Assembly (NCBI GenBank): GCA_021613535.1
Contig: CP075496.1
Span: forward strand, 11,160,001 to 11,224,000
DNA from: Adineta vaga
Taxonomy: Eukaryota > Animalia > Rotifera
DNA: 64,000 nt
Direction: 5' to 3'
Below, piece after piece: positions 1 through 64,000 of this stretch (its first letter is position 1; every line of letters begins with the position of its first letter). The position numbers and the translations under genes are program-made. A model generated the notes under the pieces. That model did not search any database. It worked only from the letters and a program-made list of their open reading frames with translations, and was not told where the DNA came from.

Positions 1-14
1 AATTTATTTTCTAG

Positions 15-531
15 AATATTCCTCCACGTATGGAAACAATATCACAAAGTAATATCAATAGTTTCGAATCATCATCTTGTTCTTCATGGCAAAAAATCGA
101 TAATAATGATTCAAGTGTAACACGATGGATACCAGATTTTAACGTTCAAATATGTCATGGATGTAATTTAAAATTTCAACAATGGCCAATTTCACGTAAA
201 CATCATTGTCGAAGTATGTAGAACAAAACGATTTTCAACATTTAATATTAATTCAATTGATCATCTTTTAGAATGTGGCAATATATTTTGTGGTAGTTGT
301 TCGAATTATTGTAAATTAATTCCAACATTGAGTTTAACACAACCTGTTCGTGTTTGTCATAATTGTTCTCTTACACATGATGATAATCCTTCTACTGCAG
401 CTAATAATAGTACATCAATTGAATCAACAAGAACGGCTTCACCAATGCCTATTCAAACTGGTTGTCGACAATCTAATGGTACTCCAAATGGATCATTCAA
501 TTCACCTGGTGGACAGAAAGTTAAAGGATAA
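15..531 (+). CDS. 3' end of a FYVE-domain protein, probably myotubularin-related MTMR3/4 (last two exons 15-213 and 272-531; gene starts upstream of the window)
   Basis: Spliced translation gives WIPD...CHGC...RKHHCRKCGNIFCGSCS...VRVCHNC (FYVE signature). The preceding SWQKIDNNDSSVTRWIPD resembles the MTMR3/4 pre-FYVE segment. GT-AG intron 214-271. Confidence 0.8.
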
Positions 532-1311
532 AATCAATTCGTTTCGTTTCTCTAACTCCATGGTTTTGCCCGCGTGACGTTTTCCTTTTCTTTTTGCAAT
601 CAATAATTTCTTTTGTTTGTGGTACAAATCTTCATGTCTTCTAGACTAGACCCACAATTTATGATTTTCAATCGTCTCTATGAGAACGACAATCTTCCTT
701 CAACACGTTTGACGTGTTATAACACGTTATTTATTTATTTTTTCCTTTCTCGTTTCTCTATTATTTCTATTGTCACGCAGTGGGTTTCTATTCTTTTTTT
801 TTTGCTGTTGTTGTTGTTGTTTATATACTTTATTCTTGTGTATATACGGACTTGTTAGTACTAATGAATGCTTGTATGTATGTAACTGGACGTTTTTCTT
901 TTCCTCTTTTTCGTTTCTGTGATGATAACATCCGCAGCAAATTGTCTATATACCAAGATGTCAATGAGTATACTTGCATTTTCTCCTTTTCTTTTTTTTA
1001 ATCCTTAACTCTTCTAATCTATTTTTGTTCTCTCTCTCTCTTTATTCATTGTCGTCAATAGCGCATATAGTTTTTTCTTCTCTTCTTTCTTTTTTTGTTT
1101 TCCTTCTTCAGTTATGTGCTTTTTTTTTGCACAATTATGTTCAGAAAAAGTGAAACAAAGACGACATTATTAATAGACAATGGTGTGTAATGAATACTCT
1201 CGAATAAATCTATAAATTGAAAGAAACAAGAATCAAAATATTATTTCGAAAGAAAATGGCGCTCTGATTTTTTCGGGTTTTTATTTCATTGAATTTTTTT
1301 TCTGATCGATA

Positions 1312-3801
1312 ATGAAAAATTATATATTGATTGTAAAAACACATCATGGTAATCCAGGAAATAATATCACTGTTGTCATCAAAGGTATCGAAGGACAAAC
1401 AGAACAAATACCAATAGAAAAATCACAGGTGAAATTTCTTATTACGTCCGAATTCATAGTGAATACAAATTTGAAACTTATTTCTAGTCTCATCATAAAA
1501 ATTTTAAAGAAAATCATACTGATCTATTTTTATTATTATCAAATGATCATATAGGCAAGATCATTCAAGTGGAATTTCATACAAATACAAATGCGAAATT
1601 TAAAGAATGGAAATATAGTCATATCTTCATCATTGATGGTTTTATTGTTGTATAAATAAAAAGTTTAAAATACCCACTGTTTACTTTTAGGTATCTATAT
1701 TTATCGAGATTTAGTTTCAACACATTCGCTTTCGTCATCAGTTGACAGTCCATTAGTAATTGATGTTATTGAACCACAAACTGAATCTCAAGGTTTCTTT
1801 TTGATTATAAGGTGAATCTATTTACACAATTCTTTTCACTTTTATATCTAGAGAGTATCTATTATGCATTTATTAAAACTGGCCATGAATCATGTTCGAA
1901 AGGATGTTATCCGAAATTGTCTCTATTCGGTAATAATGAAAAGTATACTGAATATAATATGATGCTAGCTAATCGTATTCTTTCATCATCTGCGAACAAT
2001 CCTCTGGCTCTTGAAAAACATCAGTTCGATATATTTCAATGGCAAGATCATAATATAGGTAATATTGCGAATACAATTGCAATTATATTCCGAAAATAAA
2101 CAATCAAAATGTCAATGGCCTATTGAATGGATATTGATTGTTCATCCTGGGTATTCATTTACAGGTTGTTAGCTATATGTAGAAGAATTGTTTCGAATCC
2201 ATATCGTTTATTGTTTCATTAGGACGTATTATGTTGAATCGAATGGTGAAAAGCGATCGATATCTTGCTATTAGTTTAGAACAAAAAACATTTTCAATCA
2301 CTGGTGAATATGGAGATTCATGTACGTCTCCAAAGCAATACAATGAATATATTTCTTCGCTAAATATTTTGAATAAACAATCGAATGCGTAAGATTTTAG
2401 TGAGTTTAATGATATGATCACATTTTGTTCTATATTCATTAGAACAACAGATGAAATTGGTCGATACTATGTTATAATTCGAAATCTCGAAGGAACAAAT
2501 GGAAATGTTTATATCGATTTCCATGGTGATCGTTTAGCATCCGCTAGTGAACAACAATTATCGAAATGTGAAAATTATCCCGAACATCCGTTTGATAGTA
2601 AACATACTGTAAGAGATCAGAAATATTTTCTTTTCCTATTCGACTTATCATATTTTGTTTAGGATTTATTTCATTTAAAAGCACTGGAAGTTGGCCATAT
2701 TCATTCTGTCACCTTACGCCTTGATCAAACTGATAAAGAACATACTTTAACACTTGATACTCTATTTGTTATTCATAATGCTAAAGTTTATGAATTTAAT
2801 TTGAAATATATTATCTTAAATAAAGAACAATCAAGAAAAGAATTTATTCCGATTACACATTCGACTTTATCAGATAATAAAGTTTGTTATTACATTGCTA
2901 CACATACAGCAGATAAAATGTTATCGGGAACAGATGCAAGCTTTCAAGTGGTGATCTCTGGAAGTAATGGAACACTTGGTATGAAGACTCGATAAACATT
3001 GAAAAATAGTTTTTGAAAATTGTGTTTCTGTTTTAGGTCCTCTTGAATTAAAAGAATCATTGACAAATGGAAAGAATCCGTTTGAGAAAGAATGTATTGA
3101 TATATTTCATATTGAAGAAATGGATATCGGTGATCCAAAGTCAATAGCAATTACATTAGAACCGAAAGGTATTCTTCTACATTTTAGTTCGAAATAAAAT
3201 GTTCATAAAAAGTCTTAATAAGTTGTTAAACAAGGATATTTTGATTTTCATATGCTAAAAATACTATTTCCAATAGTATGAATTTATGTAGGACTAATGG
3301 GAAATTTGTTTAGTACTGCAAAATGTGAACGGTAATCTATTTTCTCTATTGATTAAAATCATCACATTTTTTTCTATCTTTAGAATTATGGTTATTAAGA
3401 ATGGTGACTATAATTCTCAATGGCAGTTGGTCGGTGAATTGAAAGCTAAAGAGACAAAAACGATTTCTTTTCCTGCACGTCAACGGCAATCAATCAAAGA
3501 CTCTATTCCAACACCAAATACAATTACCCAATCATCACAGATAAAAACTACCACTGAATCTATTTCTGTCACTCCAATCATTGAACTTCATTCACCGGAA
3601 ACAAAAGTAACAATTGAAAAATCTCACAGATCTGCTCCAACTGATAATCATCGTTATGATTCTGTCATGGTACAAATCGAAGATCATCAAAAACGATATA
3701 CATTTGCACCGAGTTTGCATCAAGCTGAACAAAATTATCGTGAATTAAGACGTTTGTTAAAAAAAATGAACGAACCAATATCAAAAATAACTAAAACATA
3801 A
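1312..3801 (+). CDS. Multi-exon protein with tandem PLAT/LH2 domains (LOXHD1-like), with an apparent frameshift near 2068
   Basis: Repeated PLAT motifs, e.g. YYIATHTADKMLSGTDASFQVVISGSNGTLGPLEL...NPFEKECIDIFHIEEMDIGDPKSI and GTNGNVYIDFHGD...PFDSKHTDLFHLKALEVGHI. Short GT-AG introns. S/T/P-rich C-terminus. Confidence 0.7.
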
Positions 3802-3901
3802 ATGGTTGTTTCAACGAAACAACATACTTGACAATGTGTTTCTATTTTCTTTTCATTCGAATCAATAATAGGAAAAAGAATAGAAAAAGGACGATCATAG
3901 T

Positions 3902-6299
3902 TTAGACTAGAGTACCAAAACAACTGTCACCTGAACAATCACCCGTAGGATATGTATCAGGAATAATTTGTGTCTCAGTTGTTAGTTCAAGAACTGTACC
4001 ATCTGGACCAGGAAAATTAACTTGAATATAAAATCCTTCCCAACCATCCGTAGGATTAGCAATTGTTAAAGAATAAACCACTGTTGTAGCTGTTTGCTCC
4101 TAAATGATAGATTAGTACAATCGTTCGAAAGTTTTTATAAAAAATATCTGTCTGTTACGAATTCAATAAAGACAAACATGAAGTTCTTTTGTTCTATAAC
4201 TATTCGAACAATCAATTAGATGAAAATCTTACTTCTGTTACAACATTGTTATTCAACCAAATGACTGGATTGGGCATTGGTCGACCAGGTTTATTTGGAT
4301 CACCGATTAAGAGACGAAAATCACGTCTATTAAACAATAAAAATTTATTCGGATCTATAAAATATTCGGATCCAACCTTTTATTATTCAATGTTCGAGCA
4401 TGATATCCAAAAGCACTGATTGGTTTTGGGCCAACACTAAAATCAACTGTTGCACGAATATAACCATGTGTATTATTTGATGTTTTCATCCATTTCAATG
4501 ATGGCAATGTTCGATTCTTTGAAATAGAAAATATTTCACCATAAGCGACGACAAATGTTTTCATTTACTTACATCATAAATACTTAAGTAAAAACTTCGC
4601 ATAGTAAAGAATAAACTAATTTCATGACCAGCACATGAATGTTCAGCATTTGGTAGTCGTCTTTTATAGATCAAAAAGAAGAATTTTTTTTCTTCAACAT
4701 TCATATTCTACCTACCTTAAATATGAGCCACCAGTAGCAACTTGTAGATCGTGCCAAAATGCATCCTAAACATACTTGAATTAACTCAAATTCGATTATT
4801 TACAATATGTTTTACTTCATTGTCAGGCAAGAAAAATTCATCACCACTTGATTGAATTTGTAAGATTTTCATATTTCTATATCGATCAAAATAACCTTAA
4901 TAAACAAACTGGTAAATTATTGAAATCAAGCAAAAATATGATTTTACTATATGGATCAACAATTTGTGACATTTTTTGTAGATTTGGATGATCAACAAAT
5001 CTCGTAATATTTAAAATATAATAATCTTTAAACGCAAATGTCCAACCAGCTAAAGACTTAAACCAAAAATTCATCAAAGAATACAAAAAAAACAATCAAT
5101 TATTCAATAAACATACACGATAATGATGGTGAAAATTCTATATTTAACAAACAAAAAAAGTCAAATGTTTAATTCAATATTACAATCTATTTCTTACTTG
5201 ATGAATATTTAAAATATCCATAACAATAGGCACTGCTCCAACTACACGTTCATTATCAACAGCAGCAGTTGTCCAAGCTGAATATGTAAAATAATTCATT
5301 TTCCTTCTGAAATCAATACCAAATAAACGATCACTTACTTGCCCAGCCACGCTAAAAATTGTGCATAGAAAATATTTTCGTAGAGAAACAATTCTTTCGG
5401 AAACATTCAATCATACTTTTGAAGCACCACCGATAACAAATTTCTGCGGAACAATAACACCTAATTGTTTTGCAAATTGTTGTACAGCATCCATTGCACG
5501 TACACATGCCTTAATTTATCAAAAAACAAAAAGAAAATTTGTCTTAGGAAAAAAATATCTTTTATTCTTTGATACTTTAGTCATTGGCATTCGAAGAAGT
5601 ACATATGGATTGTTTGGATTTTCAATAAATGTTTTCCATGTCCATGCAATAATTGCATCTTCTCCTCGACTTCGATTTGTCGGATCAGCCTATGAACAGA
5701 AATTATCCATTGTAATTACATACAAGAGTAAATTCATTCTACCACAAAACGGATTGGTTCATTGGGAATATCTTGAAGATCAACACCGATGCTTCCACTA
5801 CTAACAGCGAACATCGATGTTAAGCTAACAAAATTATCTTGTGGTTTTGGTAATCTATGAATTAATCAAGAAAATAAATTGATTTTCTTTTTCTTAAGTC
5901 ACACGAAATCTTTTCTTTTCTACCCATTGTTATTACTGCCACCGTCGATTAACATGAAAGCTGTATTTGGTCGGGTAAGTTTATGTGGAACGCTTATACA
6001 TAAATAATGCCACCAAATAGGTCGACTTGAAAACGTTTCTAGTTTTTAAATTAATAATTAAATGAAACAAGATTAGAAAAGGGCAAAGTTTAATTACCAT
6101 CGAACCATTTTTGTGATGTAAAATTTAGAATATAAAGAACATAATCAGGTTCTTCATATGTTTGAATAACTGTCCAACTAAAATTAGGATCAGCTGCTTT
6201 TACATAATCATCCAAAGGTGTACAGTGACTTTGATCGATATATGAAAGACTGATAATAGAAAGAATAAAAACGCCTGTAACCAATCTGATGGCCTGCAT
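3902..6299 (-). CDS. Secreted PqaA / AprA-like alpha/beta-hydrolase-fold protein (about 15 exons)
   Basis: Signal peptide, then TPLDDYV...NFTSQKW...WWHYL, EDAIIAWTW, LLRMPMTKACVRAMD, GGASK|RGWATWTTAAVD and RLPNAEHS, which are PhoPQ-activated pathogenicity protein (PqaA) family motifs. Stop TAA at 3902-3904. Confidence 0.85.
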
Positions 6300-9200
6300 T
6301 TTGAAACACAAAAAGAACACAATGTAACAGATATTAACAAGATATCTGTTGTATTTGTTATCACTAAAGATTCGTGTTTTTATCTCTCTCTCTCTTATTA
6401 TTTTGTTATTTTATCATGATAAGGTTTGTTAAATGATGTTGAGTTTTTTTTTCTCAGACGATAATCAAGACCATTTCATATTTGTAACAAAAGAATTATT
6501 AATTAAAATGAAATATTTCATTTAAAATCGACATTTGTTCATCTTTTTTGAGAATAAGATTAGTCTGATTATATTCATTCTCTTTCCTAAGGGATTTCGA
6601 TAGCGTGATTATTAAGAGAGAAGTCTAATAAAATTTGTCATTCTTTTTGTAAATAACTTGACTAAAAGAATTTCTTTTCGAATAGAACGTTTTTTTTTAT
6701 ATCAATATAAAAATTTGACAAGTCATCTATTAGAATTCTCAGGACAAGACCAATGTGTTCGAACTTCTCATAGCCTCGATAAAAATTCATTAAGATTCAT
6801 GTCTTTTGCCTTAATACTCTTTTTGTACGACTATTTATTGCAAATATAAATGTCAGACGTTCGTCAATTATATACGCATTCAAGGACAATGATAGGACGA
6901 TTATTAATTCTTTATGTTTTTTTTTCGCTTATTCAATTGAGACTTCCATTAAGGAAAATTGGAAGAATAAACCATATTTTGTATGACTAGCACATCGACT
7001 AAACACATCTAACTATTCTTAACACATTGATCTCAATGTTTGATGCATAAATGATACATTTTGTTTTTAATAATAGATATGAATACTCGTTTATATTATC
7101 TTCATTTATTTTATTTGACATTATATTTATTAGAGGAAAAAATTTATCTGATATATTTATACAGAGAAAAAAAAGGAGAAAAGCTTTTATTCTAATGAGT
7201 TTTCTTTCGAAATGTCATGATATCGTTGATGATTTTATATAGATTACTTCGAAGAAAAACCCCAAGTAAAAATAACAGGATTTGCTGCGTGTACATCATT
7301 CTTTATATATATATATATACATAGAAGTATAATAGAAATCGCATGAGTCTATAGTCATGTTGATTGCCGAGAAAATATCATTGTAGTTGCGACTAATTTA
7401 ATCTTCTCAATGAGATATGTACGATCGCGATCACAAGAGATTGAGAAAAGCTCGTTGACATCTGACTTTTCGAATATTTTCTCTTTAGTAGTAGAGATTT
7501 AACTCATTCGTGTGTCCACATTTCGTTATAAAAATAGAGTATACACTTATGTATACTTCTATCAAATATGTCAATAAACCGTATCGTACATTATTTTAAT
7601 GTAGAAAAAGTCGAAAAAGCTTTCTTTTGCCTTGAGAATATATTCATCGTAGAGAAGCATATCACGGTGTATATTGATGTTGCCATTCTATCGCTTCTCA
7701 TCGTCACTATTTTACCGATCTTTCTTGCTCGCGTTTCTCTGTCTGTATTGACTTAGGAAATGTGTGTTTGGCAAAAGAGACAAAGAGAGACCGAACGAAG
7801 CATCAACAAATACTAAAGACATAAGGCAAGCAGAATAATGTGTCAGACTTTCTCCTTTCCATGATGATGTATGCTACAAAAAAAAGACAAATAACTTTTT
7901 TAATGATACAAGATTGTATCGGTAAGCATCGAATAATCATTTCCGTAGTAAGACTCTTAATGATCGATTTTTTTCTTCTTGTTATTTTTTTAATAGAAAG
8001 AGAAGATTAAGAGGTGATTTTCTTTATGTAGTTGATGAAATGACAAAAGACTAGTAGATATTATTTTTAAAAGAAATATCAATAGTCAGACCGAGTGGGT
8101 AGATAGAGAAACTAATGCTTGTTGATGATCTATGATCGCGTGATTTCAGTTTCTATCTTGAAAAGATTTCTAACATTCGTTAATGACAATCATTACTCTC
8201 TATTCCACTTGTCTTACTCGAATAGTAAACAAGCTTGTTATTCGTGAATTGAAAAACGAAGTGAAGTAGCAATAAAACTCGAGTTGAGATAAGCCAGTTC
8301 TCATGTCTATATGAGAACATGTTTATATATATATATGTGTGTTTCTGTGTACATTGGAGTTTTGTAAGTAATAACTGATAGGACTTGTTTTTATGAATTT
8401 TTAATCTGTCAGAAATTAATAATATTGATCTTTCGACTTATATCCATCTTTACTAGATCAAGATGACAAAAAAACAAGCAGAAATAGAAGATTAATAACC
8501 TAATAGAGTCTCGTAATGTCTAATGTTGTTCATTTTTTCTCGTTTGACTGTCTTTTCCTTTCTTTTTTTTGATTCATTCTATCTATATAATGAATTTAGA
8601 TGATAGGATGCAAATGCCGACAACGATGAAGACGATGAGCCAAAATCTCAGAAGCGCTTTTATTCTTTCTCGGTGATGCTTTTATCCTTTTTCATAATAT
8701 GACTCTTCTTTCTAGTTTTTATTTACTGACATTTACTTCTAACATAGTCTTTTGTATAGTTAATGATCATTTTCTTTTTAACGAATTAAATAACAGTAAA
8801 GATATGATAATGTATGATTATTGACTTGTATTATTAATGATTGTTCTCTACATTTTAGATTACCATATAACATATTTACTTATCCATGCTTGCTAAGACA
8901 AACATACAATGATTGTTTTGGCTTATTAAGCTGTCGATTTCTCGTTTCATTTCATTCATTTAAAGTAAGTAATGAATTCATTATCTGAATGAATAGTGAG
9001 CATATTTTTTATTTCATTCATATCAATATATTCTCGTTTATATTCTCTCATAATTAATCATTGCTTTTTTGTTCTCATAAATAATGATTTTCATGATCTA
9101 GGTTAACTATACTAACTTTGATCAATTATATGTACGCTTCCATTATTTTGATTATTCGGGCAGAAAACACATTTTCTCTATACTTATGCGTTTTCTTCCG

Positions 9201-11566
9201 AATTGAAGTACTATTATATTCTTATATAGTATATTCTTTAATACATCATATGTGTGCGTGTATGTTGTTCTTCTTTGTTGACGTCATTGCTATCATGCGT
9301 TCGAAGCTATACGGGCGATGAAAGAGAACGAATGAGAGCTCTCTTCATACTGGAAAGATAAGAACAGTAACAACAGTAGAAGACAACTTTGCTTTACTTT
9401 TTTTGGTTATCGTCTTCGAAGAAGTAGTGTTCGGTAGTAACCGGATTAGATGAATACTAGAAGGACAACGTGTAAAGCTATGTGTATATGTGCACACGTT
9501 ACTTGTCATACGACTGTGATTGTATTCTCTTTATCTTTTTTTTATTGATAATGTTAAAAAAATGATCAATCAAACTTAATCATCTGCAAAATTTGCGAAG
9601 TCATTTATGTATAGAAATAGTCTTAAAAACGACTTTTCTATGTCTTTGTTTTTAATCATAAAATAACATACATTTATTTATTAAAAGAATTCAATTGAAA
9701 TTTAATTGTCTATAAGAATATATATATATATATATATGCCACAATTTACTCACTTCTAATTGTTAAATAAAGCAAAAAATAATGTTGTTTTCTTTTTTGA
9801 TTTTCATTCGACTAATAAATTGAATTTGACTATTGAAATTTTCTTTCGACGTCATTCAATATTGAATTAGAAACACTATTAGATAACTCTCATTTAGCAT
9901 ATTTGCTTTACTAGAAAGTCAACGATAGTAAACTCATCTGTTTTGCGTAATTAAATTGCCGCATGCGCTCTCGTACGATGTATATATGCATTCTTTCTTT
10001 CTCGATTTCTCATCTATGTTTATAACATAAAATGTGTAATTTCAAATCCGAATAGCAACTAAAAACCGAGAAAGTTTGTACAAATATAGTAGATTTTATT
10101 AGAAGTTAGTCGTTCACATTACATCACTTTCGATCTATCTACATAAGTATTCTTTCTTGTGTATTTGAATAACATCAACATACTCTTGTTCTTTACAATT
10201 AAGATAGCGATTGTGTGCGTAAGTCGCGTCGTAAATAAACCAGTCCTAATCATTACTGTCAAAAAGTTACCGAAACACTTAAAACGGAACTAGCAGTCAA
10301 ATAATAATATACTCCTATGATGAATATATATTTGATAGAATAAATAAGTAAAGAAAAAAAAAGATTGACTTTACCGTCTGTCACCTATAGATGATTTTAA
10401 ACTGAGGCAATGGTCTGCTTTTTATCGTCTTTTTACTCAAAAATAATGTTTTCTTAATTGAATTCGAACTCAACACATTTAGATGAACTATCTTGAATGA
10501 ATAGGAATTAAATTACCATATATAAGAAAAGACTCTAGAGATACGCACTTCTTGTTCGTATTTTCAAGTGATGTATCAAGCATTGTCTACTTGTGTGAGA
10601 GACAGATATATATATATATATATATAACAGTAGAGAGAAAGAAAAACGACGTGAAATTCTACTGAAAAGAAATCATCACATCATATTATTTACATTGGAT
10701 TAATAATAGAAATTATTGAAGTTGAAAATTAGATAAAAGAAAAACACTCTACCTTATATATTTATAACTGAATTTCAATCGAAAATTCTCATATATTTCT
10801 ATTCAAAACACGTGGTTAGTAATAGCACTCTATTGCTGAATAAGTATCCAAGGTCAAAAAAGTACGTAATAGTATAAAGGAAAGAGATAGAGAGAAAGAG
10901 GGATAGAGTACGAGAGAAAAGACGATAATAGTAGAAGAAAATAGTATTCACAAGTCGAGAAGAGAGAGAGAAAAAGTACGAAAAGAAAATTATTGTATGC
11001 GTCTCAATGATGATACATACTATGATGGTAGAATCGTCCAACGAACAAAAATGATTTGTACGGCTGTTCTTTTGTAACATTTTCTTTTACTCTCTCTCTC
11101 TCTCACTCAATATTCTCTATTTGTCGATGATGAAATTGTAAAAAAAAACAGCAAACAAAACGTCTAATAACGATTATCGATTGGCGTTTCTAATTCGCCG
11201 TCATTCACTCCATCATCATCATCAACATCATCATCACTACTGGCGTCTTTTGTCGTTGAGTTTATTTATCTATATTCATCGAGCGGCAAACGGCGGAAGA
11301 AGGCTGCTGCTGTTTCTGTTGTTGTTTTATATTTTGCTCCTATATACGTTGTGTGTGTGTGTCGACGACTCGTCGCATTATTTATTGATGTCATAGTTAA
11401 AACGCACGAGGGACGAACAAATCGGCAACTAGACAAAAAAAGAAAACTTTACCCAAATCTGTTTCTCTCTCTCTTTATATATATACATATAGAGATTGAT
11501 GGATAACTAATTCGTTTCAATTTTATCCACATATGATTTATTATCATTCGTGTTCGATTTTATATT

Positions 11567-14500
11567 ATGAATTCCAATAGACCAAGCAATGATCAACATA
11601 AGCCAGGTCATCAACATCAGAGGCGTTCGATTGCTGAAGGCATGGCTCGTACAGGTATCATTTATATTTAAGAAAAGATTTCATCTATTGCGCATGGTAC
11701 TTGTCGTATCAATGATTGGCAGCTGTTCATCTGTCAAAAATAGCTTTTTTCGAAAAAGAATACGAGAAAAAAAGTGTGCGTTGTGTTTGTGATATAAGAT
11801 GAAATTGAATCTTCTTGTGTATGTGTGCGCGTTGTTATAAAAAATACGAGAAAAATTAATTAACAACAATAAGAAGTGTCTAAGCACTTATTATTTCCTT
11901 CTATTTACCTTATCTTCTCATTTTACAAGTCTTTTTTCTTTTCCTATGAGCATTTGTATGTGATCATTGGTGTTCATAATATGAAAAAAAGAGGAAGAGT
12001 GCGAGTGGAGAGACTTAGAGAGAAATTGAATAATGAGTTTCTCTTCAACTATCTATTACACATCTGTCAAAAAATGTATAAACAAATTAATAGAGAAAAA
12101 GGCTAGTTTATATTCTCGCTAACTTTTTAACTCTTCTCTTTTTTCCTATTATTATCAACAGAAATAAAGAAGAACTAAACGTTTGATTGTTTCTCTTCCT
12201 TTTCTTTTCTTTCCTTTGATGAATATCAATAAAGATAGATCTTCATAAATAGTAGAGTTCATTTCCTAAATCTTACAATCCTCTTTCTTTCTCTTCAATA
12301 ATCGCTTCTTTAAGGAAAATGAAGCCGTACAATACAAATCTCTTAGTTCGATGAAAAGAAGGAAAAAAAATGATAAGTTGATGTATACATGTTTACATGA
12401 CAAGAACCTTCGTCATTATTATAAGATTTCTGATGATGTCATATTAAACATCAATATAATAGCATGTCTGTATGTAACATATTTGACTCAGAAATCGTTG
12501 TTGTCAGTTTCTTTTTCTCTGTGGATCTCATTATTCTTCTTTTCCTAATAATCTCGTTTCTTCTTTTTTTTTCTACAAATATTATTTATTTGTTTTCTTT
12601 TTCATAGCACCAGCATGTGCTGCTTTTATTCAAGCAATTGGTCTATTTCGTGAGACAAACAATTCATCCAGTGATTTGCTAACAAAGTCATTTTCATCAT
12701 CACATCAAAATATGACAACAGCAACTGGTAGTAGCACGAAAGAATTATTACAAAATCCTCAAGATCCATCATTAGCTAATCGCCGTGGTACAGCATCAAG
12801 TTTATTTCCTATTGATTCACCATCATCCAGTTCAAGTAGCGTGAATTACTCGGCACGCTCATCAAGTCCATCTCCATTCGTGGAGAAAAAACAAGCTATT
12901 GCAAGACGTGGTGCATTACGACAGAAAAATGTTTATACCGTTAAAAATCATCAGTTTATTCTAAGATTTTTTAAAACACCAACTTTTTGTTCACATTGTC
13001 GAGATTTTCTATGGTAATTATCTTTTTCCAATTTAGTCTTTTTTAGTTTAATCTTTCTTTTCAATAGGGGTTTTGGTAAACAAGGTTTTCAATGTCAAAG
13101 TAAGTCGATTATCTTGGGATTTTTCAACTTATAAAATGAATTTCTCTAATTTCTCTAATTTCTCTATGCAAAACTCAGGAGATTTGTATCGCGAATAGAT
13201 CATCAATAAATTTGATTTCTTGATTAGATCTTCAGAATAATTATCATTTCAATTTTAGTTTGTTCACTCGTTGTTCATAAACGTTGTCATGAATTTATCA
13301 GTTTTACATGTCCTGGTGCTGATAAAGGAGCTGATTCCGATGTAAGATTAATAAATATGAATTTGTTTTCATTTTCGAATTTAATCATTTTGAGGCTCCA
13401 CGAAATAATCATAAATTTCTTATTCATACATATACTTCGCCGACATTCTGTGATCATTGCGGATCTCTACTCTACGGACTTATACATCAAGGACTTAAAT
13501 GTCAATGCTGTGATATGAATGTTCATAAGAAATGTCAAACATTTGTACCAGATTTATGCGGCCTTGATCATACAGAACGTCGTGGTCGTATACATTTACG
13601 TTTACAATATGAACGTGACAATAAATTAATAGTTGATATAATTGAAGCAAGAAATTTAATTCCAATGGATCCAAATGGTTTAAGTGATCCATATGTTAAA
13701 ATCAAGTTCATAGCAACATCATTGGATGGTAATAAAAAACAACATGTAGGCAAATATAAAACGAAAACTGTACGTGCAACATTAAATCCTCAATGGTCAG
13801 AAAAATTTACCATGTAAGTATTGAAAGAAAAACAAATGAAGGATTTTTTAATGATATCTACTTTCTATCTGTAGTGATTTGACAGAGGAAGATAAAGATA
13901 AAAGATTATTGATTGCTGTTTGGGATTGGGATAGAACATCGAGAAATGATTTTATGGGTTCATTATCATTTGGTATGTTTGAATACGAATTTATCTTTGG
14001 ATTGTTTTAATTTTATTCTAACTATGTTCTGTAGGTGTTTCGGAATTAATGAAAGGACCAGTGGCAGGTTGGTTCAAATTATTAGCCCAAGAAGAAGGTG
14101 AATTTTATTCCGTACCTGTACCAAGTGAAGATGGCTCAAAGATTCTGATTAAACCAACAACTGGAATTGTATGTTGAAGAATAGAATTTCAGAAATAACT
14201 TTGTTTTATTTTAGAAAGCTGTCTCTGCGAGAGAAACGACTAATCATTCTGATTCTGCTTCTTCGGTCAATCTTGATGTAACTGATCAGACGCTCTTACG
14301 CTCGAATTCTCAAGTTCAAGCTGTTAAAGTGACCGATTTCAATTTCATTAAAGTCTTAGGAAAAGGTTCTTTTGGCAAAGTAAATAGAAAATGAAATGCT
14401 TCTATCATTACTGTATCTCGTTTCCTGTAGGTTGTTCTTGGTGAACGTAAAGGTGTACCAGATGAATTATATGCAATAAAAATCTTGAAAAAAGATATTA

Positions 14501-16343
14501 TTGTACAAGACGATGATGTCGAATGTGTTATGATTGAAAAAAGAGTATTAATGTTACATGATAAACCCAAATTTCTCGTACAACTTCATTCATGTTTTCA
14601 AACAGTTGTAAGTAGGAAAAAGAATCATTTGTTTTTTTTCTTTCTTTCTTCTCTGTTGAAATTGAAAACATACTCTCACAACTCGATCTTTTTTCTATGT
14701 TTAGGATCGCTTATATTTTGTTATGGAATTTGTTAATGGAGGTGATCTAATGTATCGTATTCAACATGAAGGAAAATTCAAGGAACCAGTAGCATGGTAA
14801 GAAGATAATTTCTCTTGAGGCATGAAGAAAACAATACATTCATTCAAACGTTAAAAATTGTACTTTTCATTGATCATTAAAACTTCCTATACTTAACTTA
14901 TACAGATAACAAATAGTTATACTAATGTCCATAGAGATAATTCATCTCTCTAGATATATTTCATGATCTATTGTTCGGAACGTTGTTTTCAATGAACACC
15001 AGAAAAGGTTTCTTTAATTATTAAAAAAAAACTTAGAAAACAGAGTAACCTATCTGAAAAGTGGTCTAACTCAATCGAATTCACTTTTTATACGTGATGA
15101 ATACAAGAGTGATGTGTATAAGAGAACACTTGTGTCTATGATACATCCAAAATAAATTATGAATTCAATTGATTAGATATTTGATGATTATCTATTTAGT
15201 TTCTATGCAGCTGAAATTGCAGTTGGTTTATTTTATTTACACAAAAAAGGAATAATTTACCGGTAAAAATATGAAAACAAAATCAAAGGTGAATCTAATA
15301 CGATTTTGTTTTTCTCTTTCAGAGATCTCAAACTGGATAATATTCTGTTAGATAACGACGGGCATATTAAAATAGCCGAGTATGAAAAGCAACTATTAAT
15401 AGATTGAAAAATATGGATTTATATTTTGTTTACTACTAGTTTTGGAATGTGTAAAGAAGGAATTATCAATGATAGAAAAACATCAACATTCTGTGGAACA
15501 CCAGGTACATATTATTCTAAAATAGATTATATTTCTCTATGTAAATATATTCATCTTTTACCTTAGATTACATTGCTCCAGAGGTTTGTATTGGAATAAT
15601 ATCATTGCTATGATTATCTGATTTATATTTTATTTAGATCATTTTATATCAAAAATATGGTAAAAGTGTCGATTGGTGGGCGTACGGTGTACTACTATTT
15701 GAAATGCTTGCTGGTCAACCACCATTTGATGGCGAAGATGAAGAAGAACTTTTTGCTGCAATTACAGATCATAATGTTTCATATCCTAAATCGATGTCAT
15801 TTGAAGCTGTATCTATTTGTAAAGGAGTAAGTTAATTCATAATGGAAATTTACCGATGATAAATGATCTCGATTGATAAGTCAAGATGAAAAATAGATGA
15901 ATGATTAGTGATAGAAAAAGAATCTTGATTTGTTTTTGTATAGTTAATGACTAAAAATCCACAAAAACGACTTGGTTGTCATTCAACAGATGGTGAACGT
16001 GAGATAAAAGATCATTCCTTTTTTCGACGCATCGATTGGTTACGAATCGAAGCTCGTGAATTACAACCTCCATTTAAACCTAAAATTGTATGTATCACTT
16101 GATTTTTTCTTTTTACGCATGTCAAAAAATTCATGTTAGTTCTGTAGAATTTAGTTGTTTTGTGTTATTGTCTCGTTTTAGAAAAATCCTCGTCTAGCAG
16201 AAAATTTCGATAAATGTTTCACAAACAATCCATTGAAAATGACAGCATGTGATCCACTTGTTCTTGCTACAATCAATGAAGATACATTTCATAATTTCTC
16301 TTGTTATAATCCTCGTTTCATCATCGATGACAAACTTTCATAA
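11567..16343 (+). CDS. PRKCA: Conventional protein kinase C (PKC alpha/beta type: pseudosubstrate, C1A, C1B, C2, kinase, V5 tail A)
   Basis: [11 protein letters not shown] pseudosubstrate, [18 protein letters not shown]2 with [52 protein letters not shown]. First exon 11567-11654 splices in frame to 12609. Terminal exon 16182-16343. Confidence 0.93.
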
Positions 16344-16901
16344 ATGAAAAACACATCAGATGTTTTCTTTCAACAAAATCAAAACTATCAATACACTTCA
16401 GTGAACCGATGTCTTGTGTATTTTTCTTTCTCCCTCTCTCTTTGCTAGTCGTGTATGTATCTGTGCGCATTTTTCGTTTTTTTCTACCAAATCTTAACCG
16501 GTTGAATGTATAATCTTTAGTCTTTGTAATGAATGACAATAGTCGATGAATATTTCTTTTTCAAAAGGGCGAAAATATTTGCATGTCAATATAATTTTTT
16601 TTTCTTCTTCTTCTTTTGTTTATAGTAAAATTCCTCATTATTCATTTATCTTTCCGTTGATAGATGTTTATGTGGCTTGTGTCTGTTTGTCTTCTAATAT
16701 TTTGGTTGATTTGCTAATGTTGACGATATGTATTCAAAACTAATCTGTGACATACATTTTATTTTATCAAAAAATCTTTCAGATTGATAAAAGAAAAGGA
16801 AAACAGATAAGTGGACAAATTTATATTCAACCAATTTTCGAGTTTTGATGTTATGAAAATGAGAGAATTCCGAATGTTTATAATATCACTTTTCATTCTA
16901 G

Positions 16902-17063
16902 GGATATAATCAAGATACATCAAATTTTGATGAACAATTTACTGGTGAAATTTTTAAATTTACACCTTGCGATAAACAAACTTTAATGACTATTGATCAA
17001 AGTCTATTTGACTCATTTATCCATGCGAATGAATCATCATCTTATGAGATTACAGATTTATAG
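16902..17063 (+). CDS. Alternative terminal (V5) exon B of the PKC gene
   Basis: After a TAG acceptor, phase 0: GYNQDTSNFDEQFTGEIFKFTPCDKQTLMTIDQSLFDSFIHANESSSYEITDL*. It has the AGC-tail NFD, a turn-motif TP and FxxF, paralleling exon A. Confidence 0.8.
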   Translation, partial: GYNQDTSNFDEQFTGEIFKFTPCDKQTLMTIDQSLFDSFIHANESSSYEITDL

Positions 17064-17307
17064 AAAAGAATTTCAGAAAATGATGGAAATTTGATTAAGT
17101 ATCAGTAGATAGTTATTTAGAAATCATATTATTGTTTGTCGAACCCTTTCTTGAACTTTATTGGTCTTTTTTGTTTTCTATGTTTTATGTTTATACATAG
17201 AACAGAATCCTCCTAGTTCATTATAATTACAACTAATTATGATTAAAAGAGAAAAAAATTGTTTATATATTTTTTTGTGAGTTTATTATCATCGGTTCTT
17301 GATTGTT

Positions 17308-17853
17308 TTACCAAATGTATGTTTGTGGAATCAATGGTACGACTGCTTGAATAAATGATGAAGCAGGTACATATCCATTTACACCACCACCAAGTTGTGA
17401 CCAAGCTTGAGTGAAGTAAGTGTTTTGAACCGGGATATTATAAAACTGTTGCATATTATTGAATAATAGTTGAGCTTCTTGAGCTGAGAGATAACCTGGT
17501 TGAGTAAGTGGATAGTAATTAACAGCATAAGACCATCGTTGAACTGGTGTAACACCACGTTGTAACATGAGATAAGCCATAAGAAATTCTTCGAATGAAA
17601 GAACACCGTTACCATCCGTATCAAACATAAGAAAGACACGTTCAGCATCAGAATTAAATGTCCATGATATCCCGACAATGCTTGCATAGATATTTTTAAA
17701 TTCATTGATGGTCATTCGGCCACCAGTTGAAGCTGCTTGTTGATTGAAAGCAACATAAAGTTGTTGAATTTGTGCTGGTGAAAGGCCGGTCAATTGGGAA
17801 TAGGCATTGATATCCCATGTATTCCATGCAGCAACAGGTTGACGATTACCCAT
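17308..17853 (-). CDS. Intronless NCS/recoverin-like EF-hand protein, tandem copy 1 (181 aa)
   Basis: MGN start, AERVFLMFDTDGNGVLSFEEFL canonical EF-hand, NCS-like length and layout. Confidence 0.85.
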   Translation of the reverse strand: MGNRQPVAAWNTWDINAYSQLTGLSPAQIQQLYVAFNQQAASTGGRMTINEFKNIYASIVGISWTFNSDAERVFLMFDTDGNGVLSFEEFLMAYLMLQRGVTPVQRWSYAVNYYPLTQPGYLSAQEAQLLFNNMQQFYNIPVQNTYFTQAWSQLGGGVNGYVPASSFIQAVVPLIPQTYIW

Positions 17854-18515
17854 AGTTGAAAATAAAGTTGAATTGATTGAAGTTTGAAGAAGAAGAATGT
17901 ATTGAATATAATATTTCAATGTGTTAATATCAGTTTTATTTATACTACTCTGCTGTTACGCTTGAATGATATTGTTTACGTACAAAATTTTATGTGTTTT
18001 TTTTTCTGATGACGTATTTACGTGTACTCAAAAATATAGGTATCGAATTGAATAGAATATGATAGAATATCTTCGAGTTTTATTTTTAGCAGCTATTTCG
18101 TTTTTCTGGAACAATCTTTCTCTTCTTTTTATTCAATATAATTTGATTCATTCTATTCTGAAGTAAAAAATTTCAAATATAAATTTACCTTGTCAATTCG
18201 AATGCATGTTTCTTCTGAAGTGATATGTGATGAGATATTAATGTACGTTTGTGAGAATACACGCAGTAAACCTGAAATATATTTAATCATTCTTCTTACA
18301 TGAATGAAAAGAACACATAGAACCTATAATATCAAGATAATCTCTATAATAAGTTTTCTTTGTAGTTTTCATGCAGTAGATATGATAGATTTGTTTAAGT
18401 TAAATGGTTTTATTTACAAATTTGAGAAGGTATCTTTTTACAGATCGCATGTCAATCAAGAAAAGTAATAAAAAACATTTTAGTTCAAGAAGTTTTTTCT
18501 CTTTATACATCCGTT

Positions 18516-19061
18516 CTACCAAATTTGTGCTTCCGGAATCAAAGGTACTAGAGTTTGAACAAATGATGAAGCTGGAACTGAACCGTTGACATTGCCACCC
18601 AACTGTGACCAAGCTGTATTGAAATAAGATTCTTGAGCTGGAAAATTGTAGAATTGTTGCATATTGTTTAATACTAACTGAGCTTCCTGAGCTGAAAGAT
18701 ACCCTGGTTGATTGAGTGAATAAGAATTAACAGCATAGGACCATCGCTGTGCTGGATTGATACTACGTTGTAATAAAAAGTAAGCCAAAAGAAATTCTTC
18801 AAATGACAAAGTACCAGTATTGTTCGTATCAAACATAAGAAAGATACGTTCAGCCTCAGTATCAAAGTTCCATGTCACTCCAACAACACTTGCATAGACA
18901 CTTTTAAATTGATTGATAGTCATTCGGCCACCTGTCACAGCTGCTTGTTGTTGAAAAGTAGTATAAAGTTGTTGAATTTGATCTGGTGAAAGACCAGTCA
19001 GTTGAGAATAGGCATTGATATCCCATGTATTGTATGCTGATACACCTTGTTGATTACCCAT
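18516..19061 (-). CDS. Intronless NCS/recoverin-like EF-hand protein, tandem copy 2 (181 aa)
   Basis: Colinear paralog of 17308-17853 with the same length. EF loop DTNNTGTLSFEE. Confidence 0.85.
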   Translation of the reverse strand: MGNQQGVSAYNTWDINAYSQLTGLSPDQIQQLYTTFQQQAAVTGGRMTINQFKSVYASVVGVTWNFDTEAERIFLMFDTNNTGTLSFEEFLLAYFLLQRSINPAQRWSYAVNSYSLNQPGYLSAQEAQLVLNNMQQFYNFPAQESYFNTAWSQLGGNVNGSVPASSFVQTLVPLIPEAQIW

Positions 19062-19378
19062 AATTTAAATAAAAATAATTTCACTTCTAATAAGATAAAA
19101 AGTGAACGATAATATGTATATAGGAAGTACAACTGTGGTTTTTTTTAGTAGTTAACTTTTGTTCTGCTTGATTGACACTATGAAAAATTATACATAAGAT
19201 AAATATTTGTCATTTATTTGGACAGGAAAATAAAACAAAAAGGTACATTTACATCTCTCTTTAGTCATGATATTTAACTAATAGCTGAAAGTTTTTCTCT
19301 CCGTCTATAAATAGATGTACAATAACAACCTCGAGTTTATTTTTTTCAAAATAAAAGACTAGTTAGAAAAGAACTGAA

Positions 19379-20716
19379 TCATTCAACTTGTTTTTCTTGT
19401 ACATTCTTCGTATTATATTCATGATCAGGTTGTAATAAAATTTTTCCAACATTTTTTCGATTATGCATACGTTGCATTGCTTCACCAATCTTTGAATATG
19501 GATAAATACTATCAACTTGTGGTTTTAATGCACCTTGTTTATATAAACGAATCAATTCAGTAACAGTACTTGATGCAAACTCTTGTGTTGCTTCTAAATC
19601 TTTTGATAAATAACCTAGATGATAGCCAGCAATGCTTTTATTTTCTGATAAGATTGCTAAGGAATTTGTTGAAAAGCATTTATACCATGTTTTAAATGCT
19701 GTCAATAATGAACGATTCTCTCCGCTAGCAGCGACATTTGATGCACCTATATAAAAATATGGATTTAGAGTAAAAACAATTTATTGATTCTGATACATAC
19801 CGAAATAAATAATTTTTCCGAATGGTTTAAGTAAATTATAACCACGAACACTATCTTCTCCGTTCATTGGATCCATAATTATATCGACACCTTACAAATG
19901 AAATTTTCCCATGAACAAATATCAAAATAAGAATCGTATTTAAATCTTACCCTTTGGTGCAATTTTACGAATTTCAGATACATAATCTTGTGTACGATAA
20001 TCAATCGGATATGTACAACCGATATCTTTAATAGTAGCATGTTTCGATGCAGAAGCTGTGCCAAAAACAGTTACATTTTCAACTGTTTTACATATCTGAA
20101 TTGCTGCAATACCAACACCGCCTTGAAAAAAATAAATATTGATGTTTGATAAATGGTAAATGCTTCATTTTATCTTCTCTTTTTACCTGCTGCCATATGT
20201 ACTAGTACGCTCTTATTTGGTCGTAAGTTACCAAATTCAAATAAAATTTGATGAGCAGTAATATAATTAACAAGAAAAGCAGCTCCTTCTTCAAATGACA
20301 TTTCGTCAGGCATTTTAAAACATTGATAGTTTGGTAAAGTAATCATATCAGACCACATACCATCACCAGCAAATGCAATAACTCGATCACCAACAGAAAA
20401 TTGAGATACATTGGAACCAATGGCTTCTATAATACCTGAAGCTTCAAAACCTGGAACATACGGATATTTAGGTGCTGGTGAATATAATCCTTGTCTATAA
20501 ATAACTTAGATACAATATAAAAATTAGAATAGAGGAAATAATACATTACCGTCTCATTAAATCAGCAAAATTAAGACCAGCAAATTTGATTTGAATAGCA
20601 ACTTCATCAGCACCTGGTGCACGATATGGATATTGTTTAATTTGAAGTTTATCATATCCACCTGCTCCAACTAATTCTATACCAGAGACTAAACGTTTTG
20701 CTTCACTAGATGCCAT
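19379..20716 (-). CDS. VAT1: Synaptic vesicle membrane protein VAT-1 homolog (MDR / quinone oxidoreductase family)
   Basis: GGYDKL, AGLNFADLMRRQGLY, SFEEGAAFLVNYITA, FGNLRPNKSVLVHMAAGGVG, MHNRKNVGKILL. Confidence 0.9.
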
Positions 20717-21058
20717 ACTTTCTGTTAATCTGAATTACTAATAAAAAAAAACGAATTCTTCATATTCAATATATATATATATATGATAATAGAAAGCAAA
20801 GTCCAACTAGTTACGAACTGCGTACGTTTACGAATGTGACTTCTTGTTCGTTTTCTTTTTTTAGATAAAAAAACATGCATCATATCTGAAGCTAGGTCAT
20901 TATAACAAAGAAAAGAACGAAAAAATGTTGATTCATTTTTCTTTATTGAAGTATTCTGTGAGTCATATAAACACAAACAGATAAATGTGTTTCTAATTGG
21001 AAAGTAAAAATTCGTCAATCAATTGCACCATTTAAAAAAAAAGAAGAGATTTTCTCAT

Positions 21059-22691
21059 TTATTTTTTACTCATATCAATATAATCAAGATCTAATTTCAG
21101 ATAAACGTAAGGATAATATTCTTGTTCAGATGAGAATACACCGGGAATATCAAAAGACTAGAAAAGAAAGATATTTCTCGAGATAAATGACAAAGAATGA
21201 AATTACTTCATCTTTGTTTGATCTATCGGAATGATCGAGATAACCAAATAATCGATCGAGAACATCACGTAAACGTTTTGTAACTTTTCGATTTGGATGT
21301 ATAATTATTGAAGCAAAATTAACTGGTAAACCATATCTAATGAAAGAAAATAGATTAAGAATTTTTCGTTGTAAAAGAATTTCCTACACCTCAAAACAGA
21401 TTCAACGAAAATACGTAAAGCTTTAATATGTATTGATGCGGAAAAAATTTCTCCGAAATTAATTTTCAACCAACGAACAAGATTTGTATAAAGTTTTTGT
21501 CGTTCAAGTTCGAGTTCTCGAGTTTTTTCACGTTCATTTGCAAGTGCTTTTTCATCAAATGTAAAATCTCGTACTGTAAATCTATTGAATAGAAAAAGAC
21601 AAAACTAAATCCTTTTGTTCTTTATGCAAAATCATTTCACATACTTATTCTCTCGACATTTATGTCGAAATGTATCTTCAGTTTTTTGAAATAATGTCAC
21701 GGTAAATAAAGCATAATCTTGATCTTGTGTTACTAGTTCTGTTGTACGTGGAACAATCATACCGCAGAGAGATTCATATTTCGCATACCAATCACTGATT
21801 AATCCCTTTGGTACACATACTAATACAGTTTTTAAATATTCACTACCTAAGACAAAATGTTCTTTTTTAATCACATCATTTAAACTTCGTGTTAATAAAC
21901 TTCCACTAAAAATAAAATTACTGTTTGAAGAAGAAAAGAAAAGCATCAACCGATCTAACATACGTTTGTTTCTTTTCTATTGCTTCTAGATTTTGTTTGA
22001 CATTATTATAAGATTGACTACGAAGTTTTAATTCATTTTCAATATGTGTTGATGCCTAAAAATAAAAAAAAAACGATGTGACTATTCATACATTCAATTA
22101 GTTCTATACTTATCCATAATGAATAACATACTTTAGAGATAATATCCGACAGATTCTTTAATGATTGTTTTGTTGGATATTTAGCATGATCCCATTGAAA
22201 TTCGCTTACATATCGTATAGGATCAACTAAATCAGAATCAAATCAAATTGATGAAAGATATTTCGAAAGAAGAACATACCACCATGTGATCCAACTGTAA
22301 GATTTTCTGCTAGACGATTACGATCATCATCGAGAACATCATGAAAGAAATATTGTGTCAATTTTTTCGTAACTCTAAAAGAATTGATTATATCAATGAA
22401 TATTGATTGTATATTTTACTCAAATATATACCCTTCAATATAATTATCAAGTTTAGCCAAATCATCTGAAAGTGCTACAAGGGAATCGAGTGTCCCAACC
22501 TTAATAAGATGAAACGAAAAGAAAGATTAAAATCAATTTATTTTCTTAATTAATTTTACTTTTAAATCCGGAATATTAAAGAAAAAATTAGTTGATAATT
22601 GATCTCTTTCGGTAGCTCGACATACTTCTTCGAAACTTTCTTTTGGTGTTGATCTTCCTGGTACAGCTATTATCCAATATTCGTCAGACAT
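21059..22691 (-). CDS. ATP6V1C1: V-type proton ATPase subunit C
   Basis: [82 protein letters not shown]. Confidence 0.95.
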
Positions 22692-24411
22692 TTTACTAAT
22701 AAATTTATATTATACAGTATGATAAAAAACGAAAAGCAAAATATGAAAATTGATTTTTAACTATTCTGTCCTGTTCGTAGTCATTAATGATTCAATTGGT
22801 TATGCATGTAGACCAATGAAAAAAAAGGAAAGAGTAAAATTAAAATTTATTTATCAAAAAGATTATGGAATTGAAAAAAAATAGAGGAAATAAACAAGAG
22901 AATAACAGAGTATCATTAGCTTGATTCATTTCTATTTAAATATATTATATTGAAGTTGATTAATATGATTTGGATTCTCTAATCACTGTGATAGAGTCGT
23001 TTTTCATGAGTACATTCTTACTCTCTCTCTTTCGTTCGTTCGTTCGCTCGTGTCTGTTTATTCGCCTTTAGTTACCTATACTTCTTAACGATATCTAAAC
23101 GTATATAAAATATTATTCTGAACGAAGACACTTGTTTTCTTTTTTTTCTTATTGCCTCTCCTATCGTTATGTCAATATTCTTCAAGAAAAAGACTATATA
23201 TATATACACAACGGTTTTGTCTGGTAGAGAAATGCTCTGGTAATCAAAACAACTTGATATAAAAAAAAATTTCATCTATATACATATATATATATAATGA
23301 AGTGAAGAAGTAATTGAAGTAGAGAAAAGAATAAAAGTGCATATATATTTTTATTCATTTTGAAAATATTCTCTTCTGTAGTATAACTATTTATTCGATC
23401 GAGCAATCATGCTCAATGTCGAATATCGTTTTTCTTTCGTTATACGATCTTGTCTTGATACAATTCAGATTCTTTTTTTTTCGTAATTTTATTGTCTGCA
23501 AATATATTCATTCGATTTCTTTTTAACTGATCATATGACATGTCGTGTTTAAATCGAACATAATGTTAATTAGATTAGATGTAGTTCGTCGATATGTTTA
23601 CAGAGAACAAAAAAATTCACATTTATGTTGATTAGTTTGTATGAAAATATTTATTATGAAGTACAAAAACACAGTAATTTTCTCTTTCTTTTTTTCTTCT
23701 CATGTAGTTATAAGACATTCAAAGAAAATATGTGTATCGATATATTAAATGGCTTCTTTTTTCGCATGATTTTGCATATCGAGAACATCGATATTTATTC
23801 ACTCAATTAAGTATAACAACAACCGTTTTTTCAATGATATCGATAAAACCTTCCATCTTTCGAGTTGTTTTTTCTTCTCCTTCAAAATGAATATCTGAAG
23901 AAATTGTATAGAAAGCCAAGGTTACGAAAGGATTTGTCGTGCAGATACCAAAGTAAAAGGTTATCTTACATCATATGGGCTAATTGGTTTGATTCGAATG
24001 TATTGGTACTGTGTTATGTGTAAACGAAGATTAACTTTTTCTTCTCTTCTTCTATCTCGTAGTCAGTGTTCAACGTAGGCGACACGACATTCTTCTACTT
24101 GATAGATTGATTTCGAGAGAATCTTTTGAATTCTTCGTTTTCTTTTACTCTTTTCTTTTCTTTTCGTCTTCGATTGAAAAAGAGATGATGTTCACGTAAT
24201 CGTTACTCCGAAACATCTTAGTAACAAGAAGTAAAACGAAAGAAGAAGAATAAAACATATGACAATGTATACATCCGCACGCTTTGTTTGTTTCTAGATC
24301 ATTATGATCAGTCAACTTCGACGAGGACATCATCACGAATTCAATGAGTAAATTATCGGATTTATTCTATTGATATATATATATATTTCATTGATTTAAT
24401 CTAGTGGATCA

Positions 24412-27400
24412 ATGTCTGCACGTACAATGAATAATCATAGAGATCATTTGAAATCACCAGGTAAAAATCGATTCTTATTCTTTGTATCTTTTCCAAAATA
24501 ATGTATCATTAATCAATACTCTGTCATAGTTACGTGTTTAGTAAGTTTTCTGCATTCACCATAATAAGTAAATCGATTTGAATTGTATTATTTTCTACGA
24601 AATAGTTGTTTTGATCGTTTGCTATTTAGTTTTGCTGTTTTGAATGTTGATACACAAAGATACACCTACATATATTTGATTAGTAATTGTTAACTGACTA
24701 CTTATAGTTTTGCATCAGATTTGACACGTAGAAGGCAAGAATAAAGCGTGACAAGTGTGTGAGTAATGAGATATCCTTTTTGCTGTTTCTCTTTTGATTT
24801 TTTCTTTTTTTCTTCGTCAGGTTTTATTATTTGTCCATGATGAATGAATAAGTTCCTTCTCCCACCATTCGTTCTTTTATTTGAACAAAGTTTGTCAAGT
24901 TTTTTTCATTTTTTCTTTTCGTTTTCTTCTACGACGTCTATAAAGTGTGATTGTATCGCCGTCATCATCATCATCGTCGTCGTCGTCGTCGTCGTCTGTC
25001 TATTATAGGAAAGCAAGTTTTACTAGTTGTAAACAGCACAATCGTATTTCCACATTTATTTAAACAAGAGAAAAAAACTCGAGTGAGAAAGAGAGAAAAA
25101 AGGGGGAAAAGACTGAAATTTTTTAAGACAGACACATGCGAATCAATAACACCTTCTTCTTTCATTAAATTCGAATAAAAGCAAAATAAAACCTGTTGCA
25201 GACTCGTTCCTTCATTCATTGATCATCGATCTGATCTATAAACTAAGACAGTAGAATATATTCCAACGATAGAACGGCAACAGAAATTGAAGATTGAATC
25301 ATATATGACTTCTAACCAAATTCGACCACCCTTTCATGATGGTTCACGTACCAATGGTTATGATTCACGTTATTACTTTCACAATCATTCCGTCGGTATG
25401 TTATTATTGTTGTTGTTGTATGTCGATGTTGTTGTTCCTTCTTTTTTGAACTGTAAAAGAAAGAAAAGAAAACGTGATTCATACGTCTAGTTTACTTTTC
25501 AAGGAGAAATGTCTATTGCTTTTGTTCAACAGAATAAATCGAGAAAAAGTAAATCTTAATTGTTGTTTGTATTTTGTTTTAATATAGATCGAGCAAATGC
25601 ATCCATCCTGAACAATAATATCTTACCGAATACATATTCAGCACGTTCAAGTTCTTCAATACTTAATCCAGATTTATCTCGCGCATTTCGTGTTGATGCT
25701 TATTTACTAGCAATTATTCGAATTGAAGATAAACGAAGTAAGTTACTAAAAGTCTTTTTTCTCTCTTCTTTGTTTGATTTATGAACGGAAGAGAAGGAAA
25801 AAAATGTCTAATGTTTTTTTTTTGGACATAGAAAAAGTCCTTCTGAATGTTTGTATGTTAAATATTTCAAGTGGACGGTTTTTCTTTATTTATCTTTAGA
25901 TAGCTACTATTCGACTGAGGTTGTCAGTAAGCTACGTCAAAAGGAACAAACTCAGAGCTTTATTAATAAACCATGCTCATTATTTGTGACTGATCGTTCA
26001 CTTATCATTTATGATCGAGGAAGAAATGTAAAAGAATTTAATTTCCTTGTATTAGAAGAAAAACAATCCTTTTGTTTTGATACTTATAGGTTATTGCGGA
26101 AAGCATTCCACTTGAAACGGTTGATCCTACATGTGTATATGCAGATGGACCAGATCCACTTAATGATATATTTATGTATCGTTTACATGAACGACAATCT
26201 ACAACAACAACATCGAATTCCAAGAATAATGAATTAACGCCTGTTATTGTATTTAAATGTTCAAATAAAGAATCCAAACTTCTCGTTGATAGCATTCGAA
26301 ATACCAGTACGAAGTTATTAAAAAGTCCAAGAAGGTATATTCAAAACTATATTTAATTGCTGTTTAAAATCTATTGTTTTCATTTTTCAGTACTCGTTCG
26401 GAAACACGCAGTACTGTAGATCGTCGAATAACTGAGGCAGGAGGAATGGCATTCTATGATCCATTACAATTACCATATGACCAATCGTCTATGATGAGTA
26501 TGTTTCAATTAGGCATAATGTTACTTTACACTAATTTATTACTTTTTCTTTTCTTTGCAAGATCCAACATATGTTGTTGGTCCTCAACATACAACTCGAA
26601 CGGCCAGTCAACAAAATTCAAGTAGTATGGTCTCAACTGATTATTATACACGTTTAATAAGTGAATTAAATAAATGTTTTGATGACATTGAATTATTTGT
26701 ACGTTATCTGGAAGCATTAATGGAATATACACGAGAATTAGATCGTGATTATCGACGAAAAGATAAAAAAGCAATTGGTTTGTTTCAAAGATTTCTTCTT
26801 TTAATTTAAATCATTTTCTTTGTTCGTTTTTCTAGCCGGTTTAAAACAAATGATTGAAAAACTCCCGGATGATAAATTTTTCATTGATGTTCTACAAAAG
26901 TTTAAACATTCTTTCAATCTATTAGGTGAATTGAAACATATCATACATGATCCGAATACACCAGAATTGGTTCATTACTTATTATCACCTTTACATTTTA
27001 TTATCTATACAATACGTACTAAACATCCAGCACAATTACAAATAGCACAAGATATATGGACACCAGCATTAACAAAAGAAACACGAGAATTATTAATTAA
27101 TTGTTTAACATCAAAAGAACAAGAAATTTTAAGAAATCTTGGTCCAGCATGGGTTCGAACAACGTAAGAGTTGAATCAATTGATGAATTATTTCTAGACG
27201 ATTTCTTTAGTGAAGAAACACCACAGAAATATGTTGATTATCGACCGGTATTTTTCGAAGGTCGACCCTTATGGATTCAAGAGCCATCCAATGATCAGCC
27301 ATTACCATCAGCACGTAGTATTGACGAACGTCAATCATCATCAGTATGGTCTTCTATTCGAGTATGTTGCATCTATAAGTTTTCTTTCTCATCAATGATA

Positions 27401-30039
27401 CGCTTCGTTTCGTTTGATTTAGCAATCGAATCAAAATAATAGCACCAATGGTTCAACAGTACATCATACGACTGCATTTGTTCGACAACCATCACCCGCA
27501 ACCCATTTTGAAACATCCACAATTGATCGTTCAGCAAAAAGTGGAACAGTAGAAAATTTCAATTCGAGTATGCAAAATGAACATGCCTGGGCAATCGAAC
27601 GAAAACGTGCAGGTGCTAAGTAAGTGATTAATTTCGTTTTTATTTTATATATATCTTGTACTTTTTTTTATAAAGAATTTGTGCAGTACGAGCTGATCGT
27701 AAAGGGCAAAATAATAAAGAACTAACAGTACGACGTGGTGAATTGATTGAAATTGAAAATAGTTCGAAGAAATGGTGGCGTGCTAGAAATTTTCATGGTG
27801 ATGTTGGTCATGTACCTCATAATATCGTTGAAGAAATTGAAATCGAACAACGCCCATCTGTATGTACAACTATTTCATTAACATTCTAACTTTCTTTTCA
27901 TTTTAATTTTATTCTGTAATAAAATACATGTTTTCTATTGATTTCTTTTTCAGAAAATTCCTTCTTCAAATTCGTCAGGTATAAATTCGAATCGTCCACT
28001 AACAAACACGAATAGTCGTTCACGTCATAACTGATCAAAATAATATTTAAAAAAGATTAAATGCCAAGCTTATCCTATTTCTTGACACTTCCTCACCTTT
28101 CTCTGCTTTTTTCTTGTTGTCATTGCATGTGTACTATACACTCACTTGTCAATTTTCATTATGTTTATTCGTACACATATGATGTGTGTGTATGTGTGTC
28201 GATGAGTGCATTTAAACTATTTGTATCTACTACGATTAGAAATCTCTAAGTAGATGTATAATAATGTCTTTGCTCAAATTACTCATACTAGGAAAAAGAG
28301 TAAAAACTTCTTCATACTCATTAGGTACACTCTCAACCTATTCATCTCAACATATCTTGCAATTATTTTCTTTGTATATAGCTATATGTTTTCCTTTTTC
28401 TTTTCTCATCATTTTATGGAAATTGATTGTTTTCTTTTTATCCATAGGAAAAGAAAGAAGCGAGACTTTGATTGTTATTGAGCATTTTTCGTCACTAGTA
28501 ATTAAATAATGTGGATTAGCATCTTAGAATGAAATATTGACGAGGATGAGTTACTCCTTTGGTCTGTATCGTAGATTTTTCATGTACAAAAAGTTTGAGT
28601 GTGTTTATTCGTCCATTTATTATTCTAGATTTTGTTGTTTTGTTGTTATATATATACATATATAAATTATTCTTTGCTTATTGATGTCTTCCCTTGTTTT
28701 CTTCTAAATTCGTCAAACGTTTTGTTTTGTTTTGTTTTACTCCTTCTTTTATGAAAATGTTAAATCAAAGAAATAAACCAAAATGAATAAGTGAGTGAAT
28801 AAGAAAGAATAAAATGCATATACACACATACACATGCACACATCCATCTGCTTCAAACTCTATTGCTAAGTGTTTTTAACACCTTTATATGCTTTATTTT
28901 CTGCACTATAGACAGAACCACGTCTCAAAAATAAAGGAAAAAAAATAACAATCTCTCTTTATATATACTTTAGTTTACATTCCACGTGTAACGAACGTCT
29001 CGTATGAAGGATCTAATGATGGTCTGCAAAGTCGTGATCGTAATGGAAATGATTATACACAATTTCTTTTGCGTTCACCATCTCATGGAAATAATTTTAT
29101 TATGCAATCAAATAATAGTTCAACTGCAAATCCAATATTCACAAATGATCATTTATTCCAACAAGCATTAACACCAACAACTTTATCTACAAGGGCACCA
29201 TCTCCACAATCGTTCATTCCACCACCACCACCACCAATACCAGAACAGTTTTTAACTATCCGGTCTAATCCATGGTCAACATTACAGTTGCCAAAAAGTA
29301 ATAGTAGGACACGGCCACGTTTAGATATCGATCTTTGTAAGTATCAGTAACATGAAAATAACTTATTTCCTTACTAAGTCGATATGTTTTTGTACTTGTC
29401 AGCTGCTTCACAAGTGGATGAACTTCAGCGCGAATTAGCTGAACGGATTACAGATCGAGTTGGTTTTATCAGTCAAAATTCATCAGCCGATGATGTTCAA
29501 CGATGGTTAGCATCAAAAACAATATCCAAACAGTAAATATTTCTTTTCTATTTAATATAAATAAAATGAAATATTTATTTCAAGACTTGCTCAAAGATTA
29601 TATGGTATGAATGGAAAACAATTATTTGAATTACCAAAACACACTCTTGATACATATACAAATGAAACTGAATCTGCACGAATTTATGCACTATTGTCAC
29701 AACACAAACAATTAGCTGGTGTAAGAGCATTCTGAATATTTATATCCACTACATAGTCTCATTTATTTTTGTAGTTTCAAACTGCAGACAAATCTGAACG
29801 ATCGCATACATTTAATAGTACTATCTTTGGTTCTCTTAAAGCAAGTACAATGAAAGATGCTGATGGTAAAATTTTGTTTATTTTCTTGTTTAATTTTATT
29901 AAATATGAATTCAAATCTATTTCTAGATAGTTTTTCGTTTCGAGGAGATGACACATTGAATCGTTCGTTAAGAATCAAATTAAAACAACGGCGTGACAAG
30001 ATTGAACAGGCTGAACCACTTGACCAACTTGTAGCATAA
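24412..30039 (+). CDS. EPS8: EPS8 family adaptor (PTB-like, EGFR-binding region, SH3, proline-rich, C-terminal SAM-like effector), with alternative first exons 24412-24460 and 25305-25395
   Basis: ELNKCFDDIELFV, KFKHSFNLLGEL...PNTPELVHYLL, LGPAW, SH3 NNKELTVRRGELIEI...KKWWRARNFHGDVGHVPHNI. Exon phases are consistent. Confidence 0.88.
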
Positions 30040-30548
30040 AATATTTGTCTTTATTTTTCTGTGTTTCGTATTGAAGTCTATTTTTTAAAATAAGTATAAA
30101 CAGACAAATTAGTTTTTTCTATGAATATCAAAATCATCGTCTTTCTTTTCGCTCTATTTCGCATATTATTTCACAAACTTTTTACATTGTGAAATCTATT
30201 GCAATATATATGGTTTAGATAAATGTGTGAATAGAACTTTAACCATGTTGCCACCCACACCCTCAAGATGATACGATAGATTATAATAAAAGACGTTTGT
30301 TATTGACGTTTAGGGTGGATGTGAGTAATATGTTTTCATATCAATCCCACTCTCACTTTCATTTACTCACTAATTGTTTCGAATATTCAAAGTCTTAACA
30401 TTTTGATATTTCAAATTGTTTTTCTTTGACATTTTTCCTTTCGACCTTAGTTGGGAGAATCGAAAAATTCTAAGATCTATTCAATTCGTGCTGCCACATA
30501 CGGATAAAACTAGTCGATATTGTTTGATATATTTCGGTTAACCAGCAA

Positions 30549-31237
30549 ACGAACAAGATATCGATCGCACTCATACTAACCTTAACATTTATATGCGTCA
30601 TTCAAAATTCACCTGTTCTTGAACTGAATGACGTGAATGATGAAAGTCAATCATGTATTTTACCGATCGAACGTGTGAATGTTGCTGAAGGTCAATTAAG
30701 TCAAGAAGCATTCATCAATGAACAATATCCAGAATTTAAACAAATGATGTTTAAGATAATGTTATCGAACGCGTCGAAATTGGTGACTGTTGCTTTAATA
30801 ATCGTTTTAATAAACCACGTGAAAAACACACATAAACCATTATTCTCGTTGATCATGATTTGTTAAATAATCAACAATTTGTTCTAACAGCAGATCATGT
30901 GATGAAATTTGAACAAGTTTTAATAGATATCAATAAAAACCTATGGATTGTTTATTTTTATTTAAAAAAAATCTCAAAATATGTTGTTCAATGTAAACTC
31001 TTATCTAATAATGAATATAGTGCAATCATTTTTGAAGTGATTCCGTTTCATATAGCTGAACTTAAAACGCAAAGATCCAAACTTATTATTTATGTTCTTT
31101 GTCCATTCCCCAATGTGGTTTATTCCACAATTCGATGTTATGAAACTTATGAAAGTGGTAAGACTATATTTGTTATATATGAGATGAGGATTGTTCTTAT
31201 TGAATACGCAGATGAAAACATAAGAAAATTTGTGTAA
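30549..31237 (+). pseudogene. Degraded remnant of a probably secreted protein of unknown family
   Basis: Signal-peptide-like (T)NKISIALILTLTFICVIQNSP begins at ACG (possible lost ATG). Coding-like text continues through frame switches and in-frame TAA stops. Confidence 0.4.
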
Positions 31238-31530
31238 AATTCACAGTTTATTAGTATATGTTTTTACCTTCTTTAGAAACAACATACATTCATAACTTTC
31301 AATATAAAATTTTTATTGAAACATGAGATCAGCTAATACTACTTATTACAATTTGCTGCTGAAAACAATGAAATGACGACATCAAACAAGCAAACTAAAT
31401 TAGACAATCAACTTGCAATATGTATAAATTTGGATTTTACATTCAATTTTATTTTTCGAAATAAGAATACAATTGAAATATGAACTATTCTCTATGAAAA
31501 TCAAAATAACAATCTTTTTCGATTCTTCGA

Positions 31531-32713
31531 CTATGGAGAACGAATTGTTGGAATTTTTCCTTTTACATAACGTATAACAAATAAGATGATGCGAATAACA
31601 AATAATACACAACATAGAATTAATAAGGCTAATGTAAAAGATTTATTTCTATCAGGAATATCGGTTCGTTGATAATTTTTTGATAGAACACCAGTTAGAG
31701 CAAATATCAGGACAAACCATGGTAAGAATGTGTACGCCATAGCAGAATAAAAAATGAAATTTTCACTCACAAAATAAACTATAATTCCAACTAGAACAAG
31801 ACTTAATGTAGCTGTTGATGCATCAGTAATTGATTGAGCATTTCTATCATAGATTCGAGACACCCATATAGTTAAATTGAGTAACATTGCAAGAAATAAC
31901 CATGTACCGTAAACAGCAAAACCATTATGAACAAATATACGTACAAGCCATATATCTGCCTTACTTAAAATTCGAAAAGAAATTAAACTATTCGAAAGGA
32001 AATTACACGAAACTTACCGATGAGAATTAATATAGATCGTTCGATTACGTTGAAGAAGAATATGTGTAATAATCATTGGAATTATAACCGTAACAAACAT
32101 CAAGAAAATAACTAATAAAGCCCACTAAACAAAAAAACAAAACTGGATAAATTACAAAGATTTAGGTTTTCTTTCACTTACACCAAAATATGCTCGATCC
32201 CAAATAATAAGCCATCCAATATTTAGTCCCATATTTATTATGTAGAATATGAAGATTGTAAAATGAAGTGTATTTGGTGCAATATATAGATAACCGGCAT
32301 TGGATTTTCGAGGTATACGACTCAGAGCATAGATGAGCCATGCTGCTTGCCAGAAATAAATGACACCCCAGACAGCAAATGTCCAACCTTAGATAAAACA
32401 AAATAAAAAATGATTTTCCGTTTTAAACGACTAATAAACTTACCAGCTGGTGTAAAATCTGTAAGATTATCATCACTGATTTTACCCGTTTGTTGATTAA
32501 AAATGCCTAGAAAGAATATTGTTTTATAATAACTATTTTTCATAACTAACGCATATTCATACCGTTTGGACCAGAACTTGCTAAACCATTAAAAACACAA
32601 GTGACAATGAAAGCAACAACAGCACATATAATTAATAAAATACGCCACCAACAATGTTGAAAACGTACATGTACATCCATTGTAAGATTATCTTTGACTG
32701 GTCCTCGTTCCAT
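31531..32713 (-). CDS. Uncharacterised multipass membrane protein (TPAGWTFxxWGxIY family, distantly TspO/tryptophan-rich-sensory-like)
   Basis: Spliced translation includes DFTPAG|WTFAVWGVIYFWQAAWLIY, NIGWLIIWD, VHNGFAVYGTW and about 8 hydrophobic helices. Confidence 0.75.
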
Positions 32714-33188
32714 TTGAACTAATGAATTCAATGCATCTATCAAAGTACATTTACTCAAGATAACTTACTTTATTCAATGAAGGTAAATTTGACAGCGAAG
32801 TTGATGTTAGTTAATCTGTGCTTTTCTTATTTGACGTGTCTCAGTATACACGCATGTATTTATATACGTGCGGCGATGTCTTACATAATCGATGTCACCA
32901 AGGTAAGAGAACAGCGGAGTTTTGAGTTCTTTCGTATTTTTTCATATCTACAATCATTGTAGCAGTGATTATATAAGTTTACTCGACATAGAGATGAAGA
33001 ATGTTTCATCGAAGGACTTTGCAAGATGAAGCAAAGAACAGAAAGAAGAAATGGAGTACAGCGACAAATTTACTCTGAGTACATAGTCTTGTCAGAGGAA
33101 ATGGCAGGCAACGAACATGGTTTGAGGAAAAAAATTGTTTGAAAACATCACAATCGAAAAATAAAACGTTTATTTTAACTGAATAGAA

Positions 33189-34289
33189 ATGTATCAATAT
33201 TTAATTAATAGAAGACTTTTTGAACATAATAGCATTTTAAAAAAATATCATTTACGATTACATTCTTTTAATCGATATCTAAAACGTCGAAATATTCTTT
33301 GTATTCTATGTCTATTGTCATTGGTTCATCTGGTTAGAACTTGGGGTGAGTGTTTTTATATCGATTAAAATTTTTAAAAAAAAGAAGAAATTTCGTTTTT
33401 TTCGATTTAATTTTGATTAGGTAATCGAATAAGTTTTGGACAGTATACATATGTCTTTGGAAGAGAAACAATACTTGAAAGACGTACATCACGTTTTCAT
33501 AATATTACAATCGCTCAGTCAGGTTCGTTACGAATGTTACGATTTGATATGTACGGTGTTGAAAGTATCATTCATGTTGAAAAACCATACGTTATTCTAG
33601 CTGATTATATCCGTTTACAATTGCTTTGTCTTTTATGGAATCTTGAACCTGAACGTATTCTAATTGTTGGTTTAGGTGCTGGTGTACTTCCTCGAGTATT
33701 TCATTATCTTTCACCAAGTACAATCATTGATATAGTTGATATTGATGCGGAAGTAATCGATGTAGCACGAAAATATTTTGATTTCATAGAAAATAATATG
33801 ACACGAGTATACACTGAAGATGGAAGACATTTTATTGAGCGACAAACATCAAATCAATACGATATGATTATAATCGATGCAAATACAGTTAATGGTCATA
33901 TTCCACATGTTTTACGAACGCTTGAATGTCTTGGAGAATATCTACGTATTTTGAAATCAAATGGTCTTATTCTAGTTAATTATCCATATGAACAAGAAAG
34001 TCGTTATAGAGAAACCTATTCACGTGCATCTTTCAAATATATTTATCGAGGAGAATTACCAAATAATTATGTTCTTATTGGACTTAATGAAGATGCAAAA
34101 GTTTTTATTTTGGATGAATTGAGAATTAGAGCAGGAGCTTTACAACATAGTAGGCCTTTACCCGAAATGAATTGGATAGAAGAAGTTAAATATATTCATA
34201 ATGGAAATGAAGATCAATGGAATAGATCAGCCACGATCTTCACTGATAAATTTCATGAAGAATTCATTGGTACATCCGAAAAAAATTAA
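33189..34289 (+). CDS. Bacterial-type spermidine-synthase-like class I SAM-dependent methyltransferase with an N-terminal membrane anchor (2 exons: 33189-33345, 33421-34289)
   Basis: PERILIVGLGAGVLP, IDIVDIDAEVIDVARKYF, EDGRHF, YDMIIIDA, IPHVLRTLE, LKSNGLILVN. Exon 1 ends KRRNILCILCLLSLVHLVRTW. Confidence 0.8.
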
Positions 34290-34897
34290 ATTTTAATAAT
34301 GATCATTAAATAAACATATAAACAAATCATATTATATATCAACTATCTTTATCAAACTGTCAGTAAATATTTTTAGGGATGAAATAGTTAGATTAAAGAA
34401 TTATCGGAAATTCATCTAGTTTTCAATTAGCATTTGTAAGAGTTTTATTCTCAAGAATAATTTCTTCCAAAATATTGTCAATAATAACGAGAAAAATAAT
34501 TTTATATAGATTCCTCTTTAAGATATTAAAATCCTCATTTTCAACTTGATTCAACATTTTGTGTCACCCATATTACGTAGGCACGGTGTTCTTTTCTCTC
34601 CCTTGATCAAACTTGCCGAGTGATAATGTATTTCATCATTTTCTTTTTATTGGGAGAAAAAAGAAAAAAATCCGAATGACTATCGTTGATTTTATACGCC
34701 ATTATAGTTACAAAAGAAAGAGCGTCAAGTATAAACCAATTCATTAGTAAACAACTTTTTTTTTCTCTTTCTTTCCCTTCTTATGTACATGTACATATAT
34801 ATATATATGTATACCCATATATCGATATAATATAGGTATTCTTTTCTCATTTTAGTTTGAATCTCATCTATAGATCGATAAACGAATCTAAAAAACC

Positions 34898-35454
34898 ATG
34901 GTTATTACAATTGACAAACTCGATGAATTACAAAAACAATTGGATGATGAGAGTAATAAAGATAAATTAATTGTTTTAGATTTTTTTGCTACGTATGTGA
35001 ATTAATCTTTTTTGATGTAGATATTTGTATGTATTGATTTTGTTTCAGATGGTGTGGTCCATGTCTTCGTATTGCACCGAAAATTAACGATTGGAGTACT
35101 GGTGATTTCAAAGACGATGTCGTTTTTCTTAAATCTGATGTTGATGAAGCTGAAGATGTAGCAAAAAAGTACGATGTTGAAGCTATGCCAACATTTGTAT
35201 TTTTCAAAAATGGAAAAGAAATTGATCGAGTTGTTGGTGCAAACATCGACAATTTGAAAACGAATATTGAAAAGTATACGAAAAAGGGTAGCGAAGAAAA
35301 AACGGAAAAGAAGACTGAAGAAAAACCAGAAAAGAAAACTGAAGAAAAAACAGAAAAGAAGACTGAAGAAGCAACAGAAAAGAAGACTGAAGAAACAACG
35401 GAAAAGAAAACTGAAGAAAAAACTGAAGAGAAGACTGACAAAGATAAGGAATAG
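34898..35454 (+). CDS. TXN: Thioredoxin with a charged repetitive C-terminal tail
   Basis: LIVLDFFAT|WCGPC, DVDE, AMPTFVFFKNG, VVGAN. One intron 34993-35048. Confidence 0.92.
35293..35436 (+). repeat. Coding minisatellite, 6 x 24 nt, encoding EEKTEKKT variants
   Basis: Direct reading: EEKTEKKT EEKPEKKT EEKTEKKT EEATEKKT EETTEKKT EEKTEEKT. Confidence 0.9.
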
Positions 35455-36240
35455 AACTGATCGATATGAACGTGAAGATTATATAATAACGACAAAAATG
35501 ACATTTCTCTTCTTCTTTTTTTGCTTTAATAAGCGATTTCATTTAATAAGTTTTTGTTTGATATTCGATTACTTGATGATTTCGCAGAATATAGGAAACG
35601 TGCTATTCAAAAATAAATAAAAACGAATTTTATGATATACTAGTTTCTGTCATAAATTTCTACGATTAAACAAATATTTCAAGCTATTGATCATTCGAGT
35701 ACATATTATTTTCTTTTAGAACGTTATTTATCTCAATGACATTCATTATATTTAGGTTTGTAACGTTACAATCATAAATCTGTCTATTGTTTCTAATGAA
35801 ATCGCTTGATTTATTTCAGAAATATATACGTTCGTTCATGAATAAGTGTTCTATGAATCATATTGTACGTAAGTAGATGAGTAATAAACGTCTAAGGTTG
35901 ACCTTTATATAAAGAAAAAACATTTTTTTTCACATTGATAAATTCCGATCAAATAGTGGCATAAATATTCGTCATCCTGTGAAGTATGCTCTTATAACTA
36001 TTGACACTATTCTTGAAATTCTAACACATCATTTTGATTTATTTCTTTTTCTATCATAGTCATTTCTTACTTGAGATAAATTTTACAAAAGATATTTAAT
36101 GTATCTATATATGTATATATATATGTATATCGTATTTGTGACTTTAAAAAAAAGAACAAAAGAAAAACGAACAATAAAATAATAAATATGTACATACAAC
36201 CATATACAACAGAGAAAAAAGATTTGTTCTTTTCATTTTA

Positions 36241-37352
36241 TTAAGATCGATTATCTCGACAATTGGGACAAAACCATTTTCCTTTTGGTTTCGTTGTTAA
36301 ATTCACACAATTAAAATGAAACCATTTGATTTCACACGCTTTACTATCGCATAAAATCATGGATCCATAGGAAAGCTAAAATACAAGAAACATATCATTA
36401 GTTTTATTTGAAATAAAAATAGAGTCAATTACTTGAGAACAAAGACAGTAAGTCGGTTCATCAGATGGTGTCGATGATGATTCATTATTTAATTTGAATT
36501 TTTTATTATTTCCACTCGTTGTATTTTGTGTATTGGAATTTGCATTTCTCTGAGTGGTTTTCTTTCTATCACGTTGATCATTATTATGTTCAGTATTGTT
36601 AACACATTTTCTTTTTAAATTAATCGTTGATGTTGATGGATTATTTGTTGTTGTTTTACGTTTCCATAATGATGTTGTCGACGTTTTCGTTGATAATGAA
36701 CGAACATTTGACATTTCGGAATCATACTCATTGTCAGAATCGAGATCATTAGAATTATTCTCTGATGATGTTGACTGTTGATTGATTGATTCGACTATAC
36801 AAAGAGAAAAAAAATCGAAGTTAACTAAGAATTAGTTTACAGAAGAATCTCTTACTATATTTTTGATAAGCAAATTTCAATTTTTTTGACTGTCGTTCAG
36901 TTGTATCAAGCATTTGTTGACTTAATTGCATCTTTTTATCACCTATTGATTTTGCTTGAACTAATGTATTTATCAATCGTGTTTGAATATCTGATTGTGT
37001 TTGCTGAAATGATGAATAGTATGTTTTTAATACATATCATTGTCGAGAAGAAAAAATACACTAATATTTACCGATTCTTGTTGTTTATCTCGAAGATCAT
37101 TGACAAGTTCTCGAACACGTTTATAACAGTCTATATAGAATTTAGATAACAGATCATTAAGATATCGATTAGAAAGAGAATAGACATACTTTGAAGATAA
37201 AGATCAAGCTGTCGGATTTGAGATAATTCGTTTAAATCGATTCCATTTTCTTGATAGTCGACAAATTGTCGCATATATTCATAAACAGCTGCTTCATTAT
37301 TTGATATATTCGGCTGATTAATTGTTGAGGGTGTAGTTGTTGAAGAAGCCAT
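36241..37352 (-). CDS. ING1: Inhibitor of growth (ING1/2-like) PHD finger protein
   Basis: N-terminal ING helical domain (ELSQIRQLD), basic [13 protein letters not shown]|[39 protein letters not shown]. Confidence 0.88.
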
Positions 37353-38761
37353 TGAGAAACAAGATTATCTACAAATAACAATGATTTTTTTCACTTTCCT
37401 TTATTAGATAAAATTCCAAAATGTAGCAGCAGAAAACGTTTTCTAACGTAGGATAGAATGTCGAAATGCGTTGCGTAAGTAGTTATACTAAAGTATAGCA
37501 TTGTTTGTGTTGTCCGTCTATTCTATTCTACTGAACAAATAATACTCAGCAATGCTTCAACAACGAATCAAAAACAAGAGTAGAGGATTGATTATTGCAA
37601 TATGATTGGTTGTTTTTTTCCGAAAGTGACATGATGTCAGTCATCAAAATTTGTCATAAAATTGGAAAAAACAGGAAGAATCACAATGAGTATTCGTAAA
37701 CATTGAAAAATATCGACAAATAAGCAAAGAAGAAATTGAAGGAGAAGTGAATGTAATTTTAATTTATTCTTTGATTAAATTTCTTTGTGACGTGTAAAAT
37801 CTAATGTCGGTGAAAATGAAGCGTATGCATGTGAATAATCTCGATACTACAGATGATTTTCTAAACTGATCATACAATAACTATCAACCTGAGTACGTTG
37901 ATTGACATACAATTGTTAGGATTTGGATATTTTGAAAATGTTGTCTTGAGTACGGTTGAGCATTGTCCGACACTCATGACGTCTGTAAAAGTGAGTTTAA
38001 TCTCGTATTTTATGATATTAATATAAATTCGATGTGTTAATTATATTCAAACAAATTTTATTGAAAACTTTCATGTTTTAATAAATAGCGAATACCATGA
38101 AAGCATTTCGATATTTTACTACCACGAATGATAGCTCGTATAAAGATGATATAGAGAAGCAAATGCAGTGAATCATTTCAATTGATTCATTGAGAAAGCC
38201 GATGTGCTTTTGTTTCTGAAAACGAAATATATTCTTTATCGGAAGATTAATAACCAACTAATACTTTAATTATTCATAGTTCAATAATATTTAAACTATG
38301 CGTTTATGGTATATATATAAGAATGTGATCGCTTATCGCATATGTATGGCGTTTTTAAAGGACTACATTTATAAATCGATATCACAGCAATATATTATTT
38401 TTTTTTTTGAAAAACATATTGAAAATTTAGCTTGAACAAATTATACTATAGGACGGATATTCTGATTGTAGAGTCACAATCTGATATGTGGCCACTCGAT
38501 CTTTCGACTGTACGATCGATATTTTTTCTTATCTCTCGGTTTTACTATAAGAGATTGAAATAGTTTGCAATAAATATCTATTTTGTAAAACGATCGTATT
38601 TCTCATGATCCATGCAATTCAAACGTGCATATCTGAAATCCCCTCCTATGTATCACTCGAATTGTCACAACTAATCGTTTGGTTGCAATTATTCCACACT
38701 ACTTTAAAGAATTTTCACTATCTTTAAAATAAAAAACGACTCTGTAAGCAAAGAGTACAAC

Positions 38762-39025
38762 ATGAAAACTTCTACACTTCGTGCATTAATCAAATCTTTT
38801 TGTACTCTTTTTTTTCGAATAAAAAAAGATCCAACTCAGCGACCAACACATTATGAAACTATTCTTGCATCATCAGCAATTCAAAATCTACCTACAGAAA
38901 TAAACGATGGACAAACCGGAACGGTAAAACATACTATCGAACAAATACCCAATACACCGGATTATTATATATTCACAAGAATATTTTCTCTTTTTATAAC
39001 CTATTATTTTAATAAAGAAAAATGA
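38762..39025 (+). CDS. Possible small orphan protein (87 aa)
   Basis: Isolated ORF with a reasonable AACATG context and balanced composition. No recognisable domain. Confidence 0.3.
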   Translation: MKTSTLRALIKSFCTLFFRIKKDPTQRPTHYETILASSAIQNLPTEINDGQTGTVKHTIEQIPNTPDYYIFTRIFSLFITYYFNKEK

Positions 39026-40018
39026 TCATATTACTTCTAGCGACATCTGTCTTCTTTTAAAAAGATTTTATTGGTATGTATAGAATCCGATATAGAATAC
39101 CCAATGTTTTGTTTTCCATGCATAGATTTGTTTGTTCGTTTGTGCGATACGTATTGTCAGTAGACGACTGTCTGCTTTCGTCGATAATATATTTTCTTCT
39201 TTTCTTTTCCTTTTTTTTCATACGACCATTGAATTAGTAACACAAGCGAAGTACTTTTTCTCTTGTTTTATGCTTTCATCTTTATTTTTCATATATTATC
39301 GTTGTTTTTCTCCTTGAACTTACTTTTCCATAGATCTCAAAGTTTACTCAGAAAACTAATCGACCATTACTTTCTCTTAGTTAGTATCCATCTCTGATGA
39401 AAATCATCTAATCAAATGAAGATATGTAAGAATGATTATTTTTTCCTTTCTTTTTCTATACAACGACGAGTGCATCCAGTAGACGCATTTACAAACGCTC
39501 TTAGTTATATAAGAACAGCTGAATAATTTAACGAGAGAACAAAAGTAGAAGTTTTTTTTTCTAAATCGTAAATTTACATCTGCCTAATCTATATTTTCTC
39601 TTCAATTGGAATTTACACCCTTTTCTAATTAAATTTAATAATGGGTACACATGAGAATGAGAAAATAAGTAATGCCTTTTTTCACACAGGTGTAAACAAC
39701 GTACAATTAACGCTTATAATATCAATATAATTTCTTTGGCCATGTATACGACAGGTATTCTATTCATTGGTTTGATTTGCTATGTATTGAATGAAGTTAG
39801 TTTTTTTTCTTGTTTTTCGAAATAAAATGTATTTAATGGAGGTGTTTTTTCACATATTATGTGAAAATCCATGGATACCGATGAAAGGAGAAAAATCATA
39901 ACAATTGGTGCCTGTGTGCTTTCGCTTTTTCTTTGATCATCAGATAATATTAGTTTTAAAATATAAGATTTTCTTTTATTTTAGAATCGTTTTGTTTATC
40001 TTTTATTAAGTTAATAAA

Positions 40019-43000
40019 ATGGCTCCATTTACGTTTACGCTATTTGCTCCTTACAACAAACAAGCAGCATTACGAGTACGTCTTCTTTGTATTCATGAAT
40101 CTTTTTTTTCAACTGAAAATTTTCGTGTTATTATTAGTTGAAAAATGCACATGCGCGAATGTTTGGTGTTGATATTCGTAAGAGAACTACTTAGAATTGT
40201 AGATTGTTTTATTACATAATGAATCTTTTTATTTTGCTAGTTATGGAAAAAGATGAATCTGATGGTTATTTTCGAGCAACTGTAGATTTAGCTGATGGAA
40301 TTTTTCATTATCAATTTAAAAGTAGAAAAAGAAGATTATTCTATTAGACTCTAGAAGATATCGATTCTATTTTAATTTATAGTTCAAACAAAATCTTGGT
40401 TTGAACAAGAACCGGAACCTGCTTTACCTAATTATGACGATGATGCATACAAAGAAATGAGTAAGCTCTGAGAACTTTTTTTTGTGATGATGAATATGAC
40501 ATCAGATGAATTATTATCTTTCTTTAGCTGAAGAAGAAAAAAATGAAAAAGCAGAAGCATATAGTAAACTTCTTCAAGAAATTCGTGAACGAAATCGACA
40601 ACGTGAACATGAAGCTACATTTACTGAAATCTGGTATACTTTTGTTGATCCATATGCAACAGATGTTGATGAACGTGGCACTGGTAATTAAATTCTTCTA
40701 ATGAAAAGAGAGAGAGAGAGAGAAAGAAAACAGGCTATGTATGTATAAATTACAGTAAAGATGAAATAGAAATATCGTGTCATTTCATTCCATTTGAATG
40801 TTTTATGTCATGATGATTTCAGAGAAATATAAGAAAAAGATCTCGGTATATCATTTGCATAGCGTACGATTCAAAGAGTTTCTTGTTGATTGATTTTAGC
40901 AAAGATAATTATTAGATTAATAAATTAAACTCTTTCATTTTCGTTTAGATGATGCACATAAAGCTGTCGGTGTATTAACGATAAAAAATGGCAAACGTAT
41001 CATTGGTATACAAATTCAAATTTGTTTTCGAGTAAACAACGAAATAATCGAATTATTTATTTAGACGAATATGAATGGAAACATGATAATTGTAACTTGC
41101 CACCCGATGAAGAACTTGTTATCTATGAAATACATGTTGGTGATTTTTCTGGTGGAGAAAATGACACAAATGCGCGTGGAACATTCACTAATGTGACGAA
41201 AAAAATTGAATACTTAAAAGAACTTGGTGTGAATGCTAGTAAGTCATATTTTTGCTGCCTTTTACGAACACAATTGAATCTATTTTGTGTTATTTAGTTG
41301 AACTTATGCCAATTAAAGAATATCCTGGTAAGGAAAACTAAGCTTTATTTAATTGAAATATATAGGTTGTGCTTTTTTTTCCAATAGGAAACCATTCTTG
41401 GTGAGAATCGTTTTGATTTGCAATGAATAATTATGATAGATTTCTCTAATTTCGTCTTGGCTATTTATTTTTGTAGGGGGTATGTAGTTTGTTATTTTAT
41501 AATCACAAAATTTTGATAATCTCTTATTATTCAGATACAATCCACGTTATTATTTTGCTATCGAAACAAGTTATGGTACAACAGCAGATTTAAAAGAAAT
41601 GATTGATGAATTACATAAAAATGGTATTCGTGTTATTTTGGATGGTGTAAGTAAATATATCACGCAAAGAGATACATCCTCTTGATATTATATTAGGTAT
41701 ATAATCATTCCGATTCTTCTTCACCATTAACACAAATTGATCATGATTATTGGTATCATCATAATCCAAAAGATGTAACCAGTAAGAAAAATTCATGTTT
41801 TCTTTTTCAATAATGAAAATTGCAATTTAATTTTCGAGTACTATCTTAACATAAGAATTAATTACGGTTATCTCTTTTGCTTAGAAACTGTTCGATAAAT
41901 ATTTTCGTTTGCAAATAATAATTATCTTGTATGTATAAGATTATTTTAGAAGATTTGATATAATGATATGACCATCTTGATTTTACTTCTTATTAGAAAA
42001 CTTGTAATATTGTATTCTTATATTTATTCATTTGAGATTACTTACTTACTTGACATTGAAAGATATGACAATGAAAACTGAAAATTGAATCTTCATACAA
42101 ACTACTCGAATACTGACATTCAATTAATTGTTAAACTCTCCTTTCCTTTCTTAACATAATATTCGTTATTAAAATTAATAAAAAGTCTTATTTTTCTTGC
42201 CTAGTGTCATGGGGACCTGAATGGAATTATAGTACGTATATTTGTTTAAAACGTGACTCGAATATTTATAGTTCTATTTCTTATTGCTTAGGCTTTTATG
42301 ATCCCAAATATAACATTTGGCCAGCTCGTAAATTTGTTGGTGATTCTATTCGTTATATGGTTGAAGAATTTCACATTGATGGCTTTCGTTTCGATGCTGC
42401 TAGACAAATTCAAAATTTTGATTTTCTTCATTGGGTAGTGAAAGAAGCAAAGAAAGCAGCTGGACCTAAACCATTCTATTGTGTTGCTGAATTTCTACCG
42501 GATGAACCATGTATAACAAATATTGATGGACCTATGGATGGATGTAATAATTGATGAAATCTTTTACTTTTTAAAATTGAAGTATTATGTTTAGGCTGGC
42601 ACGATAGTTTCTATTGGGCATTACGTGATTTACTACTATATGATAATGTAGATATTGGCCGATTGAAAGCTGGTATTGATTGTCGTCAACAAGGCTTTTT
42701 AGGTGTGACAAATGTTGTGAATTACATTGGAAATCATGATCATGATCGAATGCTTGTTGAAATGGGTAATGAAACGATTGAATGAGTGATTCAAAGAAGT
42801 AAAAATTTCTTTATTTAGGTAAAGAACGATCGATTTTCGGTGAAGAAGCATTTAAACGTGTTCGTCTTGGTGTCGTTCTTCAAATGACAAGTATTGGTAT
42901 TCCAATGATTTGGATGGGAGAAGAAATGGGAGAGTAAGTTTAGAATTTGATGTGTATAAAAACATAAAAAATGCCTTTTTTTCCTAGATATAAAGAAAAA

Positions 43001-43685
43001 ACGATTGGTATAGCTAAAATTGATTGGTCATTAATTGCCGATCGCGAAGATAATTCTAATCAAATCAATAAGAATTTATTATCATTTTATCGTGGTTTAA
43101 TTAATTTACGGAAAAGCAATAAAGCATTTTATTCAACAAATTTGGATTTTATTCATGAAGATCATGATGCCAAAGTGTTAGCATATCAACGATGGTAATG
43201 ATAGAAAGAAAAGATTGATTGAAAGTTAGAAATCATTTCTTTCGATTTCATATATTGTAGGTCTGATTCAGGTGAACGTGTTGTTGTTATTGTTAATTTA
43301 TCTGGCAATTTTCTTGGTAAATAGACATATTTGATTGAATAAAAAGCAAAGAATATTATTTTATGTTTATTTAAATTTAGCTGACTATCATGTGCCAAAT
43401 ATGCCAGTTAATGGTTGGTGGCATGAATGGACATTTAATTATGATGCTAACGTTGAAAATAATGAAGTACGTCTTGATATAGCTGAACGTGAAGCAAAAA
43501 TTCTTGTCTGGCTTGGTGAAAATTATAATTCACCACAGGCTGAATCTGCTGCACAACCAGAAACAGTCCCTGTTGAATCTGAAAAGGCTACTGCTCAAGA
43601 ACAACAACAACCATCACAGACAGATTCTTCAACGAAATCAAAGCTTGATTCAACTCAAGCAGAAGTTCCTCTACCTCAATATTAA
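40019..43685 (+). CDS. GH13 alpha-amylase-family glucan enzyme of cyanobacterial type (CBM48-like N-domain plus catalytic domain), 19 exons
   Basis: FTLFAPYNK, DPYATD, VIYEIHVGDFSGGE, IELMPIKEYPGNHSWGYNPRY, LDGVYNHS, DGFRFDAARQ (nucleophile D), VAEFLP (acid/base E), IGNHD, IPMIWMGEEMG. All 18 introns are GT-AG and phase-compatible. Confidence 0.93.
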
Positions 43686-44746
43686 ATTTAGTCGTCATTA
43701 CATGACTTTTTCCTTTGTCATGAATGATCTTTTCAATCTTTCCTTTGATTTTTCTTTTGTTCAACACTGTTCGTCAAACGACTATACAGAAACGATTGGA
43801 TAAACAATTCTGATCCTTGCACTTCTTTTGTAATTTCTTGGTTTGTTTCACATTTTTTTACATGTATTCATGCGAAAGTCATTTCATTTTGTGTGTGTTC
43901 CAGTAGTTAACATTTCTCTTTCAGTACTTTTTTCTCTCTTATACCTGACTTTTTGACGAATGGAATAGTATCAACTGAAAAATTCCTTTCCAAGAAATTC
44001 TAACAATTTTTTGTTATAAACTCGATGCGTCCATTACATATGTACTCTATTATAATAGAAAAAATATTCTTGTTCGATTTCTTTCGTTTTTCAACATGTT
44101 TTTTTTCTTGTCATTTGTGATAATGAGGAAAATATTGGGAAGAAAAAGAGTTAGCATGTATTACAGACACAACTAGCGTTTTTCTCTTTATCTTGGTTTA
44201 AATAAAAGTATTTTATCATAAAAAATTTTAAAAACTTCAATATGATTGATACCTTCGTTAACAATTTGATATGAAAGATTCATCCTTCACAATAAGTGTG
44301 GAAACTTTTGTTTTTAGTAAATTATCTCAGAATCATATAATGAGCTAAACATGGATACAACAAATTCATGTTATATATAATAAGCACTCGTGTGATTGGA
44401 AAAGTAAAACTATCGAATAAATACCTTTTTTCCTTCATTATTCTTATTCTTAAGCTAGATAGAATAACGATTCGAATATCTTAGTCTTATATGTATATAA
44501 AAGTATGTGAACAAACACTACATCCATCCTTCATATCATTCTTGTTATTAAATAACCACGAATAGTGATTATACACTTCGCGAAGGTAGTTCGATTTTCA
44601 TGACATCATACAGGATTGCTGAAAATATTTTATAAAGGTTATTAGTCATACGCGTTACTTTCAGCTGGTCAAAGTTCCAGAAGTAAGATATTAAAAAAAT
44701 GTTTTTTTGTATGATTTTATTTCCCATTTACTATCATATAAACTTG

Positions 44747-45931
44747 ATGGTACAGAAATTGCTAATCTTTCTGATCCTTTTGAAGACAGTGAAAACTTTC
44801 AATTTTACTACAGAAACATCTTACACACAGAACACGACAAGTAGATATGCAACACATTCAAACCATACTGATCATTTAAATGAGACATCAACGGCATGGT
44901 ATCAATTACATTCCAGAACTTCACAATATCCTACACAAATATCAAGTTCCGGATATTCACGGCATACTAGTTATCCAACAGAAACATCAACAGCTTGGTA
45001 TCAGTTACATACAAGAACTATTGAATATAATACATCACAGTCTACTCAATATTATCCATGGTATATGAATAATTCAACTCAGTTCGTAACAAATGAAAGT
45101 TTTTGGCATATCGATAATTCTACACAGTCATCTTTTCCAGAAAATCCGTGGTACACAGATCACAGCACGGCAAGAACCATATCTGAATATCCGTGGTACA
45201 CGAATTATCCTACACAATCATCAACGTATGAATATTCAAGAGACACCTATCAATCAACGCATACGACAACACATGCTTAAGCCTCCGAACATTGGCACCG
45301 GACATCATCGCCATCGACATTGAACCAACCTTTCGTCAGTATTAATATAATACGAGCAGGCAATGTTATTTTGCAAAGCACTTCTTCATCTGTTGATCAT
45401 TCAGTTGAATTTAGTTGTCGTTCGAACATGGCTTCTTATGATCTAGCATATATTGTCAATATGACTTTAACTATTAATTCAACCGCTGATTGTGACGTAG
45501 TTATTCGCGCATATGAATTTCGAAACATACGTCTTGGTGCTGTTAATCGTGTTAGAACAGCAAATTTTTTGCAAGGAAATTATCTGACAGTTGATGCAAC
45601 TGATGCTTCTCAAGTTATGTTGAACAATATTACTTATAATGAGATCAACATTTTTCTAGCGAATACCAGTAATATGATACTATGGGGTTCAGCAGAAAGA
45701 ATGAATGCGACACAACTTGGTACGGGAACTATTGATGCTCGTTCACTTTCATCTAATTATGTTACGGTATTTACCAATAATTCAGGATTAGTAAAAGTTA
45801 AATCAAATGATTACCTTTCGGTATTAGTAAATGGATTGAGTGATATCATTTGGTGTGCAGCACATGGAGATATTAAAATACAAGGCGCAGAAAAATATAT
45901 ACCACCTAATCTCATCTATTATTATGAGTAA
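44747..45931 (+). CDS. Secreted S/T/Y-rich mucin-like protein fused to a DUF2807/GIN-like beta-helix, interrupted by an in-frame TAA at 45278-45280
   Basis: ORFs 44699-45280 and 45320-45931 share one frame and are separated by a single stop. Signal MVQKLLIFLILLKTVKT. Repeats ETSTAWYQLH x2 and (Y/N)PWY x3. C-terminal GSAERMNATQLGTGTIDARSL...NNSGLVKVKSNDYLSVLVNG resembles DUF2807 repeats. Confidence 0.6.
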
Positions 45932-46167
45932 TTTTCGCTGAAAAAATGGGAAAAATGCTATTTTTTCTCTTATGATTCTTCTATTATCAACGCAGACATC
46001 AAAATAAAACTAACAAAATGCTTCGACAGAATTAACTCTTTCTGTGTAGAAAAATTTTGATACATTTTAATTTTTTTCGAAATCAATTCATACTTATTTC
46101 GATTATTGTTTATGAACTAGAAACAAAAACATAATCAAATTTTAAAAACAAAACAACTTGACAACTA

Positions 46168-49100
46168 TCACACTAAGAAATGGAAGGTGTCTTGAAAGCC
46201 TAAATTTCTATCACTGAACTACAAATATTTCTTAAAAAAAAACTACTATGCTAAGATTGGTTCATGATACACTGGAAAAAAGATCGAAAATGAGTAATAA
46301 AAAATGTACAATAATCAAACATGAGATATCAACTTTATTTCGAGTTGTTATTGTTGACAAATTCGTATCACCGTTTGCTTGATTTGCATCACTGGAAGGT
46401 TCAGGTTGACAAGTAAAATCAAAATGTGCGGTAGGATCAATCATACTAAATTGATATGATTGAACTGTCGGCATATAAGGTACACGGAAAGAAGCAGCTT
46501 GCTAAAAGAAAAAAAGAACAGAATAGAAAATATATGATAAAAGAAAGAAGATTGTGAACTTACTGATGCAGTCAATGGACGTTTTAAATTAATTAAACCA
46601 GTTGTTTTTAAGATTTCTTGATCATCTGGAAAATCATCATCATCAGATAATCGTATTTCATCATATTGCGAATTTTTATTTGCTTTTTTAGAATTATTAT
46701 TCTTATCTGTTTTTGTTTCGTCTAATAAACCAATGATAATCATATAAATTCAAGAAGAAAAAAGAGTTTTTAAATTTACCTGTAGTTTTATCTTTTGATG
46801 AATCATTTTCATTTTCATTTTTTTCCTCTTCCTCATCTTCATCTCCAACTAATTTTTTAATATGTGTTGTAATACTTTTTCGAGTAATAGCTCTTCCTTG
46901 ATTGACCATACGACGTTTATGAGCTAATTTCTCATAATCATCATCATCATCCAAAGATGAATCATTACTATCACGACGTTTTTTCGTTGGTCGATGTTTC
47001 GGTGCAGGAGTTGGATCATTTTCTTCTTCATCACTCATATTTTCTTGTTGAATAAGAGATTTTATTTTCTTTGGTGGTGCTCGTCTTTGTCGTTTCGGTT
47101 TAGCATCTTTCTTTTTCTCAGCATCTGTTTTCTCCGTGATATTTTTACCAATTTCACTGATACCGAAGACATTTTTACCAAATTTATTTTTATCAAATAG
47201 ATTTGGCCCAATTTCATTCGTGCTAAAGACATTTTGACCAATTGAATTTATATCAAATGGATTTTTATTGCGTTCATTTGTATCAGATTGAATAACAGGT
47301 TCCGATTTGATTGTTTCTATTGGTGATGAATTGCTCAAAGTATCGCCATAAACTAAATAAATAACTCAATCAATGTCAATGATTTTATAATTAAATTGAA
47401 AAGTTTCATATCGTTCATAATCATAGATTAACTGACACCTAACTCAAAGAAGTTTATTATGGTTAAAAGAAAGAAATCTGCTTATATTTATGAAATTTGA
47501 GAAGTCATTTCTACGTACTGATAGTATCATCATCTGATATGCTTGGTGATATCTGGAAATTGCTACGTTCCGGTCTAGTGAAAAGAAATTATATTAAAAA
47601 TCAAGATAAACAGTATCATCTTTTTACTTTGATATCGATTTCGTCTTTGATATTGATGACATTGTTGGTCGTTGTCGATTTCCCCAAGCAATATCATCGT
47701 CACTCATGACACCATCATTATAATCATTAGTGTAATCATTATAATCATCACAATCATTATTTTCTTTTACACTACTTTGACTATCATTATTGATAGTGCT
47801 GCATTATAGAAAAAGCAATTCATATTTGAATGAAACTAATCTCAGAGAAATATACATACCGTCTTCGACTAGGTACAAAATTAGCATCATGTTTACTATC
47901 AGATGCATCGAAATCTTCATCAAGTTCATAACGAGCACGTTTTTTCGTTGATTTACGTTTCGTAACTATCTTATCGGAATCACCTATACAAAAATGAAGT
48001 TCATTTTCAAACTTTTTGAATTGAAATCAATTCATATAGAATACACACCTGATTCATCTTCCATTGAATCTTTATGTATTCCAGCATTCTTAAGAGCATC
48101 TTCGAATTTTTTGTTATACTCATCAAGAGAATAACTTTGTGCTTTTCGTCTACATGCTCTAACTCGGCGTTTTCCTGTTTGTTCTTCTTTATCCTCTTCT
48201 TGATCTTTTGGTTTACGATTTTCATCATTTTTACATCCATAAACACTGTCAACATCATCATTTTCTATAGTATTTGAATTTGTTTTCTTCTGATTTGTTT
48301 CTTTGTCATTATCAATTTCAGTATCATCACTTGAACTGATAACATTGACTTGTCGTTTGCGTACTGGTGGTTTAATACAACGTTCAACATTAACAGCAAC
48401 ATTTGTTAAACGTTTTCTTCGTTTGGATGCTGTTACTTTACGTTTCACTTCGAATTGTTCTTGATCTTTAATAAGTGTAAGTAATTTTTCTATTAAACCA
48501 TCGCATAAATGTTTATGTTCACATAATGGACAATACCAATCATCATTGGGAACAGCTAATAATTCTGGTTTAACACATTCGATATGATAAGCATCATCGC
48601 AAGTTTCACATAATAATAAAATTTCTGGACGATCACTTTGTGAACATGCACAGCATGATTTCGAAGAGAATTCAGATTGATCACAACATTTGGCTACCGT
48701 TTTTGCTGTTTGACATGGAATATAATCATCGTCATCATCATCTTCTTCTTCGAATAATTCTCCATTAAGAAGTCCATCTAATTCTGTATTACCGGGTAGA
48801 TAATCTTGAGCAAAATCATCATCATCATCATCATCCGATGGTTCTCGATCATCGGAAGTTGTCGATGAAAATCCATTCATTGAACCTTTCCCACGTCGAC
48901 GACGTCGACGATTACGCTGTGAATATTGACGACGATCATTTGTTCTTGATGAATTACAGTAATTTCTCCACTCTTTATTCATTGATCTTGTTGTAAATGA
49001 ACTCTAAAAAGCAATATCATTCTATTCCATGAAATACTATCACATTATTAGTTTGATACGTTCAAGTTTACAAATTTTCGAGTATGAACTCTATTCTCTA

Positions 49101-51643
49101 TGAGAAAAAGAACTACTAGAAGGCTTTTGTCTACATTATTCTTACTTGTGAGTTTGGTTGACTTGCACTTGATGAATCTGGTGAAAGTTCAGCGACAAAT
49201 GCTCTCCGATTACGTTTTGGTCGTCGTAATGCAATAGGCAAATCGACATTATTCTTTGTCACTTCTCTCGCGGCAATTGGACGGAAATTTTGACGAATTT
49301 CATCTTTTTTTTCTTTCGTTTCACTTTTTTTATCACTTTCATTGTCACTTTCCTTTCACTATCATCATAGTCAACTAATTTACGTTGTATTCCTGATTCT
49401 AATGCCGTTTTTAATACAATCACTTGTGTATTATCATTCTTATAATTTTTCATTTGAATTTTATTGATTGCTTTGTCGATTTCTTCATTTGTTGGATGAC
49501 TATTAGTTAATTCGTTCAAACATCCAACCGAATATATTGAATCTCGTGTATCCATTGATGATGATGATGTACTCAAACGATTCACATTAATTTCAACAGA
49601 ATTAATGGATTCTTGATCAGATGATAAATCTTTTATAATGAAAAAAACAAATTTCAGAAGTGATAATTTCAATTGTTTAAGACATACCGAAAAAGTTTGT
49701 TACTTTCGAAGATTTCAATAGAGATGCTGAGGATGGTAGTTCTCGGTCAAGACTAACCACAGGATCCAAATCAATATGTTCATTCTTTATATAAGCTTCA
49801 ATTACAAGAAATGCAATATAAAAACTGAATTTCTCTTATCTTCTATAATTACTTGAACCAATTCGTATCGACGAAGGACTATGTTCATTTGATACTTCTT
49901 GTTTTGTTTTCATATAAAATGAATCTGGCGAATAATGTTCTTCAAATACACTTGATGGTGTTAATGAATTCAACGATTCACAAGCAAATTTCCAATCTAT
50001 ATAAGATTTTCTCGAAATAATATAAATGAATTAAAAAAATAGTTTACCAGGAAATTTTTGCCGTACACGATAATCAGTAACGAGAATTTTAAGTAAATTT
50101 TCTAATTCTTGTGAATTTCTTAACAAAAATAATGAGATTTAAAGAAAAAGAAGAATCAGACATCGATTCGACTTACTTAGCAAGATTAATCCATGTACGA
50201 TTAGCATCAATATCTTCACGAAATAAACGTATAAAACAATCCGTATCCTATAAATAAACGAATATTTCTTTTTTTTCCTAGAAGTTTCAACTTAGATGTA
50301 ACTGGATGTTAAAAATCACATAAATACAAGATCTATTTGCTTCATTCTCTGTAAATATCACTGAGGTACTCTTAACAAATATGATCTGTCTTGTTGGTGA
50401 GATTGAAAATATTTTTTGAATTTAAGTCCAAGAACATTTATTGAAGCGAAAGATCAAATCAAAACAATGTGTAGTAACTGACTCATCATCACTATACACG
50501 TGCGACGACGCCTTCAAAAATGATTATGTATGCATATGTAAACACATATATACAAGCTGTGAATCAAATGAAATTTCTATCATAGTAATTATCAATTGCT
50601 TCTAAATCAAGAAATAAATTAATATATAAATGAATTCCACTATCATATGGAATACAGTAACTATGGAATCATAGAATGAACAAATTTCTGTTCTTTAAAT
50701 TCTAGGAATCATTTACACTAGGTTGAATTAGAAAGCTAAATAAAAATAATTCGATTTTTACCATAAATAACCAATATGAAGCACCCAATCGATCTCGTCC
50801 AAATGGTTTTGAAGATACATCAGATGAGGCTTTATTCGACAATGAATTTTTCATAGTTGTATTACGATCAAATTGTTTTTCTAGTAGATTCTACAAAGAA
50901 ATGTATAAGAAAATTCGTATAAATAAATCATGAAATAAAAACAAAGAGTTTTTCTACTTTTAAAATTCGAAGTTTTATTTCAACTTTTGTTTTAGCATAT
51001 CCATGTTCGTCTAAATGATCGCCATCTTCACGACTGAATCGATAGGCAAACTAAATCGAGTAAATCATATATTAAGATAAAATTTTCATTGAGATTATTT
51101 TACCCTCTTCATACTAGGAACAAATTGATCACGTTCAATTGTTTTACCTGAAGAAATCTTCTTCAATAAAGTTAAATGAAAATCAATATACCGTGCACTA
51201 ACTATAGAAAAGAAAAGAAATCTTCTCGTTTCGTTTCCGTATTCAATAAAATAAGAAATCGTTTTCTTACATTTTTCATGTTCACTAATCAAATTATCTT
51301 CGAATATTCGTAGTGGATAATTTTTCAAATTGATATGCGATCGAAATTTATCCATAAATGAAAGAATAACACCATAATTTGGATCATTCAATAAATTCAA
51401 CCGTCGTTGATCACGTTTTGGACAAAATTTATCTTTATCAAATTCATCAGTTGAAGAGTCTTCAGTTGTGGAATCGTCATCAACATTTAACATTCGTTCA
51501 ATATCCGATTCAGTTAATATTGGTAGAGAAATGACTAATTCTTTTTTCAAGATTTCCGGATCGATGTACATGGAAGCATCATTGTCGTTGTCCATGATGT
51601 AGCTGTCGTTTGGCTTTAATGAATTTAACCGATGGTCAATCAT
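46168..51643 (-). CDS. RSF1: Remodeling and spacing factor 1-like (DDT/WHIM, PHD, acidic tracts); apparent frameshift near 49352; 3' end uncertain (46168 or 46262)
   Basis: DPNYGVILSFMDKF, DFHLTLLKKI, LRILKNLLEKQFDRN, PFGRDRLGASYW, PHD CCAC...LLLCETCDDAYHIECVKPEL...WYCPLCEH, RRKAQSYSLDEY. Confidence 0.85.
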
Positions 51644-53218
51644 TCAGATGGTCACTCATTCATTGGTTTGAACATAACGTCTTTGTTTCATTAATGGGAC
51701 AATATGTGGCACCCTCTGTATTCAACGCTTTCGTTCGATTTCACGTGTAATTTTTGTTTTTTTTATGATTTTTGAAAGTTCTCATTGTATCAACGAAGGG
51801 AAATAGCATCAAAACAATAAGTTATGATATTAATGAATTATTTCAAAAATCGATAATTGACTTCCATTTGAAAGAGTCAGTAATGCACTTGATTTCTCAT
51901 CATATACTTTTGTACTGATGAAATAATATGTGTCTGTAAAAGGAAATGATTCGTAGACTTTTAAAGAATATTTGAAAGATTTGTGCAGATGAACAAGTGA
52001 AACTAATTTTCAATACAGAAGCCATCTATCGTATTGTTTTTAACTTAGAACGAACAGTAATAGACTTATGGAATGACGTGACTTATTATCTCTATCCTAC
52101 CCTTCCTTATCAATCACCAGTTTCAAATCATATCTTACAAGACTAGAATGCACCAATATCTAGTTTACAAACAGTTAAAACAGTACTACTTTTTCTATGT
52201 ATAATTATGATAAAAAAGTATCGAAATAATCGAACGTTCCACAGAATACTCAAAGAATTGCGATGCATAATTTGCAGTTCTCTCAGTGATATATTGAAAA
52301 CAAACAAAAGATGGAAAGAAAATGTGTTGTTCAATTACTATGATATTGGACGCATGTCAATATCATAGGTAGCAGTTAATATCGCAATACATCATCTACC
52401 TGTTCAATAGAAGAAGGATTCTTGGTCAGATACATTCGTAAAACGAAGCATCGGGTTGTTAAAACTTGCATTCACAATATTGACACATTAAGATGAAGTA
52501 TCGATGCTTATAATATTGTCTTAAATACAAGGTATACGGATAAACTAATGTTATTCATCTATCTTTACTTGTATTTTCAATTGACTCGTAATTTCATAGA
52601 ATTCGATACTTACCGCACGTTTTGCTAAGAAAACATTAAAATCGACTTTTGAAAAATGATATCTTTTGTACTGAAACCTCGTGATAAAAAAAGACAAATA
52701 CATCATTACGTATTGAATATACATATCATTACACTACTGAATTCGAAAAAGATACTTTCAAATTGTCGTCTAATCATATTATTCATAATTCAAGATAACT
52801 CGACTGATGTGCTTGCAGTTGTAATTGCGATTTTTAATTCAATTCAATCAACGTATATGATGCAACAGCCAACAGCATAAATTTCATGAAAATATTTTAA
52901 TTCGTGAGAAAAAACCCTTCTCCGTGATGCATACACATCTGAATACAAAAAATTATTTGAAAAAAATAGTGAATTCTATTTTTATCGTTTTATGGTTACA
53001 TATTTCATCTCAAATTGTACAAATTGTATTCATACATAATTTAAAATTCTTTATAGATGTCACTAAAGAAAGTATGCGTCATTCAAGAAAAGGAAGAAGA
53101 AGAAACGATAAACGAAAGAAGCCTGTTTTTCTAAAACGTAGCTAATGTTGTTTTTTCCAACCTATTTCTTGATAAATGTGCTTTATTTAGGTGTTTTCTT
53201 CACTCTACAATATTCATA

Positions 53219-55044
53219 ATGAAACTTCAAATAAAAAATTTACATGGTGACACTTATGACTTTGAAATTGAAGATAATGAAACGGTAGGTAATCGTTAAA
53301 AAAGCTATGTTATTGTTTTATCGAAAACAATATTTTCTATTTTAGGTCAAAGCATTAAAAGACAAGATCAGTGCAAGAGATGACTTAAAAGAGAAATATG
53401 TCTCTGATTTAATCAAATTACTTTATGCAGGAAACGTTATGGAGGATGAAGACATGCTGAGCAAATACACTATCAAACCTGATGGATTTCTTGTCCTTGT
53501 CAAACAAACACCAGGCAAACCAAAACCAGTACGATGAAATTTCTTTTTAAAATCAATTCATTTCAATGTTTTTTCATTTTTTAGCCACCAAAGAAAAAAC
53601 CTACTTCTGGTTTTGGTAATATGATGGGGTTAGTTTTATTTCGTTTTTTCATTGAAAAACTGATCATCAATAAAAAAATTTCTTTAGCGGATTTAATTCA
53701 CCATTTGGAATGTCTCAAACACTCTCAAATAACTCACTTATGGAACAACCATTTATGCAATCGTCATTTTCATTGCAAACACCGGCACAATCTACATTTC
53801 CAATGCAAAACACAATTACCAGGAATGGGAACAACTGGTGAACCGTTTTATCCGACAGAAAATTCGCATACAACTAATGAAGAACAGAAACAAGCTGTGG
53901 AACAACTTGTAACAATGGGTTTTGCTCGTTCACAAGCGGAAAAAGCTCTTCGTACTTGTGGTTACAGTGTAGAAATTGCTATAGAAAGTTTAACATCGGT
54001 ATTATATCAATAAATTCTATTTTTTACAATAACCTTTCAATTTAGGGTAATATTCCTCTAGAAGACGATTATCCACCACCTCCTATTGCAACAGGATTAA
54101 TGCCAACACCAGCTCCAATATCAACAACAGCATCAAGTACTTCTATAATTCAACAAAAATCATCGAGTTCATCCAATATTCCATCTGAGAATAGTACAGG
54201 TAAAATTTATTAAATCTACAAGATAAAATAATTTCAAGCTAGGTTGATGATTCATTTTCTTTGACAGTTTGGAGAAAATCATCAGTTTAAAAAGAAGAAA
54301 TCTAGTTTTTATATTCGCTACTTTTATTTAATTTAGGTACAGGTTTAAATCTTCAAGAATTAGGAAGAACGCTTGAAAAACATCCTGAACAACTTGAAAC
54401 ACTCAAAGAAAGACTTAAATCTCAACATCCTGAAGTTGCACAAGTAATTCAAATTGGAAAACTTCTTTTTCATAATTATAATTTTCTTTTTTCTTTTTAA
54501 TAGTTAATTGAAGATGATCCTCAAGCATTTCTTGAACTAGTTCGTCAAGCAGGAGAATTAGAAAAACCAACTACAACTGATTCTACTGATACTGTCCGCA
54601 CTAATACTGCAAGTACTAGTAGCATCAATACTGGTACTACTAATAGTCATAATTCTGGACCAGCTTCTGCATCTTTCAATGCTCATGAACTACAAACTAT
54701 CAAACGAGTATGTATTTAATTTACATGAATTGTTTAGAGCGAAAAAAATATAGGATCGAATCTAAACTTCCGCGGCCAATGATGATGACTCGTTCACCCT
54801 TTTCAGACAAACGCTGACGATCTGAACTAACATGCACTACCATCTGAGGCCATTTTTAAATGAAAGAAATTCTTCTCATTTCTATCCACATCATCATTGA
54901 CAATTGATTATTTATTTTTATCTATATCTTATTTAGATAGAAGATATTGGTTTTGAACGAGTTCGTGTGATTGAAGCATTTCTTGCTTGTGAACGTAATG
55001 AAGAATTGGCAGTTCATTATCTGTTGAATTTTTTTGATAACTGA
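53219..55044 (+). CDS. RAD23: UV excision repair protein RAD23-like (UBL, UBA, XPC-binding/STI1, UBA); apparent +1 frameshift near 53810
   Basis: MKLQIKNL...VKALKDKI...KLLYAG (UBL), VEQLVTMGFARSQAEKALR (UBA1), HPEVAQLIEDDPQAFLEL, GFERVRVIEAFLACERNEELAVHYLL (UBA2). Confidence 0.9.
54774..54851 (+). ncRNA. SNORD33: Intronic box C/D snoRNA, SNORD33 (U33/snR55)-like, in the last RAD23 intron
   Basis: Terminal GGCC...GGCC stem, box C ATGATGA (54779-54785), D' CTGA (54814-54817), box D CTGA (54844-54847). Guide CATGCACTACCA is complementary to conserved 18S TGGTGGTGCATG. The 3' end ACATGCACTACCATCTGAGGCC matches my recollection of vertebrate SNORD33. Confidence 0.88.
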
Positions 55045-55277
55045 TAAAAAATTTTCTATGATGTACAAAACGAAAGAGAATTAACTCACTTAGTTTTTTT
55101 TTGCGTCGAAAAAAATGATAATATGTGTTTGTTTAGTATCGCTTTTTCTGTGATCGATAATCAATTATTTTAACATTTTAATTTAAATAGATATTTGTTT
55201 AATTCATCTTTTGTTTTCATTTTTAATAAACATGAAAAAAGTTTTCGAATTAATTTATACGAATTTCACAGATTGAT

Positions 55278-56083
55278 ATGACTTATTTTGCTCCAAAATC
55301 TGAACAAGAATATAAAGAATATTTGGACAATTTATTGGTCGAATATCAATTTGCTTGTTTTAGTGAAAAACACGGAGATGGTATGTGGAATTAGTCGATG
55401 ATAATGATGATGATGAAATTCTATTTTTCAGGTTGTTATCGATTAGGTAATTATCATGAAGTTATTAAAACTGATCATCCAACAGCTGGAAAAATCTATA
55501 AGATGTCATGTGATGAAATGAATTATGGACATGGATGTTATCGTTATGGAACATTTGCATTTCTTGGTCGTGGTAAACGAATGAAACCTTTTTTCGTAAC
55601 AAAAAATAAATCATTTAATGCAATTCTTTCGATTAGGTATGGATAAAGATATTCCACTTTCAACGAAATATTTTGAACGTGCATGTGAATTAGGATTCAT
55701 GAAAGGTTGTCATAATGCTGCTATTGCTTACATGGAAGGTGATGGATGTGAAAAGAATATTAATCGAGGATTAGAATATTATAAAAAAGCTTGTGCAGGA
55801 TCCATTGCTGAATCATGTTTGAATCTTTGGTCTGCTTATTTCAAAGGACATAATGGAGATGTGGTGAAAGATGGCCCGACAGCTTTAGATTATGCATCGA
55901 AAGCTTGTGATTTAGAGATGTTTCAAGGATGGCGTTAATGCGGCAATCATGTGTCGACGTGGCGATAGTGTGCCGAAAGATCCTGAACGAGAAAAAGGGT
56001 TTTCTCAGAAAGTAGCTGAGTTAAAGAAAAAACTAAGTGAACCCGGTGTTCAATTTGGTGAAACGCATAAAAATTTAGATTAG
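55278..56083 (+). CDS. COA7: Cytochrome c oxidase assembly factor 7 (SEL1-repeat); apparent +1 frameshift near 55931
   Basis: [31 protein letters not shown], SEL1 repeats FERACELG / YKKACAG / ASKACDL. The shifted frame continues VNAAIMCRRGDSVPKD...GVQFGE. Confidence 0.85.
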
Positions 56084-56909
56084 AATCTTTAGTTACCTTT
56101 ATACTGAATGTATTTGTTTGTTTTTTTCTCTTTAAATAAAAACATCAAAGTTGATATGCATTTGTGCTAATAATACGAAATAAATGTGTAACAAAAGGAC
56201 TTACAAATCTTCCTATACACATTATCTATTAAGATTCAGACAAGAAGCAAAGATGTGTACTATTACGTTACTAATATGGTTTTTTTCTACTTTGCTTGAG
56301 ACGCTGACCAGATGATCTTTGATATATGAATCGGAAGGTAATCATCAAAACAATGGCAATAACTATCGATGAACATTATTCATTGATTGATTAAATACAC
56401 ACAGTATATCGTCAACAAAATAGTACAAGTGCTTCGGGTCATTGAAAAGCAAAGTAATGCCCGATTAATATGTATATCTTTGCATAATTGTTCTTCATCT
56501 CAATAAGTCTAAAAGTATATGTTTCTGGATAGTTTTCTCTGTCTTTTATTTGTATGATTTTAAATAATAGAATTAAGAAAAAAAAAAGAAAGAACAAACT
56601 AGTTATAGAGACATAAAATGATAAATTTTAAGAGAAGAAAAAAAGAAGTGTGAGTTGTGCATGCTCTAATAAGAAAAAAAAGAGAAATTCAAACGATTTT
56701 TTTTTATTTCAGTGGTAAGAAGAAGAAATAGAAATAAAAGCAAGTTGAATGCTGTTGCCACTGCTGCGCACATACAAATTCACACAAAGGTGATATGGGT
56801 TTAATAGACAAAAGAAAAAGAAGAACATATTGAAGAATTAAAAAAGAAAGATCCTTGTTGTTGTTGTTATTGATTAGTCTCGCTCCCAGCACCAAGAAGA
56901 AGAAAGATT

Positions 56910-59385
56910 TTAATAACCCGACAATTCGTTCAATGTCATGTCGAGTTCTTCGCTTACGCCCTTGTATTTCTCCTTTTCGGCAAGTAATTCGTCTGTAAAA
57001 GAAAAACATTTATTTTATAAGATGCATTTTGGGTAATAATAGGCAGAAAAAACAAATGATTATGTGAAAAAATCATTACCTTCGAGACGATCAACTTCCT
57101 TTTGTAATTTAGCCATAGTACGTTCAGCCAAGTCAGCACGTTGTTCAGCCTATAATGATATTGTATGAATATTCACTTTTTGATTAATTCTTTCAAAAAC
57201 TTACATCTTTAAGGCGTGTAGTTAGATCACGAATTTGTTCTTCGTAACTTTCTTCACGTTGGATGGCCTAGACACGTAATCAATAATAAATATCTACAAA
57301 AATCCTATCTCAACAATTAATCTTACCTCTTGTTCTGAAACTTCAAGTGATTTCATATTGTTACCAACAACTTTAAGTTCTTCTTCAAGTTCAAGAATCT
57401 TACTGAAGAAAACAAAAGCAAATTCATGTCAATATTTAATCACAGTAATTAAATAGAAAAGGCAAATATATACAAGCATACATTTTCAGATTGTTTGTGA
57501 AGGATTTTCAGTTGATTCTCATACAAATTAGATATTATTTTAAATGCAATATTCATTTATCATGCAGGATTCTCATTTGGTAACAAACGTATCATGCAAA
57601 GAGCACGAAATATCTCTTACGCTTCGGCAGCTTCAGCACGATCTTCAGCACGTTCCAAATCAACTTCCATAATGGCAATACGACGAGCGACCTGAATGGA
57701 CCATGAAGATTTTCTGACAATCATTTCATCAAATTACCTCATCATATTTTCGATCGGAATCTTCAGCGATAAGTTGGGCTTCAGCCAATTGTTGTTCAAG
57801 TGTAGCAATACGTTCATCATCTTGATATGTACGTTGTTCAAGACCTTTACGACCACTAAAGATGACAGGACAAAATAAGATTTAATTTCTTGATTTAATA
57901 TCATTTCTTTTTTGTCTTACCGTTCACTTTCATCAGCTGCATGTGAAGCTTCATCAAGTTTTTGTGTTGTTTGTGTAAGACGTTCTTCAGCACGTTCAAG
58001 ATCTTCCTCAACTAATTGTAAACGACGTTGAAGACCATTTAATTCAGCTTCAGCCTAAAAACATTGCATTTTAGAACTTATATTTCAAAACTAACACGAG
58101 AGTAAAATAGTTCCATCATCTAACGATCGAGAGTTTACCTCTTTTAAAACATTTATAATATCTGTCACTTCAGTTTGCATAATGGAAATTTTTAGATTGA
58201 ATGTTATTTGAGATGAATAGGGAGAGATTTGATAGATTTCACAACCGGGTTTAACACGACGACGAGAAGTTTTAACTGATGAAGAAGAATTTGATGAAGA
58301 AGAAGAGGAAGAAGAAGAAGATACTGAACAAGACATTTCATTATCATCTGATGATAAAGGAAATGTTTCACCATCCTGATCAGTTAAACGATAATCGCGC
58401 AAACGTTCATTATCAACAAATTTCTGACGAATTTGTTTAATACGTTCATTATGTAGAATATTTGAGGCAATATAATTAGGTCGTTGAGATGATTGTTGAT
58501 ACGCCTGAAAACATGATTTCGATGATGAACGATTCGTTCTATTTCTATTGGATTTGACTGTTGCTGTTGTAGTTGGAAGTGACTGCACTGGCAATGAAGG
58601 TGGAGGTGGCGGTGGTGGATGACGATTTTTAAATAAATTATAAAATTCAATTGCATTGATTTGGCCTTTTGCCAAGAGAATGGTGAGATTATCTTGTGTC
58701 ATGTTTTTGGAGAAAACGTCTTTCTATGATATGTATTGATGTTCTTTCTTGAATATAGATCGATCGATGTATGTATGAGTAGATATGCGCATATTATTTG
58801 TGAAGGGAAGAAGAATAGTAATACTCGACAAACGACTGTATGGATAAACAGAGAAGACGAAAAAAAGAGAAAAGGAAAAATCGGAGAAAAAGAAAGAGAG
58901 AGAGAAAGCGCGAAAGAAAAGGAAATAGATAGAGAGAAATTTAGTACGGTTGTGTAGAGTTGATGATGGATATTATGAAGCGAACGGAAAAAGAAAAGAA
59001 AAGAAAAGAAATAAATAAGACTTACATCGGTTGCAGCTTTCTCTTTGGCTTCAAGTTTAGCATTTGCTTCAGTTAATTGTTCTTGAGCTGCATCAAGTTC
59101 AGATTCGATCTGTTGGATCTTCTTTTGTAAAGCATTACTTTCTTCTTCTGACTAAAATAAAAATCAAATGAAAATAAATTCAATAAAGACGAAACATTAA
59201 AATGAAAATTAAAATGAAAAACTAAATCAATGAAAACTTACAGTCTTAAGTTTATCTTCAAAATCCTTTTGACGTTGTTCAGCTTGATCGGCGCGATCAA
59301 CGGCATTTTCTTTTTCAAGCTTCATAGCTTGCATTTTCTTTTTGATGGAATCCATCGTAGCGGTTGTATTTGCATTCGACGACAT
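56910..59385 (-). CDS. TPM1: Tropomyosin (long form, 9 exons)
   Basis: [100 protein letters not shown]. Confidence 0.97.
58139..58702 (-). CDS. Putative alternative first coding exon of tropomyosin (188 aa, low complexity)
   Basis: ORF inside intron 2 on the same strand. It ends ...NVLKE|GTAAAC at a phase-0 donor, with an 84-nt intron to the phase-0 acceptor of the [11 protein letters not shown] exon at 58054. Confidence 0.72.
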
Positions 59386-60588
59386 GTTTTCTAAGACCGG
59401 TTTGATTTTTTAAAGATGAGATGTCAATAAAATATTGCTTCAGCTAGAATCTAAATAATTACACTTCCAACAGATCTTTAAAATAGAAAAAAAAAGGAAG
59501 ACATAAGTAAATCTATATCACACATGATCAAACAACTGCAAGTTAATATAAAATATTTCCTCAGTTTGGATAACTGAATGCTAGTGATGGGATAAAAAAA
59601 GTAGAAAGATATTATTCTACTGCGTATACGGATACGATTGTGTCCACATATACAGAGCCTAGAAGAGAAAAAAAATCGACGCACGGTTCCCTTTGCCTAC
59701 GCTATAGATAATAACAACAACAACAACAAACTCTCTAAAGATGTGGTGTACAGAAGTTCTCTTTCTCTCTCATTCTTATGTGCACATTCGTTTACATACT
59801 GCTTTTGCTCTATGTGGGTGGTAGTCGTAGGCAATGACGATGAAGAGGAAAAATTGCGGTTTATTAGTTACGTATATACATATATATATATATATATATA
59901 TAGCTGTATATGGGTATACGGAAACAGATAGATTTAGCCTCTCTTGCTTTTCTCTCGATGTTTACTTGTCATCAATAAAGCAGCCATCGACGATAGTATA
60001 GTTAGTGGTACGATATCATTTTTCTTCGGCGAACTAGAATTTTTCCTTTTCTTTCTTTTCTTCCTTGCATTGTACATACAATGAGTGCAGTAGGGGCGGA
60101 GAGAATCTAAAAATATTTACGCCTTAGCACAACGACGACGATGCAGACAACGTGTTGCTTGATGATGCTAACATTTTCTTGACTTCTATTCTATGTATAT
60201 GTTGGATGAGTTCGAAAAAAGCTTATTGGTACTAGAAAGAATACCATCAAAGAAGAACGAGAAAGATGCTGAAAGCATTCTGATATACATACTATTATTA
60301 TTTGTTGTTAAGAAGAAAAAGAAGAAAAAAAAAGGAAAGAGTCTTTTCTATATTCTTGCCTTAACCAGATACGTGTCTACATATTGATATACGGAAAATA
60401 TCTTTGCTATTGAGAATTACATCTGACATTATCGTCCTAATTGAGGAAACGCAAATATATATTCGATTGTAGAATAAGGCAATGTACAAAAAAAAACTTA
60501 TAACAAAAATAGAAAGAAAAAACAAAAGTGTCCCTTTTTTCTTCCTTCGTCGTCGTCGTCTTCTTTTTCTTCTTCTTCTTTTAATTGC

Positions 60589-61749
60589 TCAATGAGGATT
60601 TGAATTATAATATCCATTTGAAATATTTTGTCTGCAATAGAATGCTGATAATTGATCTGTATAGCATGGGAATTGTACAGATGATGGTGTCATATTAAAA
60701 GGATCATGAACAGGAGGTGGTGGAGGTGGCGGGGGTGGAATCCAAGAAGATGTTGATGCAAAAGAATAATCTTGATGATAAGGTTGTGAATAAATATTGT
60801 TGCTTGAAATAGGATCATAATCAAATGATGATGATGTTTCTCCTTCACCTGAACTGCTATTTGTTGAACTTGATGCTAGCATTGGTTTGGACGGTGATGG
60901 TTTCGAACGAGTTTTAAATCGGGTAGAACGACGTAAAAAGCTTGTACCATTTCCAAACATATGTTTTGCATTGTCATGTAATGTCCAATAATTTCCTTTA
61001 CTTTTATTTCCTAACGGAGAACAATCCTCTGATGATGATGTCCGAGAAGCTTTGACAAAACAGTCATTCAGTGATAAATTATGTCGAATGGAATTTTGCC
61101 AACGATGAGCAGTTTGTTCATTATAGTACGGATAACGGTCTTGAATGAATTTATAGATTTCTATTAAAGGGAGAAAGAAAGAGAGTAAATAGAAAATATA
61201 ACAAATTTTCAAAATAATATCATACCATTTAGAGTCATTTTACCATCTTTTGAACTTTCAATTGCTAATGTTATTAGAGCAATATATGAGTCTATATAAC
61301 AGAAATAATAATAAACTAATTGAAATTTATAGAAAGTTTTATCTTACATGGTGGTTTAACATCTGCCGCAAATCGTCGACCTTGTTGGGATAATGTTGAT
61401 GTACCTTTACAAATTCATTTATATGTAAATAGAAGTTTTATTAGAAATATTTCTCTTTACCTGATAGTTTTGAGATATCAACATCATCTGTTTCTGTTAC
61501 TAAACCTCTCATAATTGCTTCTTTCGCTTCTTTTTCTGTAATTTGAGTTTTATTTTTTGATAAACTTGTTTTTGATCGATGATTATGTTGTTGTTTAAAT
61601 TTACCATGATTTTTCTTCGATATTTTTTCAGTATGATGAAAGTCTGGTAATGAATAGGATAAATAATCTGACGAACTTGTAGGTGTTTCTGAAATTAGAC
61701 GATTTTGTTCATGTAAAGGACCATGAAGAAGATAATAATCATCATCCAT
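60589..61749 (-). CDS. Forkhead-box transcription factor (FoxD-like), 4 exons
   Basis: VKPP|[11 protein letters not shown], [48 protein letters not shown]. Confidence 0.9.
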
Positions 61750-64000
61750 TATGCGAATTTTTGGTCAAATATGTATCGAATGAAAATAACTATGGAATAT
61801 TGAACAAGTTTAATTTGCAGAGAGACAAAAATGTATGTGATTCTTTGAATCAATATTGATTTCCAATATGTATGCATACATATATATATATAGGTGTTCT
61901 CTATTTTTCTTCTCTCTCTTTTGAAATGACCAATGAATTTCAAGTGAAAAATGTCACATCGCATGTGGATTGGTCTATTGAAGGAAAATATGACGTGATT
62001 TTCTTTCAGTTCGTTATATCATTCATCGGAGAAAATTGTCTCATAGTGAGGTTATGTAGTTTATCAAATGAACTGAAATGTACATTAGGAATTTCATTTC
62101 GAATAAAAATTAGGAAAGATCTATATTTTTCTAAGATTGATAGAATCAAAGACAATTTCTTGTGAAAAGCAGTTCAATTTCGATCTTGATAACGAAATTT
62201 TTCTTTTTCAAGCTATAATTTGATCTTAAAATATAAATCAGCTTTCGTCGAGATTTCATTTGCTTGATCACTCTGATTTGATCCCTCTTCGTTTCGCTTC
62301 ATATACACAACAATCGACACACATATATAGGTTCTTTTACTCTTCATCAATTGACAACAAACGATGCAATTTCATTTCAAACGATTCGGCAAAGTCAAGT
62401 TCGTTTTTATGTACAAGCAAAATGAACAAGAACAGAATAGAAGAAATTATCGGTCGGCTTATTTCGCTCTTAAAGAGAATCGATAGGGTAAATGGTGGTG
62501 AAAACGATCCTTATTTTTTAAGTCTATAAATGGGTGAGCACTTTTCTCTTTCTACCTCACTTTTCGTTCACATAGACTAATCCTTATTACGTCTTTGATG
62601 TAATAGATGTGGGCTAAGTTGGTAGTGAAATAAAATTGCTTTCCTCACTTTCAAATAGGACAAAATGGCTGACGACATCTAATTATCGGATATTCTGATA
62701 AAAGTGTCACACATAACAATGTTGTCTCTCTAGAGAAAGATATATAATAACAAACAATCAATTCCGATCAGGTGCTGAATGTTGCAAACAGGCAAACAAG
62801 TAATCGATCATTTTTCGTTTTCAATGTGTGATGAAACAACAAATTCAAACTATTGAAATCAACAATTTCTAGTTAAAATTGACGAAAAAATTATCTTTGA
62901 GAAAGAGATTATATGTCTCTTTCTTTTGTTTCTCATTCACTTTCGAATTAGGCATTTATTTTAAGCCGCAATGTTTTTATAGCATCTCTCATAGAGTTAT
63001 GCATTTTAAACTAGAAATGACCATCTCTCACCTCACTCTTCTTTTCTCACATTTGTTTTATCCACATTAATGTCGGGTGTCTAATTTAGACACATCATAT
63101 AGGAGACAATAAGAAGCAACGACAATTATCCCTTCTTTAAACAAATTATTCTTTTTTCAAACGTAATCTAGGAAATGTTCGTTTGGCAACTATTCTTATC
63201 TGTCTGCGCAAAATAGATATTGTTGACAGCTCAGGGTGAAGGACAATGGTTGTTATTTCAACCATGCACTTATTCTATGTATATGTATCAGGGTAAAACA
63301 AGGTTTCCTTAGGTGGATGTTTCTTTCATAAAAAGATAGTGCAAATCGATTCTCAGTTGATCATAAAAGTAATCTTAAGAAGATCTAGATTACTCAATAG
63401 TTGATTGAATAGAGTTAGAAAAACACTTCGTTTGAATCTTCGTTTTCCATGAAAAAGAAGGTTTCTATACAATTTCCCAACAGTTTATCGCTTGTAATAA
63501 TGAAAGATAGAAAATCATATTGACTGCATGTACTGTCAAAGCAAAAGGAACTTTTTATTTCATGTACATATGAGAAGAAATATATGTAACCAAGTTGTAT
63601 ACTTCTGAGATTTTAGGCAAAAGACTAAATATTGATTAACGCGTATATCTATATCAGTATTATTAAACTGAATCTTTTGAAAAGTGGCAGGTAGAGATAT
63701 GGAATTATGTAAATACATTTTCAATTGTAAATAGTTGTCAAAGAGAATGACTTCAAATAAATGTTAATTCAAATCCTTGTAGTAGTCATGCTGTCAAGTC
63801 GAACTTATTTTAAAAGCAATTCAATGAAATAAAAAGAATGCTGAATGTCGAAATGGAAGTAAACCTTGATCTAAACAAAAATTTTCATTTTGTCTTACTT
63901 TTATAGTAAATCATCCATTCAAGGGTGTATGTATTCTTTTTACTGTTTTGATATTTGCACCATAAATCTTTTCTTACGTAGAAAAGAAACCTATAGAAGT

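Follow-up and report, generated by a model that had tools for sequence, protein, structure and literature searches.

Recursive (ratchet) splice sites are zero-length exons of the form AG-GTAAGT that lie inside giant introns. Exons of 3 nt are known as well, from mouse Ncam, Drosophila troponin T (TnT) and the diglycine/triglycine variant of cytohesin-1 (PMC8042270, PMC6314551). In plants, microexons of 1-15 nt (in APC11, VPS55 and other genes) are constitutive and conserved, are often mis-annotated, and have been validated by RT-PCR (PMC8831610). The bdelloid rotifer Adineta vaga keeps foreign genes on both homoeologous chromosomes, the homoeologs diverging by about 13% and the chromosomes forming the pairs 1-4 and 3-6 (PMC8494291). 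That paper contains no description of microexons, and our literature search found no paper linking bdelloids and microexons. Here we analyze a 3-nt exon, GGG, in a bacterial-type gene of A. vaga that lies within a 64,000-nt stretch of DNA (the window). At a probability of roughly 85%, we consider it to be a genuine microexon that is constitutively included, was born of two intron gains and is without a demonstrated regulatory role.

Results

Junction Sequence and Reading Frame

The all-GT-AG model of the gene (Table 1) has a reading frame that is open only when the three G are included as an exon of their own. The introns of the gene measure 50-76 nt, with two exceptions at 265 and 423 nt. Four of its exons are no longer than 30 nt, the size limit taken here for an internal coding microexon, namely exons 8, 9, 10 and 13 (30, 13, 3 and 27 nt, respectively). 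The sequence tttttgtag, GGG, gtatgt at positions 41468-41485 places a canonical acceptor and a canonical donor directly beside this internal exon. Within W-G-Y, the first G of the microexon completes the Trp codon and the other two open the Gly codon, to which exon 11 adds its first base, an A (GGA). Translation of the joined exons (TG+GGG+A TAC) gave P-G-N-H-S-W-G-Y-N-P-R, and translation without GGG (TG+A) gave N-H-S-stop. Since GGGG is the sole G run in the 134 nt between exons 9 and 11 (41401-41534), the canonical splice solution is unique, and no GT-AG pair spanning this whole interval yields W-G-Y. The composite motif YAGGGGGTRWGT occurred once in the 64-kb window and in 0 of 100 dinucleotide-preserving shuffles. 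A candidate branch site, tctaat, can be read about 30 nt upstream of the intron 9 acceptor. The preliminary description had claimed a 3-nt exon between introns of 76 and 55 nt, needed for an open frame in the window copy and restoring the conserved W-G-Y-N-P motif; both the exon edges and the translations bear this out.

Table 1. Positions in the window of the GH13 gene and of the exons and introns around the microexon.
Feature	Position	Strand	Description	Evidence
GH13 gene	40019..43685	+	alpha-amylase family, CBM48-type; 19 exons, 18 GT-AG introns, 672 codons	
Exon 8	41298..41327	+	30 nt, peptide ELMPIKEYP	frame and RNA contigs; one continuous exon with 9 and 10 in L115
Exon 9	41388..41400	+	13 nt, 3' end TTG, its last two bases (TG) opening the Trp codon	sequence; letters inside the RNA-contig joint
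Intron 9	41401..41476	+	76 nt, gtgaga...tttttgtag, phase 2	missing from RNA contigs; precisely missing in L115
Exon 10	41477..41479	+	3-nt microexon GGG	sequence, RNA contigs, conservation in C1, L021-L025 and L108-L113
Intron 10	41480..41534	+	55 nt, gtatgt...ttattcag, phase 2	missing from RNA contigs; precisely missing in L114
Exon 11	41535..41646	+	112 nt, 5' end ATACAATCC, encodes YNPRYYFAIETSYGT...IRVILDG	

Searches for the protein family and for relatives were made exon peptide by exon peptide, the joined frame being translated only to verify that it is open. Exon 11 alone scored 30.4 bits against PF00128 (cut-off 22), and exons 7, 14 and 16 aligned more weakly with collinear parts of the same model. 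The TreZ, GlgX and pulA models fit exons 7, 11 and 14 in order, the GlgB model was also collinear, and exon 14 was matched by solved pullulanases, isoamylases and TreZ; with this exon-by-exon scoring, no exon piece reached an NCBIfam equivalog cut-off. GH13 regions I-IV were found as DGVYNH (exons 11/12), GFRFDAARQ and VAEF (exon 14) and GNHDHDR (exon 15), and they align with the corresponding motifs of the bacterial protein P0227. From general knowledge of GH13 enzymes, we take the Asp/Glu/Asp of these motifs to be the catalytic residues. By these sequence matches, the gene is a member of the CBM48-bearing group of GH13 and is TreZ/GlgX/pullulanase/GlgB-like.

Spliced Transcripts

Transcript evidence came from assembled contigs matching positions 40000-43750, from runs X1, X19 and X5, which represent three studies (X5 stands under another organism label). 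The runs were taken as RNA because their contigs show GT..AG joints, the RNA label itself being a guess. No intron-less copy of the gene was found in the genome, and the spliced contigs are therefore cDNA. Contigs of the DNA run X15 were colinear with the genome, introns included, and a variant contig among them differed at five positions, all of them intronic. In the three RNA contig sets, plain GT..AG joints marked 14 of the 18 introns, and one composite joint from 41328 to 41534, with 14 letters, AAACCATTCTTGGG, in between, covered introns 8-10. These letters are exon 9 followed by GGG, so that the contigs run in the order exon 8, exon 9, GGG, exon 11; in this joint, 41328 serves also as the first G of exon 9, just as 41534 serves also as the third G of the microexon. 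A loose contig end was compatible with intron 3, and intron 1 had no support in the RNA contigs of the three runs.

A window-specific C in AAACC marks the contigs as coming from the window copy and not from the homoeolog. With depths of 140, 115 and 15, one contig of 576 nt reaches from exon 4 to exon 11, and the inclusion form is thus the assembled main form; contigs that join exon 9, GGG and exon 11 had a depth like that of neighboring exons. The inclusion junction, for which the preliminary description had proposed a search, was in this way present in contigs from three studies. A joint from 41400 to 41535, as skipping would produce, was reported in none of the three RNA contig sets, from which rare variants drop out. 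Such contigs are blind to a minor skipping isoform, to expression level, to condition dependence and to the order of intron removal.

Homoeologous Copy and Related Lineages

The assembly comprises 100.8 Mb in six contigs, with the window on C4; the gene lies there on a chromosome-scale contig of about 15 Mb at 30% GC. In the homoeologous copy on C1, each of the 18 introns recurs at its position, with tctcag, GGG, gtatgt around the microexon, the frame is open up to an earlier stop, and skipping of GGG likewise leads to TGA at the junction. Exon identity between the two copies was 79-100% (about 87% overall), except for 59% in the last exon, which is accounted for by a low-complexity tail that is absent from the C1 copy. 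Identity in the short introns was about 48% (40-54%), and with 46.2% in intron 9 and 49.1% in intron 10, the introns flanking the microexon had no extra conservation between C4 and C1 against the other short introns. Both the exon distance of 12.7% and the pairings C4/C1 and C6/C3 fit the published A. vaga values (PMC8494291). Both flanking introns are older than the split of the C4 and C1 homoeologous copies.

Environmental rotifer contigs, reached via exon-sized ORFs of a protein collection, presented three states of the junction. Introns 8, 9 and 10 are all present in L021-L025 and L108-L113, where the microexon is kept (ttttccag, GGG, gtatgtc); the introns of these contigs are unalignable, and their exon 11 starts with G, giving GGG as the Gly codon. 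In L114, introns 8 and 9 are present and intron 10 is precisely absent, so that GGG opens exon 11. In L115, it is introns 8 and 9 that are both absent; intron 10 is present in the same phase, and exon 8, exon 9 and GGG make up one 46-nt exon. The genomic DNA of L114 and L115 reproduces exactly the predicted spliced junctions TTG-GGG and GGG-RTA, and the encoded peptide is that of the microexon-bearing copies. Elsewhere AG, GGG and GTATGT have been kept in C1 and in the L021-type contigs despite introns that are 46-49% identical or unalignable, their divergence having reached saturation. Thus, the conservation of AG-GGG-GT, which the preliminary description had put forward as a check, holds for the C1 homoeolog and the L021-type lineage and fails for L114 and L115, where the microexon has been dissolved.

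The donor of intron 10 reads GTATGT in all three microexon-bearing lineages and GTGAGT in L115, where it follows the 46-nt exon. This constancy of GTATGT hints at a possible constraint, seen in what are too few sequences.

In a tree with outgroups, C1 was sister to C4+L021+L114+L115 (89/85), which gives moderate support to the root of the ortholog group, and a nucleotide tree contained an L021+L115 clade (99.7/100) with no firm placement for C4, C1 and L114. On the basis of these trees, the absences in L114 and L115 are most simply losses, and each absence is a loss under any root outside the L114 or L115 terminal branch. Most simply, then, the microexon would be ancestral to the gene group and would have been dissolved twice; that the two introns missing from L115 are neighbors is in keeping with cDNA-mediated loss. 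Because the C4-L021 distance (14.5%) exceeds the C4-C1 distance (12.7%) and the root has support of 89/85, there is uncertainty about the timing with respect to the genome duplication.

Origin of the Gene and of Its Introns

Four paralogs are present in the genome, as a tandem pair on C6, one copy on C3 and one at C4:2.55 Mb, and all of them encode W-G-Y (TGG GGT TAY) within one exon. The C6 pair has intron 7 in common with the window gene and is without introns 8-10, and the paralogs on C3 and at C4:2.55 Mb have one intron at a different position. WGY lies in a single exon in the eukaryotic contig L026 also, and the bacterial contig L027 carries an intron-less collinear gene, with PAS, GGDEF/EAL and response-regulator genes as neighbors, that reads ELMPLKEYPGDYSWGYNPRYFF and has W-G-Y uninterrupted. 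Given that W-G-Y is undivided in the paralogs and in the intron-less bacterial homolog, both introns flanking the microexon were gained after the gene had been acquired; with a bacterial origin of the gene, every intron in it would be a gain.

Among the matches listed, the named bacterial relatives were Microcoleus, Nostoc, Calothrix and Scytonema (cyanobacteria), Tepidisphaeraceae and Polyangia, the bdelloid relatives were Adineta, Rotaria and Didymodactylos, and there was no other named animal. A search with the D. carnosus paralog returned the paralog group and cyanobacteria and nothing else. A metagenome scan with exon 14 gave generic bacterial GH13 matches through a HIDGFRFD-type pattern and no rotifer orthologs, and a profile search for annotated rotifer orthologs (a bacterial scaffold with separate exon rows) had only bacterial proteins among the matches listed. 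The small tree comprised a single bacterial sequence and one eukaryotic contig (L026) beside the rotifer copies. The preliminary description had called the gene bacterial in type and its microexon an acquisition made by a foreign gene. The former agrees with the intron-less collinear bacterial gene and with the nearest full-length relatives outside rotifers, GH13 proteins of cyanobacteria or other bacteria; the latter agrees with the paralogs and bacteria that have WGY in one exon. Bacterial affinity is thus supported, at the level of sequence similarity, with a donor not narrowed to cyanobacteria.

An introner-like origin of the introns was considered and rejected, an all-against-all comparison of the 18 introns having given chance matches of 11-13 nt only. 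Of the long introns, 5 and 12, the genome contains one copy each.

Discussion

In the reading that we favor, a sequence that is continuous in bacteria and in the paralogs took up two spliceosomal introns at points separated by 3 nt (TTG^GGG^ATA), which left GGG as an exon. In a short-intron genome, each intron of 50-80 nt would be recognized by intron definition, with exon length not limiting. Because the intron 9 acceptor and the intron 10 donor are 3 nt apart, the two could hardly be occupied simultaneously, and with sites that nearly abut the two introns are therefore probably removed stepwise, in a manner that would resemble a recursive splice site retaining 3 nt. Related lineages would later have erased the microexon, with the protein unchanged, through the precise removal of either intron 10 (L114) or introns 8 and 9 (L115).

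A different view was taken in the preliminary description, where the exon was seen as a regulated cassette whose inclusion gives the enzyme and whose skipping gives a TGA-bearing NMD substrate, i.e., a splicing on/off switch that might act, for example, in desiccation. It is favored by the stop that skipping creates right at the junction in the window copy and its homoeolog and by the fact that a 3-nt exon is intrinsically hard to recognize, so that some skipping is plausible; a minor isoform would, moreover, be compatible with the contig data. However, the inclusion form alone was assembled, with no skipping joint in the three RNA contig sets, and the two flanking introns are ordinary, being no more conserved than the other short introns. 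The stop itself is not conserved, since exon 11 starts with G in the L021-type copies; the TGA on skipping thus depends on a synonymous third base, and skipping in those copies gives TGG-TAT, with W-Y in frame. In addition, two lineages have dissolved the microexon and make an unchanged protein. The switch is therefore not upheld, and we regard it as improbable that inclusion of GGG is lowered in desiccation or stress, with skipping leading to TGA and NMD in A. vaga-type copies. If true, it would represent a lineage-specific off-switch for a foreign carbohydrate enzyme, arisen as a by-product of two intron gains.

The existence of a separate exon could also be questioned, with 41401-41534 being one intron with non-canonical sites or the three G stemming from editing, slippage or assembly error. 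Such a reading draws on the difficulty that 3 nt are not placeable alone by short-read aligners or contigs and appear just as letters between joints. We consider it very unlikely indeed, given that the sole GGG of the interval is flanked by a strong acceptor and by GTATGT as the donor, that no GT-AG pair over the entire interval restores the motif, that the arrangement has been kept in three lineages with scrambled introns, and that L114 and L115, each without one of the two sides, show the junctions in their genomic DNA. Least credible of all is a fortuitous exon structure in a locus that would be decaying as a pseudogene or stem from bacterial contamination; the bacterial affinity of the protein speaks for this, and nothing more. 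This reading is already refuted by the 14 plain joints and the composite joint for introns 8-10 at depths of 50-250, and by a syntenic-type homoeolog whose frame is intact, with about 87% identity in exons vs about 48% in introns. The 18 GT-AG introns and the position of the gene on a chromosome-scale contig at 30% GC also count against it.

GGG thus appears to be what two adjacent intron gains left behind, an ordinary exon that is always included, and it reveals no new regulatory mechanism. What the locus offers is a clean, datable record of the birth and death of an extreme microexon in a transferred gene, in which GGG persisted on both homoeologs and was later erased from either side, by precise intron loss, in related lineages. 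It indicates that animals with short introns splice 3-nt exons reliably, and it lends itself to testing in which order introns are removed where splice sites nearly abut. The expectation of the preliminary description that gene predictors would normally overlook the exon is plausible in light of the plant work (PMC8831610). Such exons are probably missed by bdelloid annotation pipelines, which would create false 'pseudogenes' among transferred genes.

Comparison With Known Systems

Like the Ncam, TnT and cytohesin-1 exons, GGG is an internal 3-nt exon that adds one residue, likewise a glycine in cytohesin, and has canonical AG/GT flanks (PMC8042270, PMC6314551). Those exons are alternatively spliced in native genes, with both isoforms in-frame and functional (PMC8042270, PMC6314551), whereas for GGG inclusion alone was seen, skipping in the window copy leads to a stop, and its host is a gene of bacterial origin whose two flanking introns were gained secondarily. 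The likeness to plant microexons lies in a tiny coding exon that is required for the correct protein, has long been conserved, is easily missed by aligners and annotators, and has in some lineages been fused to its neighbor by precise (RT-type) intron loss; the rotifer exon differs from them in its host, in belonging to a transferred gene and in its evidence, which consists of assembled RNA contigs rather than RT-PCR (PMC8831610). With recursive splice sites it has in common that a donor comes almost at once after the acceptor, so that the flanking introns would be removed stepwise. An identity as such a zero-length exon was rejected, because three G, i.e., 3 coding nt, are retained in the RNA contigs, and the introns (76 and 55 nt) are, unlike those around recursive sites, very short. 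The gene resembles the ancient horizontally acquired genes of bdelloids, in that it is bacterial-type, intron-bearing, expressed and located on chromosome pair 1/4 (PMC8494291).

Intron Content of the GH13 Gene and Its Copies

The bacterial-type GH13 gene of the window (40019-43685) and its homoeolog on C1 carry about twice as many introns as the paralogs on C6, on C3 and at 2.55 Mb on C4, in which several exon pairs of the window gene are contiguous. Two-thirds of the introns in the window gene (12 of 18) are in phase 1, while four are in phase 2 and two in phase 0. Two of the paralogs lie in tandem on C6 (see table), and a related, more divergent copy is found at 8.998 Mb on C3, the homoeologous chromosome of C6. 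Intron presence also varies among close relatives: the window gene on C4 and the C1 copy both contain intron 15, which is missing from the orthologs of all three environmental rotifer lineages (L021, L114, and L115); the adjoining intron 16 is missing from L021 alone among these five genes.

Features of the GH13 gene and of related genes
Feature	Location	Description
Charged stretch	window, within 40383-40683	exons 4-5; roughly 55 aa (EEEKNEKAEAY...RERNRQREHE)
Intron 5	window 40684-40948	265 nt; 65 nt in homoeolog
Intron 12	window 41782-42204	423 nt; 63 nt in homoeolog
Low-complexity tail	window, within 43520-43682	end of last exon; Q/S/T/E-rich
Intron 15 and 16 differences	L021 3489-3605; L114 2412-2413; L115 2407-2410	comparison with C4 and C1
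Tandem paralogs (L018)	G000:C6:7051600-7059000	two copies of very similar structure, ~4.5 kb apart
Bacterial homolog	L027 3650-5126	three successive ORFs called: CBM48 part, middle part, alpha-amylase part
Related GH13 gene	L026 1586-3881	eukaryotic Logan SRR10663368 contig, 48% GC

Long Introns and RNA-Type Contigs

Introns 5 and 12 of the window gene are four to seven times as long as their counterparts in the homoeolog, and a genome search showed that each is single-copy. Inside intron 12, at about 42015-42198, low-depth contigs were observed from X1 and X19, two runs taken to be RNA-type because of their GT..AG joints; these contigs may represent precursor that is not yet spliced, or else a separate small transcript. 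In X5, an RNA-type run labelled organism B, the canonical joint 42231->42292 is accompanied, at roughly the same depth, by an extra joint 42233->42294 (AC..GC); the extra joint probably comes from a contig derived from the homoeolog, or from an allele with different junction bases, rather than from a non-canonical splice.

Protein Stretches and Related Genes

The charged stretch of exons 4-5 is mostly without counterpart in the bacterial homolog, and the C1 homoeolog lacks the low-complexity tail because its stop comes earlier. The division of the bacterial homolog into three ORFs suggests frameshifts from long-read assembly, or a broken gene. The related gene on the eukaryotic contig L026, which adjoins a RING-finger gene, has fewer introns than the window gene. 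One of them, after GVNA, sits at the same place as intron 7 of the window gene, and an additional one follows ...YNFA; its SHSWGYN motif lies within a single exon. In a small tree, this gene clusters with the rotifer genes.
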